From: an uncultured Rickettsiales bacterium
GTDB lineage: Bacteria > Pseudomonadota > Alphaproteobacteria > Rickettsiales > SXRF01
Length of the DNA stretch: 64,000 nt
Direction of reading: 5' to 3'
NCBI GenBank assembly: GCA_964518725.1
Contig: CAZFKP010000015.1
Location: 1,450-65,449, forward strand
In this document: one piece after another, positions 1-64,000 of the stretch
Layout: every line of letters begins with the position of its first letter
How positions within the stretch are numbered: position 1 is the stretch's first letter
Program-made: the position numbers and the translations under genes
The notes under the pieces: generated by a model
Seen by the model: the letters and a program-made list of their open reading frames with translations, nothing else
What the model was told of the DNA's origin: nothing
The model's database searches: none

Positions 1-278
1 CATATTGCTCTTCCCTATGAATGCCGAAGACTTTATTACATTAATAATGTGGTAGCCAGGCACTATTAATATATGTTTATACATACTTTTCAATAGTATA
101 AAAATTTATCTAAAATGCAATCTAAATACAATACAAAAGCTATTGAAAAATATGAAGAAAAATGCATTTTCTTGTTGCATGTTTTTTTTAGTTGGGGTAT
201 AACTTAACTTAGCTGATGCATTCAGCGTAAACCGGTGCCAGGAGGGAATCCAGCACCTTACTCTTAAGGAGAACGACC

Positions 279-446
279 ATGAAAACACTTGTAAAACTTT
301 TTAAAGACGAAAACGGTGCAACTGCAATTGAATACGGCCTGATTGCCGCCCTGATCTCGGTGGCTGCGATTGGCGCTATGACCGCTCTGGGCACCCAGCT
401 GTCAACCACCTTCGGTGATATCACCGGTAGCCTGGCTGCTGTATAA
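279..446 (+). CDS. flp: Flp/Fap-family type IVb pilin precursor (55 aa, below the ORF-track size cut-off)
   Basis: ATG at 279 and TAA at 444-446. Translation MKTLVKLFKDENGATAIEYGLIAALISVAAIGAMTALGTQLSTTFGDITGSLAAV carries the Flp hallmark G-ATAIEYGLIAALI motif. An aaggag RBS lies just upstream and a strong terminator follows. Confidence 0.85.
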   Translation: MKTLVKLFKDENGATAIEYGLIAALISVAAIGAMTALGTQLSTTFGDITGSLAAV

Positions 447-465
447 TAGGTCAACCCCGGAAAAA

Positions 466-495
466 GGCCCGCTACTGCAGCGGGCCTTTTTTTTT
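466..495 (+). terminator. Rho-independent terminator after the first flp gene
   Basis: Perfect 8-bp stem ggcccgct/agcgggcc (466-473 and 479-486), 5-nt loop, then a run of nine T (487-495). Confidence 0.75.
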
Positions 496-508
496 AAAGG
501 CGTGTGTT

Positions 509-682
509 ATGGAACAGCATGTCTCATTATTACATGACGAACTTGGCTCCGCAGCCATTGAGTATGGATTACTGGTCGGCCTGATTGCCGTCGCATCCAT
601 CGCGGCACTCACCGCGTTTGGTGAACAGATTGCCGTCAATTATACCACCTTTACCGCCAGTATGGCAGACGCATCGTCGTAG
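509..682 (+). CDS. flp: Second Flp-family pilin precursor (57 aa, not in the ORF track)
   Basis: ATG at 509 and TAG at 680-682. Translation MEQHVSLLLHDELGSAAIEYGLLVGLIAVASIAALTAFGEQIAVNYTTFTASMADASS has the G-SAAIEYGLLVGLIA Flp motif. Confidence 0.75.
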   Translation: MEQHVSLLHDELGSAAIEYGLLVGLIAVASIAALTAFGEQIAVNYTTFTASMADASS

Positions 683-685
683 CGT

Positions 686-1642
686 CTATTTCTTCCCGAT
701 ATTCACCGAGAGTTCCAGCATCCGGTCAAGCGGTTTGCGCGCGCGCTGGATGAGGTCGTCCGAGAGTTCGATGCTCGGTGTGTCGTTTTTCAGGCACAAA
801 TAAATTTTTTCGAGGTTGTTCATTTTCATGTAGGGGCAGTTGTTGCAACTGATGCATGCCCCGCCTGAAATTCCCGGCACTTCATAGAAATGGCTGCCGG
901 TGCTGCGTTTTTTCATCTCGTGCAAGATGCCCGGCTCGGTGAGGACGATGAACGATTCGCCGGGACGCTCGGCCGTATAATGGATGAGCTTCGCGGTGGA
1001 GCCGATGAATTTCGCATGCCGCAGCAGATGTGCCGGGCATTCCGGATGCGCGATCACATGTGCCGCCTTGTGCCGCTCCATGAGTTTGACCAACTCTTCT
1101 TCCGAAAAACGCTCATGCACCATGCAGGTGCCGTTCCACAGCAGCATGGTGCGCCCGGTTTTTTTATTGAGATAATCGCCGAGATATTTATCCGGCGCGA
1201 AAATAATTTTCTGATCCTGCGGCAGGCTGTTGATAATTGTTTCAGCGTTACTTGAAGTCACGATGACATCCGACAGTGCCTTCACTTCCGCCGAGCAGTT
1301 GATGTAGGTGACAACCATATGATCCGGATGCGCTTTGCAGAACGCCGAGAACTCTTTCGGCGGGCAGGAATCTTCCAGCGAACAGCCGGCACTCATATCT
1401 GGTATCAGCACCTGCTTAGTGGGGTTTAGAATCTTCGCACCCTCGGCCATGAAGCGCACGCCGGAAAACACGATGACATCCGCCGTCGTCCCCGCCGCCT
1501 TGCGCGCAAGCTCCAGCGAGTCGCCGACAAAATCGGCGATGTCTTGAATATCATCGTCCTGGTAATAATGCGCGAGCAGGATCGCGTTTTTCTGTTGTTT
1601 CAGTGCCGCAATCTCGGCTTCGAAATCGATTCGCGGACTCAT
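686..1642 (-). CDS. nadA: Quinolinate synthase NadA
   Basis: 318-aa ORF. The N-terminus ...ILLAHYYQDDDIQDIADFVGDSLELAR... and the Cys-containing C-terminal part are typical of NadA. Its start overlaps the gpsA stop (1639-1642). Confidence 0.93.
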   Translation of the reverse strand: MSPRIDFEAEIAALKQQKNAILLAHYYQDDDIQDIADFVGDSLELARKAAGTTADVIVFSGVRFMAEGAKILNPTKQVLIPDMSAGCSLEDSCPPKEFSAFCKAHPDHMVVTYINCSAEVKALSDVIVTSSNAETIINSLPQDQKIIFAPDKYLGDYLNKKTGRTMLLWNGTCMVHERFSEEELVKLMERHKAAHVIAHPECPAHLLRHAKFIGSTAKLIHYTAERPGESFIVLTEPGILHEMKKRSTGSHFYEVPGISGGACISCNNCPYMKMNNLEKIYLCLKNDTPSIELSDDLIQRARKPLDRMLELSVNIGKK

Positions 1643-2646
1643 AGGCCTTCCACCGAAAATGGCCGTTCCAGCAGGGATTTCATGACCTCATCCACTGATT
1701 CGTCTTCATACAGCACCCGGTAAACCGCCTGGCAGATTGGCATCTGCACCTCGTATTTCCGCGCCATTTTCATCACCGATTCAGCGGCGAGCACGCCCTC
1801 GGTGGCGCTGCGACCGCGTGCTTCCAGTACTTCCTTGACCGGTTTACCTTTACCGACGGCCACCCCAAACGACATGTTGCGCGACTTGGTGGAGCCGCAG
1901 GTGAGCAGCAGATCGCCAAGCCCGGAAAGCCCCATCAGCGTTTCGTAGCGCCCGCCGCGCGCGAGCGCCAGCCGCGCCATTTCCGCAAACCCTCGGGTGA
2001 CGATGGCGGCCTGGGCATTTTCCCCCAACCCGCGCCCGTGGGCGATGCCGCAGGCAATGGCGATGACGTTTTTGATCGCCCCGCCAATCTGTGTGCCGAT
2101 CACGTCGTCGGTGAGGTAGGGGCGGAACAGCTTGCCGCCGACCGCATAGGTGAGCAGCTCCCACTGGCTCTTATCCTCGCAGGCGATGGTGGTCGCCGTT
2201 GGTAGCCCCCGCGCCGCCTCATCGGCGAAATTGGGGCCGGAAACAATCGCAATCGGGTTGCCCGGCAGCACCGAACGCACCACCTCGCTCATGAGCATGA
2301 GGCTGCCGCGCTCAATGCCCTTGCTCGCAATCAACAGCGGCGTTTCCGCGCTCAACTGGTCAGAAATGGCGATGGACACCGAGCGCACGTAATTGGTCGG
2401 CGTGGCAATCACCACCACGTCGGAATCGCAGACTTCCTTGGGCGTGGAGACCACGGTGATTTCCGGGGAAATATAAATACCCGGCAGGTAGATGTCGTTT
2501 ATGCGGTGGTCGGAAATAAGCTGTATCACGTTGCTGTTGCGCGTGTAGAGCTTGACCAGGCTGCCCGCCCGGTTGGCCAGGATGGCAAGTGCCGTCCCCC
2601 ACGCGCCGCCGCCAATGACGCCGACTTTATAGGCGTTGACGCTCAT
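1639..2646 (-). CDS. gpsA: NAD(P)H-dependent glycerol-3-phosphate dehydrogenase
   Basis: 335 aa. It has the N-terminal Rossmann motif VGVIGGGAWGTALA and GpsA-like length and layout. Confidence 0.93.
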   Translation of the reverse strand: MSVNAYKVGVIGGGAWGTALAILANRAGSLVKLYTRNSNVIQLISDHRINDIYLPGIYISPEITVVSTPKEVCDSDVVVIATPTNYVRSVSIAISDQLSAETPLLIASKGIERGSLMLMSEVVRSVLPGNPIAIVSGPNFADEAARGLPTATTIACEDKSQWELLTYAVGGKLFRPYLTDDVIGTQIGGAIKNVIAIACGIAHGRGLGENAQAAIVTRGFAEMARLALARGGRYETLMGLSGLGDLLLTCGSTKSRNMSFGVAVGKGKPVKEVLEARGRSATEGVLAAESVMKMARKYEVQMPICQAVYRVLYEDESVDEVMKSLLERPFSVEGL

Positions 2647-3405
2647 TTATTTACCGGGCAAGCGCGCTTCATTGAAGACGCAGATCACATCTCCCCCGTG
2701 GCGCAGGGTGAATTTGCTGGCAACACGCTCAACCACGATGAAATCGCCGCGTGTGCGGTAGTTGACCAGCGATTCGTTGCCTTTGTCATCGACCCAGAAG
2801 AAGGCCGGAACCTCGGCGTTTTTATCGCGGAACTGGAAGTAGGTGAACTCGCCATCGTCAAAGATGCGGATCGGCGCGGTGGTCTCTGGCCCTGCGATCG
2901 TGTAATTGAAGTTGTACTTCTCCGGATGTTCTTTGATATCGAGGACAGGAACCGCATCCAGCCCGCCGCCGGCCAGCGATTGCAGCTCGTCGCTATCCTG
3001 GTAGATAAAGCGCATAATGAACGTCATGTCCGGGTCGTTGATATCGTCGGTATCACGCGCATGCAGCTCGAACAGGTAGGTGTGCCTGTTGGTAATCAGC
3101 GTCATGTTGGTGGTCGCATCCTGCTCGATGGGCTTGAGGAACAGGCGGTTGCCGGTCGGGTTCATCATCCACGCCGTCGAGTCCCCCATCGAAATAGTTT
3201 GGATCGTCTCATCTTTGCCGAATTCAATCGAGGTCTGGTAGCGGTAATGGCCGGTGAATTTATAGACCTCGTCCGGCTGGTAAATCACCGTGCGTACCCG
3301 GTGGTCGGTTTTGATCGAGCGTGGCTCGCGCACCGCCCACGCCTCAGCGGAAAACAGCACGCAAGCGGCGGTGATGGTCATGGTGGCGAGGCGAAAAAAC
3401 GTCAT
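2647..3405 (-). CDS. virB9: VirB9/TrbG/CagX-family type IV secretion outer-membrane core protein
   Basis: 252 aa with a signal peptide. The N-domain ...VIYQPDEVYKFTGHYRYQTSIEFGKDETIQTISMGDSTAWMMNPTGNRLFLKP...TNMTLITNRHTYLFEL and the C-domain ...FTYFQFRDKNAEVPAFFWVDDKGNESLVNYR match the VirB9 pattern. Confidence 0.82.
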   Translation of the reverse strand: MTFFRLATMTITAACVLFSAEAWAVREPRSIKTDHRVRTVIYQPDEVYKFTGHYRYQTSIEFGKDETIQTISMGDSTAWMMNPTGNRLFLKPIEQDATTNMTLITNRHTYLFELHARDTDDINDPDMTFIMRFIYQDSDELQSLAGGGLDAVPVLDIKEHPEKYNFNYTIAGPETTAPIRIFDDGEFTYFQFRDKNAEVPAFFWVDDKGNESLVNYRTRGDFIVVERVASKFTLRHGGDVICVFNEARLPGK

Positions 3406-4121
3406 GGCGTGTCCTGAATTTTGCTGCTGTAGCGGGTGACAGTAAACGATACGGGATTCACCATACCAGTTTTTTTATCGATTTCAACGCCGCTGTAATC
3501 ATAGCTGATCGTGGCCTTATGGCGGCTCCTGCTCGACCCTTCCGCGCTGATCAGGGTTGCATCATACACCACCTCCACCGTATTGGCGGGTGACAGTAGC
3601 CGCTGCACCGATACCGGATCAATGATGCGCGCCGTGTGGCGCTGGTATTTCACCACCGGGCTATCCGGGTTGCCAGTCTGGATCATCCGCTGGTAGCCGG
3701 CGAACACTTCCGGCGTGGCATGGTGCTCGATGCCGCCGTAATTCCGTTCCAGCAGGTTGATGTTGTAGCCTTCGTAATGCGCGACGAATGTCTTGGCCAT
3801 GAAGAACAGCACGGCCTCATCGGTCGTCTGCTGATAGCTGCTCCGCAGCGGCGTGATGCTCGGCAGATCTTCCAGCACATCATTCAGCGCGTAGATAAAC
3901 GGCACCGGCCGCTTGAGCGGGTACAGCTCGCGCACCGCCATGACCGAGAACATCAGCGTCAGCAAGGCGACGGTGGTGACGAACACATAAAAATAGCGCT
4001 CGGACATCGGGTCGTTCACCGAGACGTCATACATGCTTTTTGCCTCGCGGAAATATTCCCCACTGCGTACTTTTTCCGCGATCTGGATATAATCATCCGG
4101 TGTGGGTTCTTTATATTTCAT
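3402..4121 (-). CDS. virB8: VirB8-family type IV secretion inner-membrane protein
   Basis: 239 aa. It has a cytoplasmic N-terminus, one TM helix (YFYVFVTTVALLTLMFSVMAV) and a periplasmic NTF2-like region of VirB8 length. Its stop overlaps the virB9 start (ATGA at 3402-3405). Confidence 0.75.
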   Translation of the reverse strand: MKYKEPTPDDYIQIAEKVRSGEYFREAKSMYDVSVNDPMSERYFYVFVTTVALLTLMFSVMAVRELYPLKRPVPFIYALNDVLEDLPSITPLRSSYQQTTDEAVLFFMAKTFVAHYEGYNINLLERNYGGIEHHATPEVFAGYQRMIQTGNPDSPVVKYQRHTARIIDPVSVQRLLSPANTVEVVYDATLISAEGSSRSRHKATISYDYSGVEIDKKTGMVNPVSFTVTRYSSKIQDTP

Positions 4122-4136
4122 AAAGCCGTTTTATTA

Positions 4137-4239
4137 TCATTGTCATCGCGAGCGAAGCGCGGCGATCCATCTTTCTTGCACGCGGTGGGATGCGAAGATG
4201 GATTGCCACGGAGACGTTGCCTCCTCGCAATGACGTAAT
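4137..4239. repeat. Nested-palindrome repeat element, copy A (intergenic)
   Basis: The termini catt-gtcatcgcgag... and ...ctcgcaatgacgtaatg are inverted repeats. The inner inverted repeat is gcgatccatc / gatggattgc. It is the same family as copies at 7234-7325 and 63858-63951, and is flanked by TTATTAT(CAT) direct repeats (4131-4140 and 4243-4252). Confidence 0.7.
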
Positions 4240-4305
4240 GCGTTATTATCATGCTTGTCATCGTACCATTTTTCATGGAATATCACTAGCATGGAAAAGT
4301 TAACC

Positions 4306-4437
4306 ATGGATGAATATATGTTGGTTGTCTGGGCTGCCTACGCCGTCGCCTTCCTGGTGCTGGGCGGCTGCACCTGGGTGAGCCTGCGCGGCTTGCGCGG
4401 TGCACAGCGCGTCCTATCCGCACTCGAACGCCAGTGA
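4306..4437 (+). CDS. ccmD: Heme exporter protein CcmD
   Basis: Small single-TM protein MDEYMLVVWAAYAVAFLVLGGCTWVSLRGLRGAQRVLSALERQ placed directly before ccmE. Alternative in-frame starts are at 4291 and 4255. Confidence 0.75.
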   Translation: MDEYMLVVWAAYAVAFLVLGGCTWVSLRGLRGAQRVLSALERQ

Positions 4438-4444
4438 TGCCGCC

Positions 4445-4885
4445 ATGAAGCCCAAACACCAGCGGCTCGTATTCGTGGTGGCAAGCGTTGCCTGCCTGTG
4501 CGCGGCGGTGTTGCTGACCATGCGTGCTTTTAAAGAAAACCTGGTCTATTTTTTCAGCCCAAGCGACATTGTTGCCATGCCGCCGAAGCCTGGCCAGGTG
4601 ATCCGTATTGGCGGGCTGGTAAAAACCGAAAGCCTCGAACATCTGCCGGGCAACCGGGTGGCATTCATCGTCACCGACGGGAAGGCCGAAATCGCTGTCG
4701 CCTATCAGGGCGCGCTGCCGGCGCTGTTCCGCGAGGGGCAAGGCGTTGTAGCAGAGGGAAAATTGCAGGATGGCGGTTTTTCCGCTACAACTATTCTTGC
4801 CAAGCACGATGAGAATTACATGCCAAAGGAAGTAGTGGACGCGCTCAAAAAGTCCGGGCACTGGGAAGGGCAGGATGCTCGCTGA
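4445..4885 (+). CDS. ccmE: Cytochrome c-type biogenesis heme chaperone CcmE
   Basis: MKPKHQRLVFVV... membrane anchor, OB-fold body and the heme-binding HDENY (HxxxY) motif. The ORF-track start at 4400 is a 5' extension. Confidence 0.93.
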   Translation: MKPKHQRLVFVVASVACLCAAVLLTMRAFKENLVYFFSPSDIVAMPPKPGQVIRIGGLVKTESLEHLPGNRVAFIVTDGKAEIAVAYQGALPALFREGQGVVAEGKLQDGGFSATTILAKHDENYMPKEVVDALKKSGHWEGQDAR

Positions 4886-6728
4886 AATCGCAGTATTCGC
4901 GTTGGCGCTGGCGCTTGCCCTGTCGCTCATCGGCGCTGGCTCGCTGGTTTCCGCCCGCCTGCACACGCTGCTGCAAGGCAGCGCACTGGTCGGCGCCCTG
5001 CTAGTGTTTGTGGCGTTCGTGATCCTGATTATCCTCCGGCTTGATTCCGATTTTACAGTCGCCAACGTTGCCGAACATTCCAACCACACCCTCCCCCTGC
5101 TCTACAAAGTCGCCGGAACATGGGGCAATCATGAAGGTTCCATGCTGCTGTGGGCGCTGGTAGTGTGCGGCTTCGGCGCGATCCTCTCCGCCCGCCACCC
5201 GCTGGCCGCCGCTGTGCAATCGCTGTTGGCTGCCGGGGTGCTGCTGTTTATCCTCGCCACCTCAAACCCGTTCGCCCGCATTTTCCCACCACCGCCTGAT
5301 GGCAGCATGCTGAACCCGTTGCTGCAGGATGTGGCGCTCGCCATGCACCCGCCGCTGCTGTATCTCGGCTATGTCGGGTTCTCGGCAGTGTTTTCACTGG
5401 CGGTCGCCGGGTTGATCACGAGGCAGATTGATGCGCGCTGGGCCACAACCGCCCAGCCATGGATCATGGCGGCGTGGGCATCACTCACCTGCGGCATTGC
5501 GCTTGGTAGCTGGTGGGCGTACCGCGAACTCGGCTGGGGCGGGTTCTGGTTCTGGGATCCGGTGGAAAACGCCTCGCTCCTGCCATGGCTTGCCGCCACG
5601 GCGCTGCTGCATTCCAACGTGGTGCTGAAAAAACGCGGCGCGCTGGCCGGGTGGGTGGCGTTGCTTGCCATCATCACCTTCGGACTCAGCCTTGTCAGCA
5701 CCTTCCTCGTGCGTAGTGGTGCCATCACCTCGGTGCACAGCTTTGCCAGCGATCCGGAGCGCGGGTTGTTTATCCTCGCCTACATCGCGCTGGTGGTGGG
5801 CGGCGCGCTGTGGCTCTATGCCGCGCATGTCCGCAGCCTGCCGCCGACCGCGCCGATGCGTCCCGCTTCCCGTGAAGGGGTGATCGTCATCAATAATTTG
5901 TTCCTGCTCACGGCCTGCGCCACGGTGTTGCTCGGCACCATTTACCCGATGCTCGCCGAAGCGATCGGTGGTGGCAGTGTCAGCGTCGGTGCACCGTTTT
6001 ACCATCGAACCTTCCTGCCGTTGATGGCACTGCCATTGTTTTTTGCTGGGCTAGCCCCTTTTCTGCCGTGGAAAAAAGCGGCGCCCCTTTCTGCCCTTCG
6101 CCGTGCATGGCCGGGGCTTGCAGCAGCCTGCGCCGCCGCCACGGTTGTCATGGCCACGATCCATACTGAAGCGGTGCTCGCCGCTGCGAGCCTCGCCCTT
6201 GCCGGATTCATGATGGTGGCAAGCGCGCAGTGGCTGGCCGCCGGGAAGTGGCGCCTGCCTGCAAACTGGCCGGTGTTCCTTGGGCATAGCGGCGCGGCAC
6301 TACTGGTGATCGGCATCACCGGCGCTGGGTTGTGGGGAACACAGGTGGAGCGGAATGTAAACATGGGCGATACGCTCTCTATTGCTGGCTATGACGTGAA
6401 TGTGGTGCGGCTCGGCACCATCCACACACCGAATTATGATGCCACCCAGGTGACGCTCGATGTCACCCGCGCCGGCCACACCATCACCCAACTGCAACCG
6501 GAAGCGCGCCGCTACGGCATCCGCGACACCACCACCAGCGAAGCGGAAATTTATTCCACCGCCGCCTATGATTTGTACGCGGTGGTCGGTGCCGCAACCA
6601 GCGAAGGCGAAGTGGCGCTGCGGCTCTATCATAAACCTGCAGTGAGCTTCTTATGGCTCGGGGCAGCGTTCATCACGGCCGGGGGCATCCTGTCGGCGTG
6701 GCTTGCCGGACGGAGGAAATACCCATGA
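4875..6728 (+). CDS. ccmF: Cytochrome c heme lyase subunit CcmF
   Basis: 617-aa polytopic membrane protein with the WWD motif WGGFWFWDPVEN. Confidence 0.95.
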   Translation: MLAEIAVFALALALALSLIGAGSLVSARLHTLLQGSALVGALLVFVAFVILIILRLDSDFTVANVAEHSNHTLPLLYKVAGTWGNHEGSMLLWALVVCGFGAILSARHPLAAAVQSLLAAGVLLFILATSNPFARIFPPPPDGSMLNPLLQDVALAMHPPLLYLGYVGFSAVFSLAVAGLITRQIDARWATTAQPWIMAAWASLTCGIALGSWWAYRELGWGGFWFWDPVENASLLPWLAATALLHSNVVLKKRGALAGWVALLAIITFGLSLVSTFLVRSGAITSVHSFASDPERGLFILAYIALVVGGALWLYAAHVRSLPPTAPMRPASREGVIVINNLFLLTACATVLLGTIYPMLAEAIGGGSVSVGAPFYHRTFLPLMALPLFFAGLAPFLPWKKAAPLSALRRAWPGLAAACAAATVVMATIHTEAVLAAASLALAGFMMVASAQWLAAGKWRLPANWPVFLGHSGAALLVIGITGAGLWGTQVERNVNMGDTLSIAGYDVNVVRLGTIHTPNYDATQVTLDVTRAGHTITQLQPEARRYGIRDTTTSEAEIYSTAAYDLYAVVGAATSEGEVALRLYHKPAVSFLWLGAAFITAGGILSAWLAGRRKYP

Positions 6729-7222
6729 AATTCGCACCGCTTATCGCCTTGTTCCTGATCTGCGCGCTGCTCGCCTATGGGCTGGTCGGCAAGAGCAGTA
6801 CCCCAACCCCATCGCCGCTTATCGGCAAGCCGCTGCCGGCCTTCACGGTCGGCGACCGGAACCTCGACGACCTGCTCGACGGACACACGGTGGTGCTGAA
6901 TGTCTTTGCCAGTTGGTGCGCCCCCTGCGCGCTCGAACATCCGCAATTGATGACGCTAAAAGCGCAGGTGCCGATCATCGGCATCGCCTGGAAAAACAAG
7001 CCGGGCGAAGTCACCGCATGGCTTACACGGCACGGCAACCCGTATGCCTCGCTGCTGATGGATGAGATCGGAGAGTCGACCATGCCGCTTGGGCTAACCG
7101 GCGTCCCGGAAACATTCGTCATCGCCCCGGACGGAATTGTCGCCTACCATACGGCGCAGCCAATTACCGCTGAATTGTTGGCAAGCGATATCCTGCCGCT
7201 GATTGAAAGGCTGGAGCCATGA
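6725..7222 (+). CDS. ccmG: Thiol:disulfide interchange protein CcmG/DsbE
   Basis: MKFAPLIALFLICALL anchor, thioredoxin fold with the WCAPC active site and the GVPETF motif. The start overlaps the ccmF stop. Confidence 0.9.
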   Translation: MKFAPLIALFLICALLAYGLVGKSSTPTPSPLIGKPLPAFTVGDRNLDDLLDGHTVVLNVFASWCAPCALEHPQLMTLKAQVPIIGIAWKNKPGEVTAWLTRHGNPYASLLMDEIGESTMPLGLTGVPETFVIAPDGIVAYHTAQPITAELLASDILPLIERLEP

Positions 7223-7683
7223 AATACAATCCCGTCATTGCGAGCGTAGCGCGGCAATCCATTTTTGCCTTCTCCGGCGTGAAAAGAGGATGGATCGCCG
7301 CGTCGCTGGCACTCCTCGCGATGACATTTTTCTCAACGCCCGCTGCCGCGCTCACCATCGACCAGCCGCTTCCCAACCCGGCGCAGGAAACCCGCGCCCG
7401 CGCGCTGTTCCAGGAGCTGCGCTGTGTCGTCTGCCAGGGCGAGAGCGTGGCCGATTCCCCGGCGGATGTCGCCGCCGATATGCGCCGCGCCGTGCGGCAG
7501 GCGGTCGCCCGGGGAGAAACCGACGAGACCATAAAACAAACGTTTGTGGCGCATTACGGGGAACGGGTGCTGATGCTGCCTAGCTTCCGCGAAGGCAATC
7601 TGCCGCTCTGGCTTGCGCCACTCGTATGCCTGCTGGTGGGGGGTGTGTTTGCATGGCGCCGCCTGTTTGGGAGGCAGTCATGA
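7219..7683 (+). CDS. ccmH: Cytochrome c-type biogenesis protein CcmH
   Basis: LRCVVCQGESVADS (LRCxxCQ) motif and a C-terminal TM helix. The ATG at 7219 overlaps the ccmG stop (ATGA) and follows a ggag RBS. Codons 6-36 are encoded by repeat copy B. Confidence 0.85.
   Translation: MKYNPVIASVARQSIFAFSGVKRGWIAASLALLAMTFFSTPAAALTIDQPLPNPAQETRARALFQELRCVVCQGESVADSPADVAADMRRAVRQAVARGETDETIKQTFVAHYGERVLMLPSFREGNLPLWLAPLVCLLVGGVFAWRRLFGRQS
7234..7325. repeat. Nested-palindrome repeat element, copy B (inside the ccmH 5' coding region)
   Basis: gtcattgcgagcgtagcgcggcaatccat...ggatggatcgcc...ctcctcgcgatgac has the same terminal and inner inverted repeats as copies A and C. Confidence 0.7.
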
Positions 7684-8291
7684 TCCAGCTGGCCGCCGCG
7701 CTTGTCCTGCTCCTTCTGATAACACTGGCGCTGTTGCTGTTCCCGTTGCGGCACGAACGCAGGCTGTGCATCCTTGCTGCGCTGGCCGTTACATTCGTGG
7801 CGGGCGGGATGTATGCGCTGGTCGGCGCACCGCGTGTGGTGCCGCTGGTCGCACAATATCATGCGGAGGTTGCGGCGCTGGAAAAGAACATCCAGACCAC
7901 CCGTGCCCTGGTGCAGGCCAACCCAAAGAACCTTGAAGCATGGCTCACACTGTCGCAGGCGCTGATGGACAAAGGCGATTTCGCCGCCGCCAGCGAGGGA
8001 TTCAAGCAGGCGGTGCTGCTTTCCAAAGGCCACCCTCGGATTATCGCCGCCTATGCCGAAGCCCTCATCCTCCAGCAGGGCGGGATGGTGCCGCCGCAGG
8101 CCAAGAAGTCCATCGACATCGCGCTGATGATCGACCCGCAATTGCCGCTGGCGCGCTATTACAATGCGGTGTGGCTGCTGCAGGAAGGTCGCAACGACGA
8201 AGCCATGCAGGAAATGAAAGCGCTCTACCGCGAGCTGCCGGACGATTCAAACTTAAAGAAGCGGATGAAAGCGCAGATCGGCGCGAAGTGA
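7680..8291 (+). CDS. ccmI: CcmI/CycH-like TPR protein (short form)
   Basis: N-terminal TM helices followed by TPR-like repeats (...NPKNLEAWLTLSQALMDKGDFAAASEGFKQAV...). It sits last in the ccm operon and its ATG overlaps the ccmH stop. At 203 aa it is shorter than the CcmI proteins I recall. Confidence 0.6.
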   Translation: MIQLAAALVLLLLITLALLLFPLRHERRLCILAALAVTFVAGGMYALVGAPRVVPLVAQYHAEVAALEKNIQTTRALVQANPKNLEAWLTLSQALMDKGDFAAASEGFKQAVLLSKGHPRIIAAYAEALILQQGGMVPPQAKKSIDIALMIDPQLPLARYYNAVWLLQEGRNDEAMQEMKALYRELPDDSNLKKRMKAQIGAK

Positions 8292-8561
8292 TTACTCGCC
8301 GTGCGCGCCAAGCTCCATGGCCGCATCAACGCCCTCTTCATCCTGAAGCGTGATCGGCGTGCTCGGCACCACGGTGGCAATGGTGTGTTTGTAGACAAGC
8401 TGCACCTGCGAGCCGCGGCGGAGCAGCACCGAGAAATTATCGAAACTGGTGATGTTGCCTTGCAGCTTGACACCGTTGGACAGGAAAATAGTCACCGGAA
8501 TGCGCTTCTTGCGGCAGGTGTTCAGGAACACGTCCTGCACGTTTTGCGGTTTCTCGGCCAT
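8292..8561 (-). CDS. hfq: RNA chaperone Hfq
   Basis: [47 protein letters not shown]...[13 protein letters not shown] is a canonical Sm1/Sm2 Hfq sequence. Confidence 0.96.
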
Positions 8562-8583
8562 GGCTTATCCCCCCGTTTTTCTT

Positions 8584-9951
8584 TTAGAGATACCCCTTCA
8601 CCGCCCGGCTTGCAACTATTTTCCCGTTTTCGGCGAAGGCCTCGTGGTTTTCATCAATCTCATCGAGCTTGTAATAATAGTTGGCCATCATGCCTGCCGA
8701 CTGTTTCAACCCCTTGGCGGAGGTGTCACCCAGCCAGTTGAGCCGCTCCAGCCGCGCCCCGTTGAACAGGTGGAAATTGGCGACCGGGTCGAGCGGGCGG
8801 CTGTGCTTCTTTTCTTTGAGCAGGTAATGGGCGCAGAGCTTGATCAACAGAGGCTTTAGCTTCTCAGCCTGTTTTGCATCCTTGTGCCAGTCCCCATCCA
8901 GCTGTTTGAGCTTCGCCACATCTTCTTTGCCCAGAAGGTCGGAGGCGCCTTTTTCGATCAGCGGGTCGAGCCATGCGCGGAACCCCGGCACCGGCGAGAG
9001 GGTGGCGTAGGTTTTGATATTTTTCATTTCACTTGAGAGTTTTTCCACCACCCGCTTAATCAGGAAGTTGCCGAAGCTGATGCCGGAGAGCCCCTTTTGC
9101 GCGTTGGAAATGGAATAGAAAATGGCCGTATCGGCTTCGCTGATATCGCCGGTGGCGGCTTTCTCGTCGAGCAGTTTCTGCACATTGTCGCTCATGCCGG
9201 AGACGAGTGCGACGTGCACAAAAATTAGCGGCTCGGCAGGCATTTTGTGATGGAAGAAAGCGAACACGCGGCGATCGGCATCGAGGCGATTTTTCAAATC
9301 CTCCCACGACGATACGCGGTGCACCGCCTCATACTCGATCAGTTTTTCCAGAATCGCCGCAGGTGAATCCCATGAAATTTCCACCAGGTCGAGCAGCGCC
9401 ACATCGAACCAGCTTGAAAGTATTTGTTTCAGGTCGAATTCCAGCGCTTTGAGCTTCGCATCATTGCCGATGATCGGCAGTAAATCGGCACGCATATTGA
9501 CGAGGAATTTAAACCCATCCGGCAGCGCGGTGAACTGGCGGAGAATGGTACTGCGCGGTGTAGCCAGTGCTTCGCGCATTCCGATTTCCAGCGCCAGCTT
9601 CTCATCGGGCTTGGCGTTGGCGTAGTCCTGCGTGAGTTTGGTGAGTTTTTCGTGGTTCACATCAAAATCACCTGCCAGCATGGCCAGGAATTTCTTTCGC
9701 CCGGCCTCGTTCAATCCCAGGTAAATGCGGCCAAGCTCGGCGGTGTTGGCGCGTGCCGTCACCTCGCCGCCCGGCGAATCAAGGCAGAGCATCATCCGCT
9801 TGCGAAGCTCATCCTCATCTTCTTTCGGCAGGTTCGGGCGAATCTCGCTGGAAAAGACGTGAAACGCTGTGCCTTTCACCTCTTGCCAGGTGCGAAGCAG
9901 GCTCGCAACGGTTTTGCGGCGGAGATGGGTGATGCTGGATGATTCACTCAT
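8584..9951 (-). CDS. Malonyl-CoA decarboxylase family protein
   Basis: 455 aa. Strings ...ISWDSPAAILEKLIEYEAVHRVSSWEDLKNRLDADRRVFAFFHHKMPAEPLIFVHVAL... and ...FYSISNAQKGLSGISFGNFLIKRVV... are typical of the MCD/MatA family. Confidence 0.82.
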   Translation of the reverse strand: MSESSSITHLRRKTVASLLRTWQEVKGTAFHVFSSEIRPNLPKEDEDELRKRMMLCLDSPGGEVTARANTAELGRIYLGLNEAGRKKFLAMLAGDFDVNHEKLTKLTQDYANAKPDEKLALEIGMREALATPRSTILRQFTALPDGFKFLVNMRADLLPIIGNDAKLKALEFDLKQILSSWFDVALLDLVEISWDSPAAILEKLIEYEAVHRVSSWEDLKNRLDADRRVFAFFHHKMPAEPLIFVHVALVSGMSDNVQKLLDEKAATGDISEADTAIFYSISNAQKGLSGISFGNFLIKRVVEKLSSEMKNIKTYATLSPVPGFRAWLDPLIEKGASDLLGKEDVAKLKQLDGDWHKDAKQAEKLKPLLIKLCAHYLLKEKKHSRPLDPVANFHLFNGARLERLNWLGDTSAKGLKQSAGMMANYYYKLDEIDENHEAFAENGKIVASRAVKGYL

Positions 9952-10074
9952 ACCTTACTCATACGCAAAGATATGTGCGACGTCATTGGATTTTTTTGCA
10001 TGGGCAGCCTGCGCTAACGGGTGGGCGGCAACGGCGTTTCCGGATCAGCCGATGGGCGGAGGTGCGCCCGTGCA

Positions 10075-10620
10075 TCATAGGCCGCAAGCCCGGTTTCCCG
10101 GAAAGTGAGTCGGATGGCGCTCAGCGCCTCGTTGATGTCCACCGACGCTCCGGTCTGGATGGAAATGCAGATATGGCGATTTTTTTTTGGGATCGTTATC
10201 TACCATGCCAAGCTCATTGACATTGACTGCTTCGATACGCGAAATCCCGGCGCGCTCCAGCGTCTCCATTTCATGTGGGTAAGGGCCTTCACCCCCGGCC
10301 TTCATGGCATTGAATTGTTTGGCAATCAGCAGGTTTTCTTCGTCGCAATCGAGCACATATTCCAGTTTGCCAGAATGATAGGCCGGATCGTCCTGTAGCA
10401 GGTTAAGGACGGAGACAATCCCGCAATTAATAATATTTTTTCCATGTTGTTTCCCAGGGGCATTGTGGCGGACGGAATGTACAAACGGCGTTGAGCAGGC
10501 GCGGATGCTGCATCCCATCATGTCGTGATCCAATGGCGTAATATTGTTGTCCACCCGCTTATCACCCCCCTGAAATTGCTTGTTGCAACAGGCTACAAGC
10601 CATAATAAAGATACACCCAT
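10075..10620 (-). CDS. Hypothetical lipoprotein
   Basis: 181-aa ORF with the lipobox-like N-terminus MGVSLLWLVACCN. GC is lower (about 47%) and I recognise no family. The last 30 or so codons lie in GC-rich sequence and may be read-through. Confidence 0.45.
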   Translation of the reverse strand: MGVSLLWLVACCNKQFQGGDKRVDNNITPLDHDMMGCSIRACSTPFVHSVRHNAPGKQHGKNIINCGIVSVLNLLQDDPAYHSGKLEYVLDCDEENLLIAKQFNAMKAGGEGPYPHEMETLERAGISRIEAVNVNELGMVDNDPKKKSPYLHFHPDRSVGGHQRGAERHPTHFPGNRACGL

Positions 10621-10728
10621 AATCTTGTTAATCTGTTAATATATCAGCCTAAAACGCCTGTTTTCTGGCTGAAATTGGCAAATAATCCCCCGTGAAGCTG
10701 GGTTTTAATCGCCAACCAATGAGGTGCA

Positions 10729-11748
10729 GTGAAGCGTCTTTATCTCCATATCGGTACAGAAAAAACCGGCACGACCAGCCTGCAAAATTTTCTGTTGGCC
10801 AATGAAAATGCGCTCAACGAGGTCGGTTTTTCCTATTTATGCGGGGATGACAAACCTTATTTTTACCAGTTGACCCATTTGCCGCTCATCGCATCCCTGC
10901 TCGGCGTTAAAAACTCGCATTTTCCCGAGCAGCGCCATCCTGCTGAAACCATACTGCAATGCCTGAAGGATGATCTGGCGGCAAGCGACAAGGATATCAT
11001 CCTGTCGTCCGAAGAATTTTCCACCCGTATTCATGACAAACAATCGCTTGCCAAATTACGCGAGGTCGCGGGGGAACGTGAGGTTTATATCGTATGTTAC
11101 ATACGCCCTCAGGATGAGCTGGCGATTTCTTCCTATAGCACCAACGTGCTCTATGGCCGCACGGCGCCATTCAGCTCCGATGATGTCGTTTTCGAAAACC
11201 GCTATTTCAACTATGCCGCCTTGCTGGGGCCATGGGCCTCAATGTTTGGCTCGGACAGGTTGATCGTTCGGAATTATCAGCGTTCCGCGCTGGTCAAAGG
11301 CGATATATGCCAAGATTTTCTGGGCGTATTGGGTATCGAGGATATGACGGCGTTTGCTCCCGTTTGTGAGTGGAACGCCTCTCTCGATGTGCGGCAAGTG
11401 GAGGTGTTGAGGCTATTCAACATGTATATGCCCCCCACTTCAAGCCCGTCCGCCTACAAAGAAGCGCAAAATATGCGCCTCTGTCTGTCACGTTACTTGC
11501 CACGGGGAGAGCCTTTGCAGCAAATCCTCTCAACCGAGGAACGCAAAGCCATCCTCGCCGAATTTGTGGAGGCCAACCGGGAGGTGGAGCGCCGTTATAT
11601 GACTCCCGGCGCTCTGGCCGGCTGGAACGGCGAATCCGTGCTCGGCCTGCCGAGTCAGCCTCTCCATCCCGTAGATATGAATGATCTGTGCGAGACGATC
11701 AAGCTGCTGACGGAAAAGCTCATGGCGCTCGAAAATTCTAAAGAGTAA
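10729..11748 (+). CDS. Sulfotransferase-family protein (putative)
   Basis: 339 aa. The N-terminal HIGTEKTGTTSLQ resembles the PAPS 5'-phosphosulfate-binding loop (PKxGTTxL), and CYIRPQDELAISSYS resembles the 3'-phosphate-binding RxxxxxxS motif. Confidence 0.55.
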   Translation: MKRLYLHIGTEKTGTTSLQNFLLANENALNEVGFSYLCGDDKPYFYQLTHLPLIASLLGVKNSHFPEQRHPAETILQCLKDDLAASDKDIILSSEEFSTRIHDKQSLAKLREVAGEREVYIVCYIRPQDELAISSYSTNVLYGRTAPFSSDDVVFENRYFNYAALLGPWASMFGSDRLIVRNYQRSALVKGDICQDFLGVLGIEDMTAFAPVCEWNASLDVRQVEVLRLFNMYMPPTSSPSAYKEAQNMRLCLSRYLPRGEPLQQILSTEERKAILAEFVEANREVERRYMTPGALAGWNGESVLGLPSQPLHPVDMNDLCETIKLLTEKLMALENSKE

Positions 11749-11833
11749 CCACGCCGCCCTATCCGCTTAATTGCTCGACAAAACAGCTCTTATCCCATAA
11801 AAAGCGTATTCACTTTAATCCCAAGGTTTTTCT

Positions 11834-13042
11834 ATGTCGCAAAAAATTAAAAAAGTCGTGCTCGCCTATTCGGGCGGCCTTGATACTTCCATCATCCTAC
11901 GCTGGCTGCAGGAGCAGTATGGCTGCGAAGTCGTGACCTTCACCGCCGACCTCGGCCAGGGCGAGGAAATTGAACCCGCTCGCGCCAAAGCCAAGATGAT
12001 GGGCGCGAAGGAAATCTATATCGAAGACCTGCGCGAGGAATTCGTGCGCGATTTCGTGTTCCCGATGTTTCGCGCCAATGCGCTGTATGAAGGTGTGTAT
12101 TTGCTCGGCACGTCGATCGCCCGCCCGCTCATTTCCAAACGCCAGATCGAGATTGCGAAAGAAACCGGCGCCGATGCGGTCGCCCACGGCGCCACCGGCA
12201 AAGGCAACGACCAGGTGCGGTTCGAGCTCGGCTATTATGGCCTGAATCCTGATATTAAAGTGATCGCCCCGTGGCGCGAATGGGATTTGACCTCGCGCAC
12301 GAAACTCATCGAATATGCCGAGAAGCACCAGATTCCGATCGCGAAAGACAAGCGCGGCGAAGCCCCCTACTCTACCGACGCGAACCTGTTGCATATTTCC
12401 TACGAAGGCAAGGTGCTGGAAGATCCGTGGGTGGCGCCGCATGAGGATATGTTCACGCGTTCGGTATCGCCGGAAAAGGCGCCCGATAAGCCTGAATTCA
12501 TCGAAGTAGAATTTAAGAATGGCGATGCAGTAGGCGTGAATGGCGAAAAACTTTCCCCTGCCATGCTACTCACCAAACTCAACGAACTCGGTGGCAAGCA
12601 CGGCATTGGGCGGCTCGACCTGGTTGAAAACCGCTATGTCGGCATGAAATCGCGTGGCGTATACGAAACGCCCGGCGGCACAATTTTACTCGCGGCCCAT
12701 CGCGGTATTGAAAGTATTACGTTAGACCGTGGCGCCATGCATCTGAAAGACGAGATGATGCCGCGCTACGCCGAGCTGATTTATAACGGCTATTGGTGGT
12801 CGCCGGAGCGCAAAATGCTGCAGGCGCTTATCGACGAATCGCAACGCAATGTCGAGGGCATCGTGCGGCTGAAACTGTTTAAAGGCAGCGTGAGTGTCGA
12901 TGGCCGTAAATCCACCAAATCGCTCTATTCCGAAAAACACGTGACCTTTGAGGACGACGCAGGCGCCTACGACCAGAAAGACGCGGCTGGATTCATCAAG
13001 CTCAACGCGCTCCGGCTACGGCTTTTGGGGCGGCAGGGTTAA
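11834..13042 (+). CDS. argG: Argininosuccinate synthase
   Basis: 402 aa with [13 protein letters not shown] (ATP pyrophosphatase motif) and [15 protein letters not shown]. Confidence 0.97.
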
Positions 13043-14609
13043 ACACCATCCCCCAGTAATCCATCCCCAGCCGTAGGATAAAATCGCCTTTGGGGATGTT
13101 GAGTAACATCCGCCCGCTGATCGGCTCGACGGTGATGGCCAGCGGCGCTTTATTCAGCGTCGCCTGCCAGATGGGGTAATAGAAATGTTCCAGCCGCAGC
13201 GTGCCCGCCTTATCGGCATGGCCGGAAACAATAATCCCCGCCGCATTCCATTGCGCCACGTTGAGCGCACCGCTTCCCGCCACCCACTCAGCTTGCCGGC
13301 GCCCCGGCCTGTCGATAAAATCATGGTAGAAATGTTGTTTATCGGTGCCGTATTTCGTGTCGGTGTCTTTGGTGTTAAAGTAACGGATGATGTACTGGTC
13401 GGCGATGGCTTTCTCGTGATTCCCACGCGTATCCTGCGATACGCCGCCATAATAAAACAGCCCGGAAAATACAAAAAACATCAGCGCGATCAACGCATCG
13501 CCCTGCGCGGTTTTCCGGTGCCGCCAGACATGCTCGGCCATCACCGCGCCGATCAACACCATCGCCAGCGCAATCAGCGACGGCATCCGCCACGGCGTCG
13601 TGACCCCGGAAACCTGCCTCACCACCCACCAGAGCGGCTCGCTCACCGATAGCGTCATGAATCCGGCGATGGCGGCAATCGCAAGCCATCCCATGCATTC
13701 GCGCCGCGCATCGGTATCTGTAATTGTTCCGCGCTTGAATAAAAACAATGCGAATATTGTGATAGCGGCCAGCAGGCTGATGCCAAGGCCGATCAGCGCC
13801 CACTGGTGGTCACGGTAAACTTGCGGCTGGTTGAGATAGCTGTTGACCCAGCTTAATTGCCAGTGCGCGGGTCCGCCCATGCGCTGGTTGAGTGTCGGCT
13901 CCAGAAGCTTCATCGGCAGGTAATGGAACAGCCCGATCATCGCCGCCAGCGCGCACGCAATGCCAAGTTCAAGCAAGCTCTTCATTCGCGTGCGACTGAA
14001 GAACAGGACAAATAATCCGGCGCCCATCAGCCCGATCAGCGTCACCGGCGCATGACAGAACATGCACAGCGTAATCACAAGTGCTAGCTTTGGCCAGTGC
14101 CGCCATGGCTGTTCGCAGAGCTGGCGCAGGTAATAAAATAGCAACGGCAGCAGCGCGACACAACAATATTCAGCGTAGGAACTGCGGGTGTGCAGTTCGG
14201 CACGGTAGCCCGACCACAAAAACACGAATGCTGCAAACGCGGCAATCGGAAAACGCACCCGCCCGCCAAGCCACCGCACGCATCCCGCAAACGCTACCGC
14301 GTTGGCAACAAAAACACCCGCGAGATATTGCTGCGGCACGGCGAGGCCAAGCGGGTGGAAAAGCGCCGCGACATAAAACGGCAACGGAAAATAAAAAATC
14401 GGCGCGGGCGAACCCATGCCGCCATTAGCATCCATGCACCAGCGCGGATAAACGATACCCGACCACAGCTGTTTTGAAAAACAATCAATCTGCGCGTAAT
14501 TCATCACCGAGTCGCCCTCCGGTGACACCAGCAATAACGGCAGGAGGTTGAGTGCTGCGGCCAGTAGCGCAAGCCATGCCAGCCACGTCGATTGGCCAGC
14601 GCGCAACAT
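13002..14609 (-). CDS. Polytopic membrane protein, GT-C-like glycosyltransferase candidate
   Basis: About 535 aa from [12 protein letters not shown]..., with more than 10 predicted TM helices, the motif [16 protein letters not shown] and a soluble C-terminal domain. The ATG at 14609 overlaps the metC stop (TGATG). The ORF-track start at 14711 would run into metC. Confidence 0.5.
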
Positions 14610-15775
14610 CAGGCGGAAAGCCTTGTCAGCCCGGCTTCCAGATCGGCGATGATGTCGTCTACATGCTCCAGCCCGACATGGATGCGGATCAGCGTGCCGG
14701 GGTATTTCCACGTGGTCGCAGTGCGCGATTTCTCGATCTGCACCGGCACCATCAGGCTTTCATAGCCGCCCCAGCTATAGCCCATGCCGAAAATCTCCAT
14801 GCTATCGAACATTGCCGCGATCTTACGGTCGTTGGTTTCTGTGAGCACGAAACCGAACAGGCTCGACGCGCCGAGGAAATCGCGTTTCCAGATGTCATGC
14901 CCCGGTGCGCCGGGCAACGCCGGATACAGCACCTCATGCACTTCCGGGCGGGTTTTCAGCCACTGCGCCACTTTCATGGCGTTCTCATAGTGGCGCGACA
15001 GGCGCACGGCCAGTGAGCGCAGGCCGCGCAGCGCCAGGAAGCAATTATCGCCTGACGGCGTCATGCCGAGGTTTTTATAAGTCTGGGCAATGCGCTTATA
15101 GTGTTCGCCGTTGCAGGTAATCACGCCCATGACCAGATCCGAGTGGCCGGAAATATATTTGGTGGCTGACTGGATATTGATATCGACACCCTTCTCGAAC
15201 GCCCGGAAATAGAGCGACGCGCCCCACGTGGAATCGGACACCAGCAGCACGTTTTTCGCATGTGCCGCCTTGGCAATCGCCGGGATATCCTGCATCTCGA
15301 ACGAGAGCGAGCCGGGGCTTTCAACAAATACCATGCGCGTATTATCCTTGATAAGCGCGTCAATCTTTGCCCCCACCAGCGGGTCGTAATATTCCACCTG
15401 CACGCCGAGCCGCGACAAATCCATATCGCAGAAACGCCGCGTCGATCCATAGACGTTATCGGGAATCAGCACATGGTCGCCCGCCCGCAAATAGGCGAGC
15501 AGTACCACCACAATCGCCGCTAAACCTGAGGAGGTGACAATCGCTTTCTCAGCATTATCCACCTCAGCCAGCGCTTCCTCCAGCGCCATGGTTGACGGTG
15601 TGCCGTAACGCCCGTAAATCGGGGTCGGCCAGACGCCGTTATCGGCGGCCATGAAGGAATCATAGGTCGGGAACAAAATGGTTGAGGCGCGGTAAATCGG
15701 CAGGTTCACCACGCCATGGTGATCTTCCGGCGAGGAGCCAAGCGTAGCCAGCAATGTTTCTTTTTTCATGGTCAT
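14609..15775 (-). CDS. metC: Cystathionine beta-lyase (PLP-dependent Cys/Met metabolism family)
   Basis: 388 aa with the SATKYISGHSDLVMG PLP-lysine motif and a MetC-like N-terminus (...NLPIYRASTILF...). Confidence 0.85.
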   Translation of the reverse strand: MTMKKETLLATLGSSPEDHHGVVNLPIYRASTILFPTYDSFMAADNGVWPTPIYGRYGTPSTMALEEALAEVDNAEKAIVTSSGLAAIVVVLLAYLRAGDHVLIPDNVYGSTRRFCDMDLSRLGVQVEYYDPLVGAKIDALIKDNTRMVFVESPGSLSFEMQDIPAIAKAAHAKNVLLVSDSTWGASLYFRAFEKGVDINIQSATKYISGHSDLVMGVITCNGEHYKRIAQTYKNLGMTPSGDNCFLALRGLRSLAVRLSRHYENAMKVAQWLKTRPEVHEVLYPALPGAPGHDIWKRDFLGASSLFGFVLTETNDRKIAAMFDSMEIFGMGYSWGGYESLMVPVQIEKSRTATTWKYPGTLIRIHVGLEHVDDIIADLEAGLTRLSA

Positions 15776-15780
15776 TCTTC

Positions 15781-16218
15781 CTAAAACTCTCTCCCCGAAT
15801 ATCCGACAACAATATGGGTAATACCTTTCGCCTCATTGCCGAACGGCATGAAGCATGCGCGGTACTTTACCAGCTTCCCGCGCCCATTTACAAACTGGTT
15901 CTCATCAATCATGAATGTTTTTTCCAACATGATGCCGTCGAGCTTCTTGATCATGATGTTGAGCGGGTATTCGCTCACATGCACGTTCACCATCTGACTC
16001 GTCAGGTCGCGCCCATACATTTTGATGAGCTGCTCGCCCATGAACAGGTAATTATAGCTATAGCCGCCCTGCGTGTGGAAGGTGCCGAACTTAATGCATT
16101 GCTGCCACATATCGTCAATGGTCGCAGGGTTAAGCTGCTGAATCTCCGGCATTGGCTTACCCCGGCGGATAAGCTCCCAGTAGTTTTGCAGCCGGGTGAC
16201 GAGGCGCTGATCTTGCAT
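15781..16218 (-). CDS. Small PAS-like (PAS_5-type) domain protein
   Basis: LQNYWELIRRGKPMPEIQQLNPATIDDM... matches the YW..lR.g..lP.r..idP pattern of small alphaproteobacterial PAS_5 proteins. I placed the start at MQDQRL (16218) to avoid overlap with ileS; 16269 is also possible. Confidence 0.5.
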   Translation of the reverse strand: MQDQRLVTRLQNYWELIRRGKPMPEIQQLNPATIDDMWQQCIKFGTFHTQGGYSYNYLFMGEQLIKMYGRDLTSQMVNVHVSEYPLNIMIKKLDGIMLEKTFMIDENQFVNGRGKLVKYRACFMPFGNEAKGITHIVVGYSGREF

Positions 16219-16294
16219 AAATGCTTGAGTTTCTATGATTAAAGAAGTAAACAACTCCTCCTTTAACAATAATATAGTTGCCCTGTCCAGACTT

Positions 16295-19200
16295 ATGAAA
16301 CACTACCCAGAACCACAGCAAAACCCCGATTTCCCGGCCATTGAAAAAAACATCCTCGATTTCTGGCAGCGTGATGGCATTTTCCAGAAGTCCCTCGACC
16401 AGCGCGGAAGCGAGTTCGTGTTCTACGATGGTCCGCCGTTTGCCAACGGCCTGCCGCATTACGGCCATTTGCTCACCGGCTATGTCAAAGACGTATTCGC
16501 CCGCTATCAAACCATGCGCGGCAAAAAAGTCGACCGCCGCTTCGGATGGGATTGCCACGGCCTGCCCGCCGAAATGGGCAGCGAGAAAGAGCTGGGCATT
16601 TCAGGCCGCGCCGCCATCACCAATTTCGGTATCGGTAAATTCAACGAGCATTGTCGCACCAGCGTGATGAAATACACACAGGAATGGGAACATTACGTGA
16701 CCCGTCAGGCACGCTGGGTGGATTTCAAAAACGATTACAAAACCATGGATAGAAATTTCATGGAATCCGTCCTCTGGGCGTTCAAACAGCTGTGGGACAA
16801 AGGCCTCGTCTATGAAGCCTACCGCGTGATGCCCTATTCATGGGCGGCGGAGACGCCGCTTTCGAATTTTGAGACCAAACTCGATAATTCCTACCGTGAG
16901 CGGGAGGATAAGGCGATTACGGTAGCGTTTGAGCTGAAGGAAAAACCAAAAGGCGCGCCGGATGCAGAAAAATATTATGTTCTCGCCTGGACGACCACTC
17001 CTTGGACATTGCCGAGCAATCTGGCGTTGGCGGTGGGGAAGGATGTAAAATATTTGTCTGCTATAGGTGCGGATGGGAATTGCTACATTTTTTCTTCTAA
17101 AGCATTTAGTTCTGTTGGTTCTGTTTTAAATTTATCAGCCAAAGTCTTATTTAGTAATGGCGCATCTATTGTAGCTGCGGACGGGAAAGTTATTGCTGCT
17201 TCTGTTATGAACAGTCCTGAAGCTGTACTGACAGAGAGCTATGAAAATCTCTGGGAGATAGAAGTCAATAATCTGATCGGCCTCTCCTATCACCCCCTCT
17301 TCCCCTATTTCGCTTCCCACAAGCACTCTTTCAAGATTCTCGACGGCTCGTCATTCGTCACCGATGGCGATGGTACGGGCATTGTGCATATGGCGCCGGG
17401 CTTCGGTGAGGAAGATCAGAAATGCTGCGAAGCAAATGGCATCGAAGTGGTTGTGCCTGTGGATGGGCAGGGGAAATATGTGGGACTAGAACAAGAACCA
17501 TCTTTTGGTTTTGATGGCGGTCATTTTGACAAAAATAGCTTTTACGTAAACCCAAATAGAATTTACAATATCTCCGACTATAATCACCCTGATCTTCCGC
17601 CCCTAAATTTAGTAGGTCTCAACGTCATTGCCGATAAACGTATAGAAGATAGCGATATTGCTGACTTAGACCCACGCAAAGTAGATAAATTCAAAGAGCA
17701 TGTAGGTAAATTTGGCCTTGCAAACATGCGCATCATTCGCTGGCTGGACAAAAAGAAGGCGCTGATAAAAGAAGAGGTGATTTCTCACAACTACCCGCAT
17801 TGCTGGCGCACCGACCAGCCGCTGATTTACCGGGCGATGCCTTCTTGGTATGTCGAGGTGACGAAATTCCGCGACCGCGCGGTGGAGCTGAACAAACAAA
17901 TCAACTGGATTCCCGAGCATATCCGCGACGGGCAGATGGCGCATATGCTCGCCACCGCACCGGATTGGAGCATCTCGCGCAACCGCTTCTGGGGTACACC
18001 GATTCCGGTATGGCGCGCGCCAAGCGGCAAGATGATTGCGATTGGCAGTATCAAAGAATTAGAAGAACTTTCTGGCCGCAAAGTTGTTGATCTGCACCGT
18101 CCTGTGATCGATGAAATTAAAATTACCAAAGATGGCGAAACCTACACCCGCGTGGAAGACGTGTTCGATTGCTGGTTTGAATCTGGCAGCATGCCGTTCG
18201 CGCAGGTGCACTACCCGTTCGAGAATAAGGAATGGTTTGAGACGCATTTTCCCGCCGATTTCATCACCGAATATGTCGGCCAGACGCGCGGCTGGTTCAA
18301 CACGCTTATCATGCTGAGCACGGCATTATTCGACAAGCCCCCCTTCAAGAACTGCATTTGCCACGGCGTGGTGCTCGATGCCGAAACGGGTCTCAAATAT
18401 TCTAAACGCCTTAAAAATTACAAAGACCCGCTCGAGGTCATCGAGGTATACGGCGCCGATGCGCTGCGCTGGATGATGCTGGCAAGCCCCGTGATGCGCG
18501 GCTCCGACCTGATGGTCGACCCCGACGGCAAATTCATCCGTGACGTCGTGCGCCTCGCCATCAAACCGATCTGGAACGCGTATAATTTCTTCACGCTCTA
18601 TGCGAATGCAGATGGGATTAAAGCGAAGGAAATTGTCACTTCCAATGATGTGATGGATCGCTACATCCGCGCTAAATGTGCGGATGCCGTGGTGAAAATC
18701 GAAGTGGCACTGGATGATTATAACACGCCTGCTGCATGTGACGCGGTGATGATGTTTTTTGAAGTCCTCAACAACTGGTATATCCGCCGCAGCAAGGAGC
18801 GTTTCTGGAAAGAGACCGCTGATGCCGACAAGCAGGCGGCGTATGACACGCTCTATACGGTGCTCGTTGCCATGTGCAAAGCCGCGGCTCCTCTCCTGCC
18901 GCTGACGCTGGAAGAAATTTACAAGAGCCTGACCGGCGAGCTAAGCGTGCATCTGGCGGAGTTTCCTGTTGAGGAAGCTATTGACCCGGATGATGCAGAT
19001 GGCCAGTTGCTGATATGGCAAATGGACGATATACAAAATGTCTGCAATGCGGCGCTTGCCATTAGAAATAGAATCAATATCCGTGTACGTCAGCCACTGG
19101 CTTCAATCACCGTGGTGGGCAGCAAAAATATTGATGGTAAATGGAAATCATTGGTGCAGGACGAAATCAATGTGAAAGATATGATCTGCGAAGATAATAT

Positions 19201-28394: not shown

Positions 28395-28913
28395 ATGGCC
28401 GAAGATGCAGACAAACCAACCGACGAGAAGCCCGAAGTCGCTGAAGGCGAAGGCTCCCCCGAGGGTGGGAAGAAGAAGTCCAAGAAAAAGCTAATTATCA
28501 TCGGCGGATTGGCTGTGGTGTTGCTTGCCGGTGGTGGAGCGGCGGCGTATTTCATGGGAATGTTCGGCGGTGGTGATGGGCACGCAGAAGAAAAGACGGT
28601 GCAGGAACAGGTGGTCTATTATTCCATGCCGGAAATGATCATCAACCTCGCCGCTCCCGGCAAGCAGGCAAGCTTCCTCAAGGCCACGGTGATCCTTGAA
28701 TTGCAGCATAAGCTTGATGCCGTTACGGTGGAGGCCAACCTGCCCCGCCTGATGGATGCGTTCAACACCTATGTGCGCGAACTTCGCCCGAGCGATCTCT
28801 CCGGCTCGGCAGGCATCACCCGGCTGCGCGAGGAGTTGTTACTGCGCGCCAACAAAGCCCTCGAACCCACCAAAATCAATGATGTGTTGTTCAAGGAAAT
28901 TGTTGTCCAGTAA
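28395..28913 (+). CDS. fliL: Flagellar basal body-associated protein FliL
   Basis: 172 aa with a K-rich N-terminus, one TM helix (LIIIGGLAVVLLAGGGAAAYF) and the FliL body ...YYSMPEMIINLAAPGKQASFLKATVILEL.... Confidence 0.85.
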   Translation: MAEDADKPTDEKPEVAEGEGSPEGGKKKSKKKLIIIGGLAVVLLAGGGAAAYFMGMFGGGDGHAEEKTVQEQVVYYSMPEMIINLAAPGKQASFLKATVILELQHKLDAVTVEANLPRLMDAFNTYVRELRPSDLSGSAGITRLREELLLRANKALEPTKINDVLFKEIVVQ

Positions 28914-29754
28914 CCCTAGAGATTCTGGATTCACGCTCATTGAGCTGTCGATAGTCCTTATGATTATTGGCTTGCTGGTTGGTAGTATTGCGGGTGCACG
29001 CATCATGATCGCCAATGCTGATCTGCGCTCCGGCGTTGCCCAACTGGAATCATACAATCAGGCCGTTTATGCCTTCAAAAATAAATTTAACTGCCTGCCG
29101 GGAGATTGCATCAATAATAGGGCTATTGGCGGGCTAAATACCGGATATCATTGCGATAACGGCAATGGGGACGGACAGATCAATGACAGTTGTGGTGGCG
29201 GCTCTCTCTTGCCAGTCAGCGATGTGGAAGCATCGGCTTCGGCAGAGGCATGGCATTTCTGGTATATGCTATCGAGCATGCGCTACATTCCCGGCAGTTA
29301 TAATCCCGGCCAGGCTTACTCCATGGGGATTAACGCCGCCGCCTGGCCCATTTCATCGCCACTTACTAAATTCCCCTCGCAGCGGAATGCTGCCGCTTAT
29401 GATACGGTGCGTGTGTGGGCGTGGTTTTATGCCGGTTCTCATTACTGGGCATTTACCGGAGGAAATGTTGATGGAGCGTGCAACGGTTATGCTTTTTGCA
29501 TGCCCTTTACTCCTCTCACCGTATCGCTTGTCGATGTCAAAATGGATGATGGCATACCCGGCAGCGGCATTGTGGTAGCCACACGGCAAGGAACGGGATA
29601 CGGCGCCGATGGCAGCCCGCAATTCAACAACCCTTATACCACAGGAACTCCCGGCAATGCCGGATGCACGCTTACCACCGCCACACCGAACAGCTACAAC
29701 ATTACCTACACTGCCCAACCTTATTGCAACATGACGATCAAAACCAATTTTTAA
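28879..29754 (+). CDS. Prepilin-type N-terminal cleavage/methylation domain protein (type IV pilin or pseudopilin-like)
   Basis: The leader MMCCSRKLLSSNPRDSG is followed by FTLIELSIVLMIIGLLVG (Gly-1, Phe+1, Glu+5). A Cys-rich globular domain of about 270 aa follows. The ATG at 28879 overlaps the fliL 3' end, and an in-frame TTG at about 28897 is possible. The ORF-track start at 28756 is a 5' extension inside fliL. Confidence 0.72.
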   Translation: MMCCSRKLLSSNPRDSGFTLIELSIVLMIIGLLVGSIAGARIMIANADLRSGVAQLESYNQAVYAFKNKFNCLPGDCINNRAIGGLNTGYHCDNGNGDGQINDSCGGGSLLPVSDVEASASAEAWHFWYMLSSMRYIPGSYNPGQAYSMGINAAAWPISSPLTKFPSQRNAAAYDTVRVWAWFYAGSHYWAFTGGNVDGACNGYAFCMPFTPLTVSLVDVKMDDGIPGSGIVVATRQGTGYGADGSPQFNNPYTTGTPGNAGCTLTTATPNSYNITYTAQPYCNMTIKTNF

Positions 29755-29807
29755 GAATGGCATAACTCTTGCGAGTGGTATGCCTATAGTATAGCTATAG
29801 GTGCATT

Positions 29808-30896
29808 ATGGCCGACGAAAACCAACCCGAAATGACCGACGATGAAAAGGCCGCCGCCGAGTGGGAGGCCTCGCTTGCCAATGAAGGTGGTGATGGCGCC
29901 GCCGCTGCGGGAGGGGATGCGGAAGAACAAGCGCGCATTCTCAACCAGGACGAGATAGACTCGCTGCTGGGGTTTGATACCGTTTCTGGTGGTGGCCAAG
30001 CGAAAGATGGCATTTTTGCCATCCTCGACAAATCGATGACGGCGTATGAAAAACTGCCGATGATCGAGGTGGTGTTCGACCGCCTCGTGCGCCAGCTTTC
30101 CACCAGCTTCCGCAATTTCACTTCGGAAAACGTTGAGGTCAGCCTCGATTCCATGACCAGTGTACGTTTCGAGGATTACCTGAATTCGATCCCCCTCCCC
30201 GCGTTGCTGGTTATTTTCCGTGCCGTCGAGTGGGAGAATTACGGCATGGTGATGGTCGATTCCGCACAAATCTACACTATCGTCGATATTCTTCTCGGTG
30301 GCCGTAAATCGAGCAAGAAAAATGTCCGCGTCGAAGGTCGCCCCTACACGATTATCGAACAGGATTTGGTGAAGCGCATGGTGGATATTCTGCTCGCCGA
30401 CCTTGGCGCGGCATTCGAGCCGATCTCTCCGGCTACCTTCACCTTCGACCGGCTGGAAACCAACCCGCGATTCGCCACTATCAGCCGTCCGGCAAACCCG
30501 GCGCTTCTGGTCAAGTTCCGCGTTGATATGCTGGAAGATCGTGGTGGGTTTATCGAGCTGCTCTTGCCGCACGCCACACTCGAACCCATCCGCGACCTCC
30601 TGCTGCAAATGTTCATGGGCGAGAATTTCGGCCAGGATACGGTATGGGAAAAACATCTCGGCAAGGAGCTCCGCAATGCTGCGGTTACTGTCGAGACGGT
30701 GTTGCCGGAAAAAACCATTACCCTGAAAGATGTGATGAGCTTTAAAGTGGGGAGCACACTGCTGCTCGACTGCAACCCGGAGGATGAGGTGATGCTGCGT
30801 TGCGGCGGAGTGCCAATTACTACTGGCGTATTAGGGAAAGTTGGTGATAATATCGCCGTATCGCTTACGGAAGATATTAAACGCAAACCAAAATAA
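29808..30896 (+). CDS. fliM: Flagellar motor switch protein FliM
   Basis: 362 aa with the N-terminal ILNQDEIDSLLG (CheY-P binding LSQxEIDxLL motif) and middle and C-terminal SpoA-like regions. Confidence 0.93.
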   Translation: MADENQPEMTDDEKAAAEWEASLANEGGDGAAAAGGDAEEQARILNQDEIDSLLGFDTVSGGGQAKDGIFAILDKSMTAYEKLPMIEVVFDRLVRQLSTSFRNFTSENVEVSLDSMTSVRFEDYLNSIPLPALLVIFRAVEWENYGMVMVDSAQIYTIVDILLGGRKSSKKNVRVEGRPYTIIEQDLVKRMVDILLADLGAAFEPISPATFTFDRLETNPRFATISRPANPALLVKFRVDMLEDRGGFIELLLPHATLEPIRDLLLQMFMGENFGQDTVWEKHLGKELRNAAVTVETVLPEKTITLKDVMSFKVGSTLLLDCNPEDEVMLRCGGVPITTGVLGKVGDNIAVSLTEDIKRKPK

Positions 30897-30903
30897 CTAA
30901 CAA

Positions 30904-31515
30904 ATGACCGGTCTTATCGCCAACGTGCTTTTGAATGTGTTATTGGTCGGGCTGCTTGCGGCCACCATTATTTATTGCGTTATCCTCAACCGCCGTATCC
31001 AAACCTTGCAGGATAGCAAAAGCGAGCTTGCCACGCTGCTGATGCAATTTGACGAATCGACCATCCGTGCCTCGGAAACCATCGTCGCGATGCAAACGGC
31101 CAGCAAAAAAATCGGCGATAATATCCAGCTCAAGCTCGACAAAGCCAATTACCTGCTTGATGATTTGTCCTATGCCATCGAAAAAGGCACCCGGCTTTCC
31201 AGCCAGATTGAGGCGAGCTTCGCCGTTGGCCGTGCACGTAACAAAGCCATGACGGAAACCGCTCCCCATGTGAATGACCACACGTTGCACGTAACACCGG
31301 AAGACATGGAAGTGCCGCCGCCTGTCTCCGAAAAACACGCCTCCAAGCCATCCACGAAACGTCCGCCGGCTTCGATTGAGGCGTTGCTTGAAAAAGTGGT
31401 CAGCCGTAAGCAGCATATGCAGGAAACGGCAGCGAATGACCCCAAGGAACCCGCCGCTGGCCGCTCCCGCGCCGAGCAGGAACTGATCGACCTGATCCGC
31501 AGTAGCAAGGGGTAA
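30904..31515 (+). CDS. Flagellar-cluster membrane coiled-coil protein (uncharacterised; resembles the DUF6468-type proteins found next to motE)
   Basis: 203 aa with an N-terminal TM helix (LLNVLLVGLLAATIIYCVIL) and then a coiled-coil. It lies between fliM and motE. Confidence 0.5.
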   Translation: MTGLIANVLLNVLLVGLLAATIIYCVILNRRIQTLQDSKSELATLLMQFDESTIRASETIVAMQTASKKIGDNIQLKLDKANYLLDDLSYAIEKGTRLSSQIEASFAVGRARNKAMTETAPHVNDHTLHVTPEDMEVPPPVSEKHASKPSTKRPPASIEALLEKVVSRKQHMQETAANDPKEPAAGRSRAEQELIDLIRSSKG

Positions 31516-31518
31516 GCC

Positions 31519-32292
31519 ATGTCACTACGTGTGCGTATCATTCCGCTGACGGTTGTCGTGGCCTCCCTGTTTATGATGGTGAAGATGGTTGACCTGATCC
31601 AGGGTGGGCAGCAACTTTCCGAGTCGTTGCTGATTGCGCGTGTGGGTGCAGAAACGGCTCCAGCTCCCGCGCCTGACGAAAAACCGGAAACAAAGAAAGA
31701 AGACGCGCCAGCAACAAAAGACGAGAAAAAAGAAGGGGAAAAGGAAGGCGATAAAAAAGAAGGCAAGGAGGAGAAAGAAGAGCCTAAAAAAGGCGAGAAC
31801 CCCAACGTGTCCGACACCACCGGTGATATTGCCGACCGTCGTTTTACGACGGTTGAGCTGGAGCTTCTGCAAAAACTCTCTAAACGTCGCGAAGAGCTTG
31901 CCAATTGGGAAGCCAACCTGCAGATCAAAGAAACCACGCTGGACGCGACGGAAAAACGCATCGATGATAAAATTCAGCAGGTAGAAGCCATGAAAAAGGC
32001 AGTGAGTGCCGCTCTTGCCGAATATAATAAAATTGAGGATACCGAGCTTACAAGCCTTGTAAAAATTTATGAGAACATGAAGCCGGGCGATGCGGCGCGC
32101 ATTTTTGACGAGTTGGAACGCCCAATCCTGCTGTTGATCGTGGATCGCATGTCGGAGAAAAAAGCCGCTCCGATCCTCGCCGCAATGGATCCTAAACGTG
32201 CCAAGCTGGTGACGGTTGATCTTGCCGAACAGCGCCGTCTAAAAAATAACAGCATGAGCGCCGCTTCCGCCATGGCCGATAAGAAGCCGTAG
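31519..32292 (+). CDS. motE: MotE-family flagellar protein (MgtE-N/FlbB-like domain)
   Basis: Signal/anchor sequence, a K/E-rich low-complexity linker and a C-terminal ...LVKIYENMKPGDAARIFDELERPILLLIVDRMSEKKAAPILAAMDPKRA... MgtE-N type domain. Confidence 0.7.
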   Translation: MSLRVRIIPLTVVVASLFMMVKMVDLIQGGQQLSESLLIARVGAETAPAPAPDEKPETKKEDAPATKDEKKEGEKEGDKKEGKEEKEEPKKGENPNVSDTTGDIADRRFTTVELELLQKLSKRREELANWEANLQIKETTLDATEKRIDDKIQQVEAMKKAVSAALAEYNKIEDTELTSLVKIYENMKPGDAARIFDELERPILLLIVDRMSEKKAAPILAAMDPKRAKLVTVDLAEQRRLKNNSMSAASAMADKKP

Positions 32293-32312
32293 GCGATGAG
32301 TGTGAGGCACGC

Positions 32313-33668
32313 GTGATTCACCCAGAAATTTTCCGTGAGTACGATATCCGTGGCGTGACCACGGATAATTTTACCGGTGAGGTGGTCGCCGCAATCGCGC
32401 GCGCCTTCGCCGGAAAAGCCGGCGGTACGGTGGTCATTGCCCGCGACGGCAGGTTATCCTCACCGGCACTCGCTAAAGCATTGGCGGCCGGTTTGCGTGA
32501 CGGCGGCTGCGATGTGGTCGATATCGGCCTCGCCCCAACCCCGATGCTGTATTACGCCACCACCACGCTCAACGCCGCAGGCGGCGTCATGCTTACCGGT
32601 TCGCATAACCCGCCCGACCATAACGGCATGAAATTCATGCTGCACGGAAAAGCCTTTTATGGCGCGCAGATCCAGCAGTTACGGGAAATTGCCGAACAGG
32701 CAAACGCCGGTGCCGGCGCGAGCATGGGCAACTATTCTGAACTCACTATCCAGCGCGAATATCTTCACGCGCTACATGAAGCCTATGATGGCACCCGTGA
32801 TCTGAAAGTAGCATGGGACGCAGGTAATGGTGCTACCGGTGAGGTGATGGCAGCACTCTGCGCTACCCTGCCCGGCACGCACATCACCTTAAACGAAACA
32901 ATCGACGGCACCTTCCCAGCGCATCATCCCGACCCCACCATCCCCAAAAATCTTGTGCAATTGATAGATAGGGTCAGGAAAGAACAATGCGACCTTGGGA
33001 TTGCCTTTGATGGCGATGGCGACCGCATCGGCGTGGTGGATAATGAAGGCGAAATCCTCTGGGGCGACCAGCTATTGATGCTGTATGCCGCCGATATCCT
33101 GAAAAAACTCCCGGGTGCCACCATCATTGCCGATGTGAAAGCGTCCGGCGCCTTGTTCGACGAGGTGAAACGCCTGGGTGGCGTACCGCTAATGTGGAAA
33201 ACCGGACATTCGTTGATTAAATCCAAAATGGCGGAAACGAAAGCGCCGCTGGCCGGTGAAATGAGCGGCCATATTTTCTTCGCCGATAAATATTACGGGT
33301 TTGACGATGCGCTCTATGCCGCGGTGCGCCTGATCGGCGTGCTGTCACGCAGCGGTAAGACACTCTCCGAGTTGCGCGATGCCTTGCCCAAGCGGATCAA
33401 TACCCCGGAAATCCGCTTTGCCTGTGATGATACGCGGAAATTTGATGTCATCAGCGAAGTCAAATCCAGGCTCAAGGCGGCGGGCGCCGATTTTTCAGAT
33501 GTGGACGGCGTGCGGGTGAACACACCCGACGGCTGGTGGCTGCTGCGCGCCTCCAACACCCAGCCGATGCTGGTGGCGCGTTGCGAAGCTCAGGATTTCT
33601 CAGGTTTAGCGGCACTGAAACAAGACTTGCAGAAGGAACTCGCATTCAGTAATGTCGCCCTTCCCTAG
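32313..33668 (+). CDS. Phosphomannomutase/phosphoglucomutase
   Basis: 451 aa from a GTG start. It has TGSHNPPDHNGMKF (phosphoserine loop), FDGDGDR (Mg site) and GEMSGHIFF. Confidence 0.9.
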   Translation: MIHPEIFREYDIRGVTTDNFTGEVVAAIARAFAGKAGGTVVIARDGRLSSPALAKALAAGLRDGGCDVVDIGLAPTPMLYYATTTLNAAGGVMLTGSHNPPDHNGMKFMLHGKAFYGAQIQQLREIAEQANAGAGASMGNYSELTIQREYLHALHEAYDGTRDLKVAWDAGNGATGEVMAALCATLPGTHITLNETIDGTFPAHHPDPTIPKNLVQLIDRVRKEQCDLGIAFDGDGDRIGVVDNEGEILWGDQLLMLYAADILKKLPGATIIADVKASGALFDEVKRLGGVPLMWKTGHSLIKSKMAETKAPLAGEMSGHIFFADKYYGFDDALYAAVRLIGVLSRSGKTLSELRDALPKRINTPEIRFACDDTRKFDVISEVKSRLKAAGADFSDVDGVRVNTPDGWWLLRASNTQPMLVARCEAQDFSGLAALKQDLQKELAFSNVALP

Positions 33669-33851
33669 GTCTTAAGCTGCCTCCGTTCGCGCCTGCTGGC
33701 GCTCACATGAGGCCTCGCTCAAGGCTGGCGCGGCCTGCTTGCCGCGCTTTATTTGATTTCAGGCGCAGAACCGCTTCAAGCCTGAAATCGGCAATATGAA
33801 GCGCTTAAAAGTACACTGAGCGAAGCGAAGAACTTTTAAGTGAATTAGTGT

Positions 33852-33928
33852 CGGAGTGTGGCGCAGCCCGGTAGCGCACTTGCATGGGGTGCAAGGGGTC
33901 GAAGGTTCGAATCCTTTCACTCCGACCA
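33852..33928 (+). tRNA. tRNA-Pro (anticodon GGG)
   Basis: 77-nt cloverleaf folded by hand. Acceptor CGGAGTG/CACTCCG, D arm GCGC-AGCCCGGTA-GCGC, anticodon arm CTTGC-ATGGGGT-GCAAG, T arm GAAGG-TTCGAAT-CCTTT, and an encoded CCA. Confidence 0.9.
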
Positions 33929-33945
33929 TTTTAATCTGAACCGCC

Positions 33946-33959
33946 GCAGGTTCTGAACC
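33946..33959. repeat. Left copy of a 14-bp direct repeat gcaggttctgaacc (T-arm-like hairpin GCAGG-TTCTGAA-CCTGC)
   Basis: It is identical to 35112-35125. Related ggttctgaaatcc occurs at 33975-33987. An exact 13-nt copy of the tRNA-Pro T arm (aggttcgaatcct) lies at 34038-34050. Confidence 0.65.
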
Positions 33960-34068
33960 TGCCTCAAAACGTGCGGTTCTGAAATCCCAATGTTTGACCT
34001 CCCCCAAATTAAGAGTATTGTTTCACCTAGTGTTTTTAGGTTCGAATCCTGTGAGGAGGGGTTGTTAT

Positions 34069-34974
34069 ATGTCTGTAAATACTTACGCATTCGAATGTAA
34101 AATCAATACACTTGCTTCATGCGTCGGAAAAATGCCTCTGAATTCTAATTCTTTTGAATTTGAGGGGATAAAATTTGCTCACTGGGAATTTAACTTTGCC
34201 GAAGGATGGAAACCAGGGGGGTGGCTTGTTACAGGCAAGACTCAAGCAGGCACATTTCATGAAGCACGCATAGCGTTGTGGCATAAATTAAATGATTTGA
34301 TTCCGAAAATTGCCATGATTTCGCAGTGCTACACTGAGTATTTGCAGGAACCATTTATTATCCATCGATTAGACACCGATGTTGCTTTGTTTTACTACTC
34401 GAAAGCAACAAGTGGTGTCCCATTACATTTTGATGAAGAATCACAAGAAGCACTTGCTCTTTTGGCAAATAAAGAACTTTCCAATGAGTTTTATTATTAC
34501 TGGAACGATATGCTCAATAACACGGGTTATCCTGCAAAGATTTTGCTAATTTGCTCAGCTTTAGAAGCATTAGGAAAAGCATTGGGAAAAGACAAGGGCG
34601 CATTTAGAAAAGAAGTTCTTGGTGATGTTCTGAGTAAAAAAGTCTTTGAAAAGGACAACCAAGGCATCAGACACAGACTGACTCATGGAGAGTATTTTTC
34701 GCCAAAAGATGCGGGAGAAGATTACCTTACTCAAATCTACGAAAAGATAATTCAATATTTTAATGATGTGATATTAAAGAAGCACCTCATCAGAAACGTG
34801 GTCAATCCGCAGCGACATCCATGGGGAAATAAAAAAGCAGGCTATTACTATTTAAAAAAGAAACCTGAGGATTTGTTCTCTCTTAAAGAGATGCTTGATG
34901 CTTTTGATAAAGATTTTGATGGATCTATTGCGAAGTTTGAGATGCTCACCCGCGATGAAGCAGAAAACTCATAA
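34069..34974 (+). CDS. Hypothetical protein with HEPN-like Rx4H motif (islet cargo)
   Basis: 301 aa from the ATG at 34069, preceded by a gaggagg RBS. GC is about 40% against about 57% in neighbouring genes. The C-terminal helical region contains GIRHRLTHGEY (R-x4-H, nt 34669-34686). Confidence 0.55.
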   Translation: MSVNTYAFECKINTLASCVGKMPLNSNSFEFEGIKFAHWEFNFAEGWKPGGWLVTGKTQAGTFHEARIALWHKLNDLIPKIAMISQCYTEYLQEPFIIHRLDTDVALFYYSKATSGVPLHFDEESQEALALLANKELSNEFYYYWNDMLNNTGYPAKILLICSALEALGKALGKDKGAFRKEVLGDVLSKKVFEKDNQGIRHRLTHGEYFSPKDAGEDYLTQIYEKIIQYFNDVILKKHLIRNVVNPQRHPWGNKKAGYYYLKKKPEDLFSLKEMLDAFDKDFDGSIAKFEMLTRDEAENS

Positions 34975-35111
34975 CATCTACATGATGTATAGCACTATAC
35001 CTCTCGTAATACTAAGTATTCCATATCAGAAGTTACCCTCTCCACCATCTGCGGAATGTGCATATACTTCTTTGCAATCCACATCTGTAAAATCAATAGC
35101 CTACGCTCATG

Positions 35112-35146
35112 GCAGGTTCTGAACCCGTCCACGAGGGTCGACCATT
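35112..35146. repeat. Right copy of the 14-bp direct repeat plus a degenerate tRNA 3'-end-like sequence (att-like)
   Basis: gcaggttctgaacc is followed by cgtccacgagggtcGACCATT. GACCATT matches the 3' end and flank of tRNA-Pro (33924-33930). Confidence 0.5.
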
Positions 35147-35159
35147 AAACTAAATTACT

Positions 35160-36329
35160 TTAGTCGCCATAGGGTGGGGAGTGCCTTCCTGCCGCAGGAT
35201 TGATTGGGGATCTTGGCGCTACTGCAGCAGTGTGGTGGCCTACTATGGATGCTGGGGCAGGCGCCCATTTTGCCGCTGTCATCTGTTCTTTTGAACACAA
35301 TTTTACCGAATTCAGGAAATGGTGAATGTCATCAAAATGCACTGCGGCAGCGGTTGCGCGTCCACCACCGTCCCTGGCAATAGTAGTTTTTAGGTACTTT
35401 GCGATTTCACCGACATCCGGTACTCCATTTGAACGCAAGGAAAGCGATACGCCTGCATCACCATTGACATTCCAGATTCCAACGACATCATACCCCTCCG
35501 CCGCTTTAAGGAATGCCTGATCAATGCGCCGGTTATATTGCAGGACGTTGGCGTTGATAAGGGGAACCCACATCGGCGGCATGCCAGGAAGCAATTCCAG
35601 ACTGGCATAGGTCATCGAATTCTTGAGAGCTTTCTGTATCTGACTGAATTGTCCGGCAATCATGGAATTGCCACTCGCAACCATTTCGCTATCTTTTAAA
35701 TTAATGAGGTAATCGATTGCCTGAAACGCCATCTCCGGAGTTGAGATATCCTCCCCGTCGATCAGCGCCGCCCTTGCCCATTCATCATCGGCTTCAAGGC
35801 TGTCCGCCTCCATTTTTCCTATCCAGTTAAATAGGTCTGGAGCTAGTTTGCCAGGATTAAAATGTTCCCATGCCAGCAAAGCCGCCGCAGGTTTTTTGGA
35901 ATCCAATATCAGGTCAAGATTCGGTTTGGGAGAGGTTTGCGTCTCGCCCGTGCCAGCGTCCTGCCTATGGGTATTTGCATAGTTCTGAAGGCGCCGAATT
36001 TCGGATGAATGGTGATCCACAATGGTAATGGTAGCGATGTTTGGGCGACCATCGGTAGGGCGGAATAATAAATCCAATGTTTGATTGTCAGGTGCTGTAT
36101 CAAGAAAAATGATGCGGCCGCCTGAATTTAAATGAGCACAATTTTGTAGAATCTTATCTTGCCTAAACAAATCATAACCAACCGGCACATATCGAACTTT
36201 TTCTCCAAGCCCATCATCATTTAATGATTCATTGAATGCCCACGCGGCGGCGGCGCCATCAATATCGTCGTCGTAAAATACAAGGATGTCTGTTGGTTCG
36301 CTCATACGGCCACTTTGATTAACGTTCAT
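35160..36329 (-). CDS. DHH/DHHA1-family phosphoesterase
   Basis: 389 aa with motif I YDDDIDGAAAAWAF, motif II IFLDTAP, motif III ITIVDHHSS and a DHHA1-type GGGRATAAAV. Confidence 0.72.
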   Translation of the reverse strand: MNVNQSGRMSEPTDILVFYDDDIDGAAAAWAFNESLNDDGLGEKVRYVPVGYDLFRQDKILQNCAHLNSGGRIIFLDTAPDNQTLDLLFRPTDGRPNIATITIVDHHSSEIRRLQNYANTHRQDAGTGETQTSPKPNLDLILDSKKPAAALLAWEHFNPGKLAPDLFNWIGKMEADSLEADDEWARAALIDGEDISTPEMAFQAIDYLINLKDSEMVASGNSMIAGQFSQIQKALKNSMTYASLELLPGMPPMWVPLINANVLQYNRRIDQAFLKAAEGYDVVGIWNVNGDAGVSLSLRSNGVPDVGEIAKYLKTTIARDGGGRATAAAVHFDDIHHFLNSVKLCSKEQMTAAKWAPAPASIVGHHTAAVAPRSPINPAAGRHSPPYGD

Positions 36330-36478
36330 TCAGGCTATCAGCAGAAATTAAATAATACGTAAAATTGTGGCTTATGTCCATCCTGTTGGAAATAATGGTG
36401 ATTCTACTATATCTAGCTGGCCATGGTCGTTAAACAGCAGAGAACAACATGATTTGGTGTGGTTTGGACGACACGCGC

Positions 36479-36745
36479 CTAGTAAACCAGCCGTTCGACC
36501 AGTATTTTCTCACACGCTTTAAAAATGATATAGAACACGGTCGCGGCCATGCCGTAAGCGATTAGCTCCAGCAGCTGCATCACGGCGCCTTCCCGCAGCG
36601 CATCTCCGCCATATTGAGAAATAAAATCGAAATTCGCATGAAACACCGTGAAAAGATTGACTGAGCAAAGCCCAAACGCCAGCGCACTCAGGCACATTAT
36701 CGTGAAGGTCACTAGCCAATGGCACTTAAGGATTTTCTTGATCAT
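36479..36745 (-). CDS. Small two-TM membrane protein (hypothetical)
   Basis: 88-aa ORF with two hydrophobic helices (WLVTFTIMCLSALAFGLCSV and LLELIAYGMAATVFYIIF). I recognise no family. Confidence 0.4.
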   Translation of the reverse strand: MIKKILKCHWLVTFTIMCLSALAFGLCSVNLFTVFHANFDFISQYGGDALREGAVMQLLELIAYGMAATVFYIIFKACEKILVERLVY

Positions 36746-36830
36746 GCACGCCTAGCTAGGATGGTTTTGTGCACGCTGTCAAGCCACTCGGATAGACAGC
36801 CGTCAAAATACGTGGGAAGGTTACTTATCT

Positions 36831-37430
36831 TTAAGTAGCCCGAATTAGTACATAACCCCTTGGGGTGGAAATCGGTTCGATCTGCAGGGTAAAAATATGT
36901 GGCCTGTTATCTGCACCCGCCTTCATGGTAATAGGAAAGCTGCACGCACTTTCCGCTACTAGCGTCGCCGCCAGCTTTTCCCACTCACTATGGGGGACAC
37001 TCTGCATATTGCACAACGTGGCTGTATTGAGCGATGGCTGTGAAAGAAACCCGGGGAACATATCCTGAAATTGCCGGTTGAGGTAAACAATCTCACCATC
37101 GTAGCGCGCAATAAAACAGAAGCGATAATCTTTGCTGATTACCGAAGAAAAAGCAGCGTTGATAAATTCGGATGATAGCTGATTGCGATTGATAAGCTGA
37201 AGTTGCTTGCTGATAAAAAACATCATGATGCCGGAAACAAAGCAAATATAGAATCCGGTGAGCATATCGTAATACAGTACCCCGACAATCGCCAGGATCA
37301 CCACGGATAACACCATGAAGAAATGTGATAAAAGATTTGCTGGCGTATGCCTGCGAACGATAAAGCCGCTGTGTTTTACATCCAGATATTGATTTCTGTC
37401 GGCGGTGCGGAAATAGGCTTCTGACTGCAT
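36831..37430 (-). CDS. Membrane-anchored PAS-like protein, paralogue of the CckA-like sensor N-terminus
   Basis: 199 aa with two TM helices, then ...SEFINAAFSSVISKDYRFCFIARYDGEIVYLNRQFQDMFPGF...LQIEPISTPRGYVLIRA. This aligns with ...TEFQNALFASAMGLHNKFCLIIKRDGSIIYLDRSFQNLFPDF...LSVEPIMRPSGFTMLRG of ORF 55688-56710. Confidence 0.6.
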   Translation of the reverse strand: MQSEAYFRTADRNQYLDVKHSGFIVRRHTPANLLSHFFMVLSVVILAIVGVLYYDMLTGFYICFVSGIMMFFISKQLQLINRNQLSSEFINAAFSSVISKDYRFCFIARYDGEIVYLNRQFQDMFPGFLSQPSLNTATLCNMQSVPHSEWEKLAATLVAESACSFPITMKAGADNRPHIFTLQIEPISTPRGYVLIRAT

Positions 37431-37502
37431 GATGCGCCTCGCTGTGTGAGATTATATTGTGTCTCAATTATAATGTTGACTGATTAATATATCATTAAGT
37501 GG

Positions 37503-38363
37503 TCACCCTAAGAATCTTGATTTATCAGCAGGATAGACCCCAAGAACTGTCACCTTTTTACAATAAAAACTCAATTCTTCCAATGCGCGCTGTACATTTC
37601 TTTCTTGTGGGTGCCCCTCGAAACTCAGGAAGAACTGCGCGGCTTCATTCTTCATTCCGCCGGGTATATAGCTTTCAAGCTTCACCACATTCACCCCGTT
37701 AGTTGCGAAACCGCCAAGGGATTTATACAGTGCCGCTGGGATATTGCGGATGGTGTAAAGCAAGGTGGTAATCACCTTTTCTTTCGTTGGGTCGGGATCC
37801 ACCGGCTCGCGTGCGATGATGACGAAGACGGTGGTGTTGTCATCCGAATCCTGCAAATGTTCTTTCAACACCGTAAGCCCGTATAGTTCAGCCGCCAGCG
37901 GCGACGCAATGGCGGCCTTGCTGGTGTCGTTCCATGTAGCGACATCCTTGGCGGCGGTCGCCGTGTTGGAATAGGTGTGGGTAGAGATTTTCATCTCGCG
38001 TAGATGTTCCCGACATTGCATCAGCGCCTGTGGATGTGAATAGACATCCTTGACGGATGCAAGCGTCGCTCCCTTCGGCGCCATCAACTGGTGCTCGATA
38101 TGCTGGTAGAATTCGCCAACAATGTGGAGGTTGGTGCGCGGGATGAGGTTATGGATCTCAGCCACTCTGCCCGCCTGGGAATTTTCAATCGGGATCATGC
38201 CAAGGCGTGCCCTGCCAGTGGCCACGGCATCGAACACATCCTCGAAGCTGGGGCACGCCAGCGTCTGCATGTAAGGCTGCGTCTGGCGGCAAGCCAGGTC
38301 GGCATTGGCGCCTTCAACGCCCATGAAGGCGATGGTGTTGGCAGGATCGAGGGTGGTGGTCAT
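37503..38363 (-). CDS. pheA: Prephenate dehydratase
   Basis: 286 aa with a PDT domain (IAFMGVEGANADLA, ...IPIENSQAGRV...) and a C-terminal ACT domain (TTLLYTIRNIPAALYKSLGGFA). Confidence 0.9.
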   Translation of the reverse strand: MTTTLDPANTIAFMGVEGANADLACRQTQPYMQTLACPSFEDVFDAVATGRARLGMIPIENSQAGRVAEIHNLIPRTNLHIVGEFYQHIEHQLMAPKGATLASVKDVYSHPQALMQCREHLREMKISTHTYSNTATAAKDVATWNDTSKAAIASPLAAELYGLTVLKEHLQDSDDNTTVFVIIAREPVDPDPTKEKVITTLLYTIRNIPAALYKSLGGFATNGVNVVKLESYIPGGMKNEAAQFFLSFEGHPQERNVQRALEELSFYCKKVTVLGVYPADKSRFLG

Positions 38364-38399
38364 ATAATGTACTTTTTATCTCAACAGTGGTTGGCGTTT

Positions 38400-38834
38400 T
38401 TATTTTCTAGTAGGGGTGTCACCCGGCACTTCTTGTCTGACTTCTTCAACAAAATCCTCCCATGTTTGGTGATTTGCCCCATCCACCGTTGGGTATTTAA
38501 GGTGTCCCCCGACAAGGTCATTACCAGGCGGCGTGTAAGGTTCGATAGGTCCATAGAGGAATTCCCCTTCCGTTCCACTAATTTTGCTGCCAAGCGCATC
38601 GAGGTCATCCGGGTTATAGCGCCATCTGCCGCGATCGCTGAATCGACGAATATGCCCCTCTTCACTCAGACGTTCTAGTGTTTTGCCACTTATTCCCAGA
38701 TACCTCGCGGCATCTTCCGTTTCACGATAGTGTTTTCCTGGAGGGGGAGTTTGATCCAACCAATTATGATTTTTATCTTTGCTCATATTTACCCCTACAA
38801 AACGCAGCATTTGCTTGATTTTTTCAGCCGACAT
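38400..38834 (-). CDS. Helix-turn-helix (excisionase/MerR-like HTH) domain protein
   Basis: ...YRETEDAARYLGISGKTLERLSEEGHIRRFSDRGRWRYNPDDLDAL... is a typical HTH_17-type pattern. The start is uncertain (38834 or MSKDKNH at about 38786). Confidence 0.55.
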   Translation of the reverse strand: MSAEKIKQMLRFVGVNMSKDKNHNWLDQTPPPGKHYRETEDAARYLGISGKTLERLSEEGHIRRFSDRGRWRYNPDDLDALGSKISGTEGEFLYGPIEPYTPPGNDLVGGHLKYPTVDGANHQTWEDFVEEVRQEVPGDTPTRK

Positions 38835-38898
38835 ACTTATCTATATGGTTCTAAAAAACAAGCAATTTTGCACAAAAATGTGAAAGAATGAAGGCTCA

Positions 38899-40245
38899 AT
38901 GCAGACGAACTGGACCACCGAAAGCTGGAGAAACTTCCCGATTAAACAACAGCCTAGCTATAGTAACCGTGAGGCGCTGGCCTCGGTTGAGGGGCAGCTT
39001 AAAATACTCCCTTCACTTGCCTCCCCCAATGAAGCACGGGCGCTGAAAGCCGAACTGGCGGATGTGGCATTGGGCAAGGCTTTTCTGCTACAAGGCGGTG
39101 ATTGCGCTGAAAGTTTTGCGGAATTCTCCGAAGAAAACCTGAAGCGCTATTTCCGGGTCATGCTGCAAATGACCATGGCGCTGATGTATGGCTCCGGCAC
39201 GCCGGTAGTCAAAGTCGGGCGCATCGCCGGGCAATTTTCTAAACCACGCAGCGAAAACACCGAAAAGAAAGACGGCATTGAATTGCCTGCCTACCGTGGC
39301 GACATGGTCAACGGCATGGGCTTTGATGATGTTACACGCTTGCCTGACCCGGAGCGCCTGCTGAAGGTGTACTACCAGAGTGCCGCCACTCTCAATTTCC
39401 TGCGTACCCTCGCTCGCGGTGGTTACGCCTCCCTCTCCCGCATCAACCGCTGGAACATGGAATTCGCCCAAAGCTCGGCGCAAGGTAAGCGCTTCGAGGA
39501 ACTGATCGAGCGCATCAATGAATGCATCGGCTTCATCCGCGCCTGCCGCCTGCCGATCGACGAAGTGGAACAATTTTCTGAAGCCAGCTTTTATACCTCG
39601 CACGAAGCGCTGCTGCTAGGTTACGAATCCTCCCTCACCCGGCTCGACAAGGCTGAGGGGAAATATTACGCCGGCAGCGCGCATATGCTCTGGATTGGTG
39701 ATCGTACACGCGCACCGGATGAAGCGCATGTGGAATTCCTGCGCGGCGTGGCCAATCCGATTGCGTTTAAAGTCGGCCCCAGTATGACCAAGGACGGGCT
39801 GCTAAAACTCATCGACATCCTCAACCCGGAAAACGAGCCGGGGCGCCTGACCCTTATTTCCCGCATGGGTACAGCGAAAGTGGGTGAATTACTGCCGCCG
39901 CTGATCCGCGCCGTAAAAGAAGCCGGTAAAACCGTCGTCTGGTCTTGTGATCCGATGCATGGCAACACTATCAAATCCCCCAGCGGCATCAAAACCCGCA
40001 AATTCACCGACATCCTCTCCGAGGTGCGGCAATTCTTCGCCATCCACAAGGCGGAAGGCACCTTCGGTGGCGGCGTACATTTTGAAATGACCGGGCAGGA
40101 TGTCACCGAGTGCCTCGGGGGTGCACAGGCAATTTCTGAAATTAATTTGAGTGACCGCTACCACACGCATTGCGACCCGCGCCTCAACGGCTCGCAGGCG
40201 CTGGAGTTGGCATTCCTGATTGCCGAGACGCTGAAGAAGTCATAG
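38899..40245 (+). CDS. 3-deoxy-7-phosphoheptulonate (DAHP) synthase, class II
   Basis: 448 aa with ...WRNFPIKQQPSY..., LLQGGDCAESF, ...GRIAGQFSKPRS... and WSCDPMHGNT, which are class II (plant-like) signatures. Confidence 0.92.
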   Translation: MQTNWTTESWRNFPIKQQPSYSNREALASVEGQLKILPSLASPNEARALKAELADVALGKAFLLQGGDCAESFAEFSEENLKRYFRVMLQMTMALMYGSGTPVVKVGRIAGQFSKPRSENTEKKDGIELPAYRGDMVNGMGFDDVTRLPDPERLLKVYYQSAATLNFLRTLARGGYASLSRINRWNMEFAQSSAQGKRFEELIERINECIGFIRACRLPIDEVEQFSEASFYTSHEALLLGYESSLTRLDKAEGKYYAGSAHMLWIGDRTRAPDEAHVEFLRGVANPIAFKVGPSMTKDGLLKLIDILNPENEPGRLTLISRMGTAKVGELLPPLIRAVKEAGKTVVWSCDPMHGNTIKSPSGIKTRKFTDILSEVRQFFAIHKAEGTFGGGVHFEMTGQDVTECLGGAQAISEINLSDRYHTHCDPRLNGSQALELAFLIAETLKKS

Positions 40246-40246
40246 C

Positions 40247-40861
40247 TTAGTGAGCGCCGCCGTTCGGTGAGGTGGCAATGGTTTTCAGCACCTCGTAATG
40301 CTTGTTCAGCATACTGCGGCCAGCGCCGGAAATAACACTGCGCTCCAAGTGCTGGATGGTGGTTTTTGCCTGATCGAGTTCCATCTTCAGGTAGGTTCGC
40401 ATATTCTCCAAATCCTGCAGCATGAAATAACGCTCCAGGTGCACCCGTACGCGCAAGGCAACCTCTTCAAGATCGAGCGGCTTGTTGAGGAAATCATCCG
40501 CACCGCATGTCAGTGCCCGCAATTTAGTGTCACGGTCTTCCAAAGCTGTCTGGACGATGATCGGCATATGGGCAGCATTGGCGTCGCCGCGAATCTGCTC
40601 GCAATAACCAAACCCATCCAGATTCGGCATCATAATATCAAGCAACACCAGATCCGGCATCTGACGATAGGTTTTTTTCAGCGCATCCACGCCATCCACC
40701 GCAGTTTCTAGGTTGTTGTACCCGGAAGCCGTCAATACCGAACAGATAAGCTTGACGTTAAATGGCGCATCGTCAACAACCAGAATGCGAGCCCCTGCAA
40801 AGCGTAAGGCAGGAAACATCTTTGATTTTGTACCAACAATCGGAAAAACTGAGTCGCTCAT
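40247..40861 (-). CDS. Response regulator (REC domain plus C-terminal coiled-coil, no recognised output domain)
   Basis: ILVVDDAPFNVKL..., the phospho-acceptor context DLVLLDIMMPNLDG, then PIIVQTAL and FLNKP. Confidence 0.85.
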   Translation of the reverse strand: MSDSVFPIVGTKSKMFPALRFAGARILVVDDAPFNVKLICSVLTASGYNNLETAVDGVDALKKTYRQMPDLVLLDIMMPNLDGFGYCEQIRGDANAAHMPIIVQTALEDRDTKLRALTCGADDFLNKPLDLEEVALRVRVHLERYFMLQDLENMRTYLKMELDQAKTTIQHLERSVISGAGRSMLNKHYEVLKTIATSPNGGAH

Positions 40862-40902
40862 TCATATCCCCCATGGATAAAAGCGTTGTCATCTTATAAT
40901 AA

Positions 40903-40927
40903 TTAACCATGGTTAATTTAAACTTAA
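40903..40927. promoter_or_regulatory. Candidate CtrA-type sites: palindrome TTAACCATGGTTAA overlapping a TTAA-N7-TTAA box
   Basis: 40903-40916 is a perfect 14-bp palindrome made of two opposed TTAACCAT half-sites. 40913-40927 reads TTAA-tttaaac-TTAA. Both lie in the AT-rich divergent region between the response regulator and gapR, and chance matches are likely at this composition. Confidence 0.3.
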
Positions 40928-41075
40928 TTTTTACATCATTTAGTTAAATAAAATAAACTTATTATATTCCGTGGGTTGCAAAAATAATGTAACGCCTATA
41001 CTTCTGAATAAGGCTTGACCCACCCCCCACAAAAAACTATCTCCTGAACTTCAATATTTGTCGGAGGAACAAACT

Positions 41076-41369
41076 ATGGCTAAAAAACCAAACAGGGTTG
41101 GCGGGGTCGCCGTTGACCAACTAAAATCCATCATCGGCCGCGTAGAGAAGCTGGAAGAAGAAAAATCCGGCATTGCCGCCGACATCCGCGACGTGTTTGC
41201 TGAAGCCAAGGGCAGCGGTTTTGATACCAAAGCCATCCGCCAGATTATCAAGCTCCGCAAACTCGATGCATCAGAAATCGAGGAGCAGGAAACCATCCTC
41301 GACACCTACCGCCGTGCGCTGGGCATGTTACCAGAGATGGATGAAGAAGACGAGTTTGAAGCCGCCTGA
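41076..41369 (+). CDS. gapR: GapR-like DUF2312 nucleoid-associated protein
   Basis: MAKKPNRVGGVAVDQLKSIIGRVEKLEEEKSGIAADIRDVFAEAKGSGFDTKAIRQIIKLRKLD...ILDTYRRALGM. A GGAGGA RBS lies 7 nt upstream of the ATG at 41076; the track start at 41058 is TTG. Confidence 0.8.
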   Translation: MAKKPNRVGGVAVDQLKSIIGRVEKLEEEKSGIAADIRDVFAEAKGSGFDTKAIRQIIKLRKLDASEIEEQETILDTYRRALGMLPEMDEEDEFEAA

Positions 41370-42127
41370 TTCCTTAATTCAATATATTTTGCAATCCGGA
41401 TAAAACGGCCATAGGCATAGACCATGGAATAAGTAAATCCGCGCCAGCCACGCAATATGTATAGCCTGAGGATGTAAGGTTTGAAAAACACCACCGGCAC
41501 CTCGAACACCAGCCGCGTGCGGGCAAAGGCCATAGGTTTTTTCTGCATTTCCACAGCCTGGGCGGTAGAATAGTTGTTGAGCTTATCCAGCATATGGGCA
41601 AGCGAACGGAACGATTTATGCAGCACCGGATGCTGCAACAGCCCTGTTTCCCCTTCCCTCACCATCACCGTATCATGCACCGGGCTATCCGAAAATCGCG
41701 CTTTGTTTTTATCATAAAGCCTGAGGCAGTGATTAGTGTGGGCGAATGGCGCCAGCTTTCTTTCGCCCGGCAGCAAATCCCTTACCTTGAGGAAAAATCC
41801 TGTGAGTAACGGTGTGCCGTGCGAAAAAAGCGCGGCGATTTCGACGGCAAGCTCCGGCGTGACCACCTCGTCGGCATCAAGGTTCAGCAGCCAGTCATTC
41901 TTGCACTGCTCTTCACCAAAACGTTTTTGCAGGCCGTAGCCTTGCCACTCGTGCGAAAATACGCGGGCGCCGAGTGACTCCGATACCCGCACAGTCTCAT
42001 CACTGCTGCCGCTATCAACCACAATAATTTCCGACACCCAATCTTTCACACTCTTGATGGTGAACCCGATCCGATCCGCCTCATTGCGGGCGATGATGAA
42101 GCATGAGACGGGCAGGCGGTTAGTCAT
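41306..42127 (-). CDS. Family 2 glycosyltransferase
   Basis: VSCFIIARNEADRIGFTIKSV...IIVVDSGSSDET...LNLDADE (DxD). The 3' end overlaps the convergent gapR by 64 nt. Confidence 0.85.
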   Translation of the reverse strand: MTNRLPVSCFIIARNEADRIGFTIKSVKDWVSEIIVVDSGSSDETVRVSESLGARVFSHEWQGYGLQKRFGEEQCKNDWLLNLDADEVVTPELAVEIAALFSHGTPLLTGFFLKVRDLLPGERKLAPFAHTNHCLRLYDKNKARFSDSPVHDTVMVREGETGLLQHPVLHKSFRSLAHMLDKLNNYSTAQAVEMQKKPMAFARTRLVFEVPVVFFKPYILRLYILRGWRGFTYSMVYAYGRFIRIAKYIELRNQAASNSSSSSISGNMPSARR

Positions 42128-43346
42128 GGGATGTCCGCTTGTCCCGCAGGTTGACAGCCATCAGCATGCCAATCGGCATCCAGAAAATAATCCAGAACGG
42201 CCCGGCATTACGAATGACGCGGTTTTGATCCGTGATACCCACGCAAAGCGCGTGCAACAAGAGTGCAGTAGCAAGAAAATACATATATTTCCCCTTATTG
42301 TCTTGAGGGGGAGAGCGATAAATACTCAGGCATAAAACGGTAAACAGGTAGAGTGCAGCCGGAATACCTGCATAAAACGCCGTTGAAAGATAGATATTAT
42401 GCGGGTTGTCCCTATTCTGCGCCCCGATTTCTGCCGGTGTTTCCAGATTGGCGCTCCACCCATAACCAAACCATGGGTGAGCAATAATTTTCTCAAGCGT
42501 TTGTTTCCATATCTCGATTCTAAATGACAGCCCACGAGCAAGCATACGGTCATAACGCTGCATCAGCATGTCGTGAATGGTCGGATTATAGATCGATACG
42601 CACACAATAACCGCGAGCAGGATAATAGAAATCAACAGGGTTTTCTTTGATTTTACGGCGCTGATGGCCAGCCAGCCAAACGCAACCAACAAATACATAA
42701 TCGTGCTAACCCGGGTTTCCATCAAAATCAGCATGTAACCGATCAAACAAAACACCATCACATAGAACGGTTTTAGTTTTTTGGTTGTAGTCGTTTCATA
42801 AAGATACAGAATAATCATCGCCGCCATTGTGTACATGTAGGCTGCAACGGTCGGGATATTGGCGCGACCAATCGGGATAAGCCGCAAATTCTGGTATTTT
42901 CCATGATAATTGTACAGGATAAGCGATACGATCGCGCACGCCAACACAGCCAACACCAAGAAATTAAAGAACCGGACGAGATGTTTTTCTTCGATGTATG
43001 CAAAATAGATAATGGTGCCGATCAGGAAGGCGACAATCGCCAGTACATGGTTGATCGTTTTCGCAAATTGTACCGCGCCGTCATTAATAAAAATGGCGTG
43101 GATCATGACGTAAATAAAAAAGACAGAATAAGCACGCAAAAGCGGCTGGCGCGCAATGACCGTAATGCGATCCTTGTGCTGAAATCCATAGTACAGCGAA
43201 GCTGGCAAAAGAAGCCCATAAAATGCGAGCGTAGTAAAAAATCCACCCGTTACGGTATATTGCACCAGGATAAACAGTTCATAGGCAATAAAAAAAAGCG
43301 GTAGCTTCAGATGCTCTCTTACTTTACTTTGCAGTGATTCTGGCAT
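42120..43346 (-). CDS. O-antigen ligase / O-antigen polymerase family (Wzy_C) membrane protein
   Basis: 408 aa with about 11 TM helices and a periplasmic loop ...RGLSFRIEIWKQTLEKIIAHPWFGYGWSA...HNIYLSTAFYAGIPA... typical of the RfaL/Wzy_C family. Confidence 0.78.
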   Translation of the reverse strand: MPESLQSKVREHLKLPLFFIAYELFILVQYTVTGGFFTTLAFYGLLLPASLYYGFQHKDRITVIARQPLLRAYSVFFIYVMIHAIFINDGAVQFAKTINHVLAIVAFLIGTIIYFAYIEEKHLVRFFNFLVLAVLACAIVSLILYNYHGKYQNLRLIPIGRANIPTVAAYMYTMAAMIILYLYETTTTKKLKPFYVMVFCLIGYMLILMETRVSTIMYLLVAFGWLAISAVKSKKTLLISIILLAVIVCVSIYNPTIHDMLMQRYDRMLARGLSFRIEIWKQTLEKIIAHPWFGYGWSANLETPAEIGAQNRDNPHNIYLSTAFYAGIPAALYLFTVLCLSIYRSPPQDNKGKYMYFLATALLLHALCVGITDQNRVIRNAGPFWIIFWMPIGMLMAVNLRDKRTSHD

Positions 43347-43454
43347 GGCGTAAAATATCTATAAGCGTTGTGGGAACAAAGGCATTTTTAGCAGATTGGC
43401 AATGAAGAATATACAGCACTTTCAACCAATACAATTACAACGGAAATAAATCCA

Positions 43455-44495
43455 ATGCATATTGTAAATGTTATGTTGGCCAAAGGCGGCGGCGGCATCG
43501 AGCAGGCGGTATTGGATTATTGCGAAGGCCTGCGCGGCCTTGGCCACCGCGTAACCGCCATCGTCTATCCCGGCTCATGGGCAGAGAGCCAATTGCAAGG
43601 TCGTGAGATTTCAACTGTGGCGCTGCGTAATTTCGGCGAATATGATCCGTTTGCCCGGCTACGCATGAAGCGTGCGTTGCTGGAATTGGCTCCCGATGTT
43701 GTGATTACACATGCCAACCGCGCCACGGGAATCTGCCTGCGCGCACTCAAGAAACGCCCATTCCCGTTGGTAGGTGTGGTGCATAATTATTCTACCCGGC
43801 GCTACAATGCCATGGATGCCGTGTTTACCACGACCTACGACCTCATCGCCACACTGGTTGGGCAAGGCATTCCTGAGGAGCGAATTTTCCATATTCCAAA
43901 TATGGTCAAGGTGAGCGAATTGCCGCTGCGCCAACCGCGCCGTAGCCCACCGGTGATCGGCGCCATGGGGCGTTTTGTGAAGAAAAAAGGATTTGATGTT
44001 TACATCGAAGCGCTGGCGCTGCTGAAGGCGCGGGGGTTTATCTTTAAGGCCGTCCTCGGCGGCACAGGCGAAGAAGATGCCGCCCTGCGCGCGCTCGCGG
44101 TGGCCAAAGGACTTGGCACACAGCTCACTTTTTCCGGCTGGGTGGATGACCGCAGGAAATTTTATACTGGCATTGATATTTTCTGCCTGCCTTCATTGCA
44201 TGAGCCGTTCGGCATTGTGTTGCTGGAGGCATTCGCCCATGGTGCGCCGATCATTTCAACCGATAGCGAAGGACCGAAAGATATCATCACCCCCAATTAT
44301 GACGCCATCCTGGTGGCAAAAGGGGATGCCGAGCAGCTCGCCCGCGCCATGGAGCAGTTGCTGAAAGACGCCCCCCTGTGCGACAAGCTGGCTGCGAACG
44401 GCTTTGCCAAGGTAAAAACGCGATACAGCCTCGATGTGGTTTCCACCCAGATTGAAACCGCCCTAACCCAGATCATTCGCTACCATAGAGTATAA
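43455..44495 (+). CDS. Family 4 (GT-B) glycosyltransferase
   Basis: 346 aa with the N-terminal MLAKGGGGIEQAV and the C-terminal ...FCLPSLHEPFGIVLLEAFAHGAPIISTDSEGPKDII... (EX7E motif). Confidence 0.85.
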   Translation: MHIVNVMLAKGGGGIEQAVLDYCEGLRGLGHRVTAIVYPGSWAESQLQGREISTVALRNFGEYDPFARLRMKRALLELAPDVVITHANRATGICLRALKKRPFPLVGVVHNYSTRRYNAMDAVFTTTYDLIATLVGQGIPEERIFHIPNMVKVSELPLRQPRRSPPVIGAMGRFVKKKGFDVYIEALALLKARGFIFKAVLGGTGEEDAALRALAVAKGLGTQLTFSGWVDDRRKFYTGIDIFCLPSLHEPFGIVLLEAFAHGAPIISTDSEGPKDIITPNYDAILVAKGDAEQLARAMEQLLKDAPLCDKLAANGFAKVKTRYSLDVVSTQIETALTQIIRYHRV

Positions 44496-44548
44496 CCTAT
44501 TATTATATAATAATTATCACAAATATTAATCCTGTTATTAGGTATAAT

Positions 44549-46459
44549 TTAATGCGCCCTGAGATCACTTGCCGAGTGGTTCATGTCCGTTTCTATCCCT
44601 TTCCCCAGGCTGAACCTGAGTGCATTGGCGATGGCGAGCAGGTCGATACATTCCTGAAACAATGCGGCTTGCACCGGGCTGATATACCCAGCCGCTGCAA
44701 AGCACATACCGATAAGCGACAGCACGATCCCACCCACGGCGCTCTGTAGGGCGATGCGGCGCAGCCTGATACTGATGTGCAACAACTCGTCAACCTTGGT
44801 GAGTGAGTTCTCCATGATGACCACGCCTGCTGCCTCAGCAGTAACACTGCTGTGTTGACCGAAAGCAATGCCGACAGTGGCGGAGGCCAGTGCAGGCGCA
44901 TCGTTAATACCGTCCCCCATAAACAATGTGGGGGCTTTTGCCGTTTCCCCTCGCACTATCGCCACTTTCTGCTCGGGATTTTGTGAGGCCAGCGTTTCTT
45001 CAATATCAAGCAACTTGGCAAGGTAGGTGACCTCCGATTCGCGGTCACCAGATACCAGCATCACCTTGTTGAACTGGTGGGAAGGCGCAAGATGGCCAAT
45101 GAAGGATTTCCCATCGGCGCGTGGCGCATCGCGGAAACGAAACGTCGCGGCATAGGTGCCATCCATCATGATAATACACTCCAGCCCCGCGGCCGTCGGC
45201 GGCAACATCGCGGCAATGTCTGGACTGGTTTGTAAAAGCTTCCTGCGATGGGTAACGCGAACTTCGTGCGTATCCACTACGCCGGTAAGCCCCTGCCCTG
45301 GCTTTTCCGAAATGCTTTCTGCATTAATCAAAGGTAGTTTTGCCGCAGCAGCAGCCTGCAAGATCGCACTTGCTAAGGGGTGTTTTGAATAGGATTCAAG
45401 GCTCGCCGTGCGTTGCAGGATTTTGTTTTTATCCATCCCATCGGCAGGTAGAATTTCGATAAGCTCAGGTTTGCCATAGGTCAGCGTTCCGGTTTTATCA
45501 AAGATCGCCGTGCGGCACGTAGGCAGCCGTTCCAATACCGCAGGATCCTTGATGATGATGCCCAGCCTCGCCGCCATCGAAATAGCACCAATGATGGTCA
45601 CGGGAATCGCAATAATCAGCGGACACGGCGTGGCAATCATCAGCACCGAAAGAAAGCGCAGCGCATCCCCCGTCACAATCCACACCGCCCCCGACGCGAT
45701 AAGCGCAAAGAGCGCAAATGCTCCCCCCAGCTGATCGCCCAAACGCCTGAGTCGCGGGCGCTTCTGCTCTGCCTCCTGCATAACGCCCATGATTTGTGCA
45801 TAACGCGAATCATGCGCGAGTTTTTCAGCCCGGATGGTAAGCACCGCATCGCCATTTATCGCCCCAGAAAGTACTGCCGCACCGGGGGCTTTCGAAACAC
45901 GGTAAGGCTCACCTGTGAGATACGATTCGTCCATCGAGCCATGCCCCTCGATCACGTTGCCATCCACCGGCGCAGTTTCATGCGGAAAGACCACGATTTC
46001 ATCGCCAATGCTAATATCGGCGAGGGCAATTTCCTCTATCTTCCCGGCGCGTCTGCGATGGGCTGACGATGGCATGCGATCCGACAACGCACGCAGTGCC
46101 GAGGAAGCCTTCCGCAGCGCATACATCTCCAGCGCCTGCCCTCCCGAAAGCATAATAATAATGAGAACAGCCGCCAGATGCTGACCAAGCAATGTCGCTG
46201 CTAGCAACGTGATGACACCCAGAAAATCGGCGCCAACATCGCCCTTTGAAAGTTTACTAATAATCTGCACCAGTAGCGGTATACCGCCCAAAACAATCAC
46301 CATCAGCAAGGGGGTATCTGCCGCCGCGATATTGGCGATATCGGGTAGGTTTGCCTCACCGAGTGTAAAATAGAGCCCAATCGAGGCAAGGCTCGCAACC
46401 ACTAGCCGGATATGCCAGCGGGAGGCAGACGGAAGCGATTGATGCAATTCATTATCCAT
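44549..46459 (-). CDS. Heavy-metal P1B-type ATPase with a TPCP transmembrane motif (P1B-5-like)
   Basis: 636 aa with the TGEP actuator motif (LTGEPYRV), IATPCPLIIAIP, DKTGTLT and GDGINDAPAL. I saw no N-terminal CxxC metal-binding domain and no C-terminal extension. Confidence 0.88.
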   Translation of the reverse strand: MDNELHQSLPSASRWHIRLVVASLASIGLYFTLGEANLPDIANIAAADTPLLMVIVLGGIPLLVQIISKLSKGDVGADFLGVITLLAATLLGQHLAAVLIIIMLSGGQALEMYALRKASSALRALSDRMPSSAHRRRAGKIEEIALADISIGDEIVVFPHETAPVDGNVIEGHGSMDESYLTGEPYRVSKAPGAAVLSGAINGDAVLTIRAEKLAHDSRYAQIMGVMQEAEQKRPRLRRLGDQLGGAFALFALIASGAVWIVTGDALRFLSVLMIATPCPLIIAIPVTIIGAISMAARLGIIIKDPAVLERLPTCRTAIFDKTGTLTYGKPELIEILPADGMDKNKILQRTASLESYSKHPLASAILQAAAAAKLPLINAESISEKPGQGLTGVVDTHEVRVTHRRKLLQTSPDIAAMLPPTAAGLECIIMMDGTYAATFRFRDAPRADGKSFIGHLAPSHQFNKVMLVSGDRESEVTYLAKLLDIEETLASQNPEQKVAIVRGETAKAPTLFMGDGINDAPALASATVGIAFGQHSSVTAEAAGVVIMENSLTKVDELLHISIRLRRIALQSAVGGIVLSLIGMCFAAAGYISPVQAALFQECIDLLAIANALRFSLGKGIETDMNHSASDLRAH

Positions 46460-46521
46460 GCGCCTATTGTGCAGTATTCAAGTCCTAAAGCGAGGATAAT
46501 TTGAGGCTTGTTTAGAAAGCG

Positions 46522-46598
46522 TGGCGTGCCCGGAGGGAGTCGAACCCCCGACCTGGAGCTTAGAAGGCTCCCGCTCTATCCAACTGAGCTACGGGCAC
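46522..46598 (-). tRNA. tRNA-Arg (anticodon UCU)
   Basis: The reverse complement folds as GTGCCCG-TA-GCTC-AGTTGGATA-GAGC-G-GGAGC-CTTCTAA-GCTCC-AGGTC-GGGGG-TTCGACT-CCCTC-CGGGCAC-G-CCA. Confidence 0.9.
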
Positions 46599-46707
46599 AT
46601 AACAGTTAGTTATTGACAGCTTGCGCCTATCTACACTAACAACCAACCACCAACAACTGGTTAATGCTTGGCTATTGTCGGTTCCAGGCGTTGTTGGCTT
46701 ATTGTGG

Positions 46708-46784
46708 GGGCGGTTAGCTCAGCTGGTTAGAGCGCCACGTTGACATCGTGGAGGTCGATGGTTCGAGTCCATTACCGCCCACCA
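46708..46784 (+). tRNA. tRNA-Val (anticodon GAC)
   Basis: GGGCGGT-TA-GCTC-AGCTGGTTA-GAGC-G-CCACG-TTGACAT-CGTGG-AGGTC-GATGG-TTCGAGT-CCATT-ACCGCCC-A-CCA. Confidence 0.9.
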
Positions 46785-46852
46785 TTCCCAAATTTTAGAA
46801 CTAAATTACCCCACATATATCACTCGGCGCTAACACCGTTTTCAGACAAGCA

Positions 46853-46886
46853 GGCAAACAAAAGGCTGCACCCGCAGGGTGCAGCC
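46853..46886 (-). terminator. Rho-independent terminator (minus-strand orientation)
   Basis: Perfect 10-bp stem ggctgcaccc/gggtgcagcc (46864-46886) with a 3-nt loop. On the minus strand it is followed by ttttgtttg. It lies 20 nt downstream of the SDR-remnant stop. Confidence 0.55.
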
Positions 46887-46905
46887 CTCGTAGTCTATGC
46901 CGCCG

Positions 46906-47111
46906 CTAGAGGCTTTGGCCGCCGGAAACTTCAATGCGCTGCGCATTGATCCAGCCTGCACCATCATCGAGGATAGCCGCGACCGCGCCGCCAATATCGG
47001 CGGGAAGACCGACACGGCCACCCTAACGGATTCGAACAAACTATTCGCACGCTGTATTTCTTCGAGAAGTTTGCTCGAACGTTCTGAATACGCTCCGTTA
47101 GGGACCACCAT
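46906..47111 (-). pseudogene. C-terminal remnant of a short-chain dehydrogenase/reductase gene (frameshifted and truncated)
   Basis: The minus-strand frame 47022-46909 reads GGRVGLPADIGGAVAAILDDGAGWINAQRIEVSGGQSL* (stop codon 46906-46908), a typical SDR C-terminus. An in-frame TAG lies directly upstream, and a second frame continues as ...VVPNGAYSERSSKLLEEIQRANSLFESV. No Rossmann N-terminus is present. Confidence 0.4.
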
Positions 47112-47123
47112 TTCCCGCGGAAT

Positions 47124-47375
47124 TCAAAGCTTTCTTGACGTGCCGCTTGTGATTGATTGCGGCAAGCCGTGATGGGGGTTGGCAGGCGCCGCATCGGCAA
47201 ACTGGATAATGGTCGGTGGCGGCGACGGTGCGGCGTTGGCTGGCGGCACAACGATACTCGGGCGTGGCTGATTCATACCCGGTTGGCGCGGCGTAAACAT
47301 CGGAAGTCTCGGTGCGGTGATTTCTCCCTTGGGAGCGGCGGGTGACGGCGGCAATATGGGCGGTTTCTCAGTCAT
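47124..47375 (-). CDS. Possible small proline-rich protein translationally coupled to ogt
   Basis: The ATG at 47375 overlaps the ogt stop (ATGA). The 83-aa product MTEKPPILPPSPAAPKGEITAPRLPMFTPRQPGMNQPRPSIVVPPANAAPSPPP... has no recognisable family and could be a non-coding GC-rich frame. Confidence 0.25.
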   Translation of the reverse strand: MTEKPPILPPSPAAPKGEITAPRLPMFTPRQPGMNQPRPSIVVPPANAAPSPPPTIIQFADAAPANPHHGLPQSITSGTSRKL

Positions 47376-47851
47376 TGCTGTTCCAGTTTCAGCAGCCATT
47401 CCTTGCGTTTTAGGCCACCGCCATAGCCGACCAGCGCACCATCGGCGCCGATCACGCGATGGCACGGAATGATGATGGAAATCGGGTTGCGGTTATTGGC
47501 CATGCCTACCGCCCGTGCTTTCTTCGCATCGCCCATGCGCGCCGCCTGTTCGCCGTAGCTGTTGGTACGCCCATAAGGGATTTTCTGTAGCGCCCGCCAG
47601 GCATTGATCTGGAACACCGTTCCCTTCAACTCAATCGGCAGGTCAAACGCCGTGCGTTTTCCGGTGAAATATTCGGCGAGTTGTGCCTCGGTCTTAAGCA
47701 GCAGCGGATGGCTCGACGATGGTACACATTCATCGTTGAGCGCCGGATGGTTTTCTTTGCCGCCATCAAAGCCAACATACCGCAAGCCTTTATCGGAGAC
47801 GACCAGTTTTAGTTTTCCAACCGGTGATGCCATGGTTTTCTCGTAGAGCAT
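47372..47851 (-). CDS. ogt: Methylated-DNA--protein-cysteine methyltransferase
   Basis: 159 aa with the active-site motif IIIPCHRVIGADG and ...GYGGGLKRKEWLL.... Confidence 0.92.
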   Translation of the reverse strand: MLYEKTMASPVGKLKLVVSDKGLRYVGFDGGKENHPALNDECVPSSSHPLLLKTEAQLAEYFTGKRTAFDLPIELKGTVFQINAWRALQKIPYGRTNSYGEQAARMGDAKKARAVGMANNRNPISIIIPCHRVIGADGALVGYGGGLKRKEWLLKLEQQ

Positions 47852-47860
47852 AAAATCCCC

Positions 47861-48628
47861 CTAGACGGTTCCAAAACTCTTTATCAGACTGCCACAGAGC
47901 ATGTACCAGCCGTCAATGAGCACAAAAAAGATAATCTTGAATGGTAGGGAAATAACAATCGGCGGCAGCATCATCATCCCCATCGCCATCAGGATGGAGG
48001 CGACCAGCATGTCGATGATAATAAACGGTACGAAAATCAGGAACCCAATCTCAAACGCGCGTTTCAGCTCGCTAATCATGAAGCCGGGAATAAGCACGCG
48101 GTATGGTGTTTCCTCCGGTTCCTTGATGACCAACCCTGGCGACATATCGACAAATAACTTCAAATCCTTGTCACGCACATGCGTCAGCATGAAATTATGA
48201 AACGGCTCTCCGATTTTCTCGAGCGCTTCTTTTGCTTCTATTTTCTCCTCGATCAGCGGCTGCACACCATTGTCATAAGCCTTCTCAAAGGCAGGCGCCA
48301 TGATGAAAAAGGTGAGGAACAGTGCTAACGAAATCAGCACCTGGTTCGGTGGCGTCTGCTGCAGACCCATGGCACTCCGCAGGAACGAAAACACAATCAC
48401 GATCCGCATGAACGAGGTCATCATCACCAGAATCGACGGAGCAAGGCTGATAACGGTGATGACGGCAATGAGCTGGATCAGCTTGCCGGAAGCGGTAGCA
48501 CTGCTTGTATCGCCGAGGTTGATGTTCATCGACTGGGCGAAGGCGGGCGCTGCACACAACGCGACCCCGGCAAACACCACGCCCCATGCCAACATACCGA
48601 TGGGTTTTTTTATCTGGTGGTTAGGCAT
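47861..48628 (-). CDS. fliP: Flagellar export apparatus protein FliP
   Basis: 255 aa with ...SLAPSILVMMTSFMRIVIVFSFLRSAMGLQQTPPNQVLISLALFLTFFIM... and ...GFLIFVPFIIIDMLVASILMAMGMMMLPP.... Confidence 0.95.
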   Translation of the reverse strand: MPNHQIKKPIGMLAWGVVFAGVALCAAPAFAQSMNINLGDTSSATASGKLIQLIAVITVISLAPSILVMMTSFMRIVIVFSFLRSAMGLQQTPPNQVLISLALFLTFFIMAPAFEKAYDNGVQPLIEEKIEAKEALEKIGEPFHNFMLTHVRDKDLKLFVDMSPGLVIKEPEETPYRVLIPGFMISELKRAFEIGFLIFVPFIIIDMLVASILMAMGMMMLPPIVISLPFKIIFFVLIDGWYMLCGSLIKSFGTV

Positions 48629-48893
48629 GCGGCTCCTTTATGGTCTCTACGACGATGTCGCCCTGTGGCGATAACAACAGTAAATGCTCCTGTCCGTCGC
48701 GTTTGACCAGCACTAGTTTGCGTCGTGCATCGAGCATCCTGCTTTCAATCACCTGCAAGCGACCAACGCTACCAGCGGACAGCCACCCTGGTTTTTTTTG
48801 CGCCAGATAGCGCAGCCCAAGCGCGCACATGCCGATCAGCGCCAGGACGACACCGAAGGCCACGACGATACGAATGGGATCAACGACGTCCAT
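48621..48893 (-). CDS. fliO: FliO-like flagellar export protein
   Basis: 90 aa with a single TM helix (IVVAFGVVLALIGMCALGL), then ...LQVIESRMLDARRKLVLVKRDGQEHLLLL.... It lies immediately upstream of fliP with an overlapping stop/start. Confidence 0.6.
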   Translation of the reverse strand: MDVVDPIRIVVAFGVVLALIGMCALGLRYLAQKKPGWLSAGSVGRLQVIESRMLDARRKLVLVKRDGQEHLLLLSPQGDIVVETIKEPHA

Positions 48894-49219
48894 TACTCGT
48901 CATCACGCTTGCCGAAATTATCACGGGAATCCGCCGTCTTGTAGGCAACGCTCGCGTTGCGATGCTTCGGAATATCCTGCAACCCAGCCTGCGCTTTCAT
49001 CTCTTGTCCCAGCGCGTTCAGGCTCATCAGCAAATCCTGAAGCCGCGGCTCATAGAGCTGCTGGTCACCTGCCGGCATCGTTTGAATCATGTCGCACAAT
49101 GTCTCAATGGCGTTATCCAGACCGGCCATATCCAAATCATCCCCCGCAGCAACGGCGGCGCGGCTGCTGGCAATATATTCTTCCATGTTACTGAAGAATG
49201 ATCCCACGTGCTGGCTCAT
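48893..49219 (-). CDS. Hypothetical flagellar-operon protein
   Basis: 108-aa acidic helical ORF, translationally coupled on both sides (flhB-like upstream, fliO downstream). I recognise no family. Confidence 0.45.
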   Translation of the reverse strand: MSQHVGSFFSNMEEYIASSRAAVAAGDDLDMAGLDNAIETLCDMIQTMPAGDQQLYEPRLQDLLMSLNALGQEMKAQAGLQDIPKHRNASVAYKTADSRDNFGKRDDE

Positions 49220-49506
49220 ACATTGGCTCCCTTGACCTTGTCGTTCGCACGATACACATAGGCAAGTATTTCCGCAACGGCGGCGTAAGCTTCCAGCGGA
49301 ATCGGGGTATCGATATCGAGCTTTTCGAGCATGTGGACGAGATCGCGATCTTGCCGGATTTCAATGTTGTAGCGCGTGGCCAGCTCGATAATCTGCTGTG
49401 CCATGTAACCTTTGCCCTTGGCAGCGATCACCGGTGCGTTGTGCTTCTCGCGCTCGTATTTCAACGCTACCGCAAGTTTATTCCTATCTGTTTCCATCCG
49501 GTTCAT
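49216..49506 (-). CDS. FlhB C-terminal-domain-like protein (EscU/YscU/HrcU-family stand-alone switch domain)
   Basis: 96 aa: ...AVALKYEREKHNAPVIAAKGKGYMAQQIIELATRYNIEIRQDRDLVHMLEKLDIDTPIPLEAYAAVAEILAYVY.... This parallels FlhB 52203-53273: ...[50 protein letters not shown]...IPLIHYEAVAKIISYVY. Confidence 0.8.
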   Translation of the reverse strand: MNRMETDRNKLAVALKYEREKHNAPVIAAKGKGYMAQQIIELATRYNIEIRQDRDLVHMLEKLDIDTPIPLEAYAAVAEILAYVYRANDKVKGANV

Positions 49507-49768
49507 CCTTGGGTTTTGGCGTATTGACCGGTTTCACGCCAAGCCCATCCAGATCGAAATCCATCTCAAAAAATTCGCTGTCCCCGGCTCCGGCCGCCGC
49601 AATGTTCTGTTCCATGATTTTCTCATGCAGCTCCTTACGTAGGATGCTTGCTTCCTTCGGAAATACAAAGCCAAGCTTAACTGACTTGCCGCGTACTTCC
49701 ATGACGGTGAGCTCGATATTGTTATTGATGATAATCGACTCACCAATCTTCCTGGATAAATAAAGCAT
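49484..49768 (-). CDS. csrA: CsrA-family post-transcriptional regulator with a C-terminal extension
   Basis: MLYLSRKIGESIIINNNIELTVMEVRGKSVKLGFVFPKEASILRKELHEKI matches the CsrA consensus (ML.LtRk.GEsi.I...i...V......v.lG..APke..i.R.E). It carries a tail of about 40 aa. Confidence 0.78.
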   Translation of the reverse strand: MLYLSRKIGESIIINNNIELTVMEVRGKSVKLGFVFPKEASILRKELHEKIMEQNIAAAGAGDSEFFEMDFDLDGLGVKPVNTPKPKDEPDGNR

Positions 49769-49934
49769 TCCTGCGGATCCTCTTGATGCGCTACGCGTCG
49801 TTCACTTTGGCACAGTATTTGAATACATGGTTTATTGGCAAATGCAAATTTTGTCTGGTGCATGTTTTATAATTATGATAATATAGGAAAAATATACCTA
49901 CTATCTATATATAATAAAAACAGGGATTTAATCA

Positions 49935-50351
49935 GTGGATTTTTTAAATATTCCCCTCTTTCAAGCGATGCAGAGCAAGCTCAAGTACCACTCTGAGCGT
50001 CAGGCCGTGCTCGCGCAGAATATCGCCAATGCCGATACGCCGGATTATCTCGCACGGGATATCCAAGCCCCGGATTTTGCCTCCATGCTTGCAGGCGCGC
50101 GTTCTTCAGGCGCCATGGCCATGACCAATAACCTCCACATGCAACCCGGGATGGGTAAAAATGGCGGCAGCGGAACTTACCAGCAGCGCGAAAACACCTA
50201 CGAGCTGAATCCGATCGGCAATAACGTGGTGATCGAAGAAGAAGTGATGCGCGTTGCGGAAAACCAATCGGAATACCAAAAAGTGCTGGGTATTTACCGG
50301 AAATCGCTGGAAATGTTTAGAATTGCGCTTGGCAAACAAGGTGCGGCATAA
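49935..50351 (+). CDS. flgB: Flagellar proximal rod protein FlgB
   Basis: 138 aa from a GTG start, with ...HSERQAVLAQNIANADTPDYLARD... and C-terminal ...VAENQSEYQKVLGIYRKSLEMFRIAL. Confidence 0.9.
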   Translation: MDFLNIPLFQAMQSKLKYHSERQAVLAQNIANADTPDYLARDIQAPDFASMLAGARSSGAMAMTNNLHMQPGMGKNGGSGTYQQRENTYELNPIGNNVVIEEEVMRVAENQSEYQKVLGIYRKSLEMFRIALGKQGAA

Positions 50352-50362
50352 GGAGTTGGTAG

Positions 50363-50770
50363 ATGCAGTTGAATGATTCACTCAAAATTGCTGCTTCGGG
50401 CATGAAGGCACAGAGCGATCGCCTTCGCGTCGTGGCGGAGAATATCGCCAACGCCGATTCCACCGGTCGCACGCCGGACGAGTTACCGTACCGCCGCAAA
50501 ATGGTAGTGTTCCGCAATATGCTTGACAAAGAGCTTGGTGTGGAAACGGTCAAAGTGGCGAGCCGCACCACCGACAACTCCGACTTCATCAAAAAATTTG
50601 AACCCTACCACCCGGCGGCGGACGAGCAAGGTTATGTGCTTTATCCAAATGTTAACACGATTGTGGAAAGTGTAGACATGCGGGAAGCGCGCCGGGCGTA
50701 TGAAGCAAACCTCGGCGTGGTAGAAGTATCCAAGGCAATGCTGGCGCGCACGCTAGATTTGCTACGGTAA
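50363..50770 (+). CDS. flgC: Flagellar proximal rod protein FlgC
   Basis: IAASGMKAQSDRLRVVAENIANADST...PYRRK... and C-terminal VDMREARRAYEANLGVVEVSKAMLARTLDLL. Confidence 0.93.
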   Translation: MQLNDSLKIAASGMKAQSDRLRVVAENIANADSTGRTPDELPYRRKMVVFRNMLDKELGVETVKVASRTTDNSDFIKKFEPYHPAADEQGYVLYPNVNTIVESVDMREARRAYEANLGVVEVSKAMLARTLDLLR

Positions 50771-50786
50771 TTTGTAGGAGTATTCT

Positions 50787-51098
50787 ATGGTAAACATGGC
50801 ATCGGCACTGAGCGCGTATAACAACCAGATGAAACTGGCGAAAAACGGCGACGCCTTGCTCGGCCCAGAAGAAAAAAACGGGCCGAGTTTCTCGCAATTC
50901 CTCGAACACCAGATTCAGGACATGACCAACACGCAGCAAACCGCTGAAGCTGCGAAGGTCGATGCGCTGACCGGCAAAGGGGATGTAACCGACCTGGTGA
51001 CCGCCATCGCCAACGCCGAGCTGGCGCTCAACACCATCGTCACGATCCGCGATAAAGCTATTTCTGCCTATCAGGAAATCATCCGCATGCCGATGTAG
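50787..51098 (+). CDS. fliE: Flagellar hook-basal body complex protein FliE
   Basis: 103 aa with C-terminal ...DLVTAIANAELALNTIVTIRDKAISAYQEIIRMPM. Confidence 0.85.
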   Translation: MVNMASALSAYNNQMKLAKNGDALLGPEEKNGPSFSQFLEHQIQDMTNTQQTAEAAKVDALTGKGDVTDLVTAIANAELALNTIVTIRDKAISAYQEIIRMPM

Positions 51099-51171
51099 GT
51101 GGCACTTAATACTTGGTGGTATAAGAAAATGGTGCTAACCAAGTGGTGAATACTTAACACCACGCACCGTC

Positions 51172-51438
51172 ATGGAAGCTTCCGAAGTCATTGATATCTG
51201 CCGCGAGGCGATCTATGTGCTGATTATTGTCGCCTCTCCGGCGATGATCTCGTCACTCATCGTCGGCCTGATCGTTTCCCTGTTTCAAGCGCTGACGCAG
51301 ATCCAGGAACAAACCCTCACCTTCGTGCCTAAAATCCTTGCCATGCTGCTGGTGTTGGGACTGACCCTACCCTTCATGTTGCAGCAGCTTACCGACTTCA
51401 CCCACAAGCTTACTGAACGCATCGTCAATATTCAATGA
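51172..51438 (+). CDS. fliQ: Flagellar export apparatus protein FliQ
   Basis: 88 aa with ...SLFQALTQIQEQTLTFVPKILAMLLVL.... Confidence 0.93.
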   Translation: MEASEVIDICREAIYVLIIVASPAMISSLIVGLIVSLFQALTQIQEQTLTFVPKILAMLLVLGLTLPFMLQQLTDFTHKLTERIVNIQ

Positions 51439-52199
51439 CACTGAACGACTTCATGTTGTCGCAGATATTCACCTTCCTGCTGATATTCTGCCGGGTTGGA
51501 ACAGCGATCATGATTATGCCAGGTTTTGGGGAAGCCTATATCAGCGCCCGCATGCGCCTGCTTTTCGCCGCGATGTTCGCAGTGGTGTTGACGCCCGCCA
51601 TGCAGTCTTTTCCTGCCCCGCCTGAAACGACCTTCGGGCTGGTCAATCTGATGACTGCCGAACTGCTCACCGGCTTGTTTTTTGGCACAATCACCCGCCT
51701 GCTCATTTCCGCCATCAGCCTCGCCGGCATGATTATCGCCTATCAATCAAGCCTTGCCAGTGCGCTGGTGCAGGACGTGACGATGTCCGGCGGACAAGGC
51801 ACGAGCCTCGGTAACTTGCTGGGGATCAGCGCGCTGGTGTTGATGTTTGTCACCGACATGCATCATATGATGTTACGTGCCATCCATGACAGTTACCAGA
51901 TATTTGCCGTCGGCGCGTTTCCGCTAATTGAGGATTTTAATACCCACGCCACCCGCGTGATGAACGAATCGTTCCTCGTGGCGCTGCAGCTTTCCGCACC
52001 ACATATCGTCATCGGCCTGATGATTTACCTCGCGGGCGGTATCATTGGCCGCCTGATGCCAAGCCTGCAGGTTTTCTTCATCCTAATGGCGCCACAACTT
52101 ATCATCAGTTTTTTTATCTTGATGATTACTTTCGGCGCGCTGATGACATGGTACCTCGATTACTTCAGCCGCAATCTTCTCCATTTCGTGGGGCAATAA
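51435..52199 (+). CDS. fliR: Flagellar export apparatus protein FliR
   Basis: 254-aa polytopic membrane protein with FTFLLIFCRVGTAIMIMPGFGE. It overlaps the fliQ stop. Confidence 0.9.
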   Translation: MTLNDFMLSQIFTFLLIFCRVGTAIMIMPGFGEAYISARMRLLFAAMFAVVLTPAMQSFPAPPETTFGLVNLMTAELLTGLFFGTITRLLISAISLAGMIIAYQSSLASALVQDVTMSGGQGTSLGNLLGISALVLMFVTDMHHMMLRAIHDSYQIFAVGAFPLIEDFNTHATRVMNESFLVALQLSAPHIVIGLMIYLAGGIIGRLMPSLQVFFILMAPQLIISFFILMITFGALMTWYLDYFSRNLLHFVGQ

Positions 52200-52202
52200 G
52201 CC

Positions 52203-53273
52203 ATGGCTGAGGGCGAAGACCAGGATCAGAAGACAGAGGAACCAACCTCCCGAAAACTTCAGGAAGCCTTTGAAAAAGGTAATGTACCGGTCTCGAAGGA
52301 AGTTGGCAGTTTCCTGATGTTATTTTTGCTGGCGATGATTGTCGCATCATATGCACCGGGCATCCTGAATGAAACCCGCAACATGCTCATCTCATTTATC
52401 CGCAACGCCGATAATATTCCCGTGGATAAAATGGGTGTCAGCGCCATATTTCGCCAGCTCTCCCTGAACTCAATTGCGATTCTTACCGTGCCGCTCCTCG
52501 GATCAGTCATTGTCGCGCTTGCTGCCGGGTTATTGCAAAACGGCATTGTGATTTCCGCCGAGAGTATCAAGCCGAAGCTGAGCAAAATCTCACCACTTGC
52601 CGGGCTAAAACGTATTTTCTCAATGCGTACCGTGGTTGAATTCATCAAAAACATTACCAAAATCACCATCGTCGGAATTGTGGCATTCATGGCGGTTTAC
52701 CCGGAGTTACACCAGATTCAAACCTTGCCGGGCGATAGCGGCGAGGCCATTTTACTTTTCCTCGCCAAGCTTGCCACACGACTAACGGTTGGCGTTGCGA
52801 TAGCGATGTTTTTTATTGCCCTGTTCGACCTGGTATACCAACGGCTGCACCACACGAAATCACTGCGTATGAGCAAGCAGGAAATCAAAGATGAATACAA
52901 GCAAAGCGAGGGCGATCCGGTTATCAAGCAGCGCTTGCGGCAATTGCGGCAGGAAAAAGCCAAACAACGGATGATGTCGGAAGTGCCGAAATCGGATGTC
53001 GTAATCACCAACCCAACCCACTTCGCCATCGCCCTCATCTATCGACCGATGGAACATAAAGCGCCGATTGTCGTTGCCAAGGGGCAGGATTTAATTGCCC
53101 TCAAAATTAAGGAGATTGCGGAAGAAAATGACGTGCCGGTGGTGCAGAACCCACCGCTTGCCCGCGCCCTCTTCTCCTCCACCGAAATTGACGATGAAAT
53201 CCCCCTCATCCATTATGAGGCCGTGGCTAAAATCATCTCCTACGTCTACCAGCTCAAGGGGCGCCGTTTGTGA
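52203..53273 (+). CDS. flhB: Flagellar export apparatus switch protein FlhB
   Basis: 356 aa with the N-terminal DQKTEEPTSRKLQEAFEKGNVP, the MSKQEIKDEYKQSEGDP region and the NPTH autocleavage site (VITNPTHFAIAL). Confidence 0.93.
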   Translation: MAEGEDQDQKTEEPTSRKLQEAFEKGNVPVSKEVGSFLMLFLLAMIVASYAPGILNETRNMLISFIRNADNIPVDKMGVSAIFRQLSLNSIAILTVPLLGSVIVALAAGLLQNGIVISAESIKPKLSKISPLAGLKRIFSMRTVVEFIKNITKITIVGIVAFMAVYPELHQIQTLPGDSGEAILLFLAKLATRLTVGVAIAMFFIALFDLVYQRLHHTKSLRMSKQEIKDEYKQSEGDPVIKQRLRQLRQEKAKQRMMSEVPKSDVVITNPTHFAIALIYRPMEHKAPIVVAKGQDLIALKIKEIAEENDVPVVQNPPLARALFSSTEIDDEIPLIHYEAVAKIISYVYQLKGRRL

Positions 53274-53431
53274 CACACTGTCACACAAAATTTAACATTA
53301 TGAAATATAATGATATTTATTTGAGCCATTCTGTGAAGCAGGTGATGTTGCTGTCATAGAATCTTCATACTTCCCAAGTAATAAGCATGCTATATTAGTG
53401 ACATGGTAATGATGGCTTGGAAAGGCTTGTT

Positions 53432-55630
53432 ATGGTAAGAGAGACAGCGGATTGGCACAAGAACAAAGGCTTGGGCGGCGAAAATTTTGGCACACAGGCT
53501 CGCGAACAAGCCGATAGGCTGATGGGCAAAGCCGACCCGCGCCGCGACCCGCAACAGGCTCAAGCAAGCCTGCCTGCTGAATCGCTTGGCAATCTTGGGT
53601 TCCTATCGCCATCCGCCCCCGCTTCCGCACCAACACGGCTTCCGGAAACAATTATCGATAAAAGTAATCTCGCCCTGTTGAGTGCGGTAGAGCACCAACG
53701 TCAGCAGGCAAAAATATTTTCCCAAGGCAAATATGCCTGGGCATCGGAATTCTTTGGGGAAGGTGAAAGCCTGCCCAGAAGCAATGATTTAAAATCAATT
53801 GACCTTGCCGGTGCAGAAGAGCTGAGAATTTTTTCCGGATTACCAATTCAAAGCGAGAACGATGGTGACGTCAAGCAGTGGATGGCCTATGGAACGGATA
53901 AGCTCCTCACTAGCACAAACGATCTCGTTAGGAATATTGAGGACAAACAAAAACGCGAAGGCGGCGCGCAATATGACGCCATTCTTGGAGAAGCAAGAAA
54001 AGCTGCTGAGGCCGCAAGCAAACTTGAGCGTGAAAGGCTTAGAATCGAAACAGAATACCAAAGAAGTTTAGACGGTCTTGCCACGCGGTCAGAAGAGGCA
54101 GAATGGAACACCCTAGAGCTATCGCTAGATGAACAGGAAAAGGCTAGAGAAAGGCTCAATCAAGAAAGACGTGAATTAAACGAACGCTACCGCGCTGATA
54201 TGTATGCGCTGCTCGACCAGGCGCGCGATGCTACGCAAAATTATAAGGTTGCCGAAGCAAAAAGAAACCTGGCGGATGCAGAATTGACCGGTGATGTCGA
54301 TAAAATTGCGGATGCCCAGTATGCGCTGCGCCAACAGGTCGAGATGCGTAACTTGACTAAGGATGCAGGAACGAGTGCCGCAGCTGACTCCAAGAACGCG
54401 GCTCAGTATCAGGCCGATATCAAAGCTGGCGAGGCAGCACGTCAGGCGCTTCGTGCACAAAAAATAGACGAGTTTGTTGCCGGTGTCACACCACAAATCC
54501 AAGAAGAATATAAACAAAAAATCTCGGCGGCCAGATTAAAATTCAGTACCAGCCCCGATCAGGCGGATGAAGCAGTCAAAGACCTTGAACAACAACGCAA
54601 CGCGCTTTTAAAGCGCTTGGCAGACAAGGGAAAAGATGAACAGCTTGCCAGCCAGATGGAATTCATCACCGAACGGCTCAATAATAACGAACCTCCCCTG
54701 TCTGAGGCCGGCATTAAAGACGCCCGCAGCCGCATGATTGTCGCTGCCGCAGAATACAAAGGCGATTCACGCGATTTTGCGAGCCACTTCTTTTCCAATG
54801 ATCTGGATCTCGCTGCCACCATGGCGCCGGTAAAAATCGGTGGGTTGCAGGGCACCCTTATCACTAGGGATAAAAATGGCGATAAAAATGCCGGGATGGT
54901 TAGCATCAATCCGAAGGATGTTGCTGAAATTAAAATTGTTGGCCAGGGTGAGAATGCTTACGTGGAAGTTATGACCAGAGGAGGTCGAGGCAACTTCATC
55001 CGCGTCACGGGTAGCGCGGCGGAGAAAATGATTAAAAATGGCCTTGATCTTTCCGATACGACCGGTGCGGTACTGGTCACCGTCGATATGAGCACAGGCA
55101 TAGGCTATGAAGGGCGCAAACTTGTACTGCTCGGAACGAATGGGCACGACATTCGCCTGAATTCAAGCGGTGGAATACAATTAGGTACACTTGATGTCAA
55201 TCCCGAAGGCAGGGCGAATATGTTTGCCGCTGTCCAGTCGGTAGGAGACAGCGACCCGAGCATTGCCGAACGTGCCGGCAGGAGCATGCTTAATGCCCGT
55301 ATCGCCGCTGCCAAAAAACAACACAGCTCCGGAAAGTACATGATGGCGCGGCTGGACGTTGATAATGACGGCCGCCTATCTGGCGATGAGCTGGCGCTGC
55401 TAGATGCGAACGGCGACAACCAACTTGATAAGCGCGAGCTTGCCGCAATCTCAGGAGCACTCTCTGGGATACAGGGGGCGGGATTAAAACAGCTTCAGGA
55501 TCTCAACAAGGGAACCCTGACGGCAATTGATATTGCTACGCTTGGCGATGTCATGTTGCCAAGTGCACGCGGCAAGCCAGACCAGCAGCTTGCCCAGAAC
55601 AACGTGTCACCAGTCAGACCCCGCAGATAG
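53432..55630 (+). CDS. Large coiled-coil protein with a C-terminal EF-hand pair (uncharacterised)
   Basis: About 732 aa; the ATG is at 53432 and the ORF opens at 53417. It has long E/K/R/A/Q-rich helical stretches. Two canonical 12-residue Ca-binding loops, DVDNDGRLSGDE and DANGDNQLDKRE, lie at nt 55355-55438. Confidence 0.6.
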   Translation: MVRETADWHKNKGLGGENFGTQAREQADRLMGKADPRRDPQQAQASLPAESLGNLGFLSPSAPASAPTRLPETIIDKSNLALLSAVEHQRQQAKIFSQGKYAWASEFFGEGESLPRSNDLKSIDLAGAEELRIFSGLPIQSENDGDVKQWMAYGTDKLLTSTNDLVRNIEDKQKREGGAQYDAILGEARKAAEAASKLERERLRIETEYQRSLDGLATRSEEAEWNTLELSLDEQEKARERLNQERRELNERYRADMYALLDQARDATQNYKVAEAKRNLADAELTGDVDKIADAQYALRQQVEMRNLTKDAGTSAAADSKNAAQYQADIKAGEAARQALRAQKIDEFVAGVTPQIQEEYKQKISAARLKFSTSPDQADEAVKDLEQQRNALLKRLADKGKDEQLASQMEFITERLNNNEPPLSEAGIKDARSRMIVAAAEYKGDSRDFASHFFSNDLDLAATMAPVKIGGLQGTLITRDKNGDKNAGMVSINPKDVAEIKIVGQGENAYVEVMTRGGRGNFIRVTGSAAEKMIKNGLDLSDTTGAVLVTVDMSTGIGYEGRKLVLLGTNGHDIRLNSSGGIQLGTLDVNPEGRANMFAAVQSVGDSDPSIAERAGRSMLNARIAAAKKQHSSGKYMMARLDVDNDGRLSGDELALLDANGDNQLDKRELAAISGALSGIQGAGLKQLQDLNKGTLTAIDIATLGDVMLPSARGKPDQQLAQNNVSPVRPRR

Positions 55631-55687
55631 CGACAAGATAGAGAAAAAACAGTTGTCTATCCGCTATTAATTCCCTACACAGGGAGT

Positions 55688-56710
55688 ATGGCTATTCGTT
55701 ACAGCGACATGGGAATTGATGCAATCGGCGCACGGGACTTTGTTGCCCGCCAGCGCACGCCTACTATGGCTCAATTGGTAATCATCATCCTCAGTGCATT
55801 CCTAATCGGGGCAAGCCTCGTTGTCTCAGTACACAACATATTGGCGCTTCTTACCACTCTGTTTGCCTTGTTCGCCGCCATCGGCTGGTACGTCATCTAC
55901 CAGCTCATGCGTTACCGCGACATGCTACTGGTTACGGAATTCCAGAATGCCCTGTTTGCATCTGCCATGGGACTGCATAATAAATTTTGCCTGATCATTA
56001 AACGCGACGGTTCGATTATCTATCTCGATCGCTCATTCCAGAATTTATTTCCGGATTTTGCAAAGCAGCCCGTCCGCAATCTTGATGTGTTACTTAAACA
56101 CGGCAAAGTAGAGAAAGTAGATATTGATCGAGTGCAGGGCGCCATTGAACACGGCACCTATGAGAAGGTCGTCTTTAACATTACCGATGCCCAGGGCATC
56201 ATCCACAATGTTATCTTGTCCGTGGAGCCGATCATGCGCCCGTCCGGCTTTACCATGCTGCGTGGCCGTGAGTTCGTTGAAGAACGTAGCGTTAACAACA
56301 TCACCGCTAACGGGAATAATGTTTTCAGTAAATCCTCTATGACGCTTTTTTCCCATATCATCGAGAGCCTCAAAATGGGTGTATATATCAGCTCTCCAAC
56401 GGGCGTGATTGTTTATTGCAATCCGCTGCTTGAAGAATGGCTGGGCTATGGCGAGGGTGAGATCGTTTCCCGGAATTTAAGTATCAACAATCTGATTCCT
56501 GTCGGCAGGAATGATAACATGTCTACCGAACCGGTGGATGTAGAAGGTTCTGTGCAAATGGAACGCAAAGTTGGTGGGTTTATCAAAGCATTCTTAAACC
56601 AGCGCGTTATCTATAGTGATACGGGTAAACTTATTGGCTGCACGGCAGTCGTGCACCTGTATCACGACGAAGCTGACAAAAACCTCGATGTAAAAAAAAA
56701 GACCTTCTGA
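55688..56710 (+). CDS. cckA: CckA-like sensor module (2 TM helices plus two PAS-like domains), upstream half of a split kinase gene
   Basis: 340 aa with TM helices LVIIILSAFLIGASLVVSV and LLTTLFALFAAIGWYVIY, followed by two PAS-like blocks. It ends ...DKNLDVKKKTF* right after an A9 run. Confidence 0.65.
   Translation: MAIRYSDMGIDAIGARDFVARQRTPTMAQLVIIILSAFLIGASLVVSVHNILALLTTLFALFAAIGWYVIYQLMRYRDMLLVTEFQNALFASAMGLHNKFCLIIKRDGSIIYLDRSFQNLFPDFAKQPVRNLDVLLKHGKVEKVDIDRVQGAIEHGTYEKVVFNITDAQGIIHNVILSVEPIMRPSGFTMLRGREFVEERSVNNITANGNNVFSKSSMTLFSHIIESLKMGVYISSPTGVIVYCNPLLEEWLGYGEGEIVSRNLSINNLIPVGRNDNMSTEPVDVEGSVQMERKVGGFIKAFLNQRVIYSDTGKLIGCTAVVHLYHDEADKNLDVKKKTF
56692..56700 (+). other. A9 homopolymer at the junction of the two CckA-like ORFs (candidate frameshift or slippage site)
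   Basis: The sequence gatgtAAAAAAAAAgacc was counted directly. The downstream ORF frame is open back to 56677 and lies at -1 relative to the upstream ORF. Confidence 0.8.
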
Positions 56711-56718
56711 AGCAACCG

Positions 56719-58278
56719 ATGACGAACAGTTCTAGCAGTTCTGAAAATATCCTCGACCAATTCATCGCGTTGTCGCCCATTCCCATGGCCTTGTTAGATA
56801 AAAAAGGCACCCTCCTGTTTGGCAACCATGCATTCCATGCGCTGACGCAGCGTACGCTGACCAATGCTTTGCCCATTTATTTTGAAACACTATTTACTCC
56901 GGACAAACAGGAAGAAATGCGTGCACGTATCGCACAATTCAGCCAAGGGCATATCACCAACGAACCGGTGATACTCGAGCTAACCCTTCCCAACCGCGGA
57001 GAGATGATTATATCTTGCTATGCAAGTGAATTCAGCGAATCGCATATTCTTCTTCACCTGATCAATATCACGGAGCAGAAACACCTCGAACTGCGTTTTG
57101 CCCATTCACAAAAAATGCAGGCAGTGGGTCAGCTGGCCGGTGGCGTTGCTCACGACTTTAATAACCTTCTGACGGCAATGATTGGTTTCTGCGACCTGCT
57201 GCTCATGCGTCACCCAGCGGGAGACCAGTCGTTTGCCGATATCATGCAAATCAAGCAGAATGCTAACCGTGCGGCCAACCTTGTGCGTCAGCTACTGGCT
57301 TTCTCACGCCGGCAAACGCTGCAACCCAAAGTCGTCGACCTTACCGACGTGCTTGCGGAAATTTCTAACCTCGTGCGGCGGTTGATCGGCGAAAATATTG
57401 AACTAAAGATGTTTCATGGCCGCGATATCAGCAATATACGCGCCGATCAGGGGCAACTCGAACAGGTGCTGATTAACCTTGCGGTCAATGCCCGTGATGC
57501 GATGAAAGGTGGCGGTACACTGACTATCCGCACCTCGGAACGTGTGATTGACAAGCAGCACCGGCTTACAGCGGATATGATTGCACCGTCTGATGAAGAT
57601 AACGAACTTCCGGTAGGACGTTATGTGCTGGTAGAAGTCATCGATACGGGATGTGGCATTCCGCAGCACATTATCCAGAAAATATTCGAACCGTTCTTTT
57701 CTACCAAAGAAATCGGTTCCGGCACCGGCCTCGGGCTTTCCACGGTCTATGGCATTATCAAGCAAACTGGCGGCTATTTATTTGTGTCCAGTAAGGAACA
57801 AGCCGGCACTACCTTCAGCCTCTTTTTCCCGGCAGTCGCCACCGAAGAAGTCGCTGCCGAGAAAGCCAGCGAACGTGAAGCGGCACAGCGCGAAACCCAT
57901 CAGGATCTCACCGGAAACTGTACAATCTTGCTGGTGGAAGACGAAATGCCGGTACGCACGTTTGCAGCGCGGGCACTCGCCAACAAGGGCTATAAGATTA
58001 TCGAGGCCGATTGCGCCGAGACTGCGTTGGAATTGATGCAGGAACATGGCAACCTAGTGGAGATGATCGTAACCGACGTTATCATGCCTGGCATGACAGG
58101 TCCTGCCATGATTGAGAAAATCATGCCGAACTTCCCCAACATCAAGGTTATTTTCATGTCCGGCTACGCCGAAGAGGCCTTTGTGGATAATTACGGGGCA
58201 GACCGTGATTTCAATTTTCTTGCCAAACCGTTCACACTCAAGCAATTAGCTGGAAAAGTGAAAGAAGTGCTGGGATAA
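56719..58278 (+). CDS. cckA: CckA-like hybrid histidine kinase (PAS, HisKA, HATPase_c, REC), downstream half
   Basis: 519 aa with the H-box GGVAHDFNNLLTAMIGFCDLLL, ...IMQIKQNANRAANLVRQLLAFSRRQTL..., the N-box LINLAVNARDAM, G-boxes DTGCGI and GTGLGLS, and a receiver domain ILLVEDE...DVIMPGMTG...KP. Confidence 0.85.
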   Translation: MTNSSSSSENILDQFIALSPIPMALLDKKGTLLFGNHAFHALTQRTLTNALPIYFETLFTPDKQEEMRARIAQFSQGHITNEPVILELTLPNRGEMIISCYASEFSESHILLHLINITEQKHLELRFAHSQKMQAVGQLAGGVAHDFNNLLTAMIGFCDLLLMRHPAGDQSFADIMQIKQNANRAANLVRQLLAFSRRQTLQPKVVDLTDVLAEISNLVRRLIGENIELKMFHGRDISNIRADQGQLEQVLINLAVNARDAMKGGGTLTIRTSERVIDKQHRLTADMIAPSDEDNELPVGRYVLVEVIDTGCGIPQHIIQKIFEPFFSTKEIGSGTGLGLSTVYGIIKQTGGYLFVSSKEQAGTTFSLFFPAVATEEVAAEKASEREAAQRETHQDLTGNCTILLVEDEMPVRTFAARALANKGYKIIEADCAETALELMQEHGNLVEMIVTDVIMPGMTGPAMIEKIMPNFPNIKVIFMSGYAEEAFVDNYGADRDFNFLAKPFTLKQLAGKVKEVLG

Positions 58279-58373
58279 ACCACACGGCATTCGTTTAAAA
58301 GTTTACCTGCATTTTATATAAATCATTCAGATAGTTAATCGATGATTTATGCCTTATTGTTACAATTGTACTC

Positions 58374-58847
58374 ATGCAACACAAGCCAACGATTATTCTG
58401 CTATCGTTGCTCTATTTAGTAATGGAGATGGAAGTGGCATGGTCGCAGACCACACGCTCGCCCCAGCCGATTGAAAATTTTACCCGCAGTATTTCAGAAT
58501 ATTACCAGGCGCTCAGAAAATGCCAGAACGCCAGCGATAACCCTGCCAATATCGAAGCCGACATTAAGCGCATTCAGGAATATATGGCGAAGCTTTACCG
58601 TGAAGGCATACCTTATTGGGCACTGCCCGAACCAAATAAATTAAGTGATGATGAAAATGCCTGCAATTACTTGTTGTACCAAAGCGTCATACGCTACCAG
58701 CAGGCACGCAATGAATACGCACGGCAATATCCACGGGCAGTAATGCCGCCGAACTTTACCATCAAGCCACCCAGAAATTACCAGCCATCCAAAGAGCGTA
58801 TCTACAATGCCGATGATACTGTCCGGGATGTCGAATTTTCATGGTGA
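58374..58847 (+). CDS. Hypothetical secreted protein
   Basis: 157 aa with an N-terminal signal-like segment (PTIILLSLLYLVMEMEVAWSQ). I recognise no family. Confidence 0.45.
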   Translation: MQHKPTIILLSLLYLVMEMEVAWSQTTRSPQPIENFTRSISEYYQALRKCQNASDNPANIEADIKRIQEYMAKLYREGIPYWALPEPNKLSDDENACNYLLYQSVIRYQQARNEYARQYPRAVMPPNFTIKPPRNYQPSKERIYNADDTVRDVEFSW

Positions 58848-58888
58848 TTTTATCTTGATCCCTTCATGGTAGCGATTACCATGAAGAA

Positions 58889-59542
58889 ATGTCATGGCTG
58901 GAACCTGTCGACCAATATTGTGAACGGCTGGATGCATCGTGGTTCTCCGAACCGCTGAACGCAGCAAGCAATCTGGCATTCTTGATTGCCGCATGGCTGC
59001 TTTATCGTCTGTACCATACGGCTCCGAAGCCTAATCCGGCATTTCCGCTAGTGATTCTAATTGCCGTAGTCGGCGTTGGAAGCACGCTGTTCCATGTATT
59101 CGCCAATAAGCTGACGATGCTTGCCGACGTCCTACCCATCGCGATGTTCGTATTTATGTATCTCTGGCTGGTGCTGCGTTACCTGGCAGGATGCAGTAGA
59201 TTGCAATCCGCCATGTGCCTTGCCGGCTTTGTCATACTGGCGATCGCCGCTGAAAACATCCCCACCCCTTACCGTCTGAACGGCTCAGTATCCTACGCGC
59301 CATGCTTACTGTCTTTGCTATTGCTGGCGGCTTACCTGCGCCACCGTAACCGCAATGCCTCCCGTCTGTTGCTGGTGGCGGCAATGATTTTCGCCATATC
59401 TCTGACTTTCCGCAGCATCGATATGGTGCTCTGCGATGCCGTGCCATCCGGAACCCACATTTTATGGCATCTACTGAACGGAATCGTACTTTATTTGCTC
59501 GGCAAAGCCGCGATGTTCCACGCCCGCAAACCATCGAAATAG
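58889..59542 (+). CDS. Ceramidase-family (alkaline ceramidase/CREST-like) membrane protein
   Basis: 217 aa with 6-7 TM helices. The N-terminus EPVDQYCERLDASWFSEPLNAASNLAFLIAA resembles the ceramidase-family pattern (DxCE...aEp.Nt.SNl.F). Conserved His residues lie in later helices (TLFHVF, ILWHLLN). Confidence 0.55.
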   Translation: MSWLEPVDQYCERLDASWFSEPLNAASNLAFLIAAWLLYRLYHTAPKPNPAFPLVILIAVVGVGSTLFHVFANKLTMLADVLPIAMFVFMYLWLVLRYLAGCSRLQSAMCLAGFVILAIAAENIPTPYRLNGSVSYAPCLLSLLLLAAYLRHRNRNASRLLLVAAMIFAISLTFRSIDMVLCDAVPSGTHILWHLLNGIVLYLLGKAAMFHARKPSK

Positions 59543-59602
59543 CCATTGCATGGCGTGGTAAAACGTGTAAATCTTTGGCAAATCATTTTCATGGGGGATG
59601 CA

Positions 59603-60637
59603 ATGGATAAGAATAAAGCACTTGAAACCGCACTCAGCCAAATCGAAAAAGCCTTCGGTAAAGGCTCGATCATGAAGCTCGGTGACACCGCGAACGCCGA
59701 AGCCATGGAAGCCATCTCCACCGGCTCGCTGGGGCTGGATATTGCGCTCGGCATCGGTGGGTTGCCGAAAGGCCGCGTCGTGGAAATTTACGGCCCGGAA
59801 TCGTCGGGTAAAACCACCCTCACCCTGCATGTCATCGCCGAATGCCAGAAAAAAGGTGGCACCTGCGCCTTCATCGACGCCGAACACGCGCTCGACCCGG
59901 TCTATGCCAAAAAACTCGGTGTGAATATCGACAACCTCCTCATTTCACAACCCGATACCGGCGAGCAGGCGCTCGAAATCACCGATACACTGGTTCGCTC
60001 AGGCGCTATCGACCTGATCGTGGTCGATTCCGTGGCCGCGCTCGTGCCGAAAGCCGAGATTGACGGCGAGATGGGCGATTCCCACATGGGCCTGCAAGCG
60101 CGCCTCATGTCGCAGGCACTCCGCAAGCTCACCGGCAGCATTTCGCGCACCAACTGCACCATCATTTTCATCAACCAGATCCGCATGAAAATCGGTGTGA
60201 TGTTCGGCAACCCGGAGACCACCACCGGCGGCAATGCACTGAAATTCTATGCTTCCGTGCGCCTCGACATCCGCCGCACCGGCAGCATCAAGGATAAGGA
60301 AGAAGTCGTCGGCAACACCACCAAAGTGAAAGTCGTGAAAAACAAAGTGGCGCCCCCCTTCCGCCAGGTGGAATTCGATATCATGTATGGCGAAGGCATT
60401 TCCAAGGTCGGCGAACTCATCGACCTCGGCGTGAAAGCCAATATCGTCGAAAAATCCGGCAGCTGGTTCTCTTACGGCAGCGACCGCATCGGCCAGGGCA
60501 AGGAAAACGCCAAGCAATATTTGAAAGACAACCCAACGGTGGCCGCTGACCTTGAGAAAAAGATCCGCGACAATGCCGGCGCCATCAGCAATGCGCTGAA
60601 AGGCGAGGAAAAAGAAGTGGCGGAGGATGCGGCGTAA
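59603..60637 (+). CDS. recA: Recombinase RecA
   Basis: [28 protein letters not shown]..., Walker [10 protein letters not shown], ...IDAEHALDP.... The ORF opens at 59546, and 59591 is an alternative ATG. Confidence 0.97.
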
Positions 60638-60640
60638 ATA

Positions 60641-60726
60641 TAGTCATTGGTCGTTAGTCGTTGGTCTTTGGTGATTTTTTACCAATAACTACCGACTGCC
60701 GACCAAAGACTAAAGACCAGAGACTA
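60641..60726. repeat. Imperfect 86-bp palindrome with heptad-periodic arms downstream of recA (probable terminator)
   Basis: Left arm tagtcat-tggtcgt-tagtcgt-tggtctt-tggtgat; right arm accaata-actaccg-actgccg-accaaag-actaaag-accagag-acta. The best core stem is gtctttggt (60664-60672) with accaaagac (60702-60710). A T6 run lies at the centre. Confidence 0.5.
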
Positions 60727-60728
60727 GT

Positions 60729-61025
60729 ATGCAATTCCTCCTCACCGCCTACGATGCCACCGATCCCGATGCCCTAAACCGCCGGATGGCGAATCGTGAA
60801 GCGCATCTGGCTACCATCGAGCGTTACCGCGCCTCCGGCAATATGCATATGGGCGCGGCAATTTGTGATGAGGCGGGAAAAATGATCGGCTCCTGCATCG
60901 TCTGTGAATTTCCAAGCCGTGCAGAACTGGACGCATGGCTGGCCGCCGAACCTTATGTGGCGGGAAAAGTGTGGGATAAAGTCACCATCACCGAATGTAA
61001 AATCGGGCCAAGCTTTTTGAAATAG
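60729..61025 (+). CDS. YciI-family protein
   Basis: 98 aa: MQFLLTAYDATDPDALNRRMANREAHLATIERYRASGNMHMGAAI...FPSRAELDAWLAAEPYVAGKVWDKVTI matches the YciI-like pattern. Confidence 0.75.
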   Translation: MQFLLTAYDATDPDALNRRMANREAHLATIERYRASGNMHMGAAICDEAGKMIGSCIVCEFPSRAELDAWLAAEPYVAGKVWDKVTITECKIGPSFLK

Positions 61026-61035
61026 TGCGAGCAGC

Positions 61036-64000: not shown

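Follow-up and report, generated by a model that had tools for sequence, protein, structure and literature searches.

An in-frame CGTC-tagged palindromic repeat at the 5' end of ccmH in an uncultured alphaproteobacterium and its probable part in the CcmH export signal

Ogata and colleagues reportedly found essential genes that harbor repeats of the RPE-1 type in frame and remain intact, and N-terminal copies are said to be expressed. Another group of mobile repeats, the MITEs that are mobilised by DDE transposases, make target-site duplications. The CGTC-tagged REP superfamily includes RPE-4 and RPE-6 of R. conorii and dRS3 of Neisseria (Di Nocera, De Gregorio, Rocco 2013, BMC Genomics 14:522; PMC3733652). 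According to that census, the units are characterized by an unpaired CGTC tag (variants TGTC and CCTC), a stem starting with AT and a three-base unpaired tail, CCA. They mostly form inverted dimers with a spacer of 20-100 bp, which can fold as one long hairpin, and are common in Alphaproteobacteria, present in other phyla and usually located just after ORFs. The families described there have stems of 8-9 bp and loops of 4-5 nt, and bulged or unusual units may have escaped the census. No associated transposase is reported there. Intragenic in-frame copies encode 20-30 residues of the type V-I-x...x-M-T or S-x-R...R-x-D and were listed for tRNA synthetases, ccmF and N-termini (PMC3733652). The REPINs of the REPIN-RAYT system carry GTAG-type tags, are lineage-specific and extragenic, and the RAYT transposase gene is flanked by REPs (Bertels and Rainey 2011; PMC3116915).

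Palindromic repeats of the window and their family

Repeat and pattern searches of the window, i.e., the whole 64,000-nt stretch of DNA analyzed here, revealed three copies of a palindromic repeat of about 92 nt with the termini GTCATYGCGAG...CTCGCRATGAC:

4141-4235 (core 4142-4234), no strand assigned: copy A, in the divergent intergenic region between virB8 (-) and ccmD (+); not present in the syntenic L001 spacer
7233-7326 with tag bases (core 7234-7325), + strand: copy B, in frame within ccmH, inverted dimer of two CGTC-type REP units
63857-63952 (core 63858-63951), + strand: copy C, in frame within alaS

A 13-nt terminal pattern with at most two mismatches had 12 matches in the window compared to 3.2 expected, and 12 matches were reached in 0 of 100 shuffles. 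The preliminary description of this DNA had regarded the three copies as alike, and this was confirmed. A profile built from 230 arms of other genomes found five of the six window arms (E = 1e-10 to 9e-5), including both arms of copy B, whereas the right arm of copy C, which ends with GTCGC, reached an E-value of 0.31 only. Every copy was predicted to fold as one long hairpin (-37 to -46 kcal/mol; z = -3.5 to -5.0 versus shuffles; -43.5 kcal/mol and z = -3.9 for copy B), while single arms or units folded no better than shuffles. An extra arm match at 40584-40605 (E 0.03) is located within a gene, has no partner arm and was taken as a chance match. Searches against Rfam, of the whole window at gathering thresholds and of positions 7100-7450 at E-values up to 1, gave no match to the element, and literature queries with the terminal repeat and typical translated peptides returned unrelated primer matches or nothing.

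The repeat family occurs in many Alphaproteobacteria and in other phyla, with at least 120 stretches in other genomes. GTCAT is preceded by C in 89% and by T in 9% of 266 arms from other genomes. Both variants occur in copy B, where the tag reads CGTC at 7233-7236 and TGTC at 7326-7323 (- strand) of the opposite arm. The outer stem starts with AT (ATTGC...GCAAT and ATCGC...GCGAT) and its third position covaries (T-A 214, C-G 8, T-G 5, C-A 3). Covariation was observed for the outer stem ATYGC/GCRAT as well as for the inner stem, for which 50 distinct pairs were found, mostly with GNA loops. In the arms, an outer stem of 5 bp is followed by an internal loop rich in purines (GAG opposite GAA, GCG or GTG), an inner stem of 2-9 bp and mostly a 3-nt GNA loop, an architecture other than the described stem of 8-9 bp with a loop of 4-5 nt. 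The motif GCRATCCA, which contains the CCA tail, is present in all arms of the window copies and of the L001 copy. The scan pattern included this motif, and how often it occurs among family members is therefore not independent evidence. Among the matches listed, family copies are 73-108 nt long, and the spacer of copy B (29 nt) falls within the range of 20-100 bp known for inverted dimers. Judged by these sequence features, copy B consists of two CGTC-tagged REP units arranged as an inverted dimer and is a REPIN-like palindromic repeat, a clear example of a known phenomenon rather than a new kind of element.

With the CGTC superfamily, the element shares the tag, the AT-start stem, the CCA tail, the inverted dimer and the occurrence of in-frame copies, but its core (ATTGC-GAG-variable GC-rich mini stem with GNA loop-GAA/GCG-GCAAT) differs from a continuous stem of 8-9 bp. 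The peptides in the supplement of the census imply ATTCCCGC.. for CGTC-1, ATTGCCGGG.. for CGTC-3 and ATTCCGTGG.. for CGTC-4, and compared via these listed peptides, none equals the ATTGCGAG.. / VIA[SR]... of the element studied here (PMC3733652). The analogy to Rickettsia drawn in the preliminary description proved apt, as the arms carry the tag, the AT-start stem and the CCA tail of the superfamily that holds RPE-4 and RPE-6; a relationship to these two would be based on the CGTC architecture as reported in the census. RPE-1, too, is palindromic and interrupts essential genes in frame while leaving them intact, as is the case here for ccmH and alaS, but it is longer, unrelated in sequence and confined to Rickettsia, whereas the element studied here comes from an uncultured alphaproteobacterium (53% G+C) and belongs to a family that occurs in several phyla. 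In common with REPINs, the element has two inverted REP units and a spacer, a hairpin of about 90-110 nt, no target-site duplication and many copies per genome; it differs in the tag, which is CGTC and not GTAG. Classical MITEs such as the Correia elements of Neisseria are similar in being short, non-autonomous elements with terminal inverted repeats that are sometimes co-transcribed with or fused to genes, but differ from this family in their target-site duplications. For 133 family copies compared with shuffled pairings, no excess of 2-8 nt direct repeats was found at offsets 0-4. The TTATTATCAT repeat around copy A and the ATATTT repeat around the L001 copy were considered as target-site duplications and dismissed, since such duplications are not a property of the family.

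A coding-like ORF has its 3' end no more than 20 nt away from 36% of the family copies, compared to 3% of random positions. As the control positions were not restricted to intergenic DNA, this nearness might reflect selection rather than targeting. None of 133 copies from other genomes was located within an ORF having coding-like GC periodicity on both sides, a test to which N-terminal cases are invisible.

Copy B in ccmH and the CcmH proteins of relatives

The features of the ccmH region are as follows:

4875-6728: CcmF, called by synteny with L001, where Pfam marks CcmF
6725-7222, + strand: ccmG, thioredoxin-like (Pfam Redoxin/AhpC-TSA); its stop codon ends 10 nt 5' of the element
7206-7216, + strand: Shine-Dalgarno-like GAAAGG (7206-7211, conserved in relatives) and GGAG (7213-7216, window only)
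7219-7222, + strand: ATGA overlap of ccmH start and ccmG stop, suggestive of translational coupling; also in relatives
7219-7683, + strand: ccmH, CcmH/CycL type, 154 aa (ORF list; Pfam PF03918; 108 homologues)
7219-7350, + strand: putative signal-peptide coding region, residues 1-44, with predicted cleavage after A42-A43-A44 and before L45-T-I-D (orthologue alignment A-x-A↓L(T/S), n/h-region table)
7233-7261, + strand: left REP unit, short type; CGTC tag, ATTGC-GAGCGTAGCGCG-GCAAT, CCA tail; encodes (P)VIASVARQS; arm profile E 7e-8, fits the family arm consensus
7262-7290, + strand: spacer (loop) between the units; encodes IFAFSGVKRG, the K22-R23 pair being directly 5' of the hydrophobic core
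7279-7281, + strand: in-frame GTG in the spacer, alternative start that would give MKRGWIAASLALLAMTFFSTPAAA↓LT; inside the hairpin, no upstream Shine-Dalgarno-like motif
7291-7326, - strand: right REP unit, long type, inverted; TGTC tag, ATCGC...GCGAT and CCA tail on the - strand; encodes WIAASLALLAMT on the + strand; arm profile E 9e-5
7321-7323, + strand: in-frame ATG in the right terminal repeat, rejected as start
7417-7437, + strand: LRCVVCQ, heme-handling motif of the mature protein; the orthologue alignment is invariant at R, C, V and C, and LRCxxC corresponds to residues 67-72

The neighbors of ccmH encode CcmD, CcmE, CcmG (Redoxin) and the TPR protein CcmI, indicating a ccmDEFGHI operon. 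The ccmH product matches PF03918 with an E-value of 1.5e-36 (125 bits, residues 33-152), and the alignment starts only at residue 33. Copy B is inserted in frame at codon 5/6. As noticed in the preliminary description, the palindrome would be translated as the N-terminus of CcmH: codons 6-36 lie within the element and read VIASVARQSIFAFSGVKRGWIAASLALLAMT, while the 'NP' included there corresponds to codons 4-5, outside the core. Since both strands of the element have several open frames, an open frame alone is weak evidence of coding. For the right arm, V-I-A ... A-M-T is the sole uncharged hydrophobic frame; the other two give a TGA stop or R-N-D. In the predicted DNA fold of the left unit, tag and tail are unpaired, and the predicted mRNA fold leaves the Shine-Dalgarno region and AUG (7206-7232) unpaired, with the hairpin starting at +15. 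This hairpin of -43 kcal/mol could hinder initiation or elongation.

A plain signal peptide of 17-24 residues is present in nearly all of about 200 CcmH homologues inspected. The orthologue alignment proposed earlier placed the element as an extra segment: 23 of 25 aligned proteins have an element-free N-terminus consisting of M-[KR]-x, an uncharged stretch of 12-22 residues and A-x-A↓L, and only the window protein and that of one relative have an insert of about 30 residues. An insert at the same site was found in three related genomes, as a dimer in the window and L001 and as the right, long unit alone in L129. Its length differs between the window (92 nt) and L001 (86 nt), with the frame kept in both and the spacer sequence diverged between them. 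In L129 the right unit follows directly 3' of the ATG of the ATGA overlap, giving MTTR-WIATSLMLLAMT-FLPATATA↓LTVD; read from this translation, the right unit is unambiguously the h-region. The 4-nt ATGA overlap is also present in L001, L122, L124, L125, L126 and L129. Since it is kept in element-free relatives, 7219 appears to be the ancestral start and the element would lie inside the coding sequence. Whereas N-terminal REPs are taken as probable misannotations in the census (PMC3733652), a coding role of copy B is backed by comparison.

Two further CcmH proteins carry REP dimers that are independent insertions. In P0020 (L126) a member of the same repeat family is located at +21 of ccmH, with the left arm in another frame, and in P0028 (L128) a CGTC-1-type dimer is located at +11. 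Both are inserted 4-17 nt 3' of the ccmG stop, with the right arm in the A/G-M-T frame. A profile search with the four element-bearing N-termini against 101 new CcmH proteins revealed no further full dimer; the half-element case P0229 was the only one detected.

Start codon and export signal of CcmH

In system I cytochrome c maturation, the LRCxxC domain of CcmH must be exported. Most likely, copy B is translated from 7219 through the entire element, and its right arm now forms the h-region core of the CcmH signal peptide. The preliminary description had considered the 7219 start well supported by the ATGA overlap and by GGAG as ribosome binding site. The overlap stands, but GGAG is located only 2 nt from the ATG, and the Shine-Dalgarno-like motif that is conserved is GAAAGG. 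According to a simple script, whose values are heuristic, the product starting at 7219 has an n-region charge of +4, an uncharged stretch of 24 residues and a best 9-residue hydropathy of 2.48. AAA↓L of the window protein aligns with the cleavage sites of the orthologues. The earlier proposal that the element was recruited as the export signal or replaced it would therefore hold for the core of the h-region and not for the whole signal, as by comparison the cleavage site (P)AAA↓LT and the c-region are ancestral, leaving mature CcmH unchanged.

A start at GTG 7279 would turn the left arm and half of the spacer into an untranslated intercistronic hairpin segment and give the signal MKRGWIAASLALLAMTFFSTPAAA, which is still based on the right arm. 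It would be a textbook signal of 24 residues with an n-region charge of +2, resembling those of the orthologues; its uncharged stretch of 24 residues and its hydropathy of 2.48 are the same as for the 7219 start, and this hydropathy falls within the orthologue range of 2.4-3.5 (simple script). The L001 spacer also contains an in-frame GTG, giving MSCIKARWIATACGLAMT..., and in L129 a short N-terminus directly 5' of the right unit appears to work. However, the GTGs of the window and L001 both lack a Shine-Dalgarno-like motif, are both located in the hairpin stem or loop and are not at aligned positions: L001 has ATT opposite 7279 and its own GTG four codons upstream of this ATT. Moreover, relatives conserve the ATGA overlap and the upstream GAAAGG, and the frame from 7219 is open in the window and L001 despite the length difference of 6 nt. 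We therefore consider this start distinctly improbable. With either start, 7219 or 7279, the right arm would be used as the hydrophobic core.

Being included in the terminal repeat GCGATGAC, the ATG at 7321 is found in frame not only in the window but also in L001 and L129. If it were the start, the element would be a non-coding hairpin between ccmG and ccmH and a misannotated 5' extension, in line with the usual position of REPs just after ORFs and with the warning of the census that many N-terminal REPs are misannotated 5' extensions (PMC3733652). Its product, MTFFSTPAAA↓LT, has just 10 residues before the conserved cleavage site compared to 17-24 in orthologues, and no basic residue, hence no positive n-region. 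Its uncharged stretch comprises 13 residues, and the hydropathy of the best 9 residues reaches 1.3 (simple script) compared to 2.4-3.5, which leaves no usable signal peptide for a domain that has to be exported. A Shine-Dalgarno-like motif is also missing. In L128, only Y-A separates the element from the cleavage site, so no signal is possible downstream of the element there. A start at 7321 with a functional signal of its own, which the preliminary description had named as a possible objection, is hence highly unlikely.

Under the favored start at 7219, the following course of events can be proposed. Copy B would have inserted 10 nt 3' of the ccmG stop codon, the usual position of the repeat family just after an ORF. 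Because ccmH starts in the ATGA overlap with ccmG, an insertion just after ccmG falls at codon 5/6 of ccmH, within the signal-peptide coding region. Translation would then most likely proceed from ATG 7219, coupled to termination of ccmG, across the whole element. In the resulting signal of 44 residues, the left arm and the spacer would form a long basic n-region, and the right arm (WIAASLALLAMT) together with a shortened remnant of the original h/c-region (FFSTPAAA) the h-region. Since this remnant may now be too short and too polar to function alone, the element-encoded part would have become necessary. Copy B might have survived because its right arm is in the one uncharged hydrophobic frame, because signal peptides tolerate insertions and because the signal is presumably cut at the ancestral AAA↓LT site, leaving mature CcmH unaltered.

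Origin and persistence of the element

The REP cores of the window and L001 are identical at 53 of 55 positions (96%), whereas the ccm genes are 66% identical and their third codon positions 48%. In the CcmF/G/H/I tree, (window,(L129,(L001,L122))), the element-free L122 is nested among the element-bearing genomes. The copies of the window, L001 and L129 might thus be independent insertions into one hot spot rather than the result of one old insertion with partial loss in L129 and full loss in L122. The core identity indeed looks young against that of the genes, and independent insertions at the 5' region of ccmH do occur (L126, L128). On the other hand, all three copies are oriented alike, with the short unit on the left and the long unit on the right, and are read in the same frame. 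The window and L001 have the same left junction, 15 nt past the A of the ATG, and the window and L129 agree in details of the long unit as well as in the spacing between the right end and the cleavage codon. Identity of copy B to copy A, which is located in the same genome, is 70-73% and does not exceed that to the copy of L001 (72%), which argues against independent gain, although this lack of a difference does not by itself settle between one old insertion and re-insertion. Altogether, independent insertion appears rather unlikely, and a single old insertion followed by loss would be the likelier history.

The element might also be kept for a cis-acting role of its hairpin, e.g., in setting the ccmG:ccmH translation ratio, in stability or processing of the operon mRNA or in protein binding, with coding being secondary. 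At the nucleotide level, the unit cores are more conserved than the amino acid sequence of a signal peptide should require, the third positions of ATC GCC and CTC CTC GCG are identical in three genomes and a T-run, ATTTTTC (7326-7332), follows directly 3' of the hairpin; effects of REPs on mRNA stability and termination have been reported (PMC3733652). L129, however, keeps one unit without its partner, so that the long hairpin is not conserved there, and L122 and most relatives lack the element. There is no Rfam match, and no terminator was called at the element, although the scan excludes long hairpins because of its loop limit. Gene conversion from other copies would equally account for the conservation. 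A primarily cis-acting role is therefore improbable, and a coding role as part of the signal peptide remains our preferred explanation.

With a single old insertion, the cores would have been kept almost unchanged since before the 66%-identical lineages split, and CGTC-type REPs have reached the 5' end of ccmH in at least three independent events. For this reason one may speculate that the units have a dual use, being selected as nucleic acid and as signal-coding sequence, or that an unknown machinery targets the first nucleotides past a stop codon, but we assign only a small probability to this idea. If dual-use selection were true, a conserved factor would bind the units or the units would set the coupling of ccmG and ccmH. 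If either reading were true, the ccmG-ccmH junction would be a natural test site for the movement of the transposase-less CGTC REPs.

In-frame palindromic repeats as such are already known from Rickettsia and from REP censuses, but N-terminal copies are as a rule put down to wrongly chosen start codons. For the essential protein CcmH, comparison with relatives suggests that the hydrophobic core at work in the export signal consists of repeat-encoded residues. As the original h-core has presumably shrunk, this would be a small, clean example of a selfish repeat made indispensable by a neutral ratchet. For annotation, the lesson is that N-termini trimmed to a downstream ATG would lose the signal peptide. 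To our knowledge, no transposase of CGTC REPs is known. The 5' region of ccmH took REP dimers at least three separate times, and the orthologous copy is present in three states among relatives, as dimer, as single unit and absent, which makes the ccmH locus a tractable place to study insertion, decay and sequence uniformity of CGTC REPs.

Repeat copies in the window and their family

The window contains three copies (A, B and C) of one palindromic repeat, an inverted dimer of two REP units (arms); copy B consists of a left short unit, a spacer and a right long unit.

2647-4121, minus strand: CagX/VirB9-like and VirB8 type IV secretion genes, adjoining the ccm operon divergently
4142-4234 (with tags 4141-4235): core of copy A, in the divergent spacer between virB8 (-) and ccmD (+)
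4306-8291, plus strand: ccmD-E-F-G-H-I operon
7219-7683, plus strand: ccmH, start ATG overlapping the ccmG stop codon as ATGA
7234-7325: copy B, imperfect palindrome of 92 nt within ccmH, termini GTCATTGCGAG...CTCGCGATGAC
63858-63951 (with tags 63857-63952): core of copy C, in frame inside alaS

The similarity of the three copies, noticed in the preliminary description, was confirmed. A 13-nt terminal pattern was enriched in the window (12 matches vs 3.2 expected; none of 100 shuffles reached 12). With a profile made solely from arms of copies in other genomes, five of the six arms in the window were recognised at E 1e-10 to 9e-5, and the right arm of copy C scored E 0.31 only. Each copy folds into a single long hairpin (-37 to -46 kcal/mol, z -3.5 to -5.0). 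A weak solitary profile match at 40584-40605 (E 0.03) lies in a coding region, has no partner arm and was rejected as chance. Directly 3' of the copy B hairpin is a T-run, ATTTTTC (7326-7332), which also encodes F37-F38; a terminator scan called none at this position. A sigma-70-like match (TTGAAA-16 nt-TACAAT, 10/12) spans the ccmG/ccmH junction at 7203-7230, just upstream of copy B.

The pattern GTCATYGCGAG-N6-20-GCRATCCA-N35-65-CTCGCRATGAC, run against one genome of each species, matched at least 120 stretches. Those among the matches listed are 73-108 nt long and come from Bradyrhizobium, Sphingomonadales, Rhodospirillales, Rickettsiales, Legionellales/Coxiellaceae, Chlorobaculum, Opitutae and others. 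Short arms have the form CGTC-ATTGC-GAGCGNAGCGAA-GCAAT-CCA, and long arms have the same ends around GAG-GAGCGAAGCGACGAA. In 266 arms among the matches listed, GTCAT is preceded by C (89%) or T (9%) in nearly all. Covariation was found in the outer stem ATYGC/GCRAT and, extensively, in the inner segment, a small stem-loop with 50 distinct stem pairs and mostly GNA loops. No matching family was found in Rfam. In the short arms of loci L002-L121, GCGNAGC occurs with a variable N (A 40, C 37, T 13, G 9 copies of CGNAGCGAA). This is the sequence of d(GCGNAGC), a mini-hairpin of very high stability with a GNA triloop; such a structure would suit recognition as single-stranded DNA.

At the site of copy A (3040-3084 in the related locus L001), the syntenic spacer of 43 nt has no copy and is thus an empty site. 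A direct repeat, TTATTATCAT, lies near both ends of copy A, but target-site duplication is no property of the family at large. Copy C occupies the linker after the editing domain of AlaRS, following ...EEIEKLLS, and is read in the frame S-L-R...R-N-D; alaS is cut by the window end 48 nt beyond the tagged copy (49 nt beyond the core). At this site, a coiled-coil-like stretch of unrelated sequence and about equal length is present in the closest AlaRS orthologues, and in more distant ones about 46 residues are missing.

Start codon and predicted signal peptide of ccmH

CcmH orthologues were aligned, as proposed, to see whether the N-terminus is element-free elsewhere: of 25, 23 have a plain signal composed of M-[KR]-x, an uncharged stretch of 12-22 residues and A-x-A/L(T/S) (slash, cleavage), and only in the window protein and P0002 (L001, GCA_033763575.1) is M-K-Y followed by an insert of about 30 residues. 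Against the Pfam CcmH profile, the window protein aligns from residue 33 onward only. The 4-nt ccmG/ccmH overlap, part of the original argument for a start at 7219, is kept in the element-free loci L122, L124 and L125, which supports that start as ancestral and places the element inside the coding region, 10 nt past the ccmG stop. Judging from the sequence, we prefer 7219 as the translation start, because the ATGA overlap and an upstream GAAAGG motif are conserved in relatives, no SD-like motif was found before GTG 7279, and in the mRNA fold SD and AUG are unpaired, with the hairpin beginning only at +15. The values below speak against a start at 7321 with a functional signal of its own.

Candidate ccmH starts and orthologues (residues before cleavage; n-region charge; uncharged stretch; best 9-residue hydropathy)
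ATG 7321: 10 (MTFFSTPAAA); 0; 13; 1.3
GTG 7279: 24; +2; 24; 2.48
ATG 7219: 44; +4; 24; 2.48
Orthologues: 17-24; mostly +1 to +3; 12-22; 2.4-3.5

With either 7219 or 7279 as start, the right arm (WIAASLALLAMT) is predicted to form the h-region core, and the predicted cleavage site PAAA/LT would be ancestral, in agreement with the proposed recruitment of the element into the export signal. All orthologue signals are longer and less polar than the MKYNP+FFSTPAAA that is left once the element is removed, which argues that the element-encoded part would now be needed for the predicted CcmH signal.

Insertion history and recurrence at the 5' end of ccmH

The type IV secretion/ccm arrangement is kept in L001 (1557-3040) and L123 (1-1606); their Ccm proteins share only some 40-57% identity with those of the window. 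An 86-nt dimer in L001 has its left junction, like copy B, 15 nt past the A of ATG and agrees with copy B in orientation and frame. P0229 (locus L129) has the right long unit only, directly after the ATG of the ATGA overlap; in its signal, MTTR-WIATSLMLLAMT-FLPATATA/LTVD, the REP unit unambiguously makes up the predicted h-region. The ccmH gene of L122 is without element. A concatenated CcmF/G/H/I tree gave (window,(L129,(L001,L122))). Its four-taxon clade has a bootstrap value of 96%, the group (L129,L001,L122) one of 100% and (L001,L122) one of 90%; quartet support for this grouping is 99% or more. The simplest history is a single old insertion, of which L129 later lost the left half and L122 everything, and the common site, orientation, frame and long-unit details make it the probable one. 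It fits uneasily with the unit cores, which are identical at 53/55 positions between window and L001, compared with 66% identity in the ccm genes around them and 48% at third codon positions (P about 4e-8). To account for this constancy, the nucleic acid must be under selection, or other copies must have converted the units, or re-insertion must be recent; independent re-insertions in the window, L001 and L129 appear rather unlikely.

In L123, the most distant syntenic relative, CcmH starts with MRGWIAA (CGC GGG TGG ATT GCG GCA; L123 5001-5030), residues that equal the KRGWIAA spacer/right-unit junction of the window, and the DNA contains the tail-stem motif TGGATTGC. The arm profile had no match there, and the likeness is due to chance or to a decayed remnant of great age.

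A scan of the N-termini of all 108 CcmH homologues of the first search revealed two further REP-bearing proteins, which are independent insertion events. In P0020 (L126; MMQKDIH[RHYERSDAAIRSTFRRICFMDCFALLAMT]LLLICSPAIA/F), the element belongs to the family of copy B; its CGTC tag follows the ATG by 21 nt and its left arm is read in a different frame. In P0028 (L128; MNNI[VIPANVGIHALILACWLTWIPAFAGMT]YA/LTIE), a CGTC-1-type dimer begins 11 nt after the ATG. Every ccmH element starts 4-17 nt past the ccmG stop, with its right arm in the A/G-M-T frame; in its two remaining frames this arm gives a TGA stop or R-N-D. Across the family, 36% of copies are no more than 20 nt away from the 3' end of a coding-like ORF, compared to 3% of random positions in a control that included non-intergenic DNA, which agrees with a published account of REPs just after ORFs (PMC3733652). 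REP dimers may land, or be retained, immediately behind stop codons; where two genes overlap, this position would be the first codons of the next gene, and a signal peptide might be a rare coding context that tolerates, or even uses, such an insert. L124, with an element-free ccmH, has a full dimer of the same family at 3397-3475, 8 nt past the ccmI stop and at the contig end, so that the family is present in this lineage too, again just after an ORF.

Relation to known repeat classes

Units of the CGTC-tagged REP superfamily are described (Di Nocera et al., 2013; PMC3733652) as having an unpaired CGTC/TGTC tag, an AT-starting stem and a CCA tail, and as forming inverted dimers for the most part. 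According to this text, they occur predominantly in Alphaproteobacteria and no transposase is known for them; R. conorii RPE-4/RPE-6 and Neisseria dRS3 are included. In-frame copies, encoding peptides such as VIPAKAGI...IPAFAGMT, are on record there in tRNA synthetases, R. conorii ccmF and N-termini, the last with a warning of possibly wrong start calls. Our element agrees in tag, stem start, tail, dimer and the absence of target-site duplication, which was looked for and not found in family copies, and its peptides have the same shape. It differs in stem/loop dimensions, with a core of ATTGC-GAG-mini stem-GAA-GCAAT instead of the continuous 8-9 bp stem described there. Because of this difference, and since single units fold no better than shuffles, we class it by its sequence as CGTC-type in architecture, with no named family attached. 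The presumed likeness to in-frame Rickettsia palindromic elements (RPEs) thus holds through an architecture shared with RPE-4/RPE-6. A classical MITE is ruled out by the missing target-site duplication, and with its differing tag the element cannot be called a REPIN-RAYT member.

In the way it works, the element matches the RPE and CGTC REP insertions already described in frame within genes, and the new points are modest but concrete. An orthologous REP copy was found in three states (dimer, single unit, absent), its units show a puzzling sequence constancy, and the same gene region, the 5' end of ccmH, has been used recurrently. The comparison also provides evidence for a truly coding N-terminal REP that would have become the h-region of an essential, predicted export signal.

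Follow-up and report, generated by a model that had tools for sequence, protein, structure and literature searches.

The 64 kb stretch of DNA analysed here (the window) carries, between the flagellar genes fliL and fliM, a gene for a prepilin-type protein whose N-terminal half is clearly pilin-like and whose head is new, with neither a named family nor a solved fold. We think it probable that this protein is an accessory, fast-evolving type IV pilin-like subunit or adhesin from an unnamed multi-copy family, which has lodged behind fliL and forms no part of the flagellum. That the gene is a variable passenger rather than a flagellar component is argued by its fate in the closest relatives, where it is absent, decayed or swapped. 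The gene and its immediate surroundings are laid out as follows:

28395–28913, plus strand: fliL (PF03748, 71.3 bits; NF009420, 154 bits)
28893–28898, plus strand: Shine–Dalgarno-like AAGGAA, read from the sequence, within the fliL coding sequence and 4 nt 5′ of TTG 28903
28903–29754, plus strand: prepilin-type gene, 283 aa from TTG (291 aa from the alternative ATG 28879)
29808–30896, plus strand: fliM (PF02154, 178 bits; PF01052; TIGR01397, 263 bits)

The pilin-like reading frame is intact, being open from 28756 to a stop codon at 29752–29754 that lies 53 nt before fliM, just where the initial annotation had placed it. That annotation described a 291-aa ORF starting inside the 3′ end of fliL; the ORF and the overlap are borne out, but among the in-frame starts (ATG 28879, ATG 28882 and TTG 28903) the TTG is the likelier, giving 283 aa and an 11-nt overlap with fliL. 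We favour this start because in a relative (L004) the deposited gene begins at the homologous TTG, because an independent 283-aa gene call (P0373) begins there, because the relic of the gene in a second relative (L087) carries ATG-TCC-CGT-AAC at the homologous site, and because AAGGAA stands 4 nt upstream; the corresponding Shine–Dalgarno-like site in L004 is AAAGAA, weaker than that of the window. Conservation of the upstream ATG is uninformative here, as this ATG arises from the Asn-Asp codons of FliL. The mature protein is identical whether translation starts at TTG 28903 or at ATG 28879. Members of the family are prone to mis-annotation: the gene publicly called on the exact window sequence (P0001, 264 aa) starts at the internal Met28, so that the prepilin signal is cut off.

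The N-terminus of the protein holds the sole instance of a prepilin cleavage/methylation motif in the 64 kb window:

28903–28929, plus strand: leader peptide MSSNPRDSG (9 aa), with the predicted prepilin-peptidase cut after Gly, between 28929 and 28930
28930–29088, plus strand: mature N-terminus FTLIELSIVLMIIGLLVG and long helix alpha-1 (residues 12–62 of the AlphaFold2 model, pLDDT 94–98)

A class III signal with Gly-1, Phe+1 and Glu+5 had been claimed from the sequence, and all of these residues are present, with both PF07963 N_methyl (26.8 bits, curated cutoff 21.2) and TIGR02532 (26.6 bits, curated cutoff 16.3) scoring above their cutoffs. Across an alignment of 117 family members, Gly9, Phe10, Thr11, Leu12 and Glu14 are at least 90% conserved, as is the P-G-D that follows helix alpha-1. 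The family profile, compared with PDB sequences, aligns with residues 1–109 of Neisseria meningitidis PilE over 107 positions (E = 1.2e-6), and this alignment takes in the P-G-D turn after alpha-1. Type IVa major pilins have mature chains of about 140–170 aa and a Pro22 in alpha-1, whereas the mature pilin-like protein has 274 aa and Gly, not Pro, at position 22. A mature protein of 274 aa approaches twice the size of a typical major pilin.

The head that follows the helix contains the following features:

29035–29751, plus strand: head domain, 239 aa, of no named family, with 8 Cys in four sequence-local pairs (64/69, 84/97, 193/199, 255/275)
29158–29187, plus strand: NGNGDGQIND loop bracketed by Cys84 and Cys97, a candidate calcium-binding loop of DxDxDG-like form
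29533–29568, plus strand: D-x-K-M-D-D-G-x-P-x-x-G, the most conserved head motif (Asp211, Lys213, Asp215, Asp216, Gly217 and Gly222 at least 90% conserved)

Its description as a large domain unlike small major pilins holds, as the head is unusually large and rich in Cys, Gly and Asn, but the earlier count of nine Cys does not: the mature protein has 8 and the 291-aa version 10. Cys255 and Cys275 are nearly invariant among the 117 members and resemble the C-terminal D-region pair of pilins, and we infer that they form a disulfide bond. Gly87 and Gly89 of the NGNGDG loop are likewise nearly invariant, the family consensus being NGNGDGxI, and from its sequence the loop may bind calcium. The D-x-K-M-D-D-G motif is recognisable even in the L087 relic and in the gene that occupies the same slot in a third relative (L090).

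AlphaFold2 gave two confident models (pLDDT 81.7, pTM 0.82, and pLDDT 80.3, pTM 0.84), and the predicted layout comprises a 50-residue alpha-1 (12–62), several short helices and strands at 169–176, 179–186, 224–227 and 275–280. A Foldseek search of the PDB with the whole model returned no significant match, Clostridioides difficile PilA1 being at the top with E = 0.94, and the head alone gave no match better than E = 2.6. Since the head has no significant pilin match in Foldseek, it is the N-terminal half, together with the succession of secondary-structure elements, that carries the assignment of a pilin fold. An HMM search of the C-terminal domain had been suggested as a check: no Pfam model matches the head, and the head as a query retrieves a large family of homologs.

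This family is both widespread and multi-copy. A search of 5.8 billion proteins yielded 564 homologs of the pilin-like protein, most of them 250–320 aa long and bearing the N_methyl motif, while a search with the head domain alone, stripped of signal and hydrophobic helix, against 1.84 billion representatives gave 1022 at E ≤ 1e-3. All 1022 are about 240–310 aa long with the domain starting at residue 40–55, and this single architecture marks a discrete family, which comprises at least 1000 clusters at 50% identity from several phyla. The family HMM matches the window gene at E = 4e-74. Named families account for the N-terminus only: across 117 members, Pfam at E ≤ 0.01 recognises N_methyl alone, the DUF1559 model being unmatched; NCBIfam models run over 24 members give N-terminal matches far under the GspG, GspH and PilA cutoffs; and a PHROGs search gives weak N-terminal pilin matches only. 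Among genomes sampled at one per GTDB species, we counted 353 stretches that encode relatives; the majority come from uncultured metagenome-assembled genomes (MAGs) that bear the label Alphaproteobacteria or Rickettsiales, and a genome often has several copies. Full-length members also occur in Planctomycetes (members were found in Rhodopirellula, Planctomycetaceae and Gemmataceae), in Verrucomicrobia, in a Bdellovibrio-like MAG and in the isolate Thermogemmatispora carboxidivorans. The family HMM reveals tandem arrays of up to seven genes (L074), with five in each of L027, L029 and L075, and some members are found on islands that also encode a relaxase, an integrase and large helicase-methylases. 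When fliL or fliM neighbours were sought at 78 other family loci, none had them, and full-text literature searches for a prepilin gene in a fliL–fliM context or for tandem prepilin paralogs returned nothing relevant.

The slot between fliL and fliM is itself variable among close relatives. We looked up relatives of the window FliM and read their contigs (L004 and L087–L094), with the following outcome:

L004 (FliM 91% identical): ortholog at the same place with the same 11-nt fliL overlap, protein 54–56% identical
L090 (FliM 91% identical): family member ending 54 nt 5′ of fliM, HMM E = 4e-16
L087 (FliM 88% identical): 332-nt gap holding a relic
L088, L089, L093 and L094 (FliM 89–90% identical): fliL–fliM distance of 121–143 nt, no trace of a gene
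L091 (FliM 88% identical): fliM separated from fliL
L092, the outgroup (FliM 77% identical): fliL and fliM adjacent, 114 nt apart, slot empty

It had been proposed to ask whether relatives conserve the fliL–X–fliM order, and most do not, the gene being absent from L088, L089, L093, L094 and L092, reduced to a relic in L087 and swapped in L090. In the L087 relic the leader and GFTLIE are intact, after which the frame shifts and about 190 internal codons are missing, and both LDDGKPWAGKVVAT and the C-terminal Cys are retained. The slot gene of L090 is no nearer to the window gene than to distant paralogs, and hence non-orthologous; the L090 contig ends before fliL, so that the fliL–pilin–fliM arrangement there is probable. 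The L004 ortholog is put out of frame by a single surplus G in a G8 run, beyond which the reading frame stays conserved throughout, so that this base may reflect either a mistake in the assembly or a phase switch.

Elements around the slot that are conserved across these genomes suggest how the gene might be expressed:

28329–28361, plus strand: conserved 33-nt block TTAACACAATATTTAGGAAACATACGCTAAATA upstream of fliL, shared by the window, L004, L087, L088, L089 and L093
29758–29772, plus strand: sigma-54-type −24/−12 element TGGCATAACTCTTGC, TGGCAT-N5-TTGC, beginning 3 nt past the pilin stop codon
29783–29801, plus strand: AT-rich inverted repeat with 7 bp arms and a 5 nt loop, likely in the fliM 5′ leader and overlapping the ribosome-binding region

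The block upstream of fliL is likely the promoter of the fliL–pilin unit, and it may resemble a CtrA-type class II promoter of Caulobacter, with a CtrA box (TTAA-N7-TTAA) and a −10 element GCTANAWC. Within the window, the sigma-54 consensus TGGCAY-N5-TTGC is matched exactly only once, by the element past the pilin stop codon. Its TGGCAT and TTGC are invariant in a five-genome alignment (window, L004, L087, L088 and L089) in which the flanks vary; the element also occurs in L090, L091 and L093, and L092 has TGGCAC-N5-TTGC. A similar conserved sigma-54-type element precedes flgF, and rpoN adjoins fliL in L093. A further candidate upstream of flgB (49808–49822) has one mismatch and lacks the −12 GC, and was not relied on. 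Given this conserved element between the pilin stop codon and fliM, fliM appears to have its own promoter, which suggests that fliL and fliM are separate transcription units in this clade.

No terminator-like site was found between fliL and the pilin gene, and since the pilin start also overlaps the fliL stop, co-expression with fliL is very likely; the arrangement indicates that the gene is probably co-expressed with fliL only. The initial annotation had proposed co-transcription with both the motor and the switch genes, of which the fliL part is likely on the grounds of the overlap and the missing terminator, while the fliM part needs qualifying because fliM has a sigma-54-type promoter of its own. 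In relatives that lack the pilin gene, inverted repeats that we judged by eye to be hairpins lie after fliL and 5′ of the sigma-54 element. The weak hairpin that had been described at 29783–29801 in the window sits instead downstream of this element; the repeat exists, but its fold is no better than that of shuffled sequences (z = −0.83) and its 5′ arm is unconserved, only the 3′ half being kept, and we rejected it as a terminator or regulator.

In all four of the occupied or relic slots the stop codon lies 2–5 nt from this same promoter element. This shared spacing suggests that the gene entered the slot once, in an ancestor, and that its copies later diverged, were replaced, decayed or were lost. 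To date the insertion, a tree was built from four neighbouring proteins, but with supports of 39–58% its resolution is too low to prove a single event. The protein evolves rapidly. Between the window and L004 copies, dN is 0.36 for the pilin-like protein and 0.05 for FliM, such that the former evolves about seven times faster; dN/dS is 0.18, and therefore the protein is still constrained. The GC3 of the pilin gene is 0.54, against 0.63–0.68 for most of its flagellar neighbours. Its repeated decay in relatives leaves room for the window copy to be nearly neutral.

A Pfam scan of the 44 larger ORFs of the window detected no prepilin peptidase and no pilus or T2SS assembly gene, which counts against the pilin reading; machinery that could process and assemble such a protein would have to be encoded elsewhere in the genome. 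True prepilin peptidases (A24_N_bact plus Peptidase_A24) do lie within 10 kb of family genes in L050 and L058, and PilT-like ATPases within 10 kb of family genes in L054 and L058. Deep-branching free-living relatives of the Rickettsiales have both flagella and type IV pili (PMC9352585), a group to which the window organism may or may not belong.

We envisage that the protein is made with its short leader, that the hydrophobic start of alpha-1 inserts into the inner membrane, and that a prepilin peptidase cleaves after Gly-1, with Phe+1 becoming N-methylated. The mature protein, bearing Glu+5, would then join a type IV pilus fibre, either as a subunit or as a tip or minor subunit. Its 239-residue head, held by four predicted local disulfides and carrying two Asp/Asn/Gly loops that may bind calcium, would probably form an exposed, fast-changing adhesive surface. 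Bounded by the fliL unit on one side and the fliM sigma-54 promoter on the other, the slot may be an evolutionary accident that supplies expression: because the gene sits in this spacer with its start overlapping the fliL stop, the fliL promoter could drive its transcription and its translation could be coupled to that of fliL, and fliM would be left undisturbed.

Other readings of the gene have to be weighed against this one. The protein could be a prepilin-peptidase substrate that works outside fibres, whether as a membrane-anchored or released periplasmic or surface binding protein or as a T2SS-like pseudopilin, a view favoured by the weak N-terminal NCBIfam matches to GspG and GspH in 22 of 24 members, by a large, helix-rich head unlike any solved pilin head, and by the multi-copy nature of a family with full-length members in Planctomycetes, whose non-pilus prepilin-like families are multi-copy too. 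We consider this unlikely, as the GspG match reaches 24 bits against a cutoff of 88.85 over the N-terminal 60 residues only, no T2SS genes lie near any family member checked, retraction ATPases of the PilT type, as is usual for type IV pili, adjoin members in L054 and L058, and Glu+5 is kept, as is typical for assembling subunits. A nearly neutral passenger heading for loss, whose ORF is still intact from a past insertion and has no present role, would fit the relic in L087, the frameshifted copy in L004, the empty slot in five relatives and a GC3 below that of most neighbours. Yet the 283-codon frame is intact with every family-invariant residue present, dN/dS against the L004 copy is 0.18, and the L004 frameshift, a single G in a G8 run with the downstream frame conserved, could stem from misassembly or from phase switching, all of which makes true neutrality rather improbable to our minds.

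The initial annotation had also considered that the gene might tie in with flagellar assembly or supply a co-opted motor component, which would make the protein a periplasmic partner of FliL and FliM. Translational coupling to fliL and recurrence of the arrangement in L004, and probably in L090, would be expected of such a partner. Core flagellar genes, however, are recognised by their conserved presence in the clusters of relatives, and otherwise identical clusters in L088, L089, L093, L094 and L092 lack this gene; the L090 occupant is non-orthologous, the L004 ortholog is 54% identical where FliM is 91%, the protein evolves about seven times faster than FliM, and 0 of 78 family loci are flagellar or lie beside fliL or fliM. 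We regard a flagellar role as largely refuted by these comparative data and highly improbable. The spacer from fliL to the fliM promoter might, lastly, be a dedicated expression slot for exchangeable pilin or adhesin cassettes that are recombined in and perhaps switched by a G tract as in L004; this we hold to be quite improbable, and if it were true, swimming cells would show a variable adhesive fibre timed with the early flagellar genes, for example for attachment to host or prey. An accessory pilin-like subunit or adhesin remains our preferred reading, and it removes the tempting but wrong idea that the pilin gene is a hidden flagellar part.

Compared with known systems, the prepilin-type protein is of a known kind, its family and head are unnamed, and its place behind fliL is unusual, though restricted to a narrow clade in which it is unstable. 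It shares with type IVa major pilins (Neisseria PilE, Pseudomonas PilA) the short leader ending in Gly, Phe+1, Glu+5, the long N-terminal helix and a C-terminal Cys pair, but differs from them in mature length (274 aa against about 150), in having Gly22 rather than Pro, in its four Cys pairs rather than one, in a head without Pfam model or Foldseek match, and in lying outside a pil operon. The T2SS pseudopilins GspG and GspH (TIGR01710 and TIGR01708), of which GspG has a calcium-binding loop, have a similar N-terminal segment; the window protein, in contrast, scores 24 and 20.6 bits against cutoffs of 88.85 and 80, over the first ~60 residues only, and has no T2SS gene context. Similar in general design are the DUF1559 / H-X9-DG families of Planctomycetes, in which a prepilin N-terminus precedes a domain of ~250 aa and many paralogs occur per genome, as in the family described here; the two are separate by sequence, given that 0 of 117 members match any Pfam family except N_methyl.

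In Caulobacter, polar co-regulation places pilA and class II flagellar genes under CtrA. By analogy, the outcome in the window may be similar, with a pilin expressed alongside early flagellar genes, but here the coupling would come from physical insertion into the fliL unit rather than from a shared regulator and is not conserved among close relatives, and the window pilin is of the GFxxxE type, unlike the Flp pilin of Caulobacter. A slot whose promoter-side junctions are fixed and whose members differ greatly, as between the window and L090, also recalls the exchange of pilE/pilS cassettes in Neisseria, as an analogy only, in that no silent cassettes, recombination signals or within-genome donors were seen and the evidence comes from different metagenomes. 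The slot would matter more if it turned out to serve programmed cassette exchange or phase variation. As it stands, the analysis exposes a large and widespread pilin-like family with a head lacking any family model or structural relative, and offers a clear natural example of how an accessory surface gene may gain expression: its start becomes joined to the tail of a gene in a housekeeping operon, a short way ahead of the following promoter.

The public gene call for the prepilin-type gene between fliL and fliM (P0001, window 28960–29754) starts at an internal methionine, Met28, and the resulting 264-aa product has lost the prepilin signal; it lacks domain annotation because the start at Met28 cuts that signal off. 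In the related flagellar locus L004, the frame of the orthologous pilin gene is broken by a G8 run at 10550–10557, where G7 would restore it; the run reflects either a mistake in the assembly or phase switching by slipped-strand mispairing. A further relative, L091, in which fliM is detached from fliL, has a prepilin-type gene (8372–8881, called as 594 aa) that starts a few kilobases downstream and adjoins a ShlB/POTRA transporter gene, the contig covering its N-terminus only.

Members of the pilin-like family also occur in other settings in the genomes compared. In four loci (L074, at 3207–8692, as well as L027, L029 and L075), five to seven paralogs form head-to-tail tandem arrays. In L005 and L008, members lie on island-like stretches that also encode a giant helicase/methylase, some 1570–1590 aa long (domains WH_1, DUF8437, SNF2 and ResIII), accompanied in L008 by TrwC relaxase and integrase genes and in L005 by PIN and TfoX_N genes. 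The placement of family members on these island-like stretches suggests horizontal movement of the family.

The window's flagellar cluster contains what looks like a second lineage-specific insertion:

26913–28322, minus strand: 469-aa ORF between flgF and fliL

This ORF has no match in Pfam, NCBIfam, PHROGs or PDB sequences, and it is absent from the flgF–fliL spacer of five relatives (L004, L087, L088, L089 and the outgroup, L092). Its GC3 of 0.54 is the same as that of the pilin gene and lower than that of most flagellar neighbours.

Two further features were recorded in the window:

33852–33925: tRNA gene, followed by a 326-aa ORF (tRNA and ORF together 33852–34974)
53417–55630, plus strand: 737-aa protein directly after flhB, ahead of a PAS protein and a hybrid histidine kinase

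The tRNA-adjacent stretch is probably a small foreign island; its 326-aa ORF has no match in Pfam or PHROG, and stands at 38% GC against a window average of about 53%. The 737-aa protein shows weak EF-hand matches and nothing else.

Candidate promoter elements flank the genes around fliL:

29758–29772, plus strand: sigma-54-type −24/−12 element upstream of fliM
26891–26905, minus strand: sigma-54-type −24/−12 element upstream of flgF
28329–28361, plus strand: 33-nt block TTAACACAATATTTAGGAAACATACGCTAAATA upstream of fliL, conserved in six genomes

Both sigma-54-type elements are conserved in every relative examined, and in L093 (989–2413) rpoN lies immediately 5′ of fliL. Given these conserved elements and the proximity of rpoN to fliL, fliM is apparently transcribed from a sigma-54 promoter of its own and not as part of a fliLM operon. 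The 33-nt block 5′ of fliL presumably resembles a CtrA-box class II promoter.

Follow-up and report, generated by a model that had tools for sequence, protein, structure and literature searches.

A small mobile module at a tRNA-Pro gene of an uncultured Rickettsiales bacterium carries a probable new HEPN-like anti-phage effector

A low-GC islet behind tRNA-Pro(GGG) and its ends

We analysed a stretch of 64,000 nucleotides from an uncultured Rickettsiales bacterium (hereafter the window), in which positions 33929-35146 form an islet at the 3′ end of an intact tRNA-Pro(GGG) gene (Table 1). The islet is foreign in composition. Its GC content is 39.4 %, against 53.0 % for the window as a whole and 54.1 % for the 5 kb upstream, and no other 1.2-kb stretch of the 64 kb is as low (z = -3.3); GC3 is 0.35 in its 301-aa ORF versus 0.65 in glmM. 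Beside this ORF, whose ATG lies 8 nt downstream of a GAGGAGG ribosome-binding site, the islet contains short chance ORFs only. Its neighbours encode GlmM, a DHH/DHHA1 protein, two small proteins, PheA, an HTH_17 protein and DAHP synthase. No integrase was identified among the genes within ~5 kb of the islet, and neither an integrase nor an integron array was found in the window. A previous sequence-only reading of this DNA had described a low-GC islet 3′ of tRNA-Pro with one 301-aa ORF behind a strong ribosome-binding site as its only cargo, and with no integrase, all of which is borne out. Of the fall in GC it gave (57 % to 40 %), the islet value holds and the upstream value should read ~54 %.

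Table 1 Features of the islet and its tRNA gene, in window positions
Feature	Positions	Strand	Basis and remarks
tRNA-Pro(GGG)	33852..33928	+	ARAGORN; Rfam tRNA, 59.9 bits; intact, CCA encoded; presumed integration target
Left-end spacer, 17 nt, from tRNA end to first T-arm-like repeat	33929..33945	+	Poorly conserved among element copies (left flanks aligned: window, L083, L166, L084)
Left T-arm-like repeat, palindrome GCAGG-TTCTGAA-CCTGC	33946..33962	+	Holds left 14-bp copy; position kept in L083, L166, L084
Second GGTTCTGAA motif, GCGGTTCTGAAATCC	33973..33987	+	Conserved in L083, L084, L166
Candidate sigma-70-like promoter, TTGACC-16 nt-TATTGT	33994..34021	+	Consensus scan, pattern match only; -35 kept in L083, L166, L084
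Conserved leader with AGGTTCGAATCCT (34038-34050) and GAGGAGG (34054-34060)	34032..34068	+	Precedes a different gene in L003
Cargo gene, 301 aa, putative HEPN-like RNase effector	34069..34974	+	Translation, homologues, alignment, AlphaFold
Right flank, relic	34990..35111		Homologue in L083/L166 is the upstream region of a minus-strand membrane ORF
Right terminal block GCAGGTTCTGAACCCGTCCACGAGGGTCGACCATT, presumed attR	35112..35146	+	Right 14-bp copy, degenerate tRNA-Pro 3′-end look-alike and CGACCATT

Both ends of the islet carry short related motifs. An exact 14-bp direct repeat, GCAGGTTCTGAACC, is present at 33946-33959 and 35112-35125, and an exact 14-mer repeat arose in 10 of 2000 shuffles of the islet region. 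The left copy forms a perfect 17-bp palindrome, GCAGGTTCTGAACCTGC. The motif GGTTCTGAA occurs three times in the window (33949, 33975 and 35115), always on the plus strand and always at an islet end, against an expected count of 0.28; none of 100 shuffles reached three. The leader of the cargo gene includes AGGTTCGAATCCT, a 13-nt copy of the tRNA T arm, and the corresponding leaders of the L083 and L084 copies described below have AGGTTAGAATCCT. Common to both borders is CGACCATT, found at 33923-33930 (the last tRNA bases CGACCA plus TT) and again at 35139-35146, the terminal repeat being 8 bp long in the window and 6-10 bp in other copies. Only 1 of 5000 shuffles matches the 3′ part of tRNA-Pro as well as the last 33 nt on the right do, so that a direct repeat of the tRNA 3′ end is present at the far border as a weak but real match. 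The 14-bp repeat, the T-arm-like pieces inside the left border and the echo of the tRNA 3′ end on the right had all been pointed out from the sequence alone, and each was recovered here. A structured RNA was considered and rejected: Rfam gives the tRNA only, a hairpin at the right end shows no covariation and the leader folds at z = -2.1 only.

Copies of the element and its mobility

Two other alphaproteobacterial MAGs carry the same module, flanks included, each behind a different tRNA-Pro gene. The L083 copy follows another tRNA-Pro(GGG) and the L166 copy a tRNA-Pro(TGG), in differing gene neighbourhoods, and a further copy, L084, adjoins no tRNA. Flank sequences are confined to a close clade consisting of the window, L083, L166, L084/L085 and L003, and scanning metagenome contigs with a DNA pattern for the right flank gave no match. 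The right terminal block is nearly invariant in all five element copies and between-copy similarity stops there, with hardly any change in the terminal 33 nt of the more diverged copies either. Flank conservation for the most part does not exceed the level at synonymous sites and is thus mostly attributable to recent common descent. The T-arm-like motifs had been taken for scars of repeated integration. They keep the same order in L083 and L166, whose tRNA-Pro genes differ, and in the tRNA-less L084, and hence travel with the element rather than having been made in the window genome. A truncated close copy, P0259, is located on a 103-kb contig.

The nearest relative, L003 (GlmM 82 % identical, tRNA-Pro 100 % identical), is without the 301-aa gene at the homologous site. 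There the ~50-bp leader and ~115-bp right flank are the same but enclose a GIY-YIG ORF and a further, different ORF of 221 aa, the only exchange of cargo that was seen. A metagenome contig representing a strain variant (run X5) is 98.7 % identical to the window up to 33930 and then diverges. The comparison with islet-free strains proposed in the sequence-only reading was thus informative in part, through the other cargo in L003 and the break in the variant contig. It yielded no clean empty site among the glmM-linked tRNA-Pro loci of relatives, where only L003 is close enough, and metagenome contigs contained no junction skipping the islet. No recombinase, empty site in a close relative or circular form was seen. 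The low GC content, the same module at other tRNA-Pro genes, the L003 cargo swap, the divergence of the variant contig at 33930 and the non-random end motifs show that the islet segment is acquired and mobile.

L083 and L166 contain a second gene, a ~85-aa ORF with three transmembrane segments on the minus strand, convergent to the cargo gene. This small membrane-protein gene is missing from the window and from L084, both of which keep the main ORF. Judged from the homologous flanks, the element formerly had this second gene on the opposite strand and has lost it by deletion in the window, where the right flank is in part the relic of the region upstream of the lost gene. A minus-strand reading of this flank, WSTLVDGFRTCHERRLLILQMW..., resembled the C-terminus of a P4-type integrase. 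It was rejected as an integrase remnant: in L083 the frame is broken by a stop, its start coincides with the element border, and only the window sequence leaves it open across a circular junction. Upstream DNA of the lost membrane gene, together with the end site, accounts better for this stretch. A phage origin was likewise rejected, relatives of the cargo protein being absent from 2.9 million viral contigs.

The islet could also be the inactive last remnant of a larger tRNA-Pro island, its integrase and other genes deleted and its T-arm-like motifs left behind as fossil att sites. We regard this as possible, if doubtful. It accords with the missing integrase, the evident internal deletion of the membrane gene, the mostly neutral level of flank conservation, the right-end hairpin devoid of covariation and the further variable DNA to the right (35160-37430), which is likewise missing from L003 and extends the variability of the locus beyond the islet. 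However a single short unit, bounded by the same pair of ends, lies at three different tRNA-Pro genes in different hosts, which makes independent decay of larger islands hard to accept, and near-invariance of the terminal 33 nt extends to diverged copies.

Among known elements the islet can be compared with tRNA-gene islets and cis-mobilisable elements, which have att sites but no integrase and are moved by the integrase of a related element. Like them it lies at a tRNA 3′ end, deviates in GC, repeats a short piece of the tRNA end, has a right end resembling a tRNA and lacks a recombinase of its own. It differs in its size of only 1.2 kb, in a terminal identity of 6-10 bp, in the extra GGTTCTGAA motifs at both ends and in having one copy (L084) away from any tRNA, and the helper element is only presumed. 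As in integron cassettes and defence hotspots, one promoter-proximal ORF is held within conserved short borders and is exchanged in L003; unlike integron cassettes, the islet has no attC-type site (no RYYYAAC/GTTRRRY cores at the right end), no IntI and no array. On the reading we prefer, positions 33929-35146 would constitute a small recombinase-less integrative module at the 3′ end of tRNA-Pro(GGG), most likely inserted by a site-specific recombinase supplied in trans. Crossover probably took place within or beside the shared CGACCA(TT), and the T-arm-like motifs with GGTTCTGAA at both ends are likely protein-binding sites.

The cargo protein and its possible HEPN fold

The cargo protein belongs to a rare family of ~300 aa for which we collected 99 homologues, a profile search identifying 369 clusters among 1.84 billion representatives. 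The family has no match in Pfam, NCBIfam or PADLOC, in keeping with the earlier statement that the protein resembles no named system. The gene is under purifying selection, with dN/dS of 0.29-0.32 between close copies and 0.11 in comparison with L168. It turned up in no RNA run. AlphaFold models (pLDDT 89 and 92) divide the protein into an N-terminal alpha/beta domain (~1-115), a helical domain (~120-240) and a C-terminal part with an NPQRHP motif. The helical domain of the window protein contains GIRHRLTHGEY, in which the sequence-only reading had seen an Rx4H motif. The motif is real: neither R201 nor H206, which stand inside LRHRLxHGEYF, varies among 57 aligned members or in a 27-sequence alignment of the domain, and R203 and L204 are likewise invariant.

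HEPN domains are built on an all-alpha, four-helix up-down bundle with an Rx4-6H motif where the last core helix begins, and act as metal-independent RNases through a composite site formed in the dimer. The one of these models that covers the helical domain (residues 116-242, pLDDT 91.7) is confidently all-helical, the motif following a long helix at residues 176-193 (domain 61-78). In a Foldseek search with this model the top match was the HEPN toxin 7ae8_B, at a non-significant E = 2.6 and TM = 0.28, with 7ae6_B at TM 0.32 and 1kan_A at TM 0.38. The full-length model gave no structural match, nor did the N-terminal 115 residues, a small alpha/beta domain. The window protein has no Pfam match even at E = 10. 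Individual members gave weak matches to HEPN_RiboL-PSP (0.024), HEPN_MAE_28990 (0.066) and HepT-like (0.053), all below the curated cut-offs. Such HEPN-clan matches, spanning E 0.02-0.5 and confined to single members, were the sole recurring theme among the weak matches. No HEPN profile was significant for the window protein or other members, sequence-profile searches of the PDB found no HEPN, and both the search of the 1.84 billion representatives and a domain-profile search returned family members only, with no bridge to HEPN. Of the call of a HEPN RNase made from sequence alone, the invariant motif and the all-helical domain thus speak in favour, whereas profile matches stay below threshold and the best structural match is not significant. 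HEPN membership of the family is suggested, not proven, by these sequences and models.

Genomic company and a probable role in phage defence

At about one third of the informative loci the family gene lies directly after a DNA methylase gene inside a restriction-modification (R-M) operon. The 79 immediate neighbours at 65 dereplicated loci include 12 DNA methylases, three HsdS, two GmrSD, two ResIII and one MjaI endonuclease. The methylases that precede family genes represent three R-M types, namely HsdM (type I), type III Mod and EcoRI-like. The order HsdM-X-HsdS, where X is the family gene, occurs in L108, L120, L132, L135 and others, with 4-bp gene overlaps in L108, L132, L135 and others. 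Other defence systems are represented as well: in L130 the family gene lies with the Gabija genes GajA and GajB on a tRNA-Val island that a 19-bp repeat delimits, and in L167 a type XI retron RT-protease and SIR2-APAZ/pAgo precede it. The family is strongly associated with the anti-phage gene pool, which upholds the pointer to phage defence given by the sequence-only reading. That reading had also spoken of solitary HEPN proteins, but with its R-M-embedded loci the family is not typically solitary; taken as a whole the reading is partly supported and stands for the acquired islet, the intact single cargo and the Rx4H motif, and fails on integration scars and solitary habit.

The tightest of these links raises the alternative that the protein is an accessory or regulatory R-M subunit rather than an RNase, which for example tunes methylase or restriction activity or couples it to another signal. 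Rx4H would then serve other chemistry or ligand binding, and the solitary window copy would be a stray of little function. The methylase genes of three R-M types, with stop and start codons often overlapping, fit such a subunit, as does the want of any significant likeness to HEPN or another nuclease. Yet no R-M genes adjoin many of the members (among them the window copy, L083, L166, L084 and L168), which are nonetheless under purifying selection, other copies lie beside non-R-M defence systems, and the invariant residues resemble a catalytic motif. We consider a purely accessory role rather unlikely.

Several known HEPN systems offer parallels. R-M linkage is already known for at least 16 HEPN clades, and PrrC serves as the worked example (PMC3710099). 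Like members of the present family, PrrC is encoded inside a type I R-M operon beside hsdM/hsdS (the EcoprrI type Ic locus; PMC3710099) and bears an Rx4H-type motif in a helical C-terminal domain, and by analogy the two may share the logic of a latent RNase as a second line of defence. PrrC differs in being larger and in its N-terminal ABC-ATPase, the ~300-aa cargo family having an unrelated alpha/beta N-domain and no ATPase. There is no detectable sequence similarity between the two, and the window copy is without an R-M partner. ApeA (HEPN_Apea, PF18739) is a HEPN defence of one protein, which cleaves tRNA anticodon loops and thereby brings about abortive infection (bioRxiv 10.64898/2026.01.26.701840). 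It resembles the family as a single gene sometimes found within R-M operons (PMC3710099) and in combining HEPN, putative in the family, with a ligand- or sensor-binding part, and differs in size and domain order; its profile had no match in Pfam/PADLOC scans of the window protein and 57 members. RiboL-PSP-HEPN (PF18735), the MAE_28990/MAE_18760-like HEPN (PF18737) and HepT (PF01934) share with the family an Rx4H at a helix start and are linked to methylase or ParB genes (PMC3710099). The cargo family has no fused L-PSP domain and no MNT partner.

With moderate confidence we favour an integrase-less mini-island at tRNA-Pro that carries a PrrC/ApeA-like abortive-infection RNase of HEPN type. Since this uncharacterised family lies elsewhere inside R-M and other anti-phage loci, we take the cargo to be a probable new HEPN-like effector against phages, carried by a small mobile module. 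Arg201 and His206 would make up a composite active site in the dimer, and the N-terminal alpha/beta domain would sense a signal or bind a partner. Latent at first, the enzyme would be switched on during phage infection; in hsdM-X-hsdS copies this may happen when a phage disables the restriction complex, in the manner of PrrC. Once active it would cut tRNA or mRNA, stopping translation and leading to abortive infection. The window copy is without an R-M partner, so PrrC-type control as such cannot apply to it. A bolder version, which we judge quite unlikely, would make the family an unrecognised R-M-coupled 'guard' wired to type I, II and III methylases that also travels solo on a ~1.2-kb recombinase-less cassette. 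The cassette borders would take varied defence cargos at tRNA-Pro genes, and the T-arm-like motifs would be recombination or regulatory sites, amounting to tRNA-anchored, integron-like immune cassettes in uncultured alphaproteobacteria.

Alternatively the protein may be an addiction or toxin-antitoxin toxin that stabilises the mini-island or a host R-M operon, its antidote being the lost membrane protein, the leader RNA or a host factor. Protein or RNA antidotes are known for some HEPN toxins (HepT/MNT and AbiF; bioRxiv 10.64898/2026.02.22.705581), a second small gene, convergent with the first, was part of the ancestral element, and repeated motifs lie upstream of the cargo gene. But the main ORF was not lost where the membrane gene is absent (window and L084), and R-M-embedded copies have no conserved small partner gene. 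The RNA repeats of a type III (ToxIN/AbiF-like) system were rejected as well: TRF finds no tandem array at 33800-34068, only dispersed 9-nt motifs, and these repeats lie upstream of the sole promoter-like site. We regard such an addiction or toxin-antitoxin role as very unlikely. A non-autonomous, single-strand IS200/IS605-like element, with the palindromes as transposase hairpins and ACCA as target, is scarcely credible: a palindromic motif 17 nt from the left end matches one in direct orientation ~20 nt from the right end, whose minus strand folds well (z = -2.75), but the hairpins are not kept in other copies and show no compensatory changes, no tnpA or tnpB is present in any of the loci, and the tRNA-like right end better suits a tRNA-targeting recombinase.

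If the preferred reading is true, a sequence-orphan family of ~370 clusters, none of them in Pfam, NCBIfam or PADLOC, would join the RNase-type abortive-infection effectors. Its position directly after methylases of three R-M types means that the old idea drawn from PrrC, of an RNase kept in check by the restriction complex, can be tested in a second protein, which is unrelated and much smaller; were the protein not HEPN, it would still be an unstudied, conserved R-M partner. The 1.2-kb integrase-less carrier at tRNA-Pro genes would show how single immune genes move between genomes without a full island.

Composition and borders of the tRNA-Pro islet

The window is ordinary chromosome carrying recA, ilvD, flagellar and cytochrome c maturation genes, and biofilter metagenomes are the source of its matching reads. 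Its GlmM relatives place the host among the uncultured alphaproteobacteria that MAG studies label 'Rickettsiales bacterium'. The islet has a GC content of 39.4 %, against 53.0 % for the whole window and 54.1 % for the 5 kb upstream, and is the lowest-GC 1.2-kb stretch in the 64 kb scanned (z = -3.3); third codon positions are 35 % GC in its ORF vs 65 % in the adjoining glmM. The low-GC segment 3′ of tRNA-Pro with its 14-bp repeat, T arm copy and 301-aa ORF, as described in the sequence-only reading, could all be confirmed, the surrounding GC content being about 54 % and not the 57 % claimed. Only 0.5 % of shuffles of the region yield a repeat like the exact 14-bp one, the left copy of which forms a perfect 17-bp palindrome. 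The 9-mer GGTTCTGAA occurs three times in the window against 0.28 expected, always on the forward strand and within the islet ends, while CGACCATT is common to both ends. The islet's right-terminal 33 nt can be aligned to the tRNA-Pro T arm and acceptor end with a fit that only 1 of 5000 shuffles equalled.

Features of the window and of related loci
Locus	Position	Strand	Feature	Remarks
Window	33852-33928	+	tRNA-Pro(GGG)	Intact, encoded CCA; ARAGORN, Rfam
Window	33929-35146		Low-GC islet	
Window	33946-33959 and 35112-35125		Exact 14-bp repeat	GCAGGTTCTGAACC
Window	33994-34021		Promoter-like site	TTGACC-16-TATTGT
Window	34038-34050		13-nt T arm copy	
Window	34069-34974		Cargo ORF, 301 aa	GAGGAGG 8 nt before ATG
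Window	35160-37430	-	389-aa DHH/DHHA1-type, 88-aa and 199-aa proteins	Between islet and pheA
Window	38400-38834	-	144-aa HTH_17 (excisionase/AbiEi-like) protein	Between pheA and DAHP synthase gene
Window	about 42250-43450		Second-lowest GC stretch in window	43 % GC
L003	11721-11963		80-aa GIY-YIG ORF	After tRNA-Pro
L003	12033-12698		Low-GC 221-aa ORF	N-terminal membrane helix
L083	1261-1512	-	~85-aa ORF, three membrane helices	Convergent to family gene
L166	about 3630-3880	-	~85-aa ORF, three membrane helices	Convergent to family gene
L166	2313-2345		Partial duplicate, 5′ half of tRNA-Pro(TGG)	~55 nt upstream of intact gene
L130	3140-8645		tRNA-Val island	Boundary repeat at 8627
L167	2379-8897		Defence island	
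L168	2588-2805		63 %-identical family member	232 bp after tRNA-Asn
L136	4062-5009		314-aa protein	Directly upstream of family gene, 4-bp overlap
L142	1197-2141		314-aa protein	Directly upstream of family gene, 4-bp overlap

Most relatives have tRNA-Pro(GGG) downstream of glmM, and among these only the nearest (L003; GlmM 82 % and tRNA 100 % identical) has the downstream pheA and DAHP synthase gene in common with the window. L003 lacks all four window genes between the tRNA and pheA. Its own 221-aa ORF at this site is different from and unrelated to the window's gene and has no match in Pfam or PADLOC. The 50-bp leader of the window ORF, including a T-arm look-alike and the ribosome-binding site, also precedes this 221-aa ORF, and the right flank of ~115 bp, ending ...CCCGTCCACGAGGTTCGACCATT, follows it as in the window, indicating that the borders are shared and the cargo has been swapped. 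The three-gene block beyond the islet has a GC content of 46.7 %; its 88-aa and 199-aa proteins have only weak, sub-threshold Pfam matches and its DHH protein has just two relatives in a 5.8-billion-protein collection. Since these genes are also missing from L003, the variable region at tRNA-Pro exceeds the islet. Two other small ORFs occupy the place of the HTH_17 protein in L003, the second of which (start MIFDSSAIIAI) may be a VapC/PIN toxin.

Copies of the islet and its mobility

The two closest homologues of the islet protein come from other MAG contigs, one at L083 (87 % identical), where the family gene sits behind another tRNA-Pro(GGG) in a very AT-rich host, and one at L166 (83 %), where it follows tRNA-Pro(TGG) and adjoins dapA and smpB. 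Both keep the left and right flanks of the window in the same order with similarity ending at ...GGGTCGACCA, beyond which the host DNA is unrelated to the window's. In a third copy (L084/L085, 72 %) both flanks persist in diverged form, and no tRNA adjoins it. Variation is also seen between strains, as a metagenome contig of 794 bp matches window positions 33534-33930 at 98.7 % identity and then continues into unrelated sequence, thus diverging exactly at the left border. Flank identity between copies approximates that at synonymous sites of the family gene, so flank conservation mostly reflects recent common descent; the exception is the right-terminal 33 nt, which are almost invariant. A partial tRNA duplicate was also noted at L166.

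The T-arm-like motifs had been read as scars of repeated integration at this site. They are present in hosts with differing tRNA-Pro genes and so travel with the unit. They probably act in recombination; tRNA-targeting tyrosine recombinases have a stem-7 nt-stem arrangement as their core site. Between the family gene and the right flank, L083 and L166 carry a conserved membrane ORF of ~85 aa that has been cleanly deleted in the window, making much of the right flank the relic upstream region of a lost gene, and it is deleted in L084 too. In the ancestral element its product may have served as partner or immunity protein. From these comparisons the islet is a small mobile unit that favours tRNA-Pro 3′ ends and is devoid of a recombinase of its own. 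Less of what was observed would be explained by the decayed rest of a larger island or by a single-strand transposon derivative. The simplest proposal for the carrier is a cis-mobilisable mini-island that would depend on a recombinase from another locus; no such enzyme and no excised form turned up.

The cargo protein and its possible relation to HEPN

Pfam (searched up to E = 10), NCBIfam, PADLOC and the PDB sequences contain nothing that matches the 301-aa protein. A search of 5.8 billion proteins returned 99 relatives, all unnamed and nearly all of 295-320 aa. With 369 matches in an exhaustive profile search against 1.84 billion cluster representatives, this is a genuine but uncommon family, and 2.9 million viral contigs contained no member. 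Invariant residues include R201, R203, L204 and H206 within LRHRLxHGEYF, W145 and N150 (FYYYWNDxxN) and A164 (SAxEAL), with Q248, R249 and H250 (NPQRHP) nearly so. The gene is under selection, dN/dS being 0.29-0.32 between close copies and 0.11 when a more divergent member is compared. The AlphaFold model is confident (pLDDT 89 at full length) and predicts an N-terminal alpha/beta domain, a helical domain (~120-240) in which the Rx4H motif lies, and a small C-terminal region. Short forms of ~190 aa without the N-terminal domain (P0243, P0253) occur on many contigs (22 for P0243) and may represent either truncated genes or a sub-family of their own.

The full-length model had no significant match in the PDB or BFVD. 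Modelled alone (pLDDT 91.7), the helical domain had as its top PDB match a HEPN toxin (7ae8_B), which was not significant (E 2.6, TM 0.28). Single members gave weak Pfam matches within the HEPN clan, to RiboL-PSP (0.024), MAE_28990 (0.066) and HepT (0.053), all below threshold; three HEPN-clan families among such matches are more than expected by chance. Wider profile searches found no bridge to any named family. The defining HEPN motif is thus present with no significant profile match to HEPN, and we rate membership as slightly better than an even bet. The original interpretation is partly supported: the Rx4H motif, the defence context and the lack of an integrase hold, while the local scars do not.

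Genomic company and proposed mode of action

We compared 80 further metagenome loci, dereplicated to 65 groups, and assessed 79 immediate neighbours of family genes (X). These include 12 DNA methylases (type I HsdM, type III Mod, EcoRI-like), three HsdS, two GmrSD, two ResIII helicases and an MjaI endonuclease. The order HsdM-X-HsdS recurs, with 4-bp overlaps and HsdR nearby, alongside type III Mod-X-(Res), EcoRI-like methylase-(GmrSD)-X and Mrr-X. Several members lie ≤ 300 bp downstream of tRNA genes (Pro, Ser, Asp, Val, Asn) in the same orientation. The tRNA-Val island (L130) is bounded by an exact 19-bp repeat of the tRNA 3′ part and carries the family gene first, then a Gabija system (GajB 4e-119, GajA 1e-156), with no integrase seen. 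At L167 a type XI retron RT-protease and a SIR2-APAZ/short pAgo pair precede the family gene, the start of which is overlapped by a 177-aa unknown ORF after pAgo. At L168 12 nt of the tRNA 3′ end are repeated between tRNA-Asn and the family gene, the flanks are unrelated to those of the window module, and a putative cobalamin riboswitch lies downstream. The unannotated 314-aa protein at L136 and L142 has its own Rx4H-type motif (VLRNQLAHSG), no match in Pfam or PADLOC, and could be a second HEPN-like partner. This company is the signature of a putative anti-phage gene.

At least 16 HEPN clades were linked to R-M systems in a 2013 survey, which proposed a PrrC-like logic for them (PMC3710099), and the R-M-embedded copies occupy the position known for PrrC inside type I operons. 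ApeA and DARNA are single-protein HEPN defences that sense infection-derived ligands and cut tRNA anticodon loops (ApeA: bioRxiv 10.64898/2026.01.26.701840). From the observed motif, selection and genomic context we infer an RNase activity, its trigger and a mode of action. The cargo protein would be a latent RNase acting as a dimer, with a composite site made up of Arg201 and His206 and an N-terminal domain that senses a signal or holds a partner. For R-M-embedded copies the partner would probably be the methylase complex, with loss of control during infection releasing the RNase, and solitary copies such as the window's would be activated directly; cleavage of tRNA or mRNA would then halt protein synthesis, leading to abortive infection. 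Such a latent RNase accounts for more of the observations than either an addiction toxin or a non-nuclease accessory subunit of R-M systems. The family is an uncharacterised one, probably within the known class of R-M-linked HEPN-type effectors, carried here on an unusually small tRNA-anchored module.

Follow-up and report, generated by a model that had tools for sequence, protein, structure and literature searches.

The master cell-cycle kinase of Alphaproteobacteria, CckA, is regarded as one membrane-tethered polypeptide whose kinase versus phosphatase output is set by its membrane and polar density and by its PAS domains. In Caulobacter CckA, surface density is sensed by PAS-A and c-di-GMP by PAS-B (PMC4853435). 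The cckA locus described here shares with Caulobacter and Brucella CckA the domain order of TM, PAS, DHp with H-box, CA and REC. It differs from the Caulobacter gene in that the linker preceding the last PAS is the point at which the protein is divided into two separately encoded polypeptides, both at this locus and throughout an uncultured clade. It has three PAS folds as compared to two in Caulobacter, and its kinase core alone would be soluble.

Few non-mobile cellular genes have conserved recoding sites, among them dnaX, prfB, copA and some of the type III secretion genes of Shigella; other cases of programmed transcriptional realignment are Shigella mxiE and IS elements. E. coli dnaX uses -1 PRF at A_AAA_AAG and Thermus thermophilus dnaX uses transcriptional slippage at A9. 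The nine-A run of the T. thermophilus gene results in ~50% slipped product (PMC1088944). A_AAA_AAG is listed among PRF motifs, transcriptional realignment makes use of runs of more than 7 A's, and Chlorobi have dnaX in two ORFs with A10 (PMC3711429). The cckA locus resembles dnaX (tau/gamma) in carrying 9-10 A's or A_AAA_AAG inside a cellular housekeeping gene (PMC1088944, PMC3711429). Further likenesses are a long and a C-terminally truncated product, both predicted in the case of cckA, with a slipped frame that stops almost immediately, and orthologues in both registers, as one ORF and as two. Unlike dnaX, the gene belongs to a sensor kinase family, the downstream half of the split gene has its own start codon, and a stimulatory hairpin or SD-like element was not found at the A9 loci searched.

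The layout is also like that of the IS3 and IS1 transposases, where two ORFs, the second at -1 and with a heptamer near the end of the first, have three possible products, A, B and an AB fusion (OrfAB via -1 PRF at A_AAA_AAG or A_AAA_AAC). The split cckA, however, is not mobile, its ORF1 stops merely 2 codons past the heptamer and many of its split relatives are without any heptamer. As in the 'TC' clusters (Antonov et al. 2013), the ORF2 start lies ≤10 nt from the ORF1 stop or overlaps it, and this is conserved across genera. In contrast to those clusters, some lineages of cckA preserve a slippery run at the fission point through their choice of synonymous codons, and fused relatives retain it as well. 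In the literature we found nothing relevant on a split or fissioned CckA, nor a paper on the SRA run accessions.

Results

Two adjacent ORFs encode CckA

The window, the whole 64-kb stretch of DNA that was analysed, carries two ORFs of 340 aa (ORF1) and 519 aa (ORF2) separated by 8 nt, and the ORF listing confirmed the coordinates and spacing of the initial annotation (Table 1). Relative to ORF1, ORF2 occupies the -1 (+2) frame, which stays open upstream as far as 56677, in agreement with the frame change previously placed at the A9 run. The A_AAA_AAG heptamer is in the upstream frame and the downstream ORF, at -1, is open across the site. Pfam detected one PAS in ORF1. The AlphaFold2 model of ORF1 (pLDDT 82.8 overall, helices 27-47 and 51-94 at pLDDT ~90) together with Foldseek matches bore out the proposed TM hairpin and two PAS folds. 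HisKA, HATPase_c and Response_reg were detected in ORF2 by Pfam, again as proposed, and the two motifs quoted in the initial annotation, the H-box motif AHDFNNLLTAMIGFCDLLL and QLLAFSRRQTL, were located at ORF2 residues 144 and 191. All catalytic motifs of the kinase half were intact as judged by Pfam and motif position. Adding one A, or reading with a -1 shift, gives ...DVKKKDLLKQPMTNSS... and a protein of 863 aa. The size of ~860 aa that had been predicted for the fused product was correct, but the junction contains three K and not the predicted four (KKKK).

Table 1. Features of the split cckA locus, with positions in the window.
Feature	Position	Strand	Basis
cckA-N (ORF1), TM-PAS-PAS, membrane-anchored, C-terminus ...DVKKKTF-stop	55688..56710	+	ORF listing, CckA profile, homologues, dN
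TM helical hairpin, residues 27-47 and 51-~73	55766..55906	+	AlphaFold2 model, hydrophobic sequence
First PAS fold, residues 98-195	55979..56272	+	AlphaFold2 secondary structure; Foldseek tandem-PAS matches
Second PAS fold, residues 215-324	56330..56659	+	Pfam PAS residues 220-318, E=1.3e-7; AlphaFold2
A9 homopolymer, GTA AAA AAA AAG, conserved, slippage-prone	56692..56700	+	Sequence; run in relatives
A_AAA_AAG heptamer in ORF1 frame, candidate -1 slippery site of dnaX/IS3 type	56695..56701	+	Codon phasing; motif type in PMC3711429
ORF1 stop TGA and 8-nt spacer up to ORF2 ATG (putatively coupled stop/start junction)	56708..56718	+	Sequence; junctions in relatives
cckA-C (ORF2), soluble PAS-HisKA-HATPase-REC kinase core	56719..58278	+	Pfam, CckA profile, PDB matches, homologues
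HisKA/DHp with H-box; phospho-acceptor His145 = codon 57151-57153	57127..57315	+	Pfam HisKA residues 137-199; motif position
HATPase_c catalytic domain	57445..57834	+	Pfam residues 243-372, E=6.6e-21
Receiver (REC) domain	57925..58260	+	Pfam Response_reg residues 403-514; PDB 6TNE

Profile and structure matches supported the identification of the gene as cckA in two ORFs. The NCBIfam CckA (Brucella) profile was matched by ORF2 with 588 bits at positions 341-867 and by ORF1 with 31 bits at positions 15-271, and together the two ORFs were colinear with this profile. The match to the NCBIfam Caulobacter CckA profile scored 489 bits. Neither ORF1 nor ORF2 reached the NCBIfam equivalog cut-off of 1000 bits, which presumes a full-length, lineage-specific protein. 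Caulobacter CckA structures 5IDJ (E=1.4e-68) and 5IDM were the best matches among solved structures, and 6TNE was also matched. The DHp H-box, the CA domain and a C-terminal receiver were present with CckA as the top profile match. The kinase polypeptide lacked the N-terminal membrane anchor and two of the PAS folds, which lay in a separate ORF, as was the case in >100 related clusters. With the split conserved in relatives, the premise of the initial annotation that CckA is a single polypeptide fails in the present clade.

The split is conserved among relatives

The closest homologues of ORF2 were dozens of proteins of ~515 aa with 66-81% identity, while full-length CckA relatives were just 44-53% identical to it. 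ORF1-like proteins formed at least 120 clusters, every one of them stand-alone and 330-350 aa in length. DNA was available for the window and for 31 relatives with a split gene, making 32 lineages, and the break was the same in each; for P0149 and P0156 the comparison used gene coordinates. The frame of ORF2 relative to ORF1 varied among these lineages and was -1, +1 or 0. In nearly all split relatives a start codon overlapped or adjoined the ORF1 stop, either as a TGATG, TAATG, TAGTG or TAAATG overlap or across a gap of 1-9 nt, and the 8-nt spacing between the ORF1 stop and the ORF2 ATG was also present in L003 and L109. Values of dN were 0.24-0.27 for ORF1 and 0.12-0.14 for ORF2 with dS >1.3 or saturated, and dN this far below dS indicates purifying selection on both halves. 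The locus combines the features of a translationally coupled split gene (gene fission), namely a start within ~10 nt of the stop, conservation of this arrangement and purifying selection on both parts. A search of the ORF1/ORF2 junction for a promoter or terminator returned nothing above shuffled expectation.

The initial annotation proposed comparing orthologues to determine if cckA is continuous in related genomes, and the nearest relatives proved to be split at the same place. It also foresaw a stable split, not involving slippage, if relatives were to share the two genes but have no homopolymer; this is the case in the close relatives L003 and L004 and in many other split loci. In some split relatives a stop occurred in frame or ORF2 lay at +1, suggesting that where these features occur or the run is absent a fused product is dispensable. 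The mixed frames and the several relatives without the homopolymer indicate that the split is independent of slippage, and that expression of the kinase half does not need it. We considered a recoding signal common to all split relatives and rejected it on the basis of the mixed frames, the mixed Lys codons and the absence of the run from L003 and L004.

The end of ORF1 was itself conserved. The TF-stop tail was conserved as protein in relatives, and KKK[LT][WF] was a protein-level tail motif in which KKK is the ancestral linker and tail motif. The codons following KKK (L-W-stop) varied synonymously in the ORF1 frame, which indicates selection for ORF1 to end as a protein at this point. A KKK tail arising from nucleotide constraint alone was rejected because the motif is kept at the protein level with synonymous variation in the L and stop codons that follow. 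Together these data strongly support cckA in this genome being a real, conserved two-gene pair, one of the possibilities listed in the initial annotation.

The A-run is conserved at the nucleotide level in a subset of lineages

The sequence xxA AAA AAA AAG (A9G) was found in 7 split lineages (the window, L085, L086, L108, L109, L110 and L111), with GTA as the codon preceding the run in six and TCA in one. Four fused lineages (L007, L101, L114 and L115) carried GTA plus A9C or, for L114, A10G at the same alignment column and linker position. DNA from these 11 run-bearing lineages was compared, using a crude NJ tree. The run was exactly 9 in length in 10 lineages and 10 in one, and the preceding wobble base was A in 11/11 (GTA ten times, TCA once). 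GTA accounts for ~10-25% of Val codons, yet it was used in 10/10 loci with Val before the run. The heptamer was A_AAA_AAG in the 7 split lineages, A_AAA_AAC in three of the fused and A_AAA_AAA in one, and it was absent from ~25 other split lineages.

Protein identity among run-bearing loci was 25-69%. Codon identity at identical residues was 0.57 for two-fold codons and 0.33 for Val, equal to the codon-usage expectation, and none of the 15 fully conserved degenerate columns had a single codon in all 11 loci. About half of the KKK loci used a mixture of Lys codons. In run-less loci the run was thoroughly interrupted by AAG codons, so that run and no run are discrete states. Maintenance of the run amid saturated synonymous sites suggests selection on the slippery run itself, and points to the A9 run being under selection at the nucleotide level. 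The run was also linked to reading frame: ORF2 was at -1 in 7/7 A9G loci as compared to 8/25 split loci without the run (hypergeometric C(15,7)/C(32,7) = 0.0019, phylogeny ignored), an association that could come partly from shared ancestry.

Fused relatives have a hidden register with an early stop

In 4/4 fused loci the +1A or -1 register reached a stop 1-2 codons after KKK. The hidden-register ends were VKKKL-stop in L007, L101 and L115 and VKKKSN-stop in L114, and the -1A register of L114 stopped immediately (VKKK-stop). The slipped end of the fused genes, ...VKKK(L), resembles the ORF1 end of the split form. Post-run substitutions in L007, L101 and L115 changed main-frame residues (S/F, E/N) and preserved the hidden-frame Leu-stop.

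Discussion

The initial annotation raised the possibility of a homopolymer assembly or sequencing error, with a true genome of A10 and one ordinary 863-aa cckA. A single extra A does restore a continuous frame and homopolymers are error-prone on some platforms, but Logan assemblies made independently from the runs SRR12816580 and SRR12816581 reproduce the A9 and both ORFs exactly, so that three assemblies concur on A9. Other homopolymers of 8-9 nt in the window (T9 at 10180, A8 at 22046, A8 at 43290 and T8 at 48792) do not interrupt the ORFs in which they occur, and no further homopolymer-associated breaks were found in the 64-kb window. The closest relatives being split at the same place, some of them without a run, the conservation of the ORF1 TF-stop tail as protein and the ORF2 ATG at a spacing shared with L003 and L109 also argue against an error, which we consider very improbable. 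A decaying pseudogene, that is a frameshift-inactivated cckA under loss, would likewise explain the interrupted reading frame. This possibility is still more remote, as both halves are intact and conserved in >100 clusters, the catalytic motifs are complete, dN (0.14-0.27) is far below a saturated dS, and neither a dN/dS close to 1 nor any additional disruption was seen. Phase variation at the DNA level would make the run an A9/A10 contingency tract at which slipped-strand mispairing in replication switches the population from the split to the fused form of cckA and back. Both lengths exist among relatives (A9G in the window, A10G in L114) and poly-A tracts are hypermutable (PMC1088944; PMC3711429). 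Against this, the run was A9 in the window and in the two independent read-set assemblies (L001 and L002), with no length polymorphism, and the L114 protein was identical in 3 samples, a weak test as consensus sequences were compared. An indel in the A9C fused genes would moreover strand the kinase half without a start codon, and cckA is unlike the usual contingency genes (surface, restriction-modification), making phase variation improbable.

Less probable than the reading favored below, though not remote, is that nothing besides the products of the two cistrons is functional. The A9 would then be a relic of the frameshift from which the split arose or have some other nucleotide role, such as pausing translation in the linker or keeping an A-rich region unstructured to aid re-initiation, and slippage would be noise. 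Conservation of the arrangement with mixed frames and with many relatives lacking the run fits this explanation, as do the ORF2 start codon in nearly all split relatives, the failure to find PRF stimulators in the 7 A9G loci and the ancestral role of KKK as a protein-level linker and tail motif. However, a relic should decay, and GTA AAA AAA AAG was identical between loci with as little as 25% and at most 69% protein identity where synonymous sites are saturated. The run also persists in fused genes, where there is no ORF2 start that it could aid, and this weakens the case for the A-run as a re-initiation enhancer. The conserved hidden-register stop in the fused genes and the wobble A of the preceding codon in all run-bearing loci are further points against a purely split gene.

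We favor a stable, translationally coupled split cckA with an inherited A-run slippage site that would give some full-length CckA, and assign this reading a probability of about 0.5. The interpretation in the initial annotation is supported in part. Its slippage idea gains strength from A9G at synonymous sites in 7 split lineages, all with ORF2 at -1, and from A9 or A10 in 4 fused lineages, although the kinase half can be expressed without slippage. We propose that ORF1 would produce a membrane-anchored TM-PAS-PAS protein ending in ...VKKKTF and that ORF2 would produce the soluble PAS-HisKA-HATPase-REC core from its own ATG, probably by translational coupling. The A9 tract would have been inherited from fused ancestors and retained by selection at the nucleotide level. 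Insertion of an extra A by RNA polymerase at the nine-A template, or a -1 shift of the ribosome on A_AAA_AAG, may then yield a slipped fraction reading ...DVKKK-DLLKQPMTNSS..., resulting in an 863-aa membrane-tethered CckA besides the two separate pieces. Peptides specific to the fusion would be QPMTNSSSSSENILDQFIALSPIPMALLDK or the semi-tryptic DLLKQPM.... In the fused relatives the register is opposite, and normal decoding would give full-length CckA with slippage giving a short ...VKKK(L) protein. More tentatively, and at somewhat short of even odds, the run may be an ancient programmed A9/A10 site in the inter-PAS linker giving two products, full-length CckA and a PAS-only protein with a membrane anchor and the end ...VKKK(L/LW/TF), with the default register differing by lineage and recoding acting as a bridge to repeated fission at the site.

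A large clade with the membrane-PAS module and the kinase core as separate proteins is a natural experiment on the control of the kinase by tethering and PAS-A-type sensing. Annotators should leave such cckA pairs as they are, neither 'correcting' them nor labelling them pseudogenes. A poly-A slippage site in both fused and split signalling-kinase orthologues would, if true, be a new case of recoding. It would also offer a concrete route from one ORF to two with neither product ever lost, in which programmed slippage bridges to the fission of an essential cell-cycle regulator.

With respect to how slippage might occur, folding of 70 nt in the 7 A9G loci identified no common downstream hairpin that could stimulate -1 PRF (z -2.1 to +1.6), and inspection of the same loci identified no SD-like motif upstream of the run. 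Transcriptional realignment is associated with an A/T run of ~9 or more in the coding strand, a length threshold that we took from PMC1088944. The A9 at 56692-56700 is of this length, and the length is conserved, including at positions that are unneeded for ribosomal slippage.

A CckA kinase encoded by two adjacent ORFs

The initial annotation, made by a model from the sequence alone, had flagged a CckA-like kinase divided into two ORFs at an A9 run, with an 8-nt spacer and a downstream frame that lies at -1 and is open as far back as 56677. All of this was confirmed in the window sequence. In the frame of ORF1 (cckA-N, the TM-PAS-PAS half) the run is read as GTA AAA AAA AAG ACC TTC TGA, which contains an A_AAA_AAG heptamer. 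One additional A or a -1 shift would join ORF1 to ORF2 (cckA-C, the kinase half) in an 863-aa protein with the junction ...DVKKKDLLKQPMTNSS..., in which the computed sequence has three lysines and not the four originally given. HisKA, HATPase_c and Response_reg domains were found on ORF2. The CckA identity of the pair was borne out by colinear matches to the NCBIfam CckA profile (868 positions; 15-271 matched by ORF1 and 341-867 by ORF2) and by Caulobacter CckA 5IDJ and 5IDM as the top solved-structure matches of ORF2. The AlphaFold2 model of ORF1 (pLDDT 82.8) has a TM hairpin and PAS folds at residues 98-195 and 215-324, and a Foldseek search with this model matched tandem-PAS proteins. ORF1 and ORF2 are one cckA, cut in the linker preceding the last PAS domain.

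Features of the cckA region of the window
Feature	Position	Strand	Source
fliR	51435-52199		
flhB	52203-53273		
Variable 737-aa ORF upstream of cckA-N, two weak EF-hand matches near residues 641-677	53417-55630		
ORF1 (cckA-N, 340 aa)	55688-56710	+	ORF listing
A9 run	56692-56700	+	sequence
ORF2 (cckA-C, 519 aa)	56719-58278	+	ORF listing
157-aa ORF, no assigned function	between cckA-C and ceramidase-family gene		
Ceramidase-family membrane protein	58889-59542		
recA	59546-60637		

The split is shared by many lineages

Searching with ORF1 returned at least 120 clusters, and all those listed were stand-alone proteins of 330-350 aa (37-73% identity, near-full coverage). The nearest ORF2 homologues (66-81% identity) formed dozens of clusters of ~515 aa, some on 1-2 Mb contigs, and full-length CckA proteins (840-870 aa) were only 44-53% identical to ORF2. 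DNA of relatives was gathered from GTDB genomes, JGI metagenomes and exact-protein look-ups, and every junction was scored. The same break was present in 32 split lineages, window included, with ORF2 at -1 in 15 and at +1 in 9; in the other 8 it follows a stop codon without any change of frame. The usual junctions were coupled stop/starts (TGATG, TAATG, TAGTG, TAAATG) or gaps of 1-9 nt, and no promoter or terminator signal above shuffled expectation was found at the ORF1/ORF2 junction. One relative (locus L003) has the 8-nt gap and -1 frame of the window without a homopolymer and another (L004) has an in-frame TAG at the junction. These two loci, the coupled junctions and the mixed frames show that the kinase half needs no slippage to be expressed. 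A real split was among the options of the initial annotation, which took two-gene relatives without a homopolymer to mean a stable split with no slippage involved. By that measure the cckA of the window is a stable split; the slippage idea was kept for the run-bearing lineages.

Neighbor-joining trees placed most split genes in one big clade whose MAGs carry the label 'Rickettsiales' or 'Alphaproteobacteria', and the same linker is broken in at least two more groups (L011, L012, L014, L015 and L017 together; L008 and L020 apart). Fission of cckA at this linker seems to have occurred more than once. ORF1 in the five-locus group ends in ...GA*, ...AA* or ...IL*; the A-run is missing there and the frame is 0, +1 or -1. 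In the trees, L008 and L020 each stand as a lone split gene surrounded by fused genes. An intermediate fused form (L005:3290-5536; cluster P0002, 729-748 aa) joins the TM segment and first PAS of ORF1 straight to an ORF2-like part, covering ORF1 query residues 1-201 and missing the second PAS; clusters P0028, P0088, P0092 and P0113 (723-735 aa) have the same form.

Nucleotide-level conservation of the A-run

Among the matches listed, the C-terminus is KKKx[WF] in 47/120 ORF1-like proteins and W or F in 111/120. The Leu and stop codons after KKK vary synonymously in the ORF1 frame, indicating selection on the short ORF1 product as a protein. Fused relatives have the same [DG][VL]KKK motif in their inter-PAS linker, so conservation is partly at the protein level. 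In DNA the loci form two discrete classes, with the run either intact or thoroughly broken. The exact xxA AAA AAA AAG (A9G) was found in seven split lineages (window, L085, L086, L108, L109, L110 and L111), with GTA before the lysines in six and TCA in one, and the remaining KKK-tail split loci read AAG AAA AAG, AAA AAG AAG or AAG AAG AAG. In four fused full-length relatives a run occupies that alignment column too, as GTA AAA AAA AAC (A9C) in L007, L101 and L115 and GTA AAA AAA AAA G (A10G) in L114. The N-terminal part shows 25-69% protein identity among these 11 run-bearing lineages, codon identity at identical residues equals the codon-usage expectation (0.57 for two-fold codons, 0.33 for Val), and 0/15 fully conserved degenerate columns use one codon in all 11. 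GTA makes up ~10-25% of Val codons, yet it was present in 10/10 loci with Val ahead of the run (chance ~1e-7 at p = 0.2 per locus). Judged by these codon patterns, the run in run-bearing lineages is most probably under nucleotide-level selection, including a wobble A that the ribosomal heptamer does not need.

The run is also associated with reading frame. ORF2 lies at -1, with the frame open across the run, in 7/7 A9G split loci as compared to 8/25 split loci without the run (hypergeometric C(15,7)/C(32,7) = 0.0019, without phylogenetic correction). Two more loci with VKKKLW ends are at -1, judged from gene coordinates instead of DNA. In fused L007, L101 and L115 the slipped register would give VKKKL-stop (CTC TGA, CTC TAA and CTT TGA); differences among them alter main-frame residues (S/F, E/N) and keep Leu-stop in the hidden frame. 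Fused L114 would give VKKK-stop with A9 and VKKKSN-stop with A11. Slippage would yield the long protein from split genes, and from fused genes a short protein ending nearly as stand-alone ORF1 does (VKKKLW or VKKKTF).

A separate A9G run, GCA GAA AAA AAA AGC, lies in the same linker of a distant Lake Mendota 'Rickettsiales' MAG (L034:3235-3345, JBIPLF010000058.1; 52% identity in ORF2, 28% in ORF1). Its kinase half is at -1 and, unlike that of the window, has no start codon ahead of the conserved PAS region. Because full-length CckA there would need A10, this locus reflects either slippage-dependent expression or a sequencing error.

Proposed mechanism and alternatives

Two conserved cistrons encode cckA, and the A-run is nucleotide-conserved and associated with the -1 arrangement and hidden stops. 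We favor a stable split in which the run is an inherited slippage site. ORF2 would be translated through coupling to ORF1 termination, and RNA polymerase slippage on A9 would join the halves in a fraction of transcripts; alternatively, a -1 ribosomal shift on A_AAA_AAG, a classical PRF heptamer (PMC3711429), would do so for a fraction of ribosomes. Either route may produce full-length, membrane-tethered CckA. A search of the seven A9G loci for shared elements turned up neither a hairpin downstream nor an SD-like element upstream. This result and the conserved wobble A tip the balance somewhat toward transcriptional slippage and away from stimulated ribosomal frameshifting. A runs >7 serve transcriptional realignment (PMC3711429), and 9 nt is the length from which many genomes avoid such runs (PMC1088944). 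The nine-A run of T. thermophilus dnaX gives ~50% slipped product (PMC1088944), and dnaX is known in one-ORF and two-ORF registers (PMC3711429), much as cckA here has an A9 or A10 run in split and fused relatives. Slippage as a mechanism is well known; what is unusual here is the survival of both registers of one site among cckA orthologues. A literature search found no paper on split cckA or recoding in cckA, and no histidine kinase is named in the main text of a recoding survey by Antonov et al. (PMC3711429).

In Caulobacter, CckA surface density acts through PAS-A and c-di-GMP through PAS-B (PMC4853435). In the CckA profile alignment the PAS aligned with PAS-B stays on ORF2, and the membrane anchor and upstream PAS domains are on ORF1. 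By analogy, the split would put the catalytic core on a different protein from tethering and density sensing, and a tunable share of fused protein would hold some kinase permanently at the membrane.

That the gene is split and the run has no recoding function is possible, and the many relatives without the run speak for it; the initial slippage idea gains from retention of the run at the nucleotide level in 11 lineages. Phase variation of the run at the DNA level is improbable. Assembly error, which the initial annotation had also offered, is very unlikely as A9 and both proteins were identical in Logan assemblies of two separate sequencing runs, and the other 8-9 nt runs of the window (T9 at 10180, A8 at 22046, A8 at 43290, T8 at 48792) lie inside uninterrupted ORFs. 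Decay to a pseudogene, suggested there as well, is hardly credible given dN of 0.24-0.27 for ORF1 and 0.12-0.14 for ORF2, far under dS (>1.3 or too saturated for an estimate), against L003 and L004.

Neighborhood and other ORFs of the window

Gene order around cckA is conserved across window 51435-60637. In many relatives, split and fused (L003, L110-L115), flhB is directly 5' of cckA and recA is downstream. The 737-aa ORF is rich in charged, coiled-coil-like sequence. L003 has a 572-aa counterpart and L109 one of 804 aa; the 'LW' subclade lacks it, and flhB there adjoins cckA-N. The T9 at 10180-10188 (+ strand) is an A9 in the sense of the - strand ORF 10075-10620, which is apparently intact (181 aa, no Pfam match). 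Two further ORFs (7219-8291) share 58 nt around a G6 run at 7638-7643. They encode CcmH (Pfam CcmH) and a CcmI/CycH-type TPR protein and are two normal genes, not a single frameshifted one.
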